Part shown: one piece after another, positions 1-40,560 of the stretch
How the letters are laid out: each line of letters opens with the position of its first letter
How positions within the stretch are numbered: the first letter of the stretch is position 1
Sequence record: QB031379.1
Strand: one strand, 5' to 3'
From: a phage
Length of the DNA stretch: 40,560 bases
Notes under the pieces: generated by a model
The model's database searches: none
The model's input: the letters and a program-made list of their open reading frames with translations, nothing else
Told to the model about the DNA's origin: nothing
Position numbers and translations under genes: made by a program

Positions 1-18
1 ATAGGTGAGTCGTATTAG
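1..18 (-). promoter_or_regulatory. Partial phage-RNAP promoter cut by the window boundary (phi1.6-like); revcomp reads CTAATACGACTCACCTAT
   Basis: T7-core match TAATACGACTCAC on - strand at the window edge; the downstream part would lie at the other end of the window if the record is circular. One extra C relative to the local consensus. Confidence 0.3.
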
Positions 19-95
19 CAATCCGGCCAGCAGTTGTCGTCAATGATAACGAAGGCAAACGTGGCAAAGATAGCAGCAGCAATTAGAAATAGCAT
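15..95 (-). CDS. Small hydrophobic peptide, 26 aa (MLFLIAAAIFATFAFVIIDDNCWPDC), at the gene 1.5 position
   Basis: Hand-translated; ATG at 93-95 (revcomp) preceded by GGAGG inside the phi1.5-like promoter; below the ORF-track size cutoff. Identity by position only. Confidence 0.3.
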   Translation of the reverse strand: MLFLIAAAIFATFAFVIIDDNCWPDC

Positions 96-102
96 GAGGT
101 AG

Positions 103-125
103 TTCCTCCATAGTGAGTCGTATAG
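103..125 (-). promoter_or_regulatory. Phage-RNAP promoter variant (phi1.5-like): CTATACGACTCACTATGGAGGAA
   Basis: Near-consensus T7-type core on - strand; GGAGG doubles as the RBS of the downstream small ORF. Confidence 0.5.
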
Positions 126-130
126 AAACG

Positions 131-162
131 CAAAAAAGGCCAGCCCCGTTAAGGACTGACCA
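131..162 (-). terminator. Candidate intrinsic terminator (TE-like): GGUCAGUCC / GGGGCUGGCC stem followed by UUUUUU
   Basis: On the - strand transcript a 9-bp stem (two G-U pairs) with loop UUAACG is followed by a U6 tract, just downstream of the gene 1.4-position ORF. Folding done by eye. Confidence 0.45.
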
Positions 163-169
163 TTTGTCT

Positions 170-352
170 TTACATATTGTTTCGTAGGTACTCTTTGACT
201 TCCTTAATACTATGGCACTCATGGACAGTAAAGTAGTCCCAAGTTCTCCCGTAGCTTCTCCGGTCATCTCCTTCCATCCACTTTGATATGTGGAATATCA
301 TCAGGTGTGGGTGTTGATACACTCTCCAACCGTTCTCGTCAAAGATAAGCAT
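170..352 (-). CDS. Hypothetical early protein, 60 aa, at the gene 1.4 position
   Basis: ORF track; ATG at 350-352 overlaps the ligase stop (352-354) in a TAATG arrangement typical of T7 early genes. Confidence 0.5.
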   Translation of the reverse strand: MLIFDENGWRVYQHPHLMIFHISKWMEGDDRRSYGRTWDYFTVHECHSIKEVKEYLRNNM

Positions 353-1383
353 TACATTTTCTCCTTTGGGTTATCCTCAGTTCCACGGAACATAACGAAC
401 GATGGGTGACGCAGAGAGCCGTCTGGAGTTTCCTCCATGTAGGCAACCTGACAGGCGAAGCCAGTGTACGGCATACCCATACCCACAGACTCAGCATGTT
501 TGACGGCAGCAGTGAACTCATCCATCAACGCTTGGCTAATGTTGTTGGCAGAGACTACACGACCGGACTCCAAGAGAACCTCGAAGCCAATCACTTTACC
601 TTCATTAGCCAGACCCGGAGTACCCCAATTGAGTCCAACGATGACACCATCAGCTTCATTCTCAGGCTTCATCTTCCACCAGCCAGACTTCTTGCCACGC
701 TTGTAGACTTCCAGCGGGTCTTTGACGACCAGACCTTCATGACCATCGGCACGGGCTTTCTCGTAGAGTTCCTGAAGTTCTACCATGTCGTAGACTTCTT
801 TGGCCTCAGAGAGTTCCCAAGTGATTTCCGGGAAGTGTTCACTAAGAACCGGAATGAGGGAACGCACATGCTCTTGCATCAGGAGGGACATAACGCCATA
901 CTCTTTGCCTTCTACCATATCGTGATACGGCATAGCAGCATACAGGACAACCTTAAGTTTCTTAGGGTCTAAGCAGAAGTCTACTTTACTCCCCTTGAGA
1001 GGCTCTACTCCACCAATATCAAATCCACAGTTTGTCTTCTTGAGCCACTTGGTTCTCAGTAGGCCAGACCCTGTGTTGAAGTCTACGCCTTTGACCATCA
1101 GTTCACCATCCAGCATGAAGCCATCAGGGAAAATCCAGCGGTCATCTTTGAGAACACTAGCCCAGCGTTGGTCGAACCCATTAAGGTGCTCAAGCGCGGG
1201 GATGGTCTTAGAGACACGGGACAGCCACAGGCAGTCAGCCGTATTATCAACCACGATGTTACCACGCACACCATCATGCTTAGTGTCAGCAATCAGGTAG
1301 CCAGCTTTGTCGAGTGCTTTCTTAATGGCAGACTCAACGTAGGATACAGCTTTAAAAGGGTTAGTCTTGAATGTGATTTCCAT
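352..1383 (-). CDS. ATP-dependent DNA ligase (T7 gene 1.3 homolog)
   Basis: 343 aa; N-terminus ...TNPFKAVSYVESAIKKALDKAGYLIADTKHDGVRGNIVVDNT... carries the ligase adenylation motif KxDG, and the C-terminus ...YMEETPDGSLRHPSFVMFRGTEDNP matches my recollection of T7 ligase. Confidence 0.93.
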   Translation of the reverse strand: MEITFKTNPFKAVSYVESAIKKALDKAGYLIADTKHDGVRGNIVVDNTADCLWLSRVSKTIPALEHLNGFDQRWASVLKDDRWIFPDGFMLDGELMVKGVDFNTGSGLLRTKWLKKTNCGFDIGGVEPLKGSKVDFCLDPKKLKVVLYAAMPYHDMVEGKEYGVMSLLMQEHVRSLIPVLSEHFPEITWELSEAKEVYDMVELQELYEKARADGHEGLVVKDPLEVYKRGKKSGWWKMKPENEADGVIVGLNWGTPGLANEGKVIGFEVLLESGRVVSANNISQALMDEFTAAVKHAESVGMGMPYTGFACQVAYMEETPDGSLRHPSFVMFRGTEDNPKEKM

Positions 1384-1420
1384 GATGGAACTCCTATTGT
1401 TGGTTATTAAGTAATCAAAA

Positions 1421-1465
1421 GTTAATCACAAAGGCCACCATTAAGATGACCTTTAGTTTAACTCT
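1421..1465 (-). promoter_or_regulatory. RNase III processing hairpin (R1.3-like)
   Basis: Member of a conserved family (plus-strand form gttaatca..aaggccac...gaccttgagttta) recurring between early genes; one copy (6647..6692) matches the T7 R0.5 site as I recall it. Confidence 0.6.
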
Positions 1466-1487
1466 TTCGCAATAGTGAGTCGTATTA
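1465..1487 (-). promoter_or_regulatory. Phage-RNAP promoter (phi1.3-like): TAATACGACTCACTATTGCGAAAG
   Basis: Consensus core on - strand immediately upstream of the ligase gene. Confidence 0.7.
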
Positions 1488-1757
1488 CTTCCAGTGCTTC
1501 AGGTCACTGTGTACCTTACGGAGCCATTCAGTCTGTGCATTACAGCGAACGTCTTCGTCTGACTGTTCGAAACACTTAGCGGTCAGCATTAAGCCATTCC
1601 GCAAGGTCACTCGAAGTGTCTCTCCGGCGACCATCCGTCGCTGTGTGAAGTCCTCATAGCGATAAGTCTCAACGACCACATTTGCATCGTGGTCTTCTTT
1701 AAGCCGTTCGATAGCGTCTTTGTATGCTATTAAGTTACCACTGTATAAGCGACCCAT
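1485..1757 (-). CDS. gp1.2-like protein (in T7 an inhibitor of host dGTP triphosphohydrolase)
   Basis: 90 aa, MGRLYSGNL...DLKHWK; N- and C-terminal motifs match T7 gp1.2 as I recall it (MGRLYSGNL... ...QLKDWK). Confidence 0.8.
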   Translation of the reverse strand: MGRLYSGNLIAYKDAIERLKEDHDANVVVETYRYEDFTQRRMVAGETLRVTLRNGLMLTAKCFEQSDEDVRCNAQTEWLRKVHSDLKHWK

Positions 1758-1906
1758 TAGAGTGCCTCCTTCCAGTTGCGTTTCTCAGCGTTGCCACGTT
1801 GTGTCTTGTGGCGTTTCTTCATGCGGTCTTTACGTTCCTGCCATTCAGCACCGTGTTCATTGATTACGTTGTTGCGCTTAGTGGTTGGTTCAAAGTTGGT
1901 ACGCAT
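1757..1906 (-). CDS. Small basic protein, 49 aa, at the gene 1.1 position
   Basis: Hand-translated MRTNFEPTTKRNNVINEHGAEWQERKDRMKKRHKTQRGNAEKRNWKEAL; stop TAA overlaps the gene 1.2 ATG (TAATG); highly basic like T7 gp1.1. Confidence 0.5.
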   Translation of the reverse strand: MRTNFEPTTKRNNVINEHGAEWQERKDRMKKRHKTQRGNAEKRNWKEAL

Positions 1907-1937
1907 AATGTTGTTTCCTTCTGTGTAGTTAATGACA

Positions 1938-1980
1938 GTTAATCATGAAGGCCACCAAATGTGATGACCTTGAGTTTAAC
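1938..1980 (-). promoter_or_regulatory. RNase III processing hairpin (R1.1-like)
   Basis: gttaatcatgaaggccaccaaatgtgatgaccttgagtttaac; same conserved family. Confidence 0.6.
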
Positions 1981-1988
1981 TTTCAGTG

Positions 1989-2011
1989 TTTCCCATTAGT
2001 GAGTCGTATTG
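1989..2011 (-). promoter_or_regulatory. Phage-RNAP promoter (phi1.1-like): CAATACGACTCACTAATGGGAAA
   Basis: T7-type core on - strand. The AT-rich stretch just downstream (about 1907..1990) is at the position of the T7 primary replication origin. Confidence 0.65.
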
Positions 2012-2553
2012 TCTGCAACCTTACGTGCAATCTCAATGCGACCAGCTACGTCTTTCTTATAATAGGTGAACTCTTTGCGCTCACCATCAGTGCACGTCTG
2101 TGTCAGCAGGTAGCGGTCCGACTGTTCTTTCCAGTGTAAACACGTAACCTCTTTGCCACATGAGCCAAGACCCAGCTTGAACTCAGTGCGCTTCCAGCCA
2201 GCATCCGGTATGTGAGCAGTAAACTTGATAGACGTGATGTCACTGTGAGTGTACTCACGGATGGTGTTCTTTGCCTCTTTAAGTTCCTTGCGGTACTCCA
2301 CTGCCTCAGCGCGTAGACGCTCAATGAGTTCTCGTTGGTTCGACATGTCATATTGTTGTTCGAACTCTAAGGTACGGATTCGACCAGCTAGTTCCTGCTT
2401 ATCTCGCCATCCATCTTCAAGTCTCTCTTTGAGTGCATGAGAGTTCTTCTCTTCTTTGATTAGCTTAGTGAGAAATACCTTTGAACGATTATAGTATGTT
2501 GCTGCAAGAATGGTTGATACGAGAGCGCCTACTGAAGTGATTAAAGTAAACAT
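1996..2553 (-). CDS. Hypothetical 185-aa protein: N-terminal hydrophobic helix, charged coiled-coil-like middle, Cys-containing C-terminal domain; no T7 counterpart recognised
   Basis: ORF track; ATG at 2551-2553 with RBS AAGAGGAAA about 8 nt upstream; sits between the RNAP gene and the phi1.1-like promoter, bracketed by two phage promoters. Confidence 0.7.
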   Translation of the reverse strand: MFTLITSVGALVSTILAATYYNRSKVFLTKLIKEEKNSHALKERLEDGWRDKQELAGRIRTLEFEQQYDMSNQRELIERLRAEAVEYRKELKEAKNTIREYTHSDITSIKFTAHIPDAGWKRTEFKLGLGSCGKEVTCLHWKEQSDRYLLTQTCTDGERKEFTYYKKDVAGRIEIARKVADNTTH

Positions 2554-2611
2554 GATTGTGTTTCCTCTTAAAGTTAGAACTTAAAGTATCTTAAAGTTTA
2601 GGAAGCCCGAA

Positions 2612-2635
2612 GGCTCCCAATAGTGAGTCGTATTA
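2612..2635 (-). promoter_or_regulatory. Phage-RNAP promoter: TAATACGACTCACTATTGGGAGCC
   Basis: Full consensus core directly downstream of the RNAP stop; transcript 5' end can form a GAGCC-UUCG-GGCUU hairpin. Confidence 0.8.
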
Positions 2636-2642
2636 GATTCCG

Positions 2643-5294
2643 TTAGGCAAACGCAAAGTCTGACTTAAGGATTTCTTGCAGGTCCAGAGAACCTTTAGCT
2701 GGCATCTCAGGCATCTTGTCAAGCTGTGATTCGTGCAACTGGTCAGCAAATTGCTCATAGAAGTCTGCAAGTACATCGTTCTCTTCGTAAGTGTTGACCA
2801 TCGTTTCACGCACCGCTTTAAACAGGTTGCCAGCATCAGCAGGGATAGTACCAAAGGAGTCGTGAATCAGTGCGAACGATTCCACACCGTAGACCTCATT
2901 GGAGCGGACCACAGTCATACGCAGGTGGCTACCATCCATTGAGTGGACAAAGTTAGGTGCGATGCCTGACTCCTGCTTACGAGCATCAATTCCGCTATCC
3001 TTGTTGGTGTTCACGGTAGGCTGTAGACGAATCTGGCCTAAGAACATCAGGTTCAAGCGTGTCTGTACTGGCTTCTTGTATTCCTGCCAGACCGGGAAGC
3101 CATCAGGAGTAACCCAATGTACCGCACAGCGTTTGCGCAGAACCTCTTTTGTCTTCTTGTCCTTGACTTCAGCAGCCAGCAGTTTAGCAGCAGACTTCAG
3201 CCAGTTCATTGCTTCAACCGCAGCGACCACTGTCACCGTTACCGCGTTCCAAATCAGTTTAGCCATGTAGCCAGCCGCTTGGTTCGGTTGAGTGAACATC
3301 AAGCCCTTGCCATCGTCGATAGCTGGCTGAATTGTATCCTCTAGCACTTGGTCACGGAAGCCATACTCTTTGGAACCATACGCCAAGGTCATAACGGAAC
3401 GCTTAGTCTCCTTACGAGTAACACCGTATGCTAACCATTGACCAGCCAGTTCCTTCGTGCCCAGCTTGAGCTTCTCAGTGATTTCCCCTGTGTCCTTATT
3501 GGTCACGGTTTCGACTTCGTTGTCGGTGCCATTTATTACATCTTGCTTCAGAATCTCGTTGACACGTTCCGCTACGATGCGGTAGATGTCTTGTACCTCT
3601 TTGCTTGGCAGCAGGTTAACCGCACGACCACCAATCTCATCACGGAGCATCGCGGAGAAGTGCTGAATACCGGAGCAGCTACCATCGAACGCCAGCGGAA
3701 GAGAGCAGTTGTAGTTCATCCCGTGGTGTTGCACACCTGCATACTCGAAGCAGAACGCGAGGAAGCAGAACGGAGAATCTTGCTCGGCCCACCAAGTGTT
3801 AGCAATCGGGTCAGCCGCAACGCTCATGATGTTCTCATGGTTGTCATCAATGAACTTGATGCGTTCTGCAAAGTCCACCTTGTCCACGCCAGCAGTGTTA
3901 GCACCGTGAATCTTCAGCCAGTAGTACCCATCGACACCGATTGGTTTACCTTTAGCCAACGTCAGCAGACCTTTAGTCATGTCGTTGCCTTGCGGGTTAA
4001 ACATCGGCACAGCATACACACGACCGCGCCAGTCCATGTTCATTGGGAACCAGATAGCTTTGAACTGTGCGAACTTATTGGCCTGACCTAACATGAACTC
4101 CATGCTCATGCGGCGTGACACTCGTGCCTTCTCTTTGCGGTAGATTGCGGAGGCCGCTTTCTTCCACGCTTTCAGAGCCGCTTCGTTCGTGTCGATGTCT
4201 TCAGGTTTGACCGGGAGTTCCCCACGTTCCAGAGCAGGAACATCGTCAACCGGGCAATGCTTCCAGTTCACAATCTCGTTGACCACTGCCAGAACCTTCT
4301 TGTTAATCTTCCAAGGAGTATTCTGTGCGATGTTCACGGCCTTGTAAACTTCAGGCATGTACACATCGTTGTAACGCTCAAGTCCCTTCTTGCTACCAGT
4401 GCGAACCAGAGAGAGAGGCTTGCGACCAGCAGCCCAATAGCCACCACCGACCGGAGAAGTCCAAGGCTTAGGTGGGACCACGCAAGGCTGATACATTGGA
4501 GCGATTGCAGCCAGTGCACCAGCACGTTTAGATAACAGGTCAACGTATTGTTCGGTCAGTTGGATGTACTCGCCATCCTTCTCGATGTTCCCAGCGAACG
4601 GGCGGTGTAACTCAACGAGACCAGTAGACCCAATGAGCAGTTCCAACATGCGCACACCAACGTGAATTGATTCTTCAGGTGTCCATGTGGTCCACTTGGT
4701 TTGCAGTTGACCAGCATCAAGCATCTTGCCTTCTACAGCTTGCATGAATGCTTTCTTGTAGACGATACCAACGCGCTTGTTCAGTGCCTCCTGTACGTGG
4801 TTCTTAAAGTGCTTCGCTTCTTCGTCACGGATGCGACCAAAACGCAGTTCATCCTCAATACTGCGACCAATCTTAGTGGCGACCGATTGCAGGTTGGTGA
4901 ACTCTTCTTTCGTCAAGCAAGCGAGTGTGACCTTCAGTGTGATAAATGCAGCAGCTTCAGGTGCAACCTTCTGTACCAGATTGTAGGCTACTGGACGCTT
5001 GCCACGCTTCGCTTCCACTTCAGTGAACCAAGCGTTCCACGCCTCGATAAACTTCGGTGCGAGAGATGACAGGAGCGGTTTAGCCACTGCGTTATCACCG
5101 AACTCACCCGCTTTGATTTGACGTTCCATTGCCTTGAGGAAACGCTTCTCGCCTTCGGTGTGCGCTTCGTGCTCAAGCTGTAACTGCGTAGCTGCAAGCT
5201 GTGCGCCGTAATGGTCAGCCAGAATGTTGTATGGCATGATTGCGTTAGCGATGTCAGAGAAGTCGTTCTTTGGTGCGTTGATTACGTTAGTCAT
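2643..5294 (-). CDS. Single-subunit DNA-dependent RNA polymerase (T7 gene 1 homolog)
   Basis: 883 aa; long colinear blocks shared with T7/T3 RNAP (e.g. NMDWRGRVYAV, LPLAFDGSCSGIQHFSAMLRDE, ALIHDSFGT, C-terminal ...SDFAFA). Confidence 0.97.
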   Translation of the reverse strand: MTNVINAPKNDFSDIANAIMPYNILADHYGAQLAATQLQLEHEAHTEGEKRFLKAMERQIKAGEFGDNAVAKPLLSSLAPKFIEAWNAWFTEVEAKRGKRPVAYNLVQKVAPEAAAFITLKVTLACLTKEEFTNLQSVATKIGRSIEDELRFGRIRDEEAKHFKNHVQEALNKRVGIVYKKAFMQAVEGKMLDAGQLQTKWTTWTPEESIHVGVRMLELLIGSTGLVELHRPFAGNIEKDGEYIQLTEQYVDLLSKRAGALAAIAPMYQPCVVPPKPWTSPVGGGYWAAGRKPLSLVRTGSKKGLERYNDVYMPEVYKAVNIAQNTPWKINKKVLAVVNEIVNWKHCPVDDVPALERGELPVKPEDIDTNEAALKAWKKAASAIYRKEKARVSRRMSMEFMLGQANKFAQFKAIWFPMNMDWRGRVYAVPMFNPQGNDMTKGLLTLAKGKPIGVDGYYWLKIHGANTAGVDKVDFAERIKFIDDNHENIMSVAADPIANTWWAEQDSPFCFLAFCFEYAGVQHHGMNYNCSLPLAFDGSCSGIQHFSAMLRDEIGGRAVNLLPSKEVQDIYRIVAERVNEILKQDVINGTDNEVETVTNKDTGEITEKLKLGTKELAGQWLAYGVTRKETKRSVMTLAYGSKEYGFRDQVLEDTIQPAIDDGKGLMFTQPNQAAGYMAKLIWNAVTVTVVAAVEAMNWLKSAAKLLAAEVKDKKTKEVLRKRCAVHWVTPDGFPVWQEYKKPVQTRLNLMFLGQIRLQPTVNTNKDSGIDARKQESGIAPNFVHSMDGSHLRMTVVRSNEVYGVESFALIHDSFGTIPADAGNLFKAVRETMVNTYEENDVLADFYEQFADQLHESQLDKMPEMPAKGSLDLQEILKSDFAFA

Positions 5295-5320
5295 TGTTGC
5301 CTCACGTTGTTAAGAAAGTT

Positions 5321-5365
5321 TATCTATAAAGGCCAGCAGTCAGTGCCGACCTTGAAGATACACCT
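5321..5365 (-). promoter_or_regulatory. RNase III processing hairpin (R1-like) upstream of the RNAP gene
   Basis: tatctataaaggccagcagtcagtgccgaccttgaagatacacc; family resemblance plus position. Confidence 0.5.
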
Positions 5366-5367
5366 TA

Positions 5368-6453
5368 TCAGCCTTGCAGTTGTGCGTCAAGTAACTTGTC
5401 AATGTTCAGAGGGAGACCCGCTTGGATTGCTAGGCGGTCCCCTAGTTGCCACTTGAGGCCGTTCACTTGTTCAACCTTGCGTGCCGCTGAGGGACCATTG
5501 CGGAACCAGAAGTTATTCCATGCAGACCCCATGAGCATCTCAGCGCGGCGTTCGTTTCTATCAATGGCCCTGCGTTCGATGCGACCTTTAACAAACTGTG
5601 CCATACCTTTGACGTGTAACTTACGGTTACGCTTGCGGCGTTTCATTGCGGCCTTGCGGTTAACCTGAAAGGAGCCGTTAGGGTCACGCTTGGCCTTGCG
5701 GTTGCGACATCGTTCAATCATGCGTTCTTGCGCTACAGCCTCGACCTCGGCCAGCAGTGCTTCAGGGTCCAGAGGGAAACCGTCCTCACGTTCACGGTCA
5801 TGTGAGAAGCTGACTGGGTCAGTGATGTACGGAACATCGTTATCGTCGAACATAATGTTCCCGCTGTGCATGTCGAAAGATGCAATCCCTTTGAAGAACT
5901 CACGAATCATTTTGCAAGTCTCGATGAACTCGTAGTCACCCGGTGCAAAGTCGCTTGCGTCATGGCAATCCGACTCCACAAAGTAACGTGCGAGGTCAGC
6001 GTATACCTCATGGTCATAATTATCGTCGTCACAGCTATGTAAGCGGTCCAGTACGACCGTATAGCAACCTGCATGACGTGCTACGTGATAGATGTTAGGG
6101 ATACCCGCTCGGCCTTGGTGCATCCTACAGAATGCAGTATATGCAGCGCCTGAATCCTCTTTCTTAAAGCCAACCTTAATGACTCGACCCGGTAACAGTT
6201 CATGCGAGTAGGCCGCGCTAAAGTGACCATTGCCTAACATGCGGAATCCTGCATCACGCATCAGTGCGCCCAAGGTGTTCCACCAGTCCTGATACTCAAG
6301 ACACTGCGACCCGTTTGTATCGTTACCATCACACGTTTCACCGTTCACGATGTCAGCAGCCAGTGCAACCAGAAGAGGCTGGCGCTTGTCCAAGTCACTA
6401 ATCGGGAGGGACTTGATGATTGCCAGACGTGCCTGAATGTCGGTGTAGTTCAT
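5368..6453 (-). CDS. Ser/Thr protein kinase / host shut-off protein (T7 gene 0.7 homolog)
   Basis: 361 aa; MLGNGHFSAAYSH...RVIKVGFKKEDSGAAYTAFCRM...HAGCYTVVLD matches T7 gp0.7 as I recall it. Confidence 0.9.
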   Translation of the reverse strand: MNYTDIQARLAIIKSLPISDLDKRQPLLVALAADIVNGETCDGNDTNGSQCLEYQDWWNTLGALMRDAGFRMLGNGHFSAAYSHELLPGRVIKVGFKKEDSGAAYTAFCRMHQGRAGIPNIYHVARHAGCYTVVLDRLHSCDDDNYDHEVYADLARYFVESDCHDASDFAPGDYEFIETCKMIREFFKGIASFDMHSGNIMFDDNDVPYITDPVSFSHDREREDGFPLDPEALLAEVEAVAQERMIERCRNRKAKRDPNGSFQVNRKAAMKRRKRNRKLHVKGMAQFVKGRIERRAIDRNERRAEMLMGSAWNNFWFRNGPSAARKVEQVNGLKWQLGDRLAIQAGLPLNIDKLLDAQLQG

Positions 6454-6478
6454 TAGATTGTGTCCTATTTAGTTAGAT

Positions 6479-6616
6479 TTAGATGTTGTTGAGCTTGCGG
6501 TTGGTGCGCAGTTCACGCTTAAGGCGTTCGATTCGCTGTTTCATTGCGAAGCCATCAGGTGTGCAAACTGTAGCGCCGTTCTTGGTATGGATAGGCATAA
6601 CGTAATGTTTCAGCAT
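6479..6616 (-). CDS. gp0.6-like small protein, 45 aa
   Basis: MLKHYVMPIHTKNGATVCTPDGFAMKQRIERLKRELR... closely matches my recollection of T7 gp0.6; ORF-track N-terminal extension trimmed to the ATG at 6614-6616. Confidence 0.6.
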   Translation of the reverse strand: MLKHYVMPIHTKNGATVCTPDGFAMKQRIERLKRELRTNRKLNNI

Positions 6617-6646
6617 GATATTAATCCCGTGCGTTGTTTCAAAAGT

Positions 6647-6692
6647 GATAATCATAAAGGCCACTCGCTAGGAGCGACCTTGAGTTTATCAC
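6647..6692 (-). promoter_or_regulatory. RNase III processing hairpin (R0.5-like)
   Basis: Revcomp GTGATAAACTCAAGGTCGCTCCTAGCGAGTGGCCTTTATGATTATC is nearly identical to the T7 R0.5 region as I recall it. Confidence 0.7.
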
Positions 6693-6737
6693 TGGTTAGA
6701 CTAAAAGGCTATTGTCCAGTGCGTGCAAATCGCGCCA

Positions 6738-6938
6738 TCAGTCATTCCAGCCCGCACATGTTGCTTGGTGTATCACGCAGGCTTGGTATTCTTCCTGCGC
6801 CAAAACCTCGTTCACCCAATGCGTGACTTGTTTACCGTATCGTACAACGTAGGTGCTACCCATTGCCCCGTGATCATACTCTCGCAGTGTTACAGTGCAT
6901 TGACCTTTGATTTTAGATGTTGCCAGAAGTTTACTCAT
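6738..6938 (-). CDS. Hypothetical early protein, 66 aa
   Basis: ORF-track frame trimmed to the ATG at 6936-6938 (AGGA upstream), because the listed start lies inside the RNase III hairpin; between the SAM hydrolase gene and gene 0.6. Confidence 0.4.
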   Translation of the reverse strand: MSKLLATSKIKGQCTVTLREYDHGAMGSTYVVRYGKQVTHWVNEVLAQEEYQACVIHQATCAGWND

Positions 6939-6965
6939 GGTGTTAGTCCTATTGCATGTTAAATG

Positions 6966-7010
6966 GTAATCATGAAAGGCCACTCATATTGAGCGACCTT
7001 GAGTTTATCA
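6966..7010 (-). promoter_or_regulatory. RNase III processing hairpin downstream of gene 0.3
   Basis: ggtaatcatgaaaggccactcatattgagcgaccttgagtttatcac; same family. Confidence 0.6.
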
Positions 7011-7011
7011 C

Positions 7012-7470
7012 TTACTGTACTTGCCAGCGGCGACCGAACTCATCAATAGTGAAGCAGCCTTTCAGTGCCTCGGTGCGTGGGACTTCTTGGAAGCTACCGT
7101 GCAGACGTTCAGCTTTATAACCATCAATGCCTTTAGCGTACACTAAGCCAGCCGTGTGAGTCTGTGACTTATAGACCAGTACACAATCTTGCTCGAACTC
7201 ATTACACGCCAGACGTGCGACCGCTATTGCTTGAGCTTTGTTAGCACAGCGTACACGAACAGTCAGTTCCTCAGTTGGTGCACTTGCGATAGCCTCTCGA
7301 TAACAACCAGTCAAATCTGTAGACTCAACGCTACCGTATTCGAGCGGTGCATTACGCAGTGAGTTAACCATGTGACGATGACGACTCATATTGACTTCAT
7401 CGCAGAGGTTAGAGCGGAACGCTGATACCAGTACATAGAATACATTTGCAGGTTCGTTAGTGTAAATCAT
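7012..7470 (-). CDS. S-adenosyl-L-methionine hydrolase (T3-type gene 0.3 anti-restriction protein)
   Basis: 152 aa; MIYTNEPANVFYVLVSAFRSNLCDEVNMSRHRH...CFTIDEFGRRWQVQ matches T3 SAMase as I recall it; first gene after the host-promoter region. Confidence 0.8.
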   Translation of the reverse strand: MIYTNEPANVFYVLVSAFRSNLCDEVNMSRHRHMVNSLRNAPLEYGSVESTDLTGCYREAIASAPTEELTVRVRCANKAQAIAVARLACNEFEQDCVLVYKSQTHTAGLVYAKGIDGYKAERLHGSFQEVPRTEALKGCFTIDEFGRRWQVQ

Positions 7471-7493
7471 GATAGTGCCTCATTAGGTGTTAG

Positions 7494-7548
7494 TGATTAT
7501 CATAAAGAGCACGCATTGTTACTTAATGTGCGCCCTTGAGTTAATCGC
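7494..7548 (-). promoter_or_regulatory. RNase III processing hairpin (R0.3-like) in the early leader
   Basis: gattatcataaagagcacgcattgttacttaatgtgcgcccttgagttaatcgc; more diverged family member. Confidence 0.5.
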
Positions 7549-7723
7549 TATTGGCGTTATCACGGCTTAAACGCTAGTGCGTTCACGTCATCCCCGTAGT
7601 TCTTGACTACCTGTCCCGCAGTAAGGGAATTACACGACCATATTGTTAAAGAACTTTAAGTGCAGGTTTCGTTAGCACCGAGTCACTTTCAGTGTGTGAC
7701 CTCACAAGAACGTTATGTCGTAC

Positions 7724-7753
7724 ATCTTACATCTTGTTGTTGCTACTTGTCAA
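7724..7753 (-). promoter_or_regulatory. Host sigma70-type early promoter: -35 TTGACA, 18-nt spacer, -10 TAAGAT
   Basis: Read on the - strand; element arrangement matches the T7 A2 promoter as I recall it. Confidence 0.5.
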
Positions 7754-7819
7754 CTACTTTTGTTTCTCACCGTGACACCTCATGTTGTTTCAGAGGGCGA
7801 CCAGTTGTTGACGACTGCT

Positions 7820-7848
7820 ATACTACGTTATTGCTTTCGTTGAGTCAA
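7820..7848 (-). promoter_or_regulatory. Host sigma70-type early promoter: -35 TTGACT, 17-nt spacer, -10 TAGTAT
   Basis: Read on the - strand in the early leader. Confidence 0.5.
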
Positions 7849-7954
7849 CCACTTTCGTGTGTCTGGTTGATGACTACTTGAGACATTCCCGCCTCACCAG
7901 ATAACTCTAGGTCTTGTCTAGTGGTTGGTAGCGCTGTGTCTCTCAACGGTTGCT

Positions 7955-7983
7955 ATAGTCTCATAAGCCATTATTAATGTCAA
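7955..7983 (-). promoter_or_regulatory. Host sigma70-type early promoter: -35 TTGACA, 17-nt spacer, weak -10 GACTAT, AT-rich upstream
   Basis: Read on the - strand; the -10 is non-canonical, so this is tentative. Confidence 0.35.
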
Positions 7984-8070
7984 TACTTAATTTTAAGAAA
8001 CTCAAAGTCTCTCTAAGTGGTCTTATAGTCTCTTATAGTGGACATAAAGAGAGGATGACCAGTATTAGCT

Positions 8071-8094
8071 ATTCCTCAATAGTGAGTCGCATTA
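8071..8094 (-). promoter_or_regulatory. Phage-RNAP promoter (phiOL-like): TAATGCGACTCACTATTGAGGAA
   Basis: T7-type core with G at -13 and A at +2; position upstream of the host promoters matches T7 phiOL. Confidence 0.55.
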
Positions 8095-8274
8095 AAGGCT
8101 ATTGACCATCAGCCACCTTTAAGGCACTATAGGCACTCAGTCGATTCTACTTGTCCCTCTCATCACTCAGGGACTGCTAAACAGAGTGAGATAGTGATTT
8201 CCCTTTGTGACGAAGCCTATTGGTCACTGATAAACATAAGGCACTGACTGAAGGTTAACATAAGGATAAGCAGG

Positions 8275-8326
8275 CATAAGGTGATGACATAAGGTGTTGA
8301 CATAAGGTGATGACATAAGGTGATAA
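8275..8326. repeat. Four tandem 13-bp repeats (cataaggtgatga-type); the heptamer CATAAGG / CCTTATG recurs at least 10 times between 8236 and 8680
   Basis: Seen directly; flanks the inferred terminal repeat on both sides, analogous in position to the T7 CCTAAAG repeats near its genome ends. Confidence 0.8.
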
Positions 8327-8346
8327 CTCAAAGGTCACTTACAGAT

Positions 8347-8540
8347 AGGGACACAGAGAGGACTACATATAGTGGTCATAAGGTATCACTAAGCACCATA
8401 TCTAGTGGTTACACCTAGAGTTAACCCAATGTCTCACAAAAGGGTTGACTTCAGGTAAACCATGAGTTACCATAGAGGAAGGCTCTTTGGGTGGACTGAA
8501 GGAGGCCATAGGGGGGACTCGGTGTTTATGAACTATGAGA
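8347..8540 (-). repeat. Inferred terminal repeat region and concatemer junction (single collapsed copy); physical left end at about 8540 on the - strand
   Basis: Revcomp from 8540 reads TCTCATAGTTCATAAACACCGAGTCCCCCCTATGG, resembling the T3/T7 left ends; revcomp at 8336-8360 reads CTCTCTGTGTCCCT ATCTGTAAGTG, matching the T7 repeat boundary and CJ-like ATCTGT element. Boundaries approximate. Confidence 0.5.
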
Positions 8541-8770
8541 TACTCACTCAGATTTTTCTGTAGGATTCTTAAAGGGGTACATCAAGTCTCATAAGGTTAA
8601 CCACAGAGGCTCTATCATAAGGTTAGACTACGTGAGAGACCCTAAGAGACCCTGTAGACCATAGAGGGTACATAAGGGTTACTCTTAGAGTTGACTTCTT
8701 ACAGTGATTATAGGGAAGATGTATATCGACCATAATCACTAAGAGCGCGCACTAAGCGCCAATGAGTAGT

Positions 8771-8926
8771 CTAAGAAACACAAGTGAGTAGAGAACAAAG
8801 CAGAGTCTCCAGTTCGCCGATGTGTTCAGCACTAGATGCGAGGCCAATGGAAGCAGCAAGTACAACGAGAAATTTGTAGGTCACTCGATGCGTTGCCAGT
8901 GTCTTGAGCACGGATAGTAAGCGCAT
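8771..8926 (-). CDS. gp19.5-like small protein, 51 aa
   Basis: Hand-translated MRLLSVLKTLATHRVTYKFLVVLAASIGLASSAEHIGELETLLCSLLTCVS; RBS AAGGAGG; resembles my recollection of T7 gp19.5; last gene before the genome end. Confidence 0.6.
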   Translation of the reverse strand: MRLLSVLKTLATHRVTYKFLVVLAASIGLASSAEHIGELETLLCSLLTCVS

Positions 8927-9081
8927 AGAGCGTCCTCCTTGTTATACTTGATGGTTACACTGTTAGTAGGGATGTAATTACTATTACTATCATCCCTCAC
9001 TGTAAGGGTCTCTAAGAGTAGTCACTAAGTATGCACTTTGCATATGCAGTCTATAAGTGTCTTTAAGTTGTCTTAGGGTGC

Positions 9082-9105
9082 CCTTCCCAATAGTGAGTCG
9101 TATTA
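9082..9105 (-). promoter_or_regulatory. Phage-RNAP promoter (phiOR-like): TAATACGACTCACTATTGGGAAGG
   Basis: Full consensus between the terminase gene and the gene 19.5 ORF. Confidence 0.8.
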
Positions 9106-9192
9106 ATTTCTTCATGTATATCAGTAAGTTACTTAATGGTAACGTAGCGGTACTAAGTGCTTACCTATGCACCTTTCCCGCATACTTATCTA

Positions 9193-10950
9193 TTACCACT
9201 CAATGAAGCAGCTAGAGTCTCCATCGTCCTCATAGTAGATGTCCACGCCACCAACATCGTAGCTATGGATAGCATCACCACCAATGGTCTGTTTCTCCAT
9301 GTGATGTTCAAGGAACTCAAGGGTCATCTCTTCTTCACCGATACGGCTGTCCACAAGCATCCCCTCGCGTAGCCATTCGATACCCAATGCGATAGCATCA
9401 AGTCGGTCATCGTGTGCCACAGCGCCTCGCTCACGAGTCATACGGGTCATCTGATAGAACGCACTGTAGCGAACATCATGTTTCCCATCAAGGTCACGAG
9501 CAGTCTGGTAGTCCTCACGGATAACCTCATCACGAATGACCAGCTTGTGTGCACCCATCAACGGTTCGATAGTATCGCAGATTCGCATCTCCTTCATGCC
9601 CTTAGCACGGATTTCCTCTAAGGCACACTTATGGTTCTTCAGGAGAATCGGAGAGAAAATCTTACCGAACATACCATCACCGAAGTTGGACTCATGGACG
9701 ACTGTCTGTACCTTCCACTGCTTGGCCTTCTTAGCGAGCTTCTCTAAGGTAGCATCATCGTAGCCACCACGGAACCCTCCGACTTCCATCAGGTAGATGT
9801 AACCGTTCAGTGAGTAGAGGACTGCATACCCGGTCTCATCCTTACCACGACCACTTGGGTCAATGACCAGAATCTTAGACTGATACTCAGCGGTGCGAGA
9901 AGAGCACGTATGGAACGCATGGATGTCATCACCCTTCAGACCAACGTTAGGGAGTTCCTCATTGCGGTTCTGACGGTTCGGCAACCACTGGTAAGACAAT
10001 GGGGCACGTTCAGGGTCCACAGCGCACACGATAGCATCACGGAGTCGTAGCGGGTACTTCTCGGCATCACTAAGGTTCGGGTTAAGCATGAACTGAAGTG
10101 TGTAGCCAGCTTTACCATATTCGAGTTCACGTTCACGGAGGTCATCCATATCGAATCGAACAGGGTCAGTAGGTTGACCACGGAGTAACTCGAAGCCATC
10201 ATCATACTCTTGCTTAAGCATAGGAGCCAGTCGGTCGCCATAGTAGAGAGCCTCAGCGTCATTACGTGGATACTGTGCTGGCCAGATTACTGTGCTGTAC
10301 CCTTTGTTGTCCTCAAGTTCCTTGTAGAGAGTCATCTCGGTTTGAGGTGTCCCAAGGTAGATAACACGAGAGGTAGGCAGTGGCTTAAGTAATGCAGCAA
10401 ACTCAGTTACCAACGTCCAGAGCTTCTCACGGGCAGAACTCGTAGAGCTATTACCGGGAACCTCAACGTCATCTGCGATAATGATGTCAGCACGACTACC
10501 AGTCAACTGACCAGTGATACCCACAGACTTCACAGAAGGTGAGTGGTCGGGTTTCGCCAAGCCAACGTCGAAGCTAATCACGGAGTCACGCTGTCCCGGT
10601 CGAGGTTTCAACTCAGAGAGGAACGGAAGGAGGTCGATGATGTTCTTGATGAAGATGGAGTTAGCATCAGCACGTTCCTTAGAGGCAGACACGATGAGCA
10701 CCTTGAGTTGAGGGTCACGCCATAAGACCCACACAACGAATGCACAGGTGATAAATGACTTGCCGATACCACGGAACGCCTGAAGGATAAACTTCTTGTG
10801 GTCGCCGTTAGCGAGTGTACGTGCCATATCAATCTGACACTTGGTTGGTTTAGGTAAGTTCAGAGCCTTCCATAAGACGAACAGGAAGGCCACGAAGTCA
10901 CCCTTAAGTTGCGCCACGATGAGCGCATTCTTGTTTGCTTGAGTAGACAT
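9193..10950 (-). CDS. Terminase large subunit / DNA maturase B (T7 gene 19 homolog)
   Basis: 585 aa; colinear with T7 gp19 as I recall it; RBS AGGAGG upstream of the ATG at 10950. Confidence 0.95.
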
Positions 10951-10965
10951 TGTGGCCTCCTATTG

Positions 10966-11523
10966 TTACTTGGCAGGTTTCTCTAAGGCAGCAATGCGCT
11001 TCTCTAGAGCCTTGATAGTGTCGGTCTTAGATACAGCCCCGTCGATGTTACTAGGTTGGAACATAACGGAAGCGCTCTTCCCTTCGCTGTCCACGAACTG
11101 TGTACCAAATTCACTATCAGACGCAGAAAGCGTTGCACCAACTAAGGAAGCCATACCACCTTCAGGTTCAGGGTCAGCACCAGTCCACTCTTTGTATACG
11201 TCGATTCGAACCATACCGAGTCGCTCAGCGCTTTGCTCATTCAGGAACACCGTCATGAACCCGCTACCCGGTTTAGACTCGACGGAGCCACCCCAAGTGG
11301 ACATAAGGGTCTCGAACGTAGCATGTTGCTCAGTGGTGCCATCGCTAAGTTGAACAACGTATTCAACCTTAGAGTAGCCCTCAACCTTAACCATCTCCGA
11401 AGCTGGGATGTCGATACGCCCAACACGAATACCAATATTGTTGAGGTCATACACATCACGACTGTCTGGTGAGCGACCATTGATGGTCCAGAGTGTACGG
11501 GTTCTTGAGTTTGTAGTAGCCAT
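10966..11523 (-). CDS. Hypothetical 185-aa late protein inserted between the spanin genes and terminase; no T7 counterpart recognised
   Basis: ORF track; strong RBS AAGGAGAAATAAT-ATG; tightly packed (stop 16 nt before the gene 19 start); acidic, Cys-free, no hydrophobic segment, C-terminal helix-like KTDTIKALEKRIAALEKPAK. Confidence 0.7.
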   Translation of the reverse strand: MATTNSRTRTLWTINGRSPDSRDVYDLNNIGIRVGRIDIPASEMVKVEGYSKVEYVVQLSDGTTEQHATFETLMSTWGGSVESKPGSGFMTVFLNEQSAERLGMVRIDVYKEWTGADPEPEGGMASLVGATLSASDSEFGTQFVDSEGKSASVMFQPSNIDGAVSKTDTIKALEKRIAALEKPAK

Positions 11524-11524
11524 A

Positions 11525-11968
11525 TTATTTCTCCTTCTTAGATTGCATTTCAGTTATTGTATTTTGGAGCGCTTTAATCCACGCATCCCCTCTTTGAGTT
11601 ACTCCGATAAGACGCTTACTAAACTCTTCGTCAAGTTCGGCTCGACCATCAACGAGGCATCCACCGTTAGCTTGGAGTTCTCGTGAGGTGGCTGATAGTT
11701 TGACGCGCAAGCGCTTACCATCGTTACGCAAATCATTAATGACCCTATCAGTGCTGCCTTCCAGCGCCGCAAGGTCTTCTTGGTATTGTCGTGAGACTTC
11801 ATTGAGAGCAGCCTGTTTATCCGCAGTCGCCTCAACTTTCTTAACGTACTCATTGTGCACCTCCTGTTCCCATTTAGTGTTAGCCTTGTCATAGCCGTGG
11901 TTGTACGCAAGGGTCATCCCCAAGACAAAAGCCGCAGCGATGGCGTAGCTCTTTAAATTCTTGAGCAT
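11525..11968 (-). CDS. Rz-like i-spanin (T7 gene 18.5 homolog)
   Basis: 147 aa; N-terminal membrane anchor MLKNLKSYAIAAAFVLGMTLAY then a charged coiled-coil region. Confidence 0.85.
   Translation of the reverse strand: MLKNLKSYAIAAAFVLGMTLAYNHGYDKANTKWEQEVHNEYVKKVEATADKQAALNEVSRQYQEDLAALEGSTDRVINDLRNDGKRLRVKLSATSRELQANGGCLVDGRAELDEEFSKRLIGVTQRGDAWIKALQNTITEMQSKKEK
11599..11853 (-). CDS. Rz1-like o-spanin lipoprotein embedded in the +1 frame of gene 18.5 (T7 gene 18.7 homolog)
   Basis: ORF-track frame trimmed to MSTLRKLRRL...; putative lipobox ...MVSAC; ...LMVEPNLT... matches T7 gp18.7 as I recall it. Confidence 0.7.
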   Translation of the reverse strand: MSTLRKLRRLRINRLLSMKSHDNTKKTLRRWKAALIGSLMICVTMVSACASNYQPPHENSKLTVDASLMVEPNLTKSLVSVLSE

Positions 11969-12020
11969 AACTACCCTCCTGTATTTTCAGATTTCACGTA
12001 GCGTCACCGTGAGTTGTGTT

Positions 12021-12066
12021 GATAATTCATAAAGACCACTAGATGTAGTGGCCTTGAGTATTACCA
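12021..12066 (-). promoter_or_regulatory. RNase III processing hairpin (R18.5-like)
   Basis: gataattcataaagaccactagatgtagtggccttgagtattacc; between gene 18 and gene 18.5. Confidence 0.5.
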
Positions 12067-12336
12067 TCAGTTAAGCGTGTACTTCTCATCCTCAGTGAGA
12101 CCATCGGCACCAACTAGGTTCTGGTACTCTTCGAGTCCATCTGCCAGTCCACCAAGGATGTTACGGTCTGGCTGTAACTTGGAGACTTGGAACTTGTGGC
12201 GCTCTAACAGTTTCCCGATAGCGTTATACAGTTGAGGTGTGCGCTTATCGTCATCCTGAAGGTCTTTCAGCATACGTTGAGCCATCTCAGTGTCCAGCAT
12301 CTCAAGGAATTGAATCAAAGATTTATCGTTAGACAT
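12067..12336 (-). CDS. Terminase small subunit / DNA maturase A (T7 gene 18 homolog)
   Basis: 89 aa acidic protein between the holin and spanin genes; size and position as in T7. Confidence 0.8.
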   Translation of the reverse strand: MSNDKSLIQFLEMLDTEMAQRMLKDLQDDDKRTPQLYNAIGKLLERHKFQVSKLQPDRNILGGLADGLEEYQNLVGADGLTEDEKYTLN

Positions 12337-12535
12337 CTTTACCCTCCTTCTTCCATTTGATAATCACATCGACTACCTTGGCACCAATTTGAGCCACTGT
12401 GTAGGCAATTGCGGCTACATAGAACCACTCGTTGAGTGACAGGCCGAAGAACAGACGGGCAGCACCATCGGCTACGCCTGTCCCTACAATCGGAGCAGCC
12501 TTCACTACCTCGTTGTTAAAATCTAAAGACAACAT
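12329..12535 (-). CDS. Holin (T7 gene 17.5 homolog)
   Basis: 68 aa; MLSLDFNNEVVKAAPIVGTGVADGAARLFFGLSLNEWFYVAAIAYTVAQIGAKVVD is near-identical to T7 gp17.5 as I recall it. Confidence 0.9.
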   Translation of the reverse strand: MLSLDFNNEVVKAAPIVGTGVADGAARLFFGLSLNEWFYVAAIAYTVAQIGAKVVDVIIKWKKEGKDV

Positions 12536-12581
12536 TGTGTCCTCCTTATTGTTGAGACCATCCGTGGTCTTTGTGTTGTCC

Positions 12582-14513
12582 TTATTGGTTTTGGACTAAG
12601 ATTCGCGTAGGGACTGAACGGTTGTCTTGGTCGTTACGGAAAGTTCGCCCGTTGTTAGAGATTGTGAACTTAAGCCAACCACCATCAGATGAGATGAAGT
12701 AAGCCGCATTGTCACCAATAGGCACAGCGTTCCAGCGTCCGTTAGTCTGAATCCAGATGGTTCTCCAACGAACATCCTGTGAGAGACCTACGGAAACACC
12801 ACCACCAGCAGAGCCGCTCCAGACCTCAGCCCACCCAGCGTTCTTATTGACGTATCGACCATCAGCTTGCGCTTGAGTTAACCGTCCATTGACTAGGTTG
12901 TTTACTTCGCTTTTATTGTAGGCATGTTCTCCAAGGCGTTTGTTGACCCAACCGTCGATGTAAGAATCATACTTCTTGATGTATAAGTTACCATCTGGCG
13001 GGATGTTCCACCCGGAGCTAGATGATAGAGTACCATTCGAGTCAAAAGAATATTCCCTGTTAGCTGCCTGACCAAAGTTGAATCGCCAAGCCCCAGCACC
13101 GGGGTCTTTGTAGAGATAACCATCAGTGTAGGAATCGCTGGTTTTCATTTGAATATGCCGCCGAGCAGAGTTAATCATCATCAGGTTCTGTGAGCGAGTC
13201 TGTAAAACCCCCCTTGCGTCGATTGAACCATCTGCACTAAAGTTAGTCTTAGTGGTAAGCGAGCCATTAATTTGCAGGTGTGCGTCTTGAGAATCAGCCC
13301 CACCAAACTGCAAGTACATCCCATACCCTTTACCATAATTAGACCCGAACTCCAGCACGTTACCACGTCCAGAATCATTACCCCAAACAAAGATGTCCCA
13401 AGCGCGCTCTTTGTGGTCTCTGTTGCGAAGGCGTAGCGTGTTATCATTTAGGAACGCTGTGTTTGGTTGTACCCCAGCATGGATAGAATCCTTAGCAAGC
13501 ATTGTATTCCCATTCACGCCACCCTTGAAGTTAATATCCTTGCCGTTACTCCCAATGCTCTCAATGGTTCCCGCTAGGTCATTCATATTACCCAACTTGT
13601 CGGCCTCAGACTTAGCACGGTCAGCCTCACTCTTAGAGCGGTTTGCCTCAGTGTTGGCTCGGTCAGCATGTCCCTTAGCGGTAGCAACGTGTGCAGCAGC
13701 TTTGGCAACCTCAGCAGCAGCCTTAGTCACTTCTCCGGCAGCACGATTGGCCTCATCACTGGCACGATTGGCCTCAGAGTTAGAACGGTCAGCTTGCTTC
13801 TTGGCCTCAGCGACACTTGCGGTCATACTATCAGCATAACCTTTAGCTCGGTTAGCCTCAGAGTTGGAACGGTCAGCTTGCTTCTTGGACTCAACCGCCT
13901 GTGCCGTAGAGACGCCTGCCTGTTGGGTTGAGCGGTCAGCTTCACGTTTTGCACGGTCAGCTTCATCTCGCGATCGGTTAGCCTCAGTGTTAGAGCGGTT
14001 AGCGTGTTCATTGGCCTTGTTAACAGCGTTCCAAGCAGACGACTCGCGCTCTTTTACTTGCTTCAGAGGGACAGCATCGTAGTCACTGGTAGCGAACGCT
14101 AGGTTCACAATCTTACGACCACGGGCATCCAAGTGACCATCATTGTTGACACCAATGGTATCCGCAGTTAGGTCTCGTGCCTCTTCAGCTACGTGCAGCG
14201 TCTGAATCTGTGAGATGTTAAGGTCATACGCACGAAGGATTGAGCCATCAGCAAAGTCAACCAGACGGTCGGTTGCAGAAGTGAATCGACGAATCTCAAT
14301 CATCTGATAACCATCGGCAGCAGTCCACGCACGGGAGGTTGTGATTTGGGTCTTAGTGGTAAAGCGATAGTCCTGATTGAGAACCAACTCTTTACGGTCT
14401 TTCCCGATGAGTGTCACTTGGACGAACTTACGTGCTAAATACTCAAAGGTAATCGTGAAGTTCACGGCACCGTTCAGTGGGTAAGTACGTACAGTGGAAA
14501 TTTTGTTAGCCAT
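12582..14513 (-). CDS. Tail fiber protein (T7 gene 17 homolog) with expanded repeat-rich shaft
   Basis: 643 aa (T7 about 553); the N-terminal attachment region and the C-terminal tip (...WSGSAGGGVSV...SSDGGWL...) resemble T7 gp17; middle contains ADRSNSEANRA-type repeats. Confidence 0.9.
   Translation of the reverse strand: MANKISTVRTYPLNGAVNFTITFEYLARKFVQVTLIGKDRKELVLNQDYRFTTKTQITTSRAWTAADGYQMIEIRRFTSATDRLVDFADGSILRAYDLNISQIQTLHVAEEARDLTADTIGVNNDGHLDARGRKIVNLAFATSDYDAVPLKQVKERESSAWNAVNKANEHANRSNTEANRSRDEADRAKREADRSTQQAGVSTAQAVESKKQADRSNSEANRAKGYADSMTASVAEAKKQADRSNSEANRASDEANRAAGEVTKAAAEVAKAAAHVATAKGHADRANTEANRSKSEADRAKSEADKLGNMNDLAGTIESIGSNGKDINFKGGVNGNTMLAKDSIHAGVQPNTAFLNDNTLRLRNRDHKERAWDIFVWGNDSGRGNVLEFGSNYGKGYGMYLQFGGADSQDAHLQINGSLTTKTNFSADGSIDARGVLQTRSQNLMMINSARRHIQMKTSDSYTDGYLYKDPGAGAWRFNFGQAANREYSFDSNGTLSSSSGWNIPPDGNLYIKKYDSYIDGWVNKRLGEHAYNKSEVNNLVNGRLTQAQADGRYVNKNAGWAEVWSGSAGGGVSVGLSQDVRWRTIWIQTNGRWNAVPIGDNAAYFISSDGGWLKFTISNNGRTFRNDQDNRSVPTRILVQNQ
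13768..13894. repeat. Two copies of a roughly 45-bp direct repeat (about 90 percent identical, about 80 bp apart) inside the tail-fiber gene
   Basis: attggcctcagagttagaacggtcagcttgcttcttggcctcagc and gttagcctcagagttggaacggtcagcttgcttcttggactcaac; encode the repeated KKQADRSNSEANRA shaft motif. Confidence 0.7.
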
Positions 14514-14560
14514 CTGTAGCCTCCTTTGGTTAGGTATAATAGGAGGGAAGCTGTGAGAGC

Positions 14561-14583
14561 CTTCCCAATAGTGAGTCGTATTG
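14561..14583 (-). promoter_or_regulatory. Phage-RNAP late promoter (phi17-like): CAATACGACTCACTATTGGGAAGG
   Basis: Consensus core upstream of the tail-fiber gene; transcript 5' end forms a GGGAAG/CUUCCC stem. Confidence 0.85.
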
Positions 14584-14584
14584 T

Positions 14585-17500
14585 TTACTTCTTGTCAGCC
14601 TTAATGTGAACACCGTTGGCCTCATAGAACTTAATGAGCATCTGTTGAGAGATTGGGTCGTTAGGAATCATCTCTCGGTGAGCATTCATTAAGCCAGTCA
14701 TCATCTCACGCTCGGTCGGTTTGTTAGGAGCCGTAAGGACACCATAAGCATTTCGACCAGTAGCTAGAGCAGCACCAGCGAAGCCAAGAGCAGGAACCTG
14801 TTCACCAATAGCGCCCATAATGGAATCACCCATGTCACGAGAAGTCACCGCCTTGTTGCGCTCACGCTTGTCATCACCTTTCGGTAGAATCGTAGAGCGA
14901 ACCATGAGACCTTGGTCATAACCAGCAGCACCCATAGCGAAGTTTGCGATACTCAGAGGCGACCCAAGGTGTGAACTTCTGGACGCAGCAGCATAGGCAA
15001 TCATCTTAGGGTCAAGGGCTTTCTTCAAGTAATCCTTCTGTTGCTCTTTAGGAAGACCAGCAGCCTTCATGTGTGCCTGTGCAACATAGTAGGAGCCAGC
15101 AATGCCACCAGAGATAGCATAGGTCAGCGCCATGTCCATAGCACGATGGTTCTTAAAGGCTTCGTGACCGGAGCGGATAAACTTAGAGTTCATCGATTTG
15201 ATTACGAATGACTTAAACTGAAGGACTAACTTAGCGGTAGCACCAAACGCATGGGAATCCTGTAAGGAAACCTTATGAGGTCGGAGCATCGTTTCATCAG
15301 CAACCTTGTCAGCTAAACGCCATAAGTCCATAGCACGAGGGTCATTAGCCAGCTTACGCTTATCCTTGAAGGTGAACTTACCGTCTTCACCACGAGTCAC
15401 GTTCTCCCGGATGAGAGACTGAATGCCTTCCCACTGTTCCTTAGAGATACTCGCAGACTTCAGCATGTCACCTTTAACCCACTTGTTGGCACCCTTGCCT
15501 GTAATAGCATGAGTGACCACATCACCCATCACGCCCTGTCTAGCCATGTCCAGAAGGTAGTTTGATGTACCATTGAGGAACTTGGTGAACGGGGAACGGG
15601 CAGCTAACTCTTGAGTCGCATGTTTGACAGTACCAGCAACCTTAGCGGCTACATCTGGTGTATCAGTGGACTCACGGAGACGCTGAATGATGTCCTGACG
15701 GGACGGTCGGATTAACTGGTCGAACTCTTTACCGAACACCATAGAGTGGAGTTCTTTGAGTTCACTACCGGAGACAGGCTTGTTGCGGAACGCTAAGTCA
15801 CGCAGAGCCGGGACACCATGAAGCATCGCACGGATGTTACCCTTCGCCAGCATACCAGAGATTTCAGTTAGGTTCTGCAAGCCCATGTAGGCGTTCTTCG
15901 TGAAGAAGGACATATCGGACAGAGCGCGAACCATAGTGTCACCTACAGTATCCTGATTGCGACGAGCACGACCAGTGAGAATCTTAACGGTATCTTTCAG
16001 TGCTTCCACTTCACCTTTCATTGTGCCTTTACCTTCAGACTTCTTATCAAGAGCCATAATAGCGTCCTTGAGTTCAGCAGTAGTCTTGCCTGTACCTCCC
16101 ATGATAGCAATATCACCATCAACACGGCGGTCATATGCTGGCATCACATGCTTCATATCGAAGTCACGGAGGTCATTCACAGAGAACTGTTGTCCATTTG
16201 GTAGAGTGACTGACATGTCAGAATCAAACAGGTTACGGGCTTCAAGGAAGGAGTTGTTCTCAATCCCAACGAGACCCTCAATGTTATCGTCGATGACACT
16301 TGAAGAGTTGAACTCATCGGTCTTCGCAATACCATAAGCCTTGTCTCTGGCGTACTTCTCAACCATATCCATAGTCACCTCTTGTACTGATTGAGGTGCA
16401 TTACCCGATGTAGCCTCACCAACAGTAGTGTCTTCACCGCCACCAGTAGTCTTCTGCCCTTTGGCAGCAGAGGCGGCTTCCTCAGCTTCGGCGGTTGCTT
16501 TGGTGATTCTGTCTTGGACCTTAGCAGCCTGTCCTTTCATGTAGTCGAGACGCTCTGTGTTAATACGGATGTGAGACTTCTGGGTCTCAATCATCTGCTT
16601 CCGGCTCTCAATCTTAACAGGAATGGTTTTGCTATTAGGTTTAGCAGCTAGTTTTTCTTCCAACTCCTTCAGTTTAGCCTCATGCGAAGCCAGTCTGTCC
16701 TTGGAGTTCTGGAGTTTCCTTTCACGGTCCGCAACTCGCTTCTCAGCGTTGGTCATGACGTCTTTTAGTTCCGATACCTTATCACTTGCCTGTGTAGCTG
16801 CATCGTCCAGTTTCAACTGGTAACTGGCTGTGTCGACAGAAGAGGGCTTATTGGGTGTAGTCACCGCAGTCTTACCCGCTGGTTTGGATGCCCGTAATTG
16901 CTCTGCCAGCATCTCATCAACACGGGCCTTAACTTCAGGACGTGAACGATAGGATGTCATCCAGCTTGCAGCAATCGCTTCCTGTAAACCATCAGAACCA
17001 CCAAGAGCCTGTGAGTACAACTGCTTGGCTTCCCGTGAGTACACATGAGGAACGTAAGTCCCTTTGTGACGACTGTTAGGGAAGATAGAGTTGGCCTTGT
17101 TACCAAACATCGACGGGTTCTCCATCATCTCACGCTTGAGGTCAAAGTGTTCCTTCATGATGTCCATCACCTTACGTTCTGCCTTGGTCAAGTTGGCCTG
17201 AAGTTCAGGTCTCTCGATAGCCACAGCAGCACGACGATAGATTTCTTGACGGGCACCTTGAGCACCACTCTTGAACATACCCACAGACCACTCAGGGTCA
17301 GCCATCGCTTCCTTCATTGCACTATAGAGGTCATTGTAGGTTCGCTGGTTGGTACTGTGCAGTCTCTCTTTGATGTCAGATGCAGTAGCACCAAACTTAC
17401 CATGTGAGCCTGACTCCATACCTGTAGGTGAGCGCACTAAGTCCTTAGCGAGACCACGGATTTCAGCATGTTCTGAACGTAGAGTTCTCAGACCGATTTC

Positions 17501-19030
17501 ACTCAGGCCACGCATAGGCAATCCCCAAGCAGCACGTTCAGGGTCAACTTCAGCGAACTCTTTGGCAGTCATTGGGTTAGCCAAGTTGGTATCACTAATG
17601 ATTGAGCCATCCTTCAGGACTACCGCACCCGGTTCAGTTTCGAGAGGTGCATACTCAACGCCGTTGTGCTGTGAGAACACTCGGTCTTCTCTTGGAGGCA
17701 TACGGCTTGCGTCATAACCACCAGTGTTACGTGCAGTCTCACGAGCCTCAAAGCGCATCTGTGCAGCAGCAAAGGGGTTCTCAATCTGTTCAGCACCAGA
17801 CTTACGGAGACCCGCAGCAACGCCATCAGCAACCGCAGTGAGTCCCCCAGCAAGCAGCATACCAGCAAGAGCAGCTTCCGCATAGTGAGCATCACCACCA
17901 GCAACGGATGTACGCAGACCCTCAGAGGCAACGTTAAGTGCACCAGCTTGAGCACCCACCATTAATGCCTTGTTCACCAGCTTGAATCCCTTGGCTGTAT
18001 TCCCTGCGATTGGGACGTAGGTCAACGGGTCCACACCAGCACCAATCAGGCCAGCAGACAGCTTGGCACCAAGTCCAGCATCAGCAGCCTTAGAGTCCAA
18101 CTCGAAGTTCTCATTAGCCATCTTAATTAGCTCGTCAAGGTTCTCAGCGGAACCACCAAGCACAACGTTCATGTACGCAGGGTTCTTCACTTCAGTCCGA
18201 ATCTTATCGAGTTCTTCAGGCGACCAAATGTGGCTGTTAAACCGTGTCGGTTGAAGTACATCAGTGAGCACATCAAAACCATTGTCACGCTTACCAGCAC
18301 GGAAGGCAACACCCAAGGTTGAGTTTGAGAGTTCTGCTTCAGCAGCACTACCGAATCCGAAGAAGGTTGAACGCTCATTTGCTTCGTCAAGAGTTGTTCC
18401 TTTTGCTTCCCAATAATCTTTTCCGAACGGCTGATTGGGAGCGGCTTGTTCTTTACCTTGAAAGGACATTTCGTGAGACTCAGGGAGTTCAGTTGTTACC
18501 TTTCCTTTCTTTCCGATACCACTCATCGCAGCATCAAACGGAATCCCTTTACCCTTTGGGGTGATACCACCGAATGACTCGATGTCACCACTCTTAGGTG
18601 ACTTAGCGACATCCAGAAGTGAACGCAGATAGTTACGGCCTTCATCCCCAATGCTGGCAAAGTTACCAGAATCGTAGGCTTCCAGTTGAGGCTTACCATT
18701 ACTGCCTTCACCTTGGTTGTACGCTAGGGCAGCTTTAAGTTCATCACCATCATACTTCTTAACGAGGTCTGCAAGGTAACGAGCACCTGCATCAATGGAC
18801 TTAGCTGGGTCAGTGAAGTCTTCATCGTTCTGGAGACCATATGCCTGACCAGTTGCCTTAGTGAACTGCATGACACCTCTCGGCCCTGTTGGTGATTGAG
18901 CCGTAGGTTTAAAGCGGGACTCTACCCAACCGACCTTCCGAAGAAGGCCATAGGAGACTCCATGTGTGTCAGCAGCTTGTTGAAATAACGCATCATATTC
19001 ATGCGGTTCGTTCGGGTTATACTTATCCAC
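14585..19030 (-). CDS. Internal virion (ejectosome) protein D with N-terminal lytic transglycosylase domain (T7 gene 16 homolog)
   Basis: 1481 aa (T7 about 1318); N-terminal SLT-like motif ...VSYGLLRKVGWVESRFKPTAQSPTGPRGVMQFT...; an extra coiled-coil / Gly-Thr-rich segment around residues 710-880. Confidence 0.93.
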   Translation of the reverse strand: MDKYNPNEPHEYDALFQQAADTHGVSYGLLRKVGWVESRFKPTAQSPTGPRGVMQFTKATGQAYGLQNDEDFTDPAKSIDAGARYLADLVKKYDGDELKAALAYNQGEGSNGKPQLEAYDSGNFASIGDEGRNYLRSLLDVAKSPKSGDIESFGGITPKGKGIPFDAAMSGIGKKGKVTTELPESHEMSFQGKEQAAPNQPFGKDYWEAKGTTLDEANERSTFFGFGSAAEAELSNSTLGVAFRAGKRDNGFDVLTDVLQPTRFNSHIWSPEELDKIRTEVKNPAYMNVVLGGSAENLDELIKMANENFELDSKAADAGLGAKLSAGLIGAGVDPLTYVPIAGNTAKGFKLVNKALMVGAQAGALNVASEGLRTSVAGGDAHYAEAALAGMLLAGGLTAVADGVAAGLRKSGAEQIENPFAAAQMRFEARETARNTGGYDASRMPPREDRVFSQHNGVEYAPLETEPGAVVLKDGSIISDTNLANPMTAKEFAEVDPERAAWGLPMRGLSEIGLRTLRSEHAEIRGLAKDLVRSPTGMESGSHGKFGATASDIKERLHSTNQRTYNDLYSAMKEAMADPEWSVGMFKSGAQGARQEIYRRAAVAIERPELQANLTKAERKVMDIMKEHFDLKREMMENPSMFGNKANSIFPNSRHKGTYVPHVYSREAKQLYSQALGGSDGLQEAIAASWMTSYRSRPEVKARVDEMLAEQLRASKPAGKTAVTTPNKPSSVDTASYQLKLDDAATQASDKVSELKDVMTNAEKRVADRERKLQNSKDRLASHEAKLKELEEKLAAKPNSKTIPVKIESRKQMIETQKSHIRINTERLDYMKGQAAKVQDRITKATAEAEEAASAAKGQKTTGGGEDTTVGEATSGNAPQSVQEVTMDMVEKYARDKAYGIAKTDEFNSSSVIDDNIEGLVGIENNSFLEARNLFDSDMSVTLPNGQQFSVNDLRDFDMKHVMPAYDRRVDGDIAIMGGTGKTTAELKDAIMALDKKSEGKGTMKGEVEALKDTVKILTGRARRNQDTVGDTMVRALSDMSFFTKNAYMGLQNLTEISGMLAKGNIRAMLHGVPALRDLAFRNKPVSGSELKELHSMVFGKEFDQLIRPSRQDIIQRLRESTDTPDVAAKVAGTVKHATQELAARSPFTKFLNGTSNYLLDMARQGVMGDVVTHAITGKGANKWVKGDMLKSASISKEQWEGIQSLIRENVTRGEDGKFTFKDKRKLANDPRAMDLWRLADKVADETMLRPHKVSLQDSHAFGATAKLVLQFKSFVIKSMNSKFIRSGHEAFKNHRAMDMALTYAISGGIAGSYYVAQAHMKAAGLPKEQQKDYLKKALDPKMIAYAAASRSSHLGSPLSIANFAMGAAGYDQGLMVRSTILPKGDDKRERNKAVTSRDMGDSIMGAIGEQVPALGFAGAALATGRNAYGVLTAPNKPTEREMMTGLMNAHREMIPNDPISQQMLIKFYEANGVHIKADKK

Positions 19031-19053
19031 TTGGAACCTCCTATCGTGGTCTG

Positions 19054-21333
19054 TTAGTCTTTACCAGTTAGCGTATCCAGAATACCTTTGCCACTCACGC
19101 TATCGTACATGCTGCCAGAGCGCTTAGGCTTCTTAGCTTCACGTTCACGCTTGCGGTTCATAGCTCGTGTATGTAGGGTTCGCTTGTTGGCATCTTTGAG
19201 TGCCTTATTACGGGCTTCCTCATCCAGCTTCGCTTGGTTCTCTTGGTACATCTTCGAGAGCAACTTCTTGTCATACCGAATGTTTACCTGTCCGGTCGTG
19301 TCCATCAGGTAGATAGAGTCACCACGCTCGAACACAGTGAGTTGCTTGTTAGTAACCCAAGGGTTAGTCTCAGCGAGTTTCTTAGCGGCTGTGTCGATAA
19401 TGTCCTTACCTTGTTTCCAAGAGTCCGGGTCATCAGTCACACGCAAAGAGTTTCTCGTCAAGACACCAATGGTATCACCATCAACGCCATCAGCAGTGAG
19501 AGTCGTTGTGTTCTCTTTGAGATACTTATCGACCTGTTGCATTGCCGAATCAGCGTTACCTGTGCGGTACTTAACGGAGTCATAAATCTTACGAGCACCT
19601 GCATCCAATGTAGCTGGCATACGGGACAGTTCAGGAGACTGTGAGTTGTTCTTCAGGGAAGTCCACGCCTTGTCATCCTCGTACTGCATCTCTTTGGTAA
19701 GAGACTTACGAGCCTTATCCGCATCTAAGAGAATCTGCGGGTCAATCCCTTGGTTGTCCATCATGTCCATAGTGAGGAACATCTCGGCTTTATCAGGATA
19801 GAGTGCAGCGAATAACTCAGGGTCAGCATTACGAACACGTCGCAGGGCATTAAGAGCCACACCACCATCTTCTGGCATCTTCCCGTTAATCACAGCGGAC
19901 GTCCATTCCTTCTCAGCGTCACCAATCAGTTCACCAACCGCAGTACGGAAAGCACCCTTCTCGGAGTCAGCCTTGAGGTAGTCCAACTTCATGCGGTCCT
20001 TCTGTGCATCAGGGATGTCCATAGCGTCAATGTCAGCCAGCTTCTTGTTCGCATAGTTAACCATGTCACTATGGGTGAACTCACCAGTGTTCTCGTTGGT
20101 AGGCATATCGCCATACGCAGTAGACACATACTGACCATTGAGCCGCTTCTGGAACTGTGCGTCAATGACGTTCATCTTGTTCATCGACTTCTGTTGCTTG
20201 TCCATCTGCTTGGCTAACTCAGCGGTCTCCCGCTTCATCCTGTCCTGCATCTGCGTCTGTGCATTGATTAACGCCTGACGTTCAGGTGTCATCTCTTCGC
20301 CCGGTTGCAGCGTGTCCAGTTCAGCCTTGATGGATTGCAACTGTTCCCAGCCAGTGTTAACGTTCTCTTGGTTCAACGCAGAGTTCACATTAAGTTGGAA
20401 CGCCTCGGTCTTCTTGGCATTCAACTGGAACTCATTATGTTGAGCCTTAACCATCAGATTGTTCCACTGTTCGGCACCCATCAGTTCCTTGAAGGTAGTC
20501 TCTTTTCCATGTAGTTTCACCTTACGGTTCTCAATCTGTTGCAGGAACTGACCGCCACCTTCACGGTTAACCACGTCAGACAGACCTTGGCTAATCATTG
20601 TGAACGCTTGGTCATCACTAGGAATACTACCAGTCGTCAATCCAGCACTGAAGTAGTTCTCAAAGAACTCACCAGCATGTGGAGAACGTAGGGTTTCCGG
20701 GTCGTTCAACACAGAGTTCAACTCTACGCGACTGTTGATGACAGCACCCTTCTTAGCTTGGTCACTCAGGAAGTTATCGTGAGCACCATAGAGGGCGATG
20801 TTACGTTCAGTGATGTCGGAGTTGAAACCTTTCTGATAGTGCTCATCAGTCTCGTCGATACCGAACTGTTCCGCATAGTTCTTAGCGGCTTCTTGCAGTC
20901 GGCTGTGACGGAACTCTTCCAACTCTTGGCGGGTACGGAACTCACCGTTCTTAACCTTCTGTGCAACCTCATCGTCAACCAAGTAGGCAGCATTTCGACC
21001 AGTCTTAATCTTCAATGCTTCCATTGCGTAAGGGTCGTCCTGATACAGAAGTGTTCCATTCTTAATGGCATCTCGACGTTGCTCAGGAGTCAGCTTACGA
21101 ATAATCTCGTTAGAGCGTTCGTCTGCCTTGTCCTTCTGGTGCTGGTCATACTTCATATAGGCATCCGCACCCATCTCAGCAAGTTTACCTACAGTCCCAA
21201 TCAGTGCGGACTTCTTGGCATACTTAGGGTCTTCATAGACTGTTGCGGCCTTAACTTCCATACGACCAGTGCCGCGCAGACGACTGGTAGTCGGAGCGTT
21301 CATGCTACCCAATGCTTGAGCTAACTTACTCAT
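19054..21333 (-). CDS. Internal virion (ejectosome) protein C (T7 gene 15 homolog)
   Basis: 759 aa; size and position between gene 14 and gene 16 as in T7. Confidence 0.88.
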   Translation of the reverse strand: MSKLAQALGSMNAPTTSRLRGTGRMEVKAATVYEDPKYAKKSALIGTVGKLAEMGADAYMKYDQHQKDKADERSNEIIRKLTPEQRRDAIKNGTLLYQDDPYAMEALKIKTGRNAAYLVDDEVAQKVKNGEFRTRQELEEFRHSRLQEAAKNYAEQFGIDETDEHYQKGFNSDITERNIALYGAHDNFLSDQAKKGAVINSRVELNSVLNDPETLRSPHAGEFFENYFSAGLTTGSIPSDDQAFTMISQGLSDVVNREGGGQFLQQIENRKVKLHGKETTFKELMGAEQWNNLMVKAQHNEFQLNAKKTEAFQLNVNSALNQENVNTGWEQLQSIKAELDTLQPGEEMTPERQALINAQTQMQDRMKRETAELAKQMDKQQKSMNKMNVIDAQFQKRLNGQYVSTAYGDMPTNENTGEFTHSDMVNYANKKLADIDAMDIPDAQKDRMKLDYLKADSEKGAFRTAVGELIGDAEKEWTSAVINGKMPEDGGVALNALRRVRNADPELFAALYPDKAEMFLTMDMMDNQGIDPQILLDADKARKSLTKEMQYEDDKAWTSLKNNSQSPELSRMPATLDAGARKIYDSVKYRTGNADSAMQQVDKYLKENTTTLTADGVDGDTIGVLTRNSLRVTDDPDSWKQGKDIIDTAAKKLAETNPWVTNKQLTVFERGDSIYLMDTTGQVNIRYDKKLLSKMYQENQAKLDEEARNKALKDANKRTLHTRAMNRKREREAKKPKRSGSMYDSVSGKGILDTLTGKD

Positions 21334-21347
21334 AAACTGTACCTCCT

Positions 21348-21953
21348 TTATTTACCTTGGCCTGTTGACTTGGCATCTGAAGCCTTGACCTTAGCAGCAG
21401 CCTTCTTACCTAACTTATTGGTTAGAGGACTACCAGCAGTTGCAACATCAACCAGCTTCGTTAAGCCTAAGCCTAATGGGTCGATAATTTGTTCCAGCTT
21501 GCCTTTAAGCCGTGGCTCAGAGTTGTTGATTTCTTTAATTTGACTTACTGTGTTCTCGTGGTTAGCTAAACGCTTCCCTAAGATGACACTGTAGTCACGT
21601 TGGTAGTTCTCAGTGAGACCTTGAGACTCTCGAAGGAAGTCACCCTCGGTCACGCGCTGTACGCGGTCCATAGAGTTACCTTCAAGCATCCCTTCACCGA
21701 TTGCCGCTCGGATAGTCCCCATGTTTCTCACACGGTTCATATTCGCTTGGGTCATCTCCTGTACAGTGGAGTCAATGAGGTCACGCGATTCTAACTTGAG
21801 ATTAGCATCGTTATAATTCATCTCCTTTACCATCTGCCAACTTTGGCGACGACCTTGGTCAATCTGTGCGGCCTTTGCCTGTTCACCCTGCATACCTCCC
21901 ATAATCATGGAAGCGCCTTGCATAGCGATAGGGATTGCAGCCATCCAGCACAT
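21348..21953 (-). CDS. Internal virion protein B (T7 gene 14 homolog)
   Basis: 201 aa; MCWMAAIPIA...RAAIGEGMLEGNSMDRVQRVTEG matches T7 gp14 as I recall it. Confidence 0.88.
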   Translation of the reverse strand: MCWMAAIPIAMQGASMIMGGMQGEQAKAAQIDQGRRQSWQMVKEMNYNDANLKLESRDLIDSTVQEMTQANMNRVRNMGTIRAAIGEGMLEGNSMDRVQRVTEGDFLRESQGLTENYQRDYSVILGKRLANHENTVSQIKEINNSEPRLKGKLEQIIDPLGLGLTKLVDVATAGSPLTNKLGKKAAAKVKASDAKSTGQGK

Positions 21954-21955
21954 AG

Positions 21956-22369
21956 TTAACCTCCTATTGTGAATAGTTGGAATTGATTACTGTCACCAGT
22001 AAACTCATTATGGAACACCGCACCGATAGACTTCAAGAACCTAATGTGGGACTTGTTGCCAACCCAAACGTAGTTCCAGATAATCGGATACTGTTTGAGC
22101 ATGGTATCTCGATACTCCAGAATGAGCTTTCGGAACTCTCTTCGGGTCTTCATACTTAGTTTCCACACACGAGCGGACGTTACGAACCACACTTGGTCCC
22201 CACAGTTACCGCCTATAGCTACTGGCATCCCATGAAGAGACATAGTGACACACTCAGAGGCTGGTGGAAATGAAGGTTCAATGCCATAGGCTTTTGCCTC
22301 AGCTATGTCTTCAGGTGACGGTGTGAATCTCTCGAAGTCTGATTCTTTGGTAGGTCTGATTATTAACAT
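21956..22369 (-). CDS. Internal virion protein A (T7 gene 13 position)
   Basis: 137 aa, directly downstream of the phi13-like promoter and upstream of gene 14; called by position and size. Confidence 0.7.
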   Translation of the reverse strand: MLIIRPTKESDFERFTPSPEDIAEAKAYGIEPSFPPASECVTMSLHGMPVAIGGNCGDQVWFVTSARVWKLSMKTRREFRKLILEYRDTMLKQYPIIWNYVWVGNKSHIRFLKSIGAVFHNEFTGDSNQFQLFTIGG

Positions 22370-22397
22370 AGAGTTTCTCTCCTATAGTATAAAACCC

Positions 22398-22420
22398 CTT
22401 CCCAATAGTGAGTCGTATTG
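22398..22420 (-). promoter_or_regulatory. Phage-RNAP late promoter (phi13-like): CAATACGACTCACTATTGGGAAGG
   Basis: Consensus core upstream of the gene 13-position ORF. Confidence 0.85.
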
Positions 22421-22448
22421 TTCACTAAATGAGTCGGGGTGTTTACGG

Positions 22449-24827
22449 TTAGATACCAGAAGAACGACGCAGGTAGTTACCCTCCCAGCCACAACCAATA
22501 ACGTTCAGTGGCGTAGTATGGTCAGAGATAATACGTACTTCATTCAACTGTGCGTTGCCAGCGACCGGGAAGCGGAACTGACCAGTACCAACATTAAGCC
22601 CACCAGAGCGTAACGCATTGGAACCCAAGCGAGCACCCGCCATGTCATAGCTGAACAGTCGAGAGGTGTTCTCCACTTCTACAGTGAATGCACCAGAGTC
22701 CTCATAGTTCACCCACGCTCGGCGTAACTGCAAGCGCCCAATGTCCTCGGTAGCTGTCGAGCCATCATCAGCAGTCTTCTTGATGAGGAACTTAGAGAAC
22801 ACATAACGGAAGTTGATAGCCAAGCCAACGTAGATTGTCTCATCCTCACGGTTCCCACTCATTGACAACACAGGGACACCATTAGGCCAACCACCACGTG
22901 GAGGGTCGAACCACGAGACCAGACCATCAGAGGCCACAATGTAGAACCTACCAGTCCAATATTTCATCCCATAGATGTCTACAGGCTTCACAGTGGTAGT
23001 GTAAGTGTCATCGTTGTAGGCACCTTTAGGAATCACATACTTTATCTTGTTGTCGATGTACAGCCGATATGGTTCATCGTTGAAGTCAATGGAGTTCTTC
23101 GTAAAGTGTGCTCGGCACATCCAAGTGTGGGACTGGTTGCGCAACACAAGGTACATCGTTGAGCCGATAGAGTCACAAGCCAGAACCGTTACGTTACTTC
23201 CAAGTTCCCAATGCGACCACGACTGTTGAGCAATCTCTTCGTTGAGGTACAGGAATTTGTACAGGAAGATTTTACTCGGAGCGTTCGCAGAGAGCACGGA
23301 GATAAAGTTCTCAGTACCGGAGCCACGAATGGAGAACACACCGTTCGGAATGTAACTTGGAACGTGAGCACTCATATCCTCAGCAGACTTCACGGAGCTA
23401 ACATCCTGTACCGCATAGTAACGGTTAAGTGACGTATAGGAAGCACGAGGTGACGCAAAGTACACACCACGCCCAACGCCAAAAGGTCTCGCTCGGTCTG
23501 ACACATCGAACTCGGTCGTGAGGTTCAACTCTACTGACTTCGGTGAGAGGATACCTTGAGCAGACAACACGAACTGTGCTTGGTCTGACCATAGGAGCAA
23601 CTCTTCGGAGAACGGTACAGCGTACTTCAGGATAGAGATTCGGTTATGGGACACAGCCACGTCAATTGGGTCATCGTCGGACAGGTTAGCCACGGACGCA
23701 GGGAACAGTGAGAAATATTTGGAGGTACGGGACATCACAATGTTCTCACCAGCGAGGAACCCTAAGCGGTTACGGAAGAAGAACACATCGTTAATCATCT
23801 GGTCAACAATAGACGGAGTAGGGTTAGTGTCCATGTCGCCACAGGTACGCTGTGACCACGGAAGGGATTGCATAGTAAATGAGCCGTCTGGTTGGCGTAC
23901 CAAAGCATGTGGCATGGTGTCACCATTGAGACCCTTCTCAACTCCCCATCCGGCGACTTCCTTCCAGACTTTCTTAACGTTGTCATACTGGACATAGAAC
24001 ATGTCGGAAGTCTTAGAGGTGTCACCAACAATCTTCACAGTGTACCCATTAGGAGCCTCGATTGGCAACTTACTGAATGACTGGCTTGTGTGCATTACAG
24101 CGTTCATCAACTGGTTAGCGTAGCCATCCTCGGTGGACAACTGGTTAATCTGACTGTTACCCGGAGCGATTATGTGGATGAAGCCAGACCCTTCGTCGAA
24201 CCTCCAGTCCTTGAAGGAGCCGTGAGCACGAGCAAGACCTGCAAGTTTCTTAACGAGCCATTGTGCATCGGTCTCTTGTACATGTTCAGGCTTGTCACCT
24301 TGTGCAATCTTGTACTCAATGCGAACGTTGTTTATTGTGAATGCAAGTGTTCTCCCATACTGTCCACCACGAACGTTAATCAAACAGTCTCCGTTCTCTT
24401 TCAGAGTATAGAGCGGTGTCTTATCGGCACGCACCACCATGTTTCGGTTAACGATAAACGTGTAGTCAGCCACCGTTACCATTCGCAGGTCGTCACGAGG
24501 GTTTCCTACCTTCACGTAGCTCAAGTCACCTTTCACTGTGTACTCTTTGCCATTGAGGTCGAACACTCGGACTGCCTGTCCTGTGAACACAACGTAATAC
24601 TGTTCTACGCTATCGCGGTTGATTAAATGGATGAGCGGTTTTGTACCAAGGGCATTCTGGTCTCCAATGGTCTTAGTGAAGACAAAAGGTGGACGCTTCT
24701 GAAGACCCTCAGTCTCCGAAGACCAACCGTTAATCTGTTCGGAACCCTGTTCGGGGAACCTTAAGATGTTCGGCTGTTGACTGATACCGCCCTTCAGGTT
24801 CTTGACGGATTGTGAAATAAGAGCCAT
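22449..24827 (-). CDS. Tail tubular protein B (T7 gene 12 homolog)
   Basis: ORF-track frame trimmed to MALISQSVKNLKGGISQQPNILRFPEQ (RBS AAGGAGGT); colinear with T7 gp12 to the C-terminus ...IGCGWEGNYLRRSSGI. Confidence 0.93.
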   Translation of the reverse strand: MALISQSVKNLKGGISQQPNILRFPEQGSEQINGWSSETEGLQKRPPFVFTKTIGDQNALGTKPLIHLINRDSVEQYYVVFTGQAVRVFDLNGKEYTVKGDLSYVKVGNPRDDLRMVTVADYTFIVNRNMVVRADKTPLYTLKENGDCLINVRGGQYGRTLAFTINNVRIEYKIAQGDKPEHVQETDAQWLVKKLAGLARAHGSFKDWRFDEGSGFIHIIAPGNSQINQLSTEDGYANQLMNAVMHTSQSFSKLPIEAPNGYTVKIVGDTSKTSDMFYVQYDNVKKVWKEVAGWGVEKGLNGDTMPHALVRQPDGSFTMQSLPWSQRTCGDMDTNPTPSIVDQMINDVFFFRNRLGFLAGENIVMSRTSKYFSLFPASVANLSDDDPIDVAVSHNRISILKYAVPFSEELLLWSDQAQFVLSAQGILSPKSVELNLTTEFDVSDRARPFGVGRGVYFASPRASYTSLNRYYAVQDVSSVKSAEDMSAHVPSYIPNGVFSIRGSGTENFISVLSANAPSKIFLYKFLYLNEEIAQQSWSHWELGSNVTVLACDSIGSTMYLVLRNQSHTWMCRAHFTKNSIDFNDEPYRLYIDNKIKYVIPKGAYNDDTYTTTVKPVDIYGMKYWTGRFYIVASDGLVSWFDPPRGGWPNGVPVLSMSGNREDETIYVGLAINFRYVFSKFLIKKTADDGSTATEDIGRLQLRRAWVNYEDSGAFTVEVENTSRLFSYDMAGARLGSNALRSGGLNVGTGQFRFPVAGNAQLNEVRIISDHTTPLNVIGCGWEGNYLRRSSGI

Positions 24828-24846
24828 TAGAGACCTCCTTAAGTTA

Positions 24847-25437
24847 TTAACGAGACAGCAGACCACCAGTGAAGGCATCACCATCAAGCATGTTGAAGTT
24901 ACCGAAGTCAAGTTCGTACTCGTGACACTGCATCTTCGCTTCCTGTTCTTCTTCAGCCAACACAGCGTCAATCTCAGGTGCACCGAAGAACCTGTTGTTA
25001 AACTGACGGGCAGCTTTAGTTACAATCCAGAAGCGGAAGCATTCAGGCATCTCGTAGAACTCTCTCAGTTTAATGATGGTCACAGTGATAGGGTTCTGGA
25101 ACACATCGGTTCCTGTAGTCCGGTCATAGACGTAACCACCACGGTTAACGTAAGCGGTCGCGCCTCCTTCAGACAGTACGGACAGGTAGTCAGACATATA
25201 GGGAATCAATCCGTTGAACACATCAGGCAGCAACTGCTGACCTTCCTCAATGTTGAACGTCCAGCCCTTAGACTGAATCTGTCGGTTAATCTTATTGAGA
25301 ACTCGACGGGCGTTGGCAACATCGGCGTTAGAGTCACCCTCCAAAGTGGAGACTGGCGGTTCACCGATAGAGGCCAAGATGTCATTGACCGCAGCCAACT
25401 CTTCACCTGTCTCTAGGGTTGTTTCATAGGAACGCAT
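24847..25437 (-). CDS. Tail tubular protein A (T7 gene 11 homolog)
   Basis: ORF-track frame trimmed to [35 protein letters not shown]...; the listed longer start would run through the Tphi hairpin. Confidence 0.92.
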
Positions 25438-25458
25438 GTTGGTATCCTCCTGTTGTAG

Positions 25459-25502
25459 CGAAAAAAACCCCTCAAGCACCCGCGAAGGCACCCAAGGGGT
25501 TT
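25459..25502 (-). terminator. Tphi-like terminator for the phage RNAP (G-U-rich hairpin plus U7)
   Basis: Revcomp ATGAAACCCCTTGGGTGCCTTCGCGGGTGCTTGAGGGGTTTTTTTCG resembles T7 Tphi; lies between the capsid gene and gene 11. Confidence 0.8.
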
Positions 25503-25512
25503 CATATAGTTA

Positions 25513-26690
25513 TCATTCAGTAGCAGCTAACTCAGCTTCCTTTCGAGCCTTGTTTGCCGCACGGGTACGGGCAGCTTTCTGTTGTGGCGTTAGCTCTTGC
25601 TCAACTTCAGTAAGGGACTCAGTGTCCCCTACGAGTTTGCGAGAAGTTAAGCCTTGTTGAAAACCAGCGCACCACATGCTTCAGGGCGCAGACCACCGTG
25701 ACCCATAGCATACTTAGCGATAATCTGGTCTGCTTGGAAGTTAGCTCGACGAGCACGTTCCAGTGCCATATCTTTCAGCTTAACAGTACCAACGGCAGAG
25801 CGGTGATTGAACAGACCGACAACGTTGTCCAGAGCAACACGGGTGTCACCAGAGGAAGTCTCAGGGAACGCATGTTTCTGACCAGTCGGATTTGCACCCT
25901 CTTCTGGACGGTCTTCGCCAGCACCACCAGCAGTCAGATGCGGAACCTCAATAACTTCGAAGCCCATAACGTTGCGGATAGAGCCAGTAGACGGGTCAAT
26001 CAGAGCCTGATAGTTTGCAGCGTTAGGCATCAGAGCAGCCAGAATAGCAGAGTAGTTGTCTGGAGTGGTGTAGAACACACGGTCAGCAGACGGAACATAG
26101 TTGCCAGTCAGCTTGGCACGAGCCAGAGTTAACTGTGCGATAATAGCCTGACCCAGCTTAACTTGGTCTCCCCGAAGCTCAGACTGCTTGCCAACTTCCA
26201 GTACATGAGCCTTACCGAGACCAGCGATGTTCTCGTCAGACGCAGACGGCAGGTTACACAGTTTAGCCATTTCAGCCAGAACCGCGCCATCAGCAGCCAT
26301 CGCAAGAGATTCACCCAACTGTGCGGTATACTCGGAGCGCACGTCATAGTGGTTCATTGCGTCTTCGATGTCGTAAATCAGAACGTCAGCAGTCAGCAGA
26401 CCATCAATGTTAATGGTACGCTCAGTGTGCTTCATGTCTTTACGTTTGTCATCGAGGTTCTCACCCGGTTGCAGGTAAGCAGCTTTGGTACGACCCAGCA
26501 CAGGGAACTGCGCGGACTTACCGGACTGAATAGAACGCACGAGGTGTTTGTTCATAGTTACGGAGGTGCGGGTAAATGCAGTCAGAACTTCACCACCGAA
26601 TACCTTCAGGAACAGAGCCAGTTTGTCACCAGCGCTCATGCCTTTACCTTGGTCCTTACCAATCTGTTGTCCACCAGTCATGTTAGCCAT
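25513..26690 (-). CDS. Minor capsid protein 10B: predicted -1 frameshift product of the capsid gene with a 48-aa C-terminal extension
   Basis: Heptamer GGTTTTC near the end of 10A (about 25660); the -1 frame then stays open for 48 codons (QQGLTSRKLVGDTESLTEVEQELTPQQKAARTRAANKARKEAELAATE) to a TGA at 25513-25515, just before Tphi. Hand-translated; mirrors T7 10A/10B. Confidence 0.45.
25647..26690 (-). CDS. Major capsid protein 10A (T7 gene 10 homolog)
   Basis: 347 aa; MANMTGGQQIGKDQGKGMSAGDKLALFLKVFGGEVLTAF... is nearly identical to the T7 gp10 N-terminus as I recall it. Confidence 0.96.
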   Translation of the reverse strand: MANMTGGQQIGKDQGKGMSAGDKLALFLKVFGGEVLTAFTRTSVTMNKHLVRSIQSGKSAQFPVLGRTKAAYLQPGENLDDKRKDMKHTERTINIDGLLTADVLIYDIEDAMNHYDVRSEYTAQLGESLAMAADGAVLAEMAKLCNLPSASDENIAGLGKAHVLEVGKQSELRGDQVKLGQAIIAQLTLARAKLTGNYVPSADRVFYTTPDNYSAILAALMPNAANYQALIDPSTGSIRNVMGFEVIEVPHLTAGGAGEDRPEEGANPTGQKHAFPETSSGDTRVALDNVVGLFNHRSAVGTVKLKDMALERARRANFQADQIIAKYAMGHGGLRPEACGALVFNKA

Positions 26691-26858
26691 GTTGAATCTC
26701 CTTCTGTTGATTTAAAGTTTAAATGTGTGAGGTACTACTTGAAACGAGTTGGTTCTCATTGTGTATCACTCAAAGGGAGCATTCCCACGACAAGCCCGGA
26801 AGCCAGATGTCACAGCAACTTAATGGTCTGTGTGACCTCCAATCGTGGGATTCCATCT

Positions 26859-26882
26859 CTCTCCCAATAGTGAGTCGTATTA
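26859..26882 (-). promoter_or_regulatory. Phage-RNAP late promoter (phi10-like): TAATACGACTCACTATTGGGAGAG
   Basis: Full consensus upstream of the capsid gene. Confidence 0.9.
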
Positions 26883-26884
26883 AT

Positions 26885-27796
26885 TTAGAAGTTACTGTAC
26901 ATCATCTTACGCTCAACTTCAGCACGGAACTTAGAGTCCGAACGGTAGCGAGGGTCAGACATTGCAGCAATCATCTCAGCCTGTGACTCAAAGCCAGACT
27001 GTTTGGCTCGTACAGGTGCAGCAGGTACGGCACGTTTAGAAATGCTACGGGCAGCAGGTTTACCGAAAGTCTTCGCACGGCTTGCACCAGCGAGATTAAC
27101 GATAGCCTTAACTGTTGCGAGGTCACGATTCTCCAAGGCACTAATCAGAGACTCGGCAGCATCCGGGTTGGACACTTCGAGGTGATTGTAGATTGCTTGG
27201 AACTGTGCTTCACCGCCAGCGTACTCCATAACGGACTGAACATACTGTTCTACCAGTGCTTCCTGACCACGGATGTAGGAGTCAACAAACGACTTGGAGT
27301 AACCAGCTTTGGCTAACTCTTCGTAAGACTCTTTAGACAGACCGTCCTCTCCGTATTCCTGTTGGATACGCACGATGGTTTCTTCAGACAGACCACGTTC
27401 AGCAGCCTGATTGACCATCTCTTCGAAACCAGCTTCGTGCTCTTCGAGTTGACTTGAGGCTTCGTTCAGTTCATCTGGAACGTCACCAACTGGTTCAAAC
27501 TCTTCGGAGCCTTCACCTTCGGTTCCTTCATAGTCGATTTCACCTTCTTCGGTTACTTCAGGTTCACCATCAGTGGAGATACGAATCTCAGTGCGGTCTT
27601 CGTCTTCTTCACCGAACGGGTCTGGATTACCATACGGGTCATCGTTACTTACTAACTCGATTGCGTCATCACCATCACGGGCAGCAACGTCGAGTTCAAG
27701 CATAGCCTGTTCGTGGTCAGTAGGAGTAGACCCACCGACAACCGCAGAGTTCACACCAAAAGATGCGTATACGTCAGCGTTAGATTCACCAGCCAT
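26885..27796 (-). CDS. Capsid assembly / scaffolding protein (T7 gene 9 homolog)
   Basis: 303 aa, very acidic; MAGESNADVYASFGVNSAVV...SYIRGQEALVEQYVQSV...MSDPRYR matches T7 gp9 as I recall it. Confidence 0.9.
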   Translation of the reverse strand: MAGESNADVYASFGVNSAVVGGSTPTDHEQAMLELDVAARDGDDAIELVSNDDPYGNPDPFGEEDEDRTEIRISTDGEPEVTEEGEIDYEGTEGEGSEEFEPVGDVPDELNEASSQLEEHEAGFEEMVNQAAERGLSEETIVRIQQEYGEDGLSKESYEELAKAGYSKSFVDSYIRGQEALVEQYVQSVMEYAGGEAQFQAIYNHLEVSNPDAAESLISALENRDLATVKAIVNLAGASRAKTFGKPAARSISKRAVPAAPVRAKQSGFESQAEMIAAMSDPRYRSDSKFRAEVERKMMYSNF

Positions 27797-27851
27797 AATT
27801 GTTATCTCCTTTAGATTTCATAAAGTTGAACTCAAAGGGAGGACGTATTGT

Positions 27852-27875
27852 CTCTCCCATTAGTGAGTCGTATTA
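27852..27875 (-). promoter_or_regulatory. Phage-RNAP late promoter (phi9-like): TAATACGACTCACTAATGGGAGAG
   Basis: Consensus core (A at -2) upstream of the scaffold gene. Confidence 0.85.
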
Positions 27876-29480
27876 ATTTGGAACCATTCCAGCCTGTTCA
27901 GCAGCCGCTTGCATGTTCTCAGGGCTTGCAGTGGCAAGTGCACCAGCACCAGCACCAGCAGACGCAGCAGCGTTCTCCATAGCCGTACCCTGTGCAGCCT
28001 CAGCCATCTCCTGTTGTTTCTCTTCAGGTGTCTTAAGGATACCGGAAGTGTCGATGCCGATAGCGTTCGCAATGCGCAACTTAATGGTCGCAATGTTGAT
28101 GTCCGGGTCATTCTGCATAGGAGCAAGAGCAGACCAAGCAGCAATACAACGTTCCAGCTTATCGAGGTCTTGACCACGACCCAATGCTTCCATCCCGGTA
28201 CTGATAGTAGGCTCAACGGCCTCTTTCGGTAACTCAGGAATCTGATTGGTTGCTTGAAGTTGCTTCAGCAGTACACGAACCATCGGTAACTGAAGTTCCT
28301 GTGAGAGAATCGAATAGACACCACCAAGGGTATCTTCGAGTTCAGATGCAACATATCGAATCTCTTCGGCAGTCACACGCTCACCAGTGCGTTGCACAGC
28401 GGAGTTCAACATAAAGGCATAGGATAGTCGGCCCTCAATCTGTTCACTCACAGCTTTCGCTACAGAGAAGTCTGCGGCCTTTTCAAGCTGAAGGAACGAG
28501 ATGTCTTCTGGACGACCAGACACGAAGTCACCAGTCTGTGCTTTGGTCAAACGACGAACCTGTGTGATACCAGCTGGGTTAACCAAGCCAATAACTTTAG
28601 CACTAATCATTGACATCTTAACGATAGCTTCCTGAAGGTTCTCAAGTGAACGTAAGTCACCTAAGTATTCCTCACAGTAAGAACGACCATATGATTCTCC
28701 ATCAATGCGTACCATGCGAACCGGGATATAAGGACAAGCGTCCACCGGATAAGAAGCATCTGTACCATCGACTTCAACACCATCAATCTCTTCGTACTTG
28801 AGGTACTCACCAGATTCTTCGTCAAGATAAATGTGAGTGTACACATCAATCATTTCGTCGCCTTTATGTTCCTGACCGGAGTCCATAGAGTTTCGAACGT
28901 CTTCTGGAAGTGCTGCATAGGCAGTCTTATCTAAGGTTACAATCTGTAGCACCGTGCCGAATGCGTCTCGTTGGACAACATAAGAAGACAGTCGGTATAG
29001 CTTCATCGGATTGTAAGCACCTTCAGGTTCAGGAATGTAGAGCAGAGCGTTACCTGCAACGACCAACTGCTTGAGGGTCTCAAAGAGTGTCACACGGTAC
29101 GAGTTGGACTCGATGTAGTTCATCAAGATTCGCTCGACCATTGAGAGACCTTCTTCGACCTTCGCTAGTTCGGCTGGCTGTGCAACCAATTGTTTCGCTT
29201 CGAACTCAGAGATGGTCAGCTTCATCCACGTCTGCATAGGGAACAGAGCGAGCATGAGCTTAGAGGCCAAGTTGTTCAAGCCACGAGCGCCAACTGCTTG
29301 CCACGGAGTGGTGTAGTCAGTAGAGGCGTTGTCGGAGTCTTTAGGGAACAACGAAGGGATGGTGTACTTCGCACAGTTTTCCGCACGGGTCTCATAGGAG
29401 TTCCGGTCGTTCTTCAATGCGTCATACACCGCCTTGGCACCATTCTCAGCGAAGCCTTCACGTTTCTGTGAGCTTGCCAT
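27873..29480 (-). CDS. Portal / head-tail connector protein (T7 gene 8 homolog)
   Basis: 535 aa; size and position as in T7. Confidence 0.95.
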   Translation of the reverse strand: MASSQKREGFAENGAKAVYDALKNDRNSYETRAENCAKYTIPSLFPKDSDNASTDYTTPWQAVGARGLNNLASKLMLALFPMQTWMKLTISEFEAKQLVAQPAELAKVEEGLSMVERILMNYIESNSYRVTLFETLKQLVVAGNALLYIPEPEGAYNPMKLYRLSSYVVQRDAFGTVLQIVTLDKTAYAALPEDVRNSMDSGQEHKGDEMIDVYTHIYLDEESGEYLKYEEIDGVEVDGTDASYPVDACPYIPVRMVRIDGESYGRSYCEEYLGDLRSLENLQEAIVKMSMISAKVIGLVNPAGITQVRRLTKAQTGDFVSGRPEDISFLQLEKAADFSVAKAVSEQIEGRLSYAFMLNSAVQRTGERVTAEEIRYVASELEDTLGGVYSILSQELQLPMVRVLLKQLQATNQIPELPKEAVEPTISTGMEALGRGQDLDKLERCIAAWSALAPMQNDPDINIATIKLRIANAIGIDTSGILKTPEEKQQEMAEAAQGTAMENAAASAGAGAGALATASPENMQAAAEQAGMVPN

Positions 29481-29494
29481 TTAGCGCCTCCTTG

Positions 29495-29863
29495 TTAGAT
29501 ATTAAGACCACCGCCAGAACTACGAGCGACACTTAGAGATTTCTTACCGCCAGCACGGGCTTTCTTCTTACCGGATTCAGTCTGTGCATCATCATCGGAG
29601 TCTACATCGTCTTTGCTCGGTGGCTCGATAATCTGTGCAGCAGGAGGTGCAGCTTGAACGGCAGCAGCGGGTGTCTCAACGACTTGAACATCAGGCTTAC
29701 CACCACCAGCAAGTGCACCAGCAACGCCACCAACGACCTTACCAGCTTCCTTACCGACCTTCTCGACTGCCTTGCCTGTTTCCTTGACGATCTTCTCTAC
29801 AGGCTTAGTTACTTTCTTAACAACCTTCTTGACCGACTTACGAATCTTTTTACCCCAACCCAT
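29495..29863 (-). CDS. gp7.3-like tail/adsorption protein
   Basis: 122 aa; lysine-rich N-terminus and C-terminus ...ESGKKKARAGGKKSLSVARSSGGGLNI match T7 gp7.3 as I recall it. Confidence 0.8.
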   Translation of the reverse strand: MGWGKKIRKSVKKVVKKVTKPVEKIVKETGKAVEKVGKEAGKVVGGVAGALAGGGKPDVQVVETPAAAVQAAPPAAQIIEPPSKDDVDSDDDAQTESGKKKARAGGKKSLSVARSSGGGLNI

Positions 29864-29877
29864 GATAAACCTCCTAA

Positions 29878-30153
29878 TTATTTCTTCTTAAAGACACTGG
29901 TACGGATACCAGACTTGGACTTCTTCTTGGCAGCATCGGAGTCTGCCTTCTTGGACTTCTCAACGGAGTCATCCAGTTTCACCTTCAGGGACTTCTTGCC
30001 ACCCGTTGGCACCTCAGAAGAGGTTCCGCTATCGTTGTCCTCTTCGCCACCAAAGAGAATACCTTTCGGTTCTTCCGTCAGTGGAGCAGGGTCGATAGCT
30101 CGGATGGATTCAGTCTTTACTTTAGGTGTCTTAATCTTTGGCGAAAAGCACAT
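29878..30153 (-). CDS. gp6.7-like virion protein
   Basis: 91 aa; MCFSPKIKTPK... N-terminus as in T7 gp6.7. Confidence 0.85.
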   Translation of the reverse strand: MCFSPKIKTPKVKTESIRAIDPAPLTEEPKGILFGGEEDNDSGTSSEVPTGGKKSLKVKLDDSVEKSKKADSDAAKKKSKSGIRTSVFKKK

Positions 30154-30162
30154 AAGACCTCC

Positions 30163-30408
30163 TTACGACTCAGCCTGTTCCTTACGGATTGCCTCCATGT
30201 CGTCCAGAGTTTGAGACGCATAGTTGAGACCCGCGAGGAACCCAGCGATGTAGCTTTCAGACCATCCAGCCTGTTTCAATCGGTTGATTAGTCCTGACTG
30301 AATAGCATATCCAGCATTGTATTGAACCTGTAGGTACTCCATAGTTGCACGAGGCACGTTAGGAATATCTTGTGGGTTCTCCATGTACTTCTTGATAGGG
30401 GTTAACAT
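30163..30408 (-). CDS. Hypothetical protein at the gene 6.5 position, 81 aa
   Basis: ORF-track frame trimmed to the ATG at 30406-30408 (RBS AAGGAGAACATTAATT-ATG); the listed longer start overlaps the phi6.5-like promoter. Confidence 0.6.
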   Translation of the reverse strand: MLTPIKKYMENPQDIPNVPRATMEYLQVQYNAGYAIQSGLINRLKQAGWSESYIAGFLAGLNYASQTLDDMEAIRKEQAES

Positions 30409-30459
30409 AATTAATGTTCTCCTTAAAGTTAAACTTAAAGTAGGTATCATATAGGCACC

Positions 30460-30482
30460 CCTCTCAATAGTGAGTCGTATTG
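30460..30482 (-). promoter_or_regulatory. Phage-RNAP promoter (phi6.5-like): CAATACGACTCACTATTGAGAGG
   Basis: T7-type core between gene 6 and the gene 6.5-position ORF. Confidence 0.75.
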
Positions 30483-30510
30483 ATTTCACTGTCGAGAAGA
30501 ATGCCTAGAG

Positions 30511-30597
30511 TTACACACTCTTAGCTATAAATGCAGCCCGCACCATAGCGAAGGCTACGATTGCGAACATTACGAACGCAACTGTTCCGGCGACCAT
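30511..30597 (-). CDS. Small hydrophobic peptide, 28 aa, at the gene 6.3 position
   Basis: Hand-translated MVAGTVAFVMFAIVAFAMVRAAFIAKSV; RBS AAGGAGAT; start overlaps the last 27 nt of gene 6 in another frame. Confidence 0.35.
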   Translation of the reverse strand: MVAGTVAFVMFAIVAFAMVRAAFIAKSV

Positions 30598-31484
30598 AGG
30601 TAAATCTCCTTGTCGATAAAGTTGTACTCTTCGAATCGAAGTATGCGAGCCATCTGGCCTTGCTTAATGATTTCCTCTTCGGTCATCCCAGCTTTTGCAC
30701 CAAGTGTCACAATAGCTTCCCATAGGGTTCGCTCACCCATGTCAACCTTTTTCCATTCGAGAACTGTCTGTCCCTTACGAGCACCAGACTTGAAAGTTTT
30801 CTCAACCTGTTCAAAGGCATACGGGTTCTCCAGCCACTCAGCGGTAGTCTCTCCCCAGCCCGGAATGCCACCATAGCCATCTGTCAAGTCACCTTTGATG
30901 GTCTGATAGATGTGCCAGTAGTCGGCAGTCGTCTGGTCTTGAGTCAAGATGTTACCAGTGGTACACCACAAGAAGTCACAATCAGGGATGGTCTTAAAGT
31001 CCTTATCACAGGAGACCAGTACAGCCTTCTTGAAACCAAAATGTTTAGCACCAGACCCAATGATTCCCATTACGTCATCACCCTCAAGTCGGTCTTCAAG
31101 GATAGACATCCAGTCCTCACATGCTTGAACACGCTCGACGAACGCACGGTAGCCTACAGGCTTACGGGATGCCTTACGGTTCTCCTTATAGGTTGGGTCC
31201 ACCAGTTCCTTGCGCCAGTTCACAGCGTCAGTGAAGGCCAGTACGATAGGTGCGTCACGCCAAGCCTTCTTACGGCTCGCATAGGACTTGATAGAGTCAA
31301 CCAGAATGTTCCACGCTTTCCCGTGGTCACACTCTAAGGTCCAGCAATCATCGCCCCAATCGGTCTCGACTTCACTTGCTGCCATCGCTTGGAATACCAA
31401 CCAGTCACCATCCATTACGAGAACACCCTTATCTGATTTCCCTTGGCGTAACTCATAGAACTCCTTCAGAGTTAATGCGCTCAT
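30570..31484 (-). CDS. 5'-3' exonuclease (T7 gene 6 homolog)
   Basis: 304 aa; size and position between gene 5.9 and gene 6.3/6.5 as in T7. Confidence 0.92.
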   Translation of the reverse strand: MSALTLKEFYELRQGKSDKGVLVMDGDWLVFQAMAASEVETDWGDDCWTLECDHGKAWNILVDSIKSYASRKKAWRDAPIVLAFTDAVNWRKELVDPTYKENRKASRKPVGYRAFVERVQACEDWMSILEDRLEGDDVMGIIGSGAKHFGFKKAVLVSCDKDFKTIPDCDFLWCTTGNILTQDQTTADYWHIYQTIKGDLTDGYGGIPGWGETTAEWLENPYAFEQVEKTFKSGARKGQTVLEWKKVDMGERTLWEAIVTLGAKAGMTEEEIIKQGQMARILRFEEYNFIDKEIYLWSPEQLRS

Positions 31485-31663
31485 AGGTCATCCTCCGTAA
31501 AGAGTTCAGCTACAGCATCATCGTAGCCACACCAATTGTCTACACCGTGGGCCTCAAGAGCATTCAGCTTCGCTAGGCGACCCTCAAGGAACTCAATATA
31601 TGCGTTAACATCATTCCATGCTTCACGAGGCATCGTTACAGTGTCGCTTTTAGATATACTCAT
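31481..31663 (-). CDS. gp5.9-like protein (in T7 an inhibitor of host RecBCD)
   Basis: ORF-track frame trimmed to MSISKSDTVTMPREAWNDVNAYIEFLEGRL...; ATG overlaps the gene 5.7 stop (ATGA); resembles T7 gp5.9 as I recall it. Confidence 0.7.
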   Translation of the reverse strand: MSISKSDTVTMPREAWNDVNAYIEFLEGRLAKLNALEAHGVDNWCGYDDAVAELFTEDDL

Positions 31664-31869
31664 ACGCAACCTCCCATCTTCTTCAGGAATCGGACACCAG
31701 CGCCTGTTACTTCCCAAGCGCCAGCATTACGCCCATCGACTGATAGGCAAGAGATATGACCACGACTCGCAGCCTCAGCCACCAGTGACGCATTGTTGCG
31801 CACATAGTTCGACTGAAAGGTCTTAGGGCAGCTTTTGATAGCCGCCAGTACACGAAGATATTCACCCAT
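31660..31869 (-). CDS. gp5.7-like protein
   Basis: 69 aa, same length and position as T7 gp5.7. Confidence 0.7.
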   Translation of the reverse strand: MGEYLRVLAAIKSCPKTFQSNYVRNNASLVAEAASRGHISCLSVDGRNAGAWEVTGAGVRFLKKMGGCV

Positions 31870-32171
31870 TACTTCACCTCACGGATAGTTGCAGGAGAGA
31901 ATCGCATGAGCTTTCTTTCTGTTGAACTCAGGTCGCCGTGGCCCTCCCGAATAAAATTACGAAGACCCTGCTTGATGCAGAATGCGGCAGCACCTTCTGG
32001 TCCATAGGTTAGACCTTGGACTAGCAACTCACGTTTAAACGGGTCAAGTTCCGCACCAGTGGCAGCTTTCTTAGCGATGTCTACGAGTAAATCATTCAGG
32101 TTGTTCTCAGACTCGCTATCAATTACAGCAGTAACTTCGAATGATACTTTAAAACGTTTAGTAATAGCCAT
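31869..32171 (-). CDS. gp5.5-like protein (in T7 binds host H-NS)
   Basis: 100 aa; MAITKRFKVSFEVTA... N-terminus resembles T7 gp5.5; directly downstream of the DNA polymerase gene. Confidence 0.75.
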   Translation of the reverse strand: MAITKRFKVSFEVTAVIDSESENNLNDLLVDIAKKAATGAELDPFKRELLVQGLTYGPEGAAAFCIKQGLRNFIREGHGDLSSTERKLMRFSPATIREVK

Positions 32172-32190
32172 GATATATTTCTCCTGTTAA

Positions 32191-34305
32191 TTAGTGACAT
32201 ACAGCCCAATTCGGCCCCATCTTTCCTTCGGTATCTAATTGGCACCGGAAGTTAAAGTGGTCTCCTACCCAGCGCATAGCCTGTTGAGAGACTTCTATTA
32301 CAACTTTGGCAATCTCTTCTGTACGGCAAGCAAGCTGTTGCTCGTCATGTATCCACCCCATGAGGCAGAAGTCACCATCCCAGCCGTGTTTGTAGCCCAT
32401 CTCAAGGAGCATCTCTTCTGTCTTAACAATCCACAGTTTACAAATCAGAGCACCAGCAGATTGCAACAAGGTGTTCAACGCAGCGTGAGGACTACGGACA
32501 TGTACTTTACGACCATCCAATCCACGAACCCATCGACGCTTCCAAGTCACCTTCTGTTCACCGCCAACCCACTTGGAGTCCTTGACGAGTGTCCCTGTGA
32601 TTGCTTCACGTAACGCAGCGATAGCCGGAGTTTGCTCAAGGAAGTTCTTGATGAGTCGCTTACCATCTTCGGCAGTACCACCAACAATCTGTCCAATCTT
32701 AGCAGCACCAGCACCATAGAGGAACCCATAGATAAACGTCTTAGCGTTATCACGAGTAGGCAGACCAGCAGCCAATTGGTTCTTCGTATGGATGTCACCA
32801 GTGAGGATAGTCTCAACGTACTCACCCTCATCATAACGATACATGAAGTGACCTAAGCAACGTAGCTCAAGGCCGGACGCATCCACACCCACTTGAATCC
32901 AAGGGTCTGGCTTACCGTCTTTCAGGTTATGCTCGGCACCGAAAGCAGCACGGCAAGGTTCACCATATGCAGCACGGATTGAAGGCACCTGTGCCACGTT
33001 AGGGAAGCTATGGGTTGCACGTCCAGTTACCGCACCGTTAGGGTTAACGCTACCATGAATACGACCATCATCTCCAATCATTCGGAGCCAGCCGTTATCA
33101 CCTTCAGCAACCTGACCGATACGTTTCTGAATCATAAGGTATTCTTTAATCAACTCAATGCAACGCTGTGCATCCGGGTCGTCTACCTTAACGTGCTCTA
33201 AGACCTCATCGTCTACCTTTGGTGCACCACTAGGAGTGAACTCAACGGGCACCCAGCCAGCTTTGGTAAGCACACGAGTGATGTGGTCACGACTAGCAGG
33301 GTTAAACACAACGTGCTCTACAGGCGTATACGGAGCGCCCTCTACATAATCACGAGTGTCCAGTTCACAAGGTTCCAGACCTTCACGTTGCTTCTTGTTC
33401 TTAGGCTTCTTAAAGATGCCACCCTGTTTCGGGTACTTCACACGAGGATACTTGGTGAGCGGCTTTCCGGTACGAGGATGCCTGAATGCTTCAGTACCGC
33501 CCTTAGCGGAGTACCATGAGCCAAACGTATTGGTTAACTCTACGAGTAGCTCACCACGTCTACCAGCGAGTTCAGCATAGAGGTTCTCAAGAGACTTAAT
33601 GTCAATCGGGAAACCATTACGTTCCATCTTAGCTAACAACCATGCAGCATCATGTTCCAGTTTGACAGCCTCAATGCTACCATTCCAGAAACGGTCTGCT
33701 TCTGTGCTTCCAGCGGGTGTCTCGTTAGGGAAATAGAAAGTGTTACTACACAGTTTCTCAAAGAGTGCCTTGGTGACTACAACGTCTTGAACGTTATATT
33801 CCATCATGTCTTCATTGAAGAACAGCCACTCCATCCCATCAACGTATTCTTCACCAGACTCTTCCAGTGACTTCTTAAAGTCGTCCTTGTACTCACCCTT
33901 CATTTCGCCTAAGCGATAGCCCCAAGCCTCCAGAGCGTGGGAACCAAAACGTTTACCCGGCAGCTTGCCAGAACGCAACAGACCAGCATCGGTGTCTTTG
34001 ATGTTAGAGTAAATCAAGCGTGACATCACGAGGGTATCCAGTACGTTCTCTTTCGGGAACTTAACGTCGCGGCCTAACAGTTTCTTGGCGAGCTGCTCGA
34101 TTACCGGGATGTCATACTTGTGACCGTTATGGAACACAATGAGACCACCACGAGCAACCTCGGCTTCGAGAGCATCAATGTATGCCCCAAAGTCATCAGG
34201 CCGATAACGGATGTACTGGTCGGTTGTGTAGTCGTAAGTCACCGCACAGTGAAATTGACTAACGTTGTGCAGCAACCCGTTTGTTTCGATGTCGGATAGT
34301 AACAT
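32191..34305 (-). CDS. DNA polymerase with 3'-5' exonuclease domain (T7 gene 5 homolog)
   Basis: 704 aa, same length as T7 gp5; family A polymerase between gene 4.7 and gene 5.5. Confidence 0.97.
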   Translation of the reverse strand: MLLSDIETNGLLHNVSQFHCAVTYDYTTDQYIRYRPDDFGAYIDALEAEVARGGLIVFHNGHKYDIPVIEQLAKKLLGRDVKFPKENVLDTLVMSRLIYSNIKDTDAGLLRSGKLPGKRFGSHALEAWGYRLGEMKGEYKDDFKKSLEESGEEYVDGMEWLFFNEDMMEYNVQDVVVTKALFEKLCSNTFYFPNETPAGSTEADRFWNGSIEAVKLEHDAAWLLAKMERNGFPIDIKSLENLYAELAGRRGELLVELTNTFGSWYSAKGGTEAFRHPRTGKPLTKYPRVKYPKQGGIFKKPKNKKQREGLEPCELDTRDYVEGAPYTPVEHVVFNPASRDHITRVLTKAGWVPVEFTPSGAPKVDDEVLEHVKVDDPDAQRCIELIKEYLMIQKRIGQVAEGDNGWLRMIGDDGRIHGSVNPNGAVTGRATHSFPNVAQVPSIRAAYGEPCRAAFGAEHNLKDGKPDPWIQVGVDASGLELRCLGHFMYRYDEGEYVETILTGDIHTKNQLAAGLPTRDNAKTFIYGFLYGAGAAKIGQIVGGTAEDGKRLIKNFLEQTPAIAALREAITGTLVKDSKWVGGEQKVTWKRRWVRGLDGRKVHVRSPHAALNTLLQSAGALICKLWIVKTEEMLLEMGYKHGWDGDFCLMGWIHDEQQLACRTEEIAKVVIEVSQQAMRWVGDHFNFRCQLDTEGKMGPNWAVCH

Positions 34306-34324
34306 TGTGTTTACTCCTTAAAGT

Positions 34325-34726
34325 TTAACGATGGGTGTATCCCATATAGTCTTTCACGTTGATTACCTTCAGGTTCTCAGCTTTGATTCCAACGTTGTTG
34401 CTGGTCACTAAGGTTCCATTAGGAGCAATGCGGGACACTCGTGAGCACCAGCAGATGTTGCCAGCGACAGTGCGCACGAACCATAGAGAGGATGTCTCAG
34501 TTGATGTGCAGAAGTCACCAGCCTTAATGTGGGTCATGGTGTCCTTATCGAATACCTTCAGGTCAGGACGATTCACTGGTTGCACCCACTTACCGCGAAC
34601 ACGAGTCCACCCTAAGTTCTTCAGGATGTGGACAGCGGAGTCACGAGCACATTCGTATTCCTTGATGTCTGCCAGTTCAGCTTCCAGTTTAGCGATTTCA
34701 GCTTCGATTACATTACGATTACGCAT
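34325..34726 (-). CDS. Hypothetical protein at the gene 4.7 position, 133 aa
   Basis: ORF track; ATG at 34724-34726 just downstream of the R4.7-like hairpin and a variant promoter. Confidence 0.6.
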   Translation of the reverse strand: MRNRNVIEAEIAKLEAELADIKEYECARDSAVHILKNLGWTRVRGKWVQPVNRPDLKVFDKDTMTHIKAGDFCTSTETSSLWFVRTVAGNICWCSRVSRIAPNGTLVTSNNVGIKAENLKVINVKDYMGYTHR

Positions 34727-34735
34727 AGTGTTGTT

Positions 34736-34758
34736 CTCCCATTAGTGAGTTGAATAGA
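34736..34758 (-). promoter_or_regulatory. Weak variant phage promoter (phi4.7-like): TCTATTCAACTCACTAATGGGAG
   Basis: Matches the core from -9 to +5 but is diverged at -17 to -11. Confidence 0.35.
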
Positions 34759-34760
34759 TT

Positions 34761-34812
34761 TCATACAAAAGTTAATCACGAAGGCCACCCGGAGATGACC
34801 TTTAGTTTAACT
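34761..34812 (-). promoter_or_regulatory. RNase III processing hairpin (R4.7-like)
   Basis: gttaatcacgaaggccacccggagatgacctttagtttaactc; nearly identical to the 1421..1465 copy. Confidence 0.6.
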
Positions 34813-34813
34813 C

Positions 34814-35116
34814 TTACTCTTCACACTTGTCCGCAAGCATGTTTCCCTCAGACTCCACGGTCTTACCCAGCAGAGCCTGACGAACATTGTCTTCACCTAC
34901 AGCCACAGTAGCAGCTACAGCAACGGAGGCCAGCAGACGACCTGCCTGTGTGTCATCCAAAGTTACACGCTGTGTGTGCGCCTTGGTGGACTTGTGGTCC
35001 TTCCAACGGTAGACCAGAGTGACCTTGCCATTACGGACATTGATGTGCACTCGACGAGCATACTGGTCGATGGTGTCAGACAGACGGATTGTGTTGCCGG
35101 GGAATTTAATAGCCAT
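34814..35116 (-). CDS. Hypothetical protein, 100 aa (gene 4.5 region)
   Basis: ORF track; compact spacing in the class II gene block; no motif recognised. Confidence 0.55.
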   Translation of the reverse strand: MAIKFPGNTIRLSDTIDQYARRVHINVRNGKVTLVYRWKDHKSTKAHTQRVTLDDTQAGRLLASVAVAATVAVGEDNVRQALLGKTVESEGNMLADKCEE

Positions 35117-35131
35117 GTTATGTTACTCCTA

Positions 35132-35317
35132 TTAGACGCAGTTGTATTTGGCAGTAAGAACCCTGCCATTCTTCAATAATAAGTCTTTAGACCACGAGCG
35201 ACCTTCGCGTTCACATATCTCGTATGCCTCATCTTTCGGTGCTGTGATTGGGATTTGGCTTATGGATTGCCCACTCGCAGTTATCAGAGTGAGCACAAGA
35301 GTTATCGTAATCATCAC
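35132..35317 (-). CDS. Hypothetical small protein, 61 aa, with N-terminal signal-peptide-like or membrane segment
   Basis: MMITITLVLTLITASGQSISQ... hydrophobic N-terminus; three Cys in the mature part; start abuts the gene 4.3 stop. Confidence 0.5.
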   Translation of the reverse strand: MMITITLVLTLITASGQSISQIPITAPKDEAYEICEREGRSWSKDLLLKNGRVLTAKYNCV

Positions 35318-35526
35318 AGGAAGAATTTGTTGAGGTCGGTTGCTTTCGCTGCAATCTTAGCAGCAGACGTAACGCCAGCACTTGCATCTTCAGACAGTAG
35401 ACGTGCCTGTTTCGCCAAGCGTTGAGCCTGTTCTGCATCCTTACGTGCCTTGGCGTTCAGACGTTTAGCTTCACGGAAGTACATTTTAACTACCAGCTTA
35501 CCAAGAGTGTTGATGAATTTAAACAT
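35314..35526 (-). CDS. gp4.3-like protein, 70 aa
   Basis: ORF-track frame trimmed to MFKFINTLGKLVVKMYFREAKRLN..., which resembles T7 gp4.3 as I recall it. Confidence 0.7.
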   Translation of the reverse strand: MFKFINTLGKLVVKMYFREAKRLNAKARKDAEQAQRLAKQARLLSEDASAGVTSAAKIAAKATDLNKFFL

Positions 35527-35570
35527 TGTGATTCTCCTTAAGTGGATTGATAAGTGGGAACAGAGTGTCT

Positions 35571-35593
35571 GTCCCATTAGTGAGTTGTATTGA
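35571..35593 (-). promoter_or_regulatory. Variant phage promoter (phi4.3-like): CAATACAACTCACTAATGGGACA
   Basis: Core with A at -11 in place of G. Confidence 0.5.
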
Positions 35594-35594
35594 T

Positions 35595-37546
<1,952 letters not shown>

Positions 37547-37597
37547 AGTGGTTACTCCTTATACAATTTTAGAGAACAAAGGGAGAAACCTTTCGGT

Positions 37598-37620
37598 CCT
37601 CCCATAGTGAGTTCTATTAA
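37598..37620 (-). promoter_or_regulatory. Variant phage promoter (phi3.8-like): TAATAGAACTCACTATGGGAGGA
   Basis: Core with G at -12 and A at -11, and one base fewer before GGGAG. Confidence 0.45.
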
Positions 37621-38072
37621 CCCCAATCGCTTGTGACCAGTTCTCCAGTCTTCAGCCAGCGGCTCAAGTTGAAGGACGGACAGGCTTTAGGTGCCACATC
37701 GTGGTGCGCTTTTACTTCTGCATCTGGATACATGTCCAGCAGGTCTGCGAGTTTCTCTTTAAGAGAGTGCATCTGTGCTGGCGTAAAGTTAGCTTCGTGT
37801 TTGCCCTTATCGTCGATACCACCAACGAGGCACACACCGACCGACTTACTGTTCCAGTCCTTAACGTGAGACCCTACGACATCGACCGGACGGCCCTCTT
37901 CGATTGTACCATCACGGCGAATAATGAAGTGGTAGCCTACATCAAGCCAGCCCTGTTCTTTATGCCACTGACGGATTTCACGCAGTCCAACATTCATGGA
38001 CGCCTTGGTTGCGCTACAGTGGACAAAGATTGCTTCTGTCACAGCGCGTGGTTTGAATTGTACCTTACTCAT
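37617..38072 (-). CDS. Lysozyme / N-acetylmuramoyl-L-alanine amidase (T7 gene 3.5 homolog)
   Basis: 151 aa, same length as T7 lysozyme; AIFVHCSATK...REIRQWHKEQGWLDVGYHFII...GVCLVGGIDDKGK matches. Confidence 0.95.
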   Translation of the reverse strand: MSKVQFKPRAVTEAIFVHCSATKASMNVGLREIRQWHKEQGWLDVGYHFIIRRDGTIEEGRPVDVVGSHVKDWNSKSVGVCLVGGIDDKGKHEANFTPAQMHSLKEKLADLLDMYPDAEVKAHHDVAPKACPSFNLSRWLKTGELVTSDWG

Positions 38073-38521
38073 TTCTTCTTCTCCTTCTTGGTCTTTAGTT
38101 TCTCAAACGGTACGGACCGGGATGCTTCCTTGAGCCACGCTACTGGAATCAGCTTGTCAGCAAATAAGATGCCATGCTTTTCACAAAATTCTGCGTAGCT
38201 TGTTGGAGACCCTTTGTAAATCTTGGTGCGACTGCTTGAAAAGACCAGACGGATGTCTAAGTCAGGGTGCTGTTCACGAATCAGCAAGTGCTTCTTTCGG
38301 TCATCACTTTCCCATAAGCCTTTTGTCTCCACAAAGATACCGTTAGGTAATAAAAAATCTGGTGTGTACACATGATTACTTGCGGGAACCACATAAGGAA
38401 TCTTCCACAGTTCATAATCAAACTTAACACCCTTGCCTTCGAGTTGTTTACTCACTTTGTCCTCAAGGCCAGAGCGGAATGCCCCAACCTTTCGGATTCC
38501 TTTAGCGCCGTAACCTGCCAT
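38069..38521 (-). CDS. Endonuclease I, Holliday-junction resolvase (T7 gene 3 homolog)
   Basis: ORF-track frame trimmed to MAGYGAKGIRKVGAFRSGLEDKVSKQLE...; ...YTPDFLLPNGIFVETKGLWESDDRKKHLLIREQHP matches T7 gp3 as I recall it. Confidence 0.92.
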   Translation of the reverse strand: MAGYGAKGIRKVGAFRSGLEDKVSKQLEGKGVKFDYELWKIPYVVPASNHVYTPDFLLPNGIFVETKGLWESDDRKKHLLIREQHPDLDIRLVFSSSRTKIYKGSPTSYAEFCEKHGILFADKLIPVAWLKEASRSVPFEKLKTKKEKKK

Positions 38522-38921
38522 AAGTCCTCCCGTTTTTAATGTCACAGATAGTCTGTTGGGAGACTCCATAGGTCTGCGATAGGCGCTTGCCGGACTCGCT
38601 GGACTCTATAATAGCCATCACATCTTCATCACATAGTTTGTATCCTTTGTGAGAGCGACCCTTATCTACCATGTCCTTAGAGTTCTCTTTGGGAGTCCCG
38701 ATGGATAGATGCGAAGGGTTGCAACATAATGGGTTATCACAGGAATGCAGAACTGTAGAACCCTTTGGGGCGTTAGACATAACGCGGTGACAGTACAGAG
38801 TCTTCTTAGAGTCTCCGCACCACACCTGCCCGTACCCCTTAGAGTTCACAGCACCTGACCACTCCCAACATCCAGCAGGAGTCACCCTGATTCTCTCAAG
38901 GATTTTCTCCCGCACGTTCAT
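38502..38921 (-). CDS. HNH-family endonuclease-like protein (T7 gene 2.8 position)
   Basis: 139 aa; Cys/His motif ...GCWEW...GYGQV...CHRV...HSCDNPLCCNPSHL...GT..EN is typical of HNH nucleases. Confidence 0.7.
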   Translation of the reverse strand: MNVREKILERIRVTPAGCWEWSGAVNSKGYGQVWCGDSKKTLYCHRVMSNAPKGSTVLHSCDNPLCCNPSHLSIGTPKENSKDMVDKGRSHKGYKLCDEDVMAIIESSESGKRLSQTYGVSQQTICDIKNGRTYGRLRR

Positions 38922-39626
38922 TTAGAAGTCACCATCTTCGTCTTCCTCGTCCTCTTCTTCTGATTCTTCGTTCCAACCAGAATCATTTTGAGGACGTTGA
39001 CGGGTTTGTGCTTCATCAGCTTCGTAGCCATCTTCTTCGACTTCATCACCCCAATCGTCATCACCACCACCGAACTCGACCAGCTTAATCAGCATCACGG
39101 AATCCAGTTGCAGCTTAACGGAAGCACCTGCCACAGCAGACCAACCGTAAGGGAACAGAGTGTATTTAATCTTCAGTTCAGAGCCACCAGAGATAGCTGG
39201 ACGCTCACCACGGATGCGCTTACCTTTGGAGTCCACGATAGCCAAGTCGATTGGTTTGTTCTCACCAGTCTTCTTGTCAGTGAACGAGCCGTAGCACTTG
39301 AAGTTGAACGTAGTGGTTCCATCTTCGTTATCCATGAAAGGCATGTCGCCAACATATGGCTTCAGCGGTTTCTTACCCTTGACAACTTTCGGCGGGTTAG
39401 CTTCGTACTCTTCGAGTCGAGCAGCGTAGTCCGTCTCATGGGCTTCGACAATCTCGTCAATCATCTTCTGACAGCGAGGGTCGTCGTTGGGTACAGTCAG
39501 CGATACTTTGTAGACACCACGTTCGTTCTTGAAGTCACCACTACCGAAGTCCGGCTTTGCCAGATAGCAGTAAGGTTCAGCAACACCACGAGCGGAAGTG
39601 AATACTTTACGTTTTGCGAATGCCAT
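38922..39626 (-). CDS. Single-stranded DNA-binding protein (T7 gene 2.5 homolog)
   Basis: 234 aa; acidic C-terminal tail ...EEDEEDEDGDF ending in Phe as in T7 gp2.5. Confidence 0.95.
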   Translation of the reverse strand: MAFAKRKVFTSARGVAEPYCYLAKPDFGSGDFKNERGVYKVSLTVPNDDPRCQKMIDEIVEAHETDYAARLEEYEANPPKVVKGKKPLKPYVGDMPFMDNEDGTTTFNFKCYGSFTDKKTGENKPIDLAIVDSKGKRIRGERPAISGGSELKIKYTLFPYGWSAVAGASVKLQLDSVMLIKLVEFGGGDDDWGDEVEEDGYEADEAQTRQRPQNDSGWNEESEEEDEEDEDGDF

Positions 39627-39673
39627 AATGTTTCTCCTTTAGTTTCTGAAAGTTAAAAGTGGGAAACGCTGTG

Positions 39674-39697
39674 TCTCCCATTAGTGAGTCCTATTAA
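39674..39697 (-). promoter_or_regulatory. Phage-RNAP promoter (phi2.5-like): TAATAGGACTCACTAATGGGAGAC
   Basis: Core with G at -12, upstream of the SSB gene. Confidence 0.65.
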
Positions 39698-39885
39698 ACC
39701 TTACGGTCTGGACGGATGCGTGTTACAGCGAAGCCAGCAGGGACGTATTGCCACTCAGCTAACTCATTGGCCTCTTCAAGAGACGTAGCGAACACAGGTA
39801 CTTCGAACGATTGGCCTTGGCCTTCTACCGTAGCGAAGAACTTCTTGTCACCGTTTACCAGTGACCCTTTATTCAGAGTGCTCAT
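39694..39885 (-). CDS. gp2-like inhibitor of host RNA polymerase
   Basis: 63 aa; ...[46 protein letters not shown] matches T7 gp2 as I recall it. Confidence 0.85.
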
Positions 39886-39972
39886 TGTCCTCTCTCCTTC
39901 CAGTGATTATATAATTCAAGGTAGTCGGTGTTGCCTGTCTTTTCAAACATACGCTCACACCATTCGCTAGGT

Positions 39973-40284
39973 TTAAGCATGGCATTTACCTTTATGTTTC
40001 TCGTACAGTTCACCGTAGAACCCAGCTTTCGCCATGTCCTTCTCTAAGAATGCCAGTTCGGATTTCTTACCAGCACGGAGGCGATACTTAAGGATGTTCC
40101 CTAAGCAGTACCCTTTGAACTGTTCGCGGGTCATCGACCGGGCAATCACTTCGATAGCCTCAATGTCGTCAAACAACATATAGTGGCTCGGAGTCCGAAC
40201 ACCCTCTATATCTTGTGGTTTAGCTACAGGTTCACAGGTGTGAGGGTAGCGGTCATCATTCTCTAAACATGCCATGCAGACCAT
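39973..40284 (-). CDS. Short gp1.7-like protein (in T7 a nucleotide kinase), 103 aa
   Basis: ...CLENDDRYPHTC... and ...PSHYMLFDDIEAIEVIARSMT...KGYCLGNILKYRLRAGKKSELAFLEKD... match the ends of T7 gp1.7 (196 aa as I recall) with the middle absent. Confidence 0.7.
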   Translation of the reverse strand: MVCMACLENDDRYPHTCEPVAKPQDIEGVRTPSHYMLFDDIEAIEVIARSMTREQFKGYCLGNILKYRLRAGKKSELAFLEKDMAKAGFYGELYEKHKGKCHA

Positions 40285-40547
40285 TAGAACACCTCCTTGA
40301 TACGTGCAATTACCAGACGGACTTTAGGAAAACGGGTGACGAGAACCGGAATGAAAGGCCGGGAGCCAGTGGTCGCTTCTTTATATAAGCCAGTGGTGAT
40401 TACAGCGTGAACACGAGGTGCTAACTCAATGGTCGAGCCAAGCACTTTAGGGATGACTGCGTGTTTCTCAGAGGCCAGAACAGTAGAGCGGTCAGCGCCA
40501 CGCGCAGAGAAGATGCCATTAGATTTGTTGAAGTGAAGTCTTAACAT
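40284..40547 (-). CDS. Hypothetical protein at the gene 1.6 position, 87 aa
   Basis: ORF track; ATG at 40545-40547 with GGAGG 7 nt upstream; stop overlaps the gene 1.7 ATG (TAATG). Confidence 0.55.
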   Translation of the reverse strand: MLRLHFNKSNGIFSARGADRSTVLASEKHAVIPKVLGSTIELAPRVHAVITTGLYKEATTGSRPFIPVLVTRFPKVRLVIARIKEVF

Positions 40548-40560
40548 AGTTGTGTCCTCC

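Follow-up and report, generated by a model that had tools for sequence, protein, structure and literature searches.

Introduction

In T7 and T3, replicated genomes recombine through their terminal repeats into head-to-tail concatemers, in which each junction has a single repeat. Formation of the T7 right end is aided both by transcription that starts at phiOR and crosses the junction and by pausing of the polymerase at the junction motif (ATCTGTT). The T7 record starts with tctcacagtg…cccccataggggg, and its repeat ends with ...GTGTCCCT (…gtgtccct) at base 160, followed by ATCTGTTACAG (atctgttacag). The T3 record starts with tctcatagttcaagaaccc…ccccccccatag, and its 231-bp repeat ends with ...GTGTCCCT (…gtgtccct) at base 231, followed by ATCTGTTAG (atctgttag). 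Phages of the T7/T3 type have direct terminal repeats, show no circular permutation and use the repeats to form concatemers, and read-start pile-ups have been validated for the fixed ends of T3 and T7-like phages (PMC3896407). The class II motif of T7 is described as seven strictly conserved bases, and the signal for T7 RNA polymerase is reportedly lost when any of them is changed. Primer walking off virion DNA located the ends of Kvp1, and a T3-like 0.3 SAMase was described in the group to which Kvp1 belongs (Kvp1 paper).

Here we analysed a stretch of phage DNA of 40,560 bp, referred to as the window, in which a first-pass annotation had placed the genome ends and the concatemer junction. 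The feature is the already known T7-type terminal repeat and concatemer junction, and is a point of curation, not a discovery. We are highly confident that the record is a whole Berlinvirus-type genome with T7-type ends, whose repeats have been collapsed and which has been permuted and reverse-complemented.

Results

The window is a complete T7/T3-like phage genome of the Berlinvirus type. A 24-kb stretch of it is 97.3% identical to Enterobacter phage PZJ0206, the closest relative in the phage collection searched, and the same 24 kb is 92-94% identical to 285P and PYPS50 (285P at 94%). PZJ0206 and Kvp1 are both classified as Berlinvirus (Studiervirinae, T7 group), and the window, which is highly similar in nucleotide sequence to recognised members and collinear with them, belongs to the same genus. 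All 12 phage-type promoter sites (consensus TAATACGACTCACTATTGGGA) are on the minus strand, which also carries every gene examined. The record is therefore the reverse complement of the conventional T7 map, as the first-pass annotation had stated.

Around the junction, genes and promoters follow the order of the T7 map: 19, phiOR, 19.5, repeat, phiOL, 0.3. Gene 19 (9193..10950, minus strand) encodes a T7-type large terminase subunit (phrog_38 terminase large subunit, E=1.5e-131), which we expect to make the cuts at these ends. Gene 19.5 comes last on the conventional map and lies at 8771..8926 on the minus strand; its product is 94% identical to Kvp1 gp19.5 and matches phrog_2193. The early genes that follow the left end begin with gene 0.3 (7012..7470, minus strand), a member of the T3-type SAM hydrolase family (phrog_2226, E=7e-52). 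In conventional coordinates the record break falls at 8540/8541, with 1071 as the start of gene 0.3 and 40,330 as the end of gene 19.5. Within a coding region at 13720-14013 (plus-strand coordinates) there are three degenerate direct copies of an 84-nt unit with 61-71% identity, which suggests an internally repetitive protein, unrelated to the terminal repeat.

When the two ends of the window are joined, the resulting 420 nt are contiguous in 48 relatives, with 99% identity in nasanit, and the earlier claim of circular permutation is confirmed. The base-level join is identical in nasanit and FE44, and no base has been lost or duplicated at the break. The break cuts a promoter-like site that is the same in nasanit and FE44; its upstream part, TAATACGACTCACCTAT, occupies window 1..17 and its downstream part, GGAGGAC, occupies window 40554..40560, both on the minus strand. 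Just before the break, at the position of T7 gene 1.5, is a 26-aa ORF (MLFLIAAAIFATFAFVIIDDNCWPDC; 15..95, minus strand). Gene 1.6 follows at 40284..40547 (minus strand), with 55% identity to T7 gp1.6 and a match to phrog_1777. In the T7 map, gene 1.5 is located between phi1.5 and phi1.6. The 1.5/1.6 signals had been described as split by the window boundary, and the break is indeed inside the promoter-like site between the 26-aa ORF and 1.6. FE44 has a homologous 81-nt ORF annotated as similar to Kvp1_gp10, and a phage-specific promoter annotated at the boundary site, whose function its annotators question because the site is so close to gene 1.6. Compared with the phage consensus, the boundary site has one extra C (CGACTCACCTATGGAGGA, against CGACTCACTATGGAGGA at 120..103), which is conserved in nasanit and FE44. 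We considered whether the extra C (CGACTCACCTAT compared with CGACTCACTAT) was an artefact of the join, and rejected this because nasanit and FE44 are identical; the extra base is real.

On the minus strand, TCTCATAGTTCATAAACACCGAGTCCCCCCTATGG begins at 8540 and CTCTCTGTGTCCCTATCTGTAAGTG occupies 8360..8336. Both strings had been quoted earlier as marks of the genome ends, and each is found at the position given for it and occurs once in the window. TCTCATAGTT, CTCTCTGTGTCCCT and GTGTCCCTATCTGT also have one occurrence each in the 40,560 bp. The minus strand from 8540 to 8347 aligns from the first to the last base with the 194-bp repeats of BA14 (annotated at 1-194 and 39623-39816) and Kvp1. 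This end-to-end alignment defines a terminal repeat of 194 bp at 8347..8540 (minus strand), present as a single, collapsed copy. Predicted genome position 1 is window position 8540 on the minus strand, and the repeat ends with ...CTCTCTGTGTCCCT at 8347. The repeat is 98.5% identical to that of D226, 97.5% to that of PZJ0206, 89% to that of Kvp1 and 82% to that of BA14, with several 1-nt indels relative to BA14 and Kvp1.

A window-wide repeat search found no second copy of the repeat. The window has the right-end unique flank followed by a single repeat and then the left-end unique flank, an arrangement typical of a concatemer junction or a collapsed assembly. The sequence upstream of 8540 (…CCCTTTAAGAATCCTACAGAAAAATCTGAGTGAGTA) corresponds to that before the right-hand repeat of BA14 and Kvp1, and the sequence downstream of 8347 (ATCTGTAAGTGACCT…) to that after their left-hand repeat. 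The unique sequence before the left-end cut site, GTACCCCTTTAAGAATCCTACAGAAAAATCTGAGTGAGTA (8541..8580, minus strand), aligns with the right-end flanks of BA14 and Kvp1 and would precede the right-hand repeat copy in the virion. The repeat and both unique flanks are thus homologous to the experimentally determined ends of Kvp1. The distance from gene 19.5 to the repeat is exactly 230 bp (8770..8541), compared with 228 bp in Kvp1, so that the spacing of about 230 bp given by the first-pass annotation is accurate and the 19.5 it named is a real gene. Its placement of the linear genome start near 8540 on the minus strand, with a repeat of about 8347..8540 present once, also agrees with the homologous ends of BA14 and Kvp1, which coincide with these positions. 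It had put the virion DNA at about 40.75 kb; adding the 194-bp repeat to the 40,560 bp predicts a molecule of 40,754 bp with 194-bp direct repeats, the second copy of which would lie at 40,561-40,754.

Megablast of 8100-8800 gave E=0 with 85-93% identity to about 100 phage records, and the similarity is therefore far beyond chance. That short strings match the T7 and T3 ends merely by chance is refuted by full-length alignments with E-values of 0 to 1e-90 and by the conservation of both flanks, and we assign this explanation practically no probability.

The sequences at the predicted cuts (marked by a caret) are conserved beyond the genus. The left-end context is AAAAATCTGAGTGAGTA^TCTCATAG in the window, AAAAATCTGAGTGACTA^TCTCACAG in T7, AAAAATCTGAATGGGTA^TCTCATAG in T3 and AAAAATCTGAGTGGGTA^TCTCATAG in BA14. 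The pattern AAAAATCTGA.TG..TA^TCTCA is common to T7, T3, BA14, Kvp1 and the window, and the window has the form ...TCTCA(C/T)AG. The first-pass annotation had likened the string from 8540 to the left ends of T3 and T7, and the T3 and T7 strings that it quoted match the database records. At the right end, GTGTCCCT^ATCTGT is shared by the window, T7, T3, BA14 and Kvp1. The boundary 15-mer TGTGTCCCTATCTGT was also found in IMG/VR contigs of the T7, T3, Klebsiella-phage and Berlinvirus types.

The two predicted cut sites resemble each other. On the minus strand, 8551..8533 reads CTGAGTGAGTA^TCTCATAG and 8356..8338 reads CTGTGTCCCT^ATCTGTAAG, with 12 of 19 bases identical; CTG.GT...TATCT is common to both, and the cuts are offset by 1 nt in that register. 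The cut sites of T7 likewise resemble each other (CTGAGTGACTATCT and CTGTGTCCCTATCT). The resemblance could reflect a common recognition element of the terminase. A 27-mer, CTCATAGTCCCCTGTGTCCCTATCTGT, was found in 36 IMG/VR contigs (loci L011, L023, L025, L033, L083, L097, L098 and about 29 others) and was considered as a mini-repeat of about 20 bp with both end motifs. It was rejected as belonging to an unrelated phage group. The sequence around the 27-mer in these contigs is AT-rich and coding-like on the opposite strand, and has no T7-like flank; the reverse complement of the motif, AGGGACACAGGGGACTATGAG, resembles a ribosome-binding site followed by ATG. The match appears to be coincidental.

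The deposited ends of relatives fall at the same positions. With the 701-bp query, the matches of Kvp1, BA14, FE44, PcCB251, LPST144 and others stop at query 453-455, which corresponds to window 8346-8348, and the JSS1 record begins at query 261, which corresponds to window 8540. When only the repeat was used as query, the first base of at least 12 distinct phage records corresponded to 8540 (±1), and a terminal repeat is annotated there in several of them. BA14 annotates a 'concatemeric junction' at 193-200. The deposited ends of Kvp1 are 1 nt inward at each end compared with BA14, T7 and T3, and the predicted ends are therefore given as ±1 nt.

The junction could be right while the actual cuts lie a few bases or more away from 8540 and 8347, and the lengths of the repeat and the virion DNA would then be slightly off 194 and 40,754 bp. 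The 1-nt shift of both Kvp1 ends from the BA14/T7/T3 convention would agree with such a displacement, as would the annotated repeat lengths of 190 to 202 bp in relatives, a range that is due to indels. However, the bases beside each cut are identical to those of BA14 and nearly identical to those of T7 and T3, and in the one close relative with experimentally anchored ends the difference is only 1 nt. We therefore consider such a displacement improbable and keep 8540 and 8347 as the predicted ends.

About as many records as start at the base corresponding to 8540 hold the junction internally, including that of the closest relative, PZJ0206, which indicates that collapsed and permuted deposits are common in the genus. 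Like the window, PZJ0206, S523, P151, P694, ErnstBeyeler and others contain the junction, with its one repeat copy, at an arbitrary internal coordinate, and each is opened at a different point. Permuted single-repeat deposits include MT625440 (PZJ0206), MH031343 (S523), PP083182 (P151), KP090454 (P694), MZ501064, OQ818670 and others. Several of the permuted relatives annotate a 'hypothetical protein' over the non-coding repeat, and in BA14 a CDS of 'unknown product' extends into the right repeat.

A single repeat might also reflect a truly circular genome, or one that is packaged by headful and circularly permuted, instead of a collapsed linear assembly, and the record ends do join cleanly into a circle. 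This explanation is very hard to reconcile with the fixed ends and exact direct repeats of close relatives, which were determined experimentally in Kvp1 and have been reported from read pile-ups for T3 and T7-like phages (PMC3896407). The terminase is of the T7 type and both cut-site sequences are conserved. Many records of relatives, moreover, are permuted at arbitrary points, as assembly produces. A collapsed assembly of a linear genome is by far the better explanation, and we give a circular or headful-packaged genome almost no credence.

Short repeated elements and promoters flank the repeat. Six CCTTATG heptamers are in the left-end unique DNA (8235..8320, minus strand), four of them with a 13-bp period, and the heptamer search found three more in a right-end array between 19.5 and the repeat (8590..8677, minus strand). 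Ten of the 15 copies of CCTTATG in the window are in 8235-8677, all ten on the minus strand. The expected count for the whole window is 3.4, and none of 100 shuffles reached 15. The counterparts of this array in T7 and T3 are CCTAAAG arrays at the same place. A phage RNA-polymerase promoter, TAATACGACTCACTATTGGGAAG (9083..9105, minus strand), is upstream of 19.5 and faces the junction, and is the counterpart of phiOR, which is 157 bp upstream of 19.5 in BA14 and at 39229 in T7. The counterpart of phiOL is TAATGCGACTCACTATTGAGGAA at 8072..8094 (minus strand), which starts at conventional position 447; phiOL is annotated at 353 in BA14, 405 in T7 and 366 in T3.

Within the repeat, at 8445-8473 on the plus strand, there is a sigma-70-like sequence (TTGACT-17-TACCAT) that is a weak match to the consensus and would point leftward on the conventional map. 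It is comparable to the leftward E. coli promoter A0 annotated inside the T3 repeat (126-150). A sigma-70 scan of 7400-9200 found four sites, with 3.9 expected from shuffles; this is no excess, and host promoters therefore cannot be called from the consensus alone. No terminator-like sites were found in the scan of 7400-9200. A hairpin or inverted repeat near the junction might serve as an intermediate of processing, but a search for such structures gave only weak, widely spaced pairs of 10-14 nt that are 79-90% complementary.

The first left-end unique bases after the repeat are ATCTGTA (8340..8346, minus strand), at the position of the class II motif of the T7 concatemer junction (CJ). The sequence at 8336-8360 had been said to match the T7 repeat boundary and the CJ pause element. 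The match to the boundary holds, but at the pause element ATCTGTA agrees with ATCTGTT at only six of seven positions. Since any change in the motif is reported to abolish the signal for T7 RNA polymerase, the term 'CJ pause element' is overstated. At a class II signal, the polymerase of the phage would pause or terminate 6-8 nt beyond the motif. Such a signal has the strictly conserved ATCTGTT on the non-template strand, and is preceded by A, C or T; the window has an allowed T in front (CCCT^ATCTGT), but its ATCTGTA departs from the defining seven bases and may be regarded as a putative pause site only. The window motif is like the T7 CJ signal in its position, its strand, its first six bases ATCTGT and its preceding T. 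It is unlike the class II signals of T7 RNA polymerase (CJ, PTH, VSV) in reading ATCTGTA and having no U-run after it, and its cognate polymerase is not that of T7.

In a sample of 120 IMG/VR loci with the boundary 15-mer, Berlinvirus-type flanks read ATCTGTA(A) (loci L024, L027, L030, L047, L048, L067, L077, L090, L095 and L121), whereas T7-, T3- and Klebsiella-phage-type flanks read ATCTGTT. Judging from these sequences, ATCTGTA is a lineage-wide variant in all sampled Berlinvirus-type sequences and not an error of the window record. Tentatively, either Berlinvirus polymerases may have a shifted or relaxed class II specificity, or GTGTCCCT^ATCTGT may be conserved for recognition by the terminase and not for pausing; we think it somewhat doubtful that this pair of explanations is correct. 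If terminase recognition is the true reading, the generality of the transcription-coupled model of right-end formation would be questioned. Whether the phage polymerase is still made to pause by the ATCTGTA of this lineage is the one biological question that the window raises.

Avoidance of the pause motif on one strand was also considered. Sense and antisense counts in the window are 0 and 7 for ATCTGTT, 1 (at the junction) and 4 for ATCTGTA, and 3 and 20 for ATCTGT. The counts were compared with those of k-mers of the same composition and with a third-order Markov model. On the sense strand 1.2-1.5 copies are expected, and 35% of 7-mers of the same composition also have zero sense copies. 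The strand ratio of the ATCTGT hexamer ranks 0.10 in the window and 0.04 in T7. Strand avoidance was rejected, as the counts are within compositional expectation.

Discussion

Our data indicate that the window carries the ends of a T7-type genome in collapsed form. We infer the physical ends, the second repeat copy, the exact cut positions (±1 nt) and the mechanism from sequence comparison. Two points may be held against the main reading: the identity of the repeat to experimentally anchored repeats is only 82-89%, and the junction motif differs at the seventh base.

The packaged DNA would be linear and non-permuted, with window 8540 (minus strand) as its first base (5'-TCTCATAGTT...). From there it would continue along the early genes and over the record boundary to 19, 19.5 and the unique base 8541, and would end with a second copy of 8540..8347, terminating in ...GTGTCCCT. 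On the model of T7 and T3, the arrangement of 8236-8770 would be that of a concatemer with one repeat per junction. The gp18/gp19 terminase would cut at the two conserved sites, and the repeat would be duplicated during processing to give two copies per virion. The two identical terminal repeats having collapsed to one copy, the assembler closed a circle; the record would then have been written as the reverse complement and linearised within the phi1.6 promoter-like site.

For curation, the record should be re-oriented to start at 8540 (minus strand) and extended at the right end by the 194-bp repeat to 40,754 bp, and the repeat region should be annotated as non-coding. Correct ends matter for comparisons of genome length and taxonomy, for phage engineering and rebooting, and for inference of packaging strategy. 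The understanding of T7-type packaging is unchanged by the window.

Among described systems, T7 and T3 are like the window in having a left end TCTCA(C/T)AGT preceded by AAAAATCTGA.TG..TA, a right end of GTGTCCCT followed by ATCTGT, heptamer arrays flanking the repeat, and the order phiOR, 19.5, repeat, phiOL. They are unlike it in the length of the repeat (160 bp in T7 and 231 bp in T3) and its interior sequence, in the heptamer (CCTAAAG, where the window has CCTTATG) and in the seventh base of the junction motif (T, where the window has A). BA14 (EU734171) and Kvp1 (FJ194439) differ from the window in that their records are linear with both repeat copies, whereas the window has one copy and is permuted and reverse-complemented. 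Like the window, both have a 194-bp repeat with TCTCATAGTTCATA as its first bases and CTCTCTGTGTCCCT as its last, …AAAAATCTGAGTG.GTA before the repeat and ATCTGTAA after it, 19.5 about 230 bp before the repeat, phiOR and phiOL on either side, and flanking CCTTATG heptamers.

What the first reader, a model, noticed from the sequence alone, without database searches (positions are those of the whole stretch)
10966..11523. Well-packed 185-aa late gene between the spanin genes and terminase, with no T7 counterpart I recognise
In T7 gene 19 follows 18.5/18.7 directly. Here an ORF with a strong RBS (AAGGAGAAATAAT-ATG) fills the gap, ending 16 nt before the gene 19 start. The product is acidic, Cys-free, has no hydrophobic segment and ends in a helix-like KTDTIKALEKRIAALEKPAK. 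Late expression and composition fit a virion-associated or assembly protein, but an anti-defence role cannot be excluded. I cannot assign it to any family from memory.
Basis: partly seen in the sequence, partly recalled or inferred. Interest (0 to 1): 0.65.

Follow-up and report, generated by a model that had tools for sequence, protein, structure and literature searches.

The report
Accessory gp18.9-like late protein, probable fibre
This is a real, conserved but dispensable late gene of BA14/Berlin-type T7-like phages, already catalogued as a hypothetical protein ("gp18.9" in Erwinia phage L1); its build suggests a small add-on virion fibre, but no experiment has shown what it does.

Summary
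A 185-codon ORF lies on the minus strand at 10966-11523, with an AAGGAG ribosome-binding site. It starts 1 nt after the Rz spanin stop and ends 15 nt before the terminase ATG. The product is acidic, Cys-free and has no hydrophobic segment. It is under purifying selection (dN/dS about 0.15).

The window is a Berlinvirus genome. The protein is 100% identical to a hypothetical protein of Enterobacter phage PZJ0206 and matches PHROG 20446 (unknown function) end to end.

It belongs to a very small superfamily that always occupies the Rz-TerL slot and includes "gp18.9" of Erwinia phage L1 and Klebsiella phage Sibilus gp5. All members share a roughly 120-aa N-terminal domain ending in DPEPE. The C-terminal halves are swapped between members. 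Some of these halves are homologous to tail-fibre domains, and one carries the crAss001 gp21 head-fibre motif.

At least 24 close relatives lack the gene at the same junction, so it is accessory.

Best reading (about 0.45): a small oligomeric virion fibre or decoration protein that aids adsorption, analogous to the phi29 and crAss001 head fibres. This is unproven, and the window's own C-terminal half has no homologue outside the family. An anti-defence or other intracellular role is not excluded. Interest is moderate.

The parts
10966..11523 (-). Coding sequence of the 185-aa gp18.9-like protein (stop codon included)
   Evidence: ORF list. PHROG 20446 full-length match, E 6e-127. 100% identical to the PZJ0206 hypothetical protein. 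dN/dS 0.15.
11531..11536 (-). Shine-Dalgarno sequence AAGGAG, 7 nt upstream of the ATG and inside the end of gene 18.5
   Evidence: Read directly from the sequence.
11161..11523 (-). Conserved N-terminal domain (aa 1-121), a beta-rich fold with one helix that ends in the Pro/Glu hinge DPEPE (aa 117-121); proposed anchor
   Evidence: 33 invariant columns across the family. pLDDT is about 80-90. Profile search of 1.84 billion representatives finds only 17 true relatives. hhalign to the L1/Sibilus type gives probability 94%, E 1.3e-7. dN/dS 0.10.
10969..11160 (-). Variable C-terminal half (aa 122-185), 'type 1': a short beta motif (FGTQFVDSEGK..VMFQ) followed by a helix-turn-helix
   Evidence: Found only in BA14-type phages. 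Conserved among type-1 relatives. Low model confidence. dN/dS 0.29.
10981..11025 (-). C-terminal amphipathic helix (aa 167-181, TIKALEKRIAALEK), a probable coiled-coil oligomerisation element
   Evidence: Predicted helix. I170, L173, R176, A179, L180 and E181 are nearly invariant across types 1 and 2. Resembles designed three-stranded coiled coils such as Coil-VaLd, E 0.002; this is weak evidence.
11525..11968 (-). Gene 18.5 (Rz i-spanin), upstream neighbour; its stop is 1 nt from the ATG
   Evidence: Pfam Phage_lysis and PHROG 1327.
11599..11853 (-). Gene 18.7 (o-spanin) embedded in 18.5, with lipobox ..MVSAC
   Evidence: Translation. Same position as in the BA14 annotation.
9193..10950 (-). 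Gene 19 (large terminase subunit), downstream neighbour, 15 nt after the stop
   Evidence: Pfam PF22530 and PHROG 38.
14563..14582 (-). Phage RNA polymerase promoter phi17, the nearest promoter upstream of the gene
   Evidence: Exact match to the BA14/Yepe2 promoter core; none expected by chance.
9085..9104 (-). Phage promoter phiOR, the next promoter, downstream of gene 19
   Evidence: annotated as phiOR in BA14.

Best explanation
The ORF encodes the Berlinvirus version of 'gp18.9', a non-essential late protein of some T7-like (Studiervirinae) phages.

My best-supported reading is that it is a small oligomeric fibre or decoration protein on the virion.
- The conserved N-terminal domain (aa 1-121) would dock on a conserved virion component, either the capsid or the tail.
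- The Pro/Glu hinge (DPEPE) would give flexibility.
- The C-terminal part would project outwards, and the terminal coiled-coil helix would hold the subunits together.
- Like the head fibres of phi29 (gp8.5) and crAss001 (gp21), it would give weak, reversible binding to host surface polymers. That would improve adsorption in natural settings while being dispensable in the laboratory.

Shown here:
- The gene is real.
- It sits in a late transcription unit.
- Its family, its fixed genomic slot and its modular architecture.
- The homology of relatives' modules to fibre proteins.
- Its accessory (present or absent) status.

Inferred only: virion association, oligomeric state, the docking site and any adsorption role.
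For: 1. Context: the gene is co-transcribed with genes 17-19 from phi17, has a strong RBS and starts 1 nt after the Rz stop.
2. Architecture: a conserved N-domain, the DPEPE hinge, and at least four unrelated C-terminal module types, often followed by a conserved terminal helix. This is the pattern of phage fibres and receptor-binding proteins.
3. Fibre homology of modules in relatives:
   - The 256-aa variant's C-terminal half matches PHROG 6578 'tail fiber protein' (E 2e-4).
   - It also matches annotated tail fibres of Xanthomonas phage RTH11 (E 4e-8), a T5-like L-shaped fibre (E 4e-4) and rV5-like phages (positions).
   - The L1/Sibilus-type C-terminus matches the crAss001 head-fibre trimer gp21 (PDB 7qof, E 3.5e-4). 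That gp21 domain is homologous to phi29 gp8.5 (PMC10172136).
4. These relatives are true homologues of the window protein:
   - They occupy the same Rz-TerL slot.
   - Foldseek links the window model to Sibilus gp5 (E 2e-5).
   - hhalign gives probability 94%.
   - P0026 bridges the two types, with one type's N-domain and the other's C-terminus.
5. Dispensability, as for known head fibres: at least 24 close relatives lack the gene (example), and phage Carena keeps only a 75-aa in-frame remnant.
6. Negative evidence against other roles: no membrane segment, no Cys, no enzyme motif, and no hit in Pfam, NCBIfam or PADLOC.
Against: - I found no virion proteomics or cryo-EM evidence for any family member. 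The Yep-phi proteomics paper is not held.
- The window's own C-terminal half (64 aa) has no homologue outside BA14-type phages and is poorly modelled. The fibre evidence therefore comes from relatives.
- Neighbouring genes in the same operon (holin, spanins, terminase) are not structural.
- Variable C-termini can also arise from an arms race with host defences.
Confidence: 0.45

Rival explanations
1. It is an intracellular accessory protein, such as an anti-defence factor, a modulator of a host function, or a superinfection-exclusion factor. On this reading the variable C-terminal half tracks variable host targets and the protein never enters the virion.
For: - The gene is present or absent among very close relatives, as is typical of accessory or counter-defence genes.
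- The C-terminal half evolves faster than the N-domain (dN/dS 0.29 against 0.10) and is swapped between lineages.
- The product is small, acidic and soluble.
- C-terminal types 1, 3 and 4 have no fibre homologues.
Against: - It is expressed from the late structural and packaging operon, not among the early or middle genes where the known T7-group host-takeover genes lie (gene order).
- Two module types in relatives are homologous to tail-fibre and head-fibre proteins, which is hard to explain for an intracellular inhibitor.
- There is no match in PADLOC, although that library covers defence rather than anti-defence systems.
Confidence: 0.22
2. It is an assembly helper: a chaperone or scaffold for the gp17 tail fibre, like the P2/Mu/lambda Tfa proteins, or an accessory of lysis or DNA packaging. 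It would be made late but not kept in the particle.
For: - Its size (185-300 aa) and its layout, with a conserved N-terminal part and a variable C-terminal part, resemble modular tail-fibre assembly proteins (from my own knowledge of the Tfa family).
- It lies in the late operon between the lysis and packaging genes and is closely coupled to Rz.
Against: - It is not adjacent to gene 17; holin, TerS and Rz/Rz1 intervene.
- Its C-terminal type does not follow the gp17 type. The window's gp17 is 87% identical to that of PYps50T, which carries the 256-aa variant. It is only about 70% identical to the gp17 of BA14 and P483, which carry the same type-1 variant.
- vB_SEqdws-315 lacks the gene yet has a gp17 81% identical over 82% of its length.
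- Spanin and terminase flanks that are 91-100% identical occur without it.
- There is no Pfam match to tail-fibre assembly families.
Confidence: 0.12
3. It is a non-functional or merely tolerated ORF, a remnant of an insertion.
For: It is absent from many relatives and internally deleted in phage Carena.
Against: - Purifying selection: dN/dS 0.15, and 0.10 in the N-domain.
- 33 invariant residues across members only about 50% identical.
- A confidently folded N-domain.
- A conserved RBS and packing, and conservation of the slot across three genera.
Confidence: 0.03

Closest known systems
Hypothetical proteins of BA14-type Berlinviruses (PZJ0206; 285P LXB_046; BA14 ACF15774 'unknown product'; FE44; P483_44), which make up PHROG 20446
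   Same: They are the same gene: 90-100% amino-acid identity over the full length, in the same Rz-TerL slot.
   Different: Nothing substantive. None has an assigned function.
The 201-aa (Yepe2/Berlin/Yep-phi) and 256-aa (vB_YpP_T3, PYps49T/50T) proteins of Yersinia Berlinviruses (PHROG 27102 and relatives)
   Same: They share the N-terminal domain (about 57-67% identity), the DPEPE hinge and the slot. The 256-aa type also shares the C-terminal ALEKRIAALEKPA helix.
   Different: The C-terminal halves are unrelated to the window's. The 256-aa type carries an extra domain of about 100 aa that is homologous to tail-fibre domains.
gp18.9 of Erwinia phage vB_EamP-L1 and gp5 of Klebsiella phage Sibilus (PHROG 5004; genera Elunavirus and Ningirsuvirus)
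   Same: They have the same slot and similar size. The N-domain is homologous at profile and structure level, and P0026 bridges the two types.
   Different: Pairwise identity is only about 15-24%. Their C-terminus carries YTKAEVD-type repeats and the head-fibre motif LATGA.L..V.KVNE.I..L, which the window protein lacks.
Head fibres: phi29 gp8.5 and crAss001 gp21
   Same: On my proposed reading it would work the same way: a small, dispensable, oligomeric appendage with an N-terminal anchor and a projecting C-terminal part. Relatives of the window protein share a 31-residue C-terminal motif with gp21. That gp21 domain is homologous to gp8.5.
   Different: The window protein itself lacks that motif. 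Its N-domain is unrelated in sequence to the gp21 and gp8.5 anchors. Capsid binding is untested. No T7-like phage is known to me to carry head fibres.
T7 gene 18.5 / 18.7 / 19 region
   Same: The flanking genes and their order are the same.
   Different: From my knowledge of the T7 gene map, T7 has no gene between 18.5/18.7 and 19. Many close relatives with 91-100% identical flanks also have none.

Membership tests
PHROG 20446 (BA14-type hypothetical protein) | Full-length profile match | tested here: met
   E 6.3e-127, residues 1-185 aligned to profile positions 1-185 of 185.
gp18.9 superfamily (PHROGs 20446, 27102 and 5004) | Location between the Rz/Rz1 spanin genes and the large terminase gene | tested here: met
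   Seen in the window and in BA14, Yepe2, PYps49T, two metagenomic contigs, Sibilus, L1, pEp_SNUABM_11, Bubbas and SK1.
gp18.9 superfamily (PHROGs 20446, 27102 and 5004) | Homologous N-terminal domain of about 110-120 aa | tested here: met
   hhalign of the N-domain profile against the L1/Sibilus-type alignment, without the bridging sequence, gives probability 94% and E 1.3e-7. Foldseek to Sibilus gp5 gives E 2.3e-5. The L1-type HMM hits the window ORF at E 7e-9 among 303 window ORFs.
Head fibre proteins (phi29 gp8.5 / crAss001 gp21) | C-terminal head-fibre domain or motif (LATGAELATVVTKVNAILSALK in gp21) | tested here: not met
   The motif is present in L1/Sibilus-type relatives (E 3.5e-4 to 7qof_l). 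The window protein and its C-terminal half give no such match.
Head fibre proteins (phi29 gp8.5 / crAss001 gp21) | Bound to the capsid in the mature virion | not testable with these tools
   This needs virion mass spectrometry or cryo-EM. No such data were found in the papers held.
Head fibre proteins (phi29 gp8.5 / crAss001 gp21) | Homo-oligomeric (trimeric) fibre | tested here: inconclusive
   The C-terminal helix profile resembles designed three-stranded coiled coils (E 0.002). That match is short and driven by composition, and no multimer prediction was available.
Head fibre proteins (phi29 gp8.5 / crAss001 gp21) | Dispensable for plaque formation | tested here: met
   By comparative genomics only: at least 24 viable close relatives lack the gene, and one has an internal deletion.
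Tail fibre assembly proteins (P2 gpG / Mu gpU / lambda Tfa type) | Gene immediately downstream of the fibre gene, with a variable part that follows the fibre tip | tested here: not met
   Three or four genes separate it from gene 17. Its C-terminal type does not follow the gp17 type. There is no Pfam match.
Tail fibre / receptor-binding proteins | Sequence or fold homology to a known fibre domain | tested here: inconclusive
Known defence-system proteins (PADLOC) | Profile match | tested here: not met
   No families matched at E up to 10. Anti-defence families are not covered by this library.

The most novel reading that the evidence does not exclude
gp18.9 proteins could be the first head-fibre or decoration-type appendage family of T7-like phages. 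On this reading a new anchor domain displays exchangeable distal modules, some drawn from the tail-fibre and head-fibre gene pools. The family would then be an overlooked second host-recognition or adsorption determinant that is gained, lost and re-tipped as a cassette at the Rz/TerL junction.
Probability: 0.35. Interest if true: 0.6.

Novelty: new variant of a known kind. Interest (0 to 1): 0.4.

Why it matters
T7-like phages are among the best-understood viruses and are widely used for therapy, diagnostics (for example Yersinia pestis typing phages) and engineering. Host range in this group is normally attributed to gp17 alone.

If gp18.9 is a virion fibre with swappable tips, it would be a second, cassette-like determinant of adsorption, and it varies between otherwise near-identical phages. 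That could explain host-range or efficiency differences that gp17 does not account for. It could also offer a naturally dispensable site for display or engineering.

If gp18.9 instead acts inside the cell, it would be a late-expressed accessory factor of unknown type in a phage group commonly used in defence-system screens (PhiV-1, BASEL phages). Either way, natural isogenic-like pairs with and without the gene already exist, which makes the question cheap to test.

Tried and rejected
**Searches that returned nothing useful for the window protein**
- Pfam, NCBIfam and PADLOC gave nothing significant.
- PDB sequence searches with the protein and with the N-domain profile gave nothing.
- The afdb50 Foldseek library was not available.
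- Pfam and NCBIfam on longer relatives and on the L1 type gave nothing.
- Module types 3 and 4 have no homologues in other phage proteins.
- A PDB profile search with the type-2 C-terminal half returned only coiled-coil peptides.
- An IMG/VR scan returned only the reference phages already seen.
- A second large protein search with the L1-type profile added only 7 unnamed proteins.
- There is no paralogue of the N-domain elsewhere in the window, including gp17.

**Literature**
- No paper held mentions this gene's function or its detection in virions.
- The Yep-phi proteomics paper is not held.

**Ideas rejected**
- Three repetitive proteins in the exhaustive search (P0027, P0029, P0030) are spurious hits.
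- An enzyme role is unlikely. The polar residues conserved in Berlinvirus members (NGRxPDSRD, GRIDIP, EGYSKVEY) are not kept in the L1/Sibilus type, which suggests a lineage-specific interface rather than a catalytic site.
- A membrane-protein role is rejected. The two transmembrane segments noted in the ETEP21B record are not supported by hydropathy.
- The sigma-70 promoter and terminator scan found no more than shuffled sequence gives, and it is not relevant to T7-type late transcription.

Full report
**1. The observation**

The sequence shows AAGGAG at 11536-11531, 7 nt upstream of the ATG at 11523. The TAA stop of the upstream gene ends 1 nt before that ATG. The next ATG follows 15 nt after the ORF's own TAA.

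The flanking genes are the Rz i-spanin (Pfam Phage_lysis, PHROG 1327) and the T7-type large terminase (PF22530). The holin and small terminase lie further upstream. The o-spanin, with a lipobox, is embedded in the Rz gene.

The product is 20.0 kDa with pI 4.8 and no cysteine. Its most hydrophobic 19-residue window averages only 0.49 on the Kyte-Doolittle scale. AlphaFold2 places a helix at residues 167-181.

A search with the promoter core annotated in BA14 and Yepe2 finds 12 sites, all on the minus strand, where none is expected by chance. The only two near the gene are phi17 (14563-14582) and phiOR (9085-9104). Genes 17 to 19, including this ORF, therefore form one late transcription unit. 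Late expression is inferred from the promoter map, not measured.

**2. It is a real gene in a known phage group**

The window is a Berlinvirus genome. The 4-kb region is 98% identical to Enterobacter phage PZJ0206 and 92-95% identical to phages 285P, BA14, FE44 and others. The protein is 100% identical to a PZJ0206 'hypothetical protein' and 90-98% identical to proteins of 285P, BSP161, P483, FE44, S523, BA14, ETEP21B and CarlSpitteler. All are annotated as unknown. It matches PHROG 20446 end to end (E 6e-127), a family of unknown function.

Nine alleles give a median pairwise dN/dS of 0.15. The value is 0.10 for residues 1-121 and 0.29 for residues 122-185. The ORF is therefore a constrained coding gene, not a chance reading frame.

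**3. Family and architecture**

The family is tiny.
- A word-seeded search of 5.8 billion proteins found 15 clusters.
- An exhaustive HMMER search of 1.84 billion representatives with the N-domain profile found 20 hits. Three of these are spurious repetitive proteins.
- All true members are 185-300 aa long.
- Every member whose context I examined lies between Rz and TerL of a T7-like phage.

The alignment shows a conserved N-terminal domain of about 120 aa, with 33 invariant columns, ending in a Pro/Glu-rich DPEPE hinge. After the hinge the sequences fall into at least four unrelated types:
- **Type 1**, the window's own short type: a small beta motif and a helix-turn-helix ending in ALEKRIAALEKPA. 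One relative has this helix unit duplicated in tandem.
- **Type 2**, 250-260 aa: an extra domain of about 100 aa followed by the same terminal helix.
- **Types 3 and 4**: both end in ..LKDALGI.

The N-domain folds confidently as a beta-rich domain with one helix. Its pLDDT is about 80 in the window model and 85-90 in the model of the long variant. The C-terminal half of the window protein is poorly modelled apart from the terminal helix.

**4. Wider relatives**

Foldseek against predicted viral structures linked the model to a 205-aa protein of Klebsiella phage Sibilus (E 2e-5) and a 204-aa protein of Dickeya phage Dagda. Sibilus gp5 sits in exactly the same slot. Its relatives do too, including the protein annotated 'gp18.9' in Erwinia phage vB_EamP-L1. 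These proteins form PHROG 5004.

Homology with the window's family rests on three results:
- A profile-profile comparison of the Berlinvirus N-domain with the L1/Sibilus type, leaving out the bridging sequence, gives probability 94% and E 1.3e-7.
- Protein P0026 has the Berlinvirus-type N-domain (E 2e-13) fused to the Sibilus-type C-terminus.
- The genomic slot is identical.

The window ORF is therefore the Berlinvirus form of gp18.9. Its statement that it fits no family is not.

**5. Clues to function from the swapped modules**

Tail-fibre links (type 2):
- The type-2 C-terminal half matches PHROG 6578 'tail fiber protein' (E 2e-4).
- By tblastn it matches a tail-fibre-domain protein of Xanthomonas phage RTH11 (36% identity, E 4e-8). 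It also matches the L-shaped tail fibre homologue of T5-like phage SP01 (E 4e-4) and the long tail fibres of rV5-like coliphages (28% identity, E about 3e-3). In each case the match is to an internal fibre domain.

Head-fibre link (L1/Sibilus type):
- A profile of the L1/Sibilus type matches one solved structure, the head-fibre trimer gp21 of crAss001 (7qof), over a 31-residue C-terminal motif (E 3.5e-4).
- The crAss001 paper reports that the first 38 residues of gp21 bind a hexon pocket. It also reports that the gp21 C-terminal domain is homologous to residues 226-280 of phi29 head fibre gp8.5 (PMC10172136).

Other observations:
- One relative (P0010) carries Ala/Ser/Glu repeats that resemble, by eye, the repeats of tail-fibre shafts.
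- The terminal helix of types 1 and 2 resembles designed three-stranded coiled coils (E 0.002). That match is short and driven by composition, so the oligomeric state stays open.

**6. The gene is accessory**

A 401-nt query spanning the Rz/TerL junction of phage vB_SEqdws-315, which has no gene there, matches as one uninterrupted piece in at least 24 distinct phages at 91-100% identity. These include P694, ErnstBeyeler, Shigella phage A7, Kvp1 and PP74. In carriers the same query splits into two pieces about 570-620 nt apart. Phage Carena keeps only a 75-aa in-frame remnant. An essential assembly role is therefore unlikely.

The C-terminal type does not follow the tail fibre. The window's gp17 is 87% identical to that of PYps50T, which carries type 2. 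It is only about 70% identical to the gp17 of BA14 and P483, which carry the window's type 1. This argues against a dedicated gp17 chaperone.

**7. Interpretation**

The combination points most economically to a small, non-essential virion appendage that works like the phi29 and crAss001 head fibres:
- late co-expression with structural genes;
- a conserved N-terminal domain, a hinge, exchangeable C-terminal modules and often a terminal coiled coil;
- modules in relatives that are homologous to tail-fibre and head-fibre proteins;
- dispensability.

I put this reading at about 0.45. The weak points are plain.
- Nothing shows that the protein is in the particle.
- The N-domain has no recognisable relative among solved anchor domains.
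- The window's own 64-residue C-terminal half has no homologue outside BA14-type phages.

An intracellular accessory role, such as anti-defence or exclusion, fits the presence/absence pattern and the fast-evolving C-terminus; I rate it at about 0.22. An assembly, lysis or packaging helper is less likely (0.12). A non-functional ORF is contradicted by the selection analysis (0.03).

**8. Novelty and score**

As a sequence the gene is already in GenBank and PHROGs, and one homologue has the name gp18.9. No function has been assigned in anything I could read.

If the fibre reading is right, it would be a new variant of a known kind: accessory head or auxiliary fibres built on a previously undescribed anchor domain, in a phage group not known to me to carry such fibres. 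Interest is moderate (0.4). The lead is plausible and cheap to test because natural carrier and non-carrier pairs exist, but the evidence for mechanism is indirect.

Noticed in passing
window 10951-11524 (junction between 18.5 and 19); loci L008, L007: The Rz/TerL junction is a presence/absence site. At least 24 close relatives have Rz abutting TerL with nothing between them. Carriers hold one of several gp18.9 types, and phage Carena has a 75-aa in-frame remnant. The region also holds an HNH endonuclease gene in ETEP21B.
   Followed up: partly
window 12582-14513 (-), gene 17: The tail fibre gp17 (643 aa) has a long degenerate repeat region of the form ANRS..EADRAK.EADRS in its shaft. TRF reports a 21-nt period at 13599-13667. 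Its closest relatives (PYps50T, 87%) carry a different gp18.9 type from the window's.
   Followed up: partly
window, whole (promoters at 1467, 1991, 2615, 8074, 9085, 14563, 22400, 26862, 27855, 30462, 35572, 39676): All 12 phage-RNAP promoter matches are on the minus strand. The gene order shows the late genes, then phiOR, then the early region with the 883-aa ORF at 2643-5294, which I take to be the RNA polymerase from its size and position (not checked by a family scan). The window therefore looks like a complete, circularly permuted genome in reverse orientation, with the genome ends somewhere near 7500-9000.
   Followed up: no
L018 (Escherichia phage ETEP21B, OR979722 35699-36256): The ETEP21B record starts the homologous CDS at an internal codon (locus position 70). 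It also carries a note of two Phobius transmembrane domains.
   Followed up: partly
protein P0004 (208 aa, metagenomic): This type-1 relative has a tandem duplication of the 25-aa unit SNIDGAV.KTNTIKALEKR..ALE. This suggests that the helix-turn-helix unit can be repeated to lengthen the C-terminal part.
   Followed up: no
L002 5413-5859 (Yepe2) and L005 6551-6997: Some relatives carry a 148-aa gene directly downstream of TerL: a 'gp7.7 homolog' in Yepe2, and in the metagenomic contig L005 a product with a weak HNH_3 (PF13392) hit. This is another variable spot next to the packaging genes. The window has no ORF of that size there.
   Followed up: no
window 10952-11353 (+): A 133-aa GTG-start ORF lies antisense to the gene. 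It has no support from conservation or context and is most likely a by-product of the codon pattern on the coding strand.
   Followed up: no
Foldseek BFVD hits: A0A2I7S4H5 (340 aa), A0A2I7QSA5 (416 aa), A0A096P6Z9 (343 aa), A0A516L422 (752 aa): Several larger, unnamed viral proteins match the model at E 1e-3 to 4e-2 with high probability. They might carry a related N-domain fused to longer fibres. Their sequences could not be fetched here.
   Followed up: no
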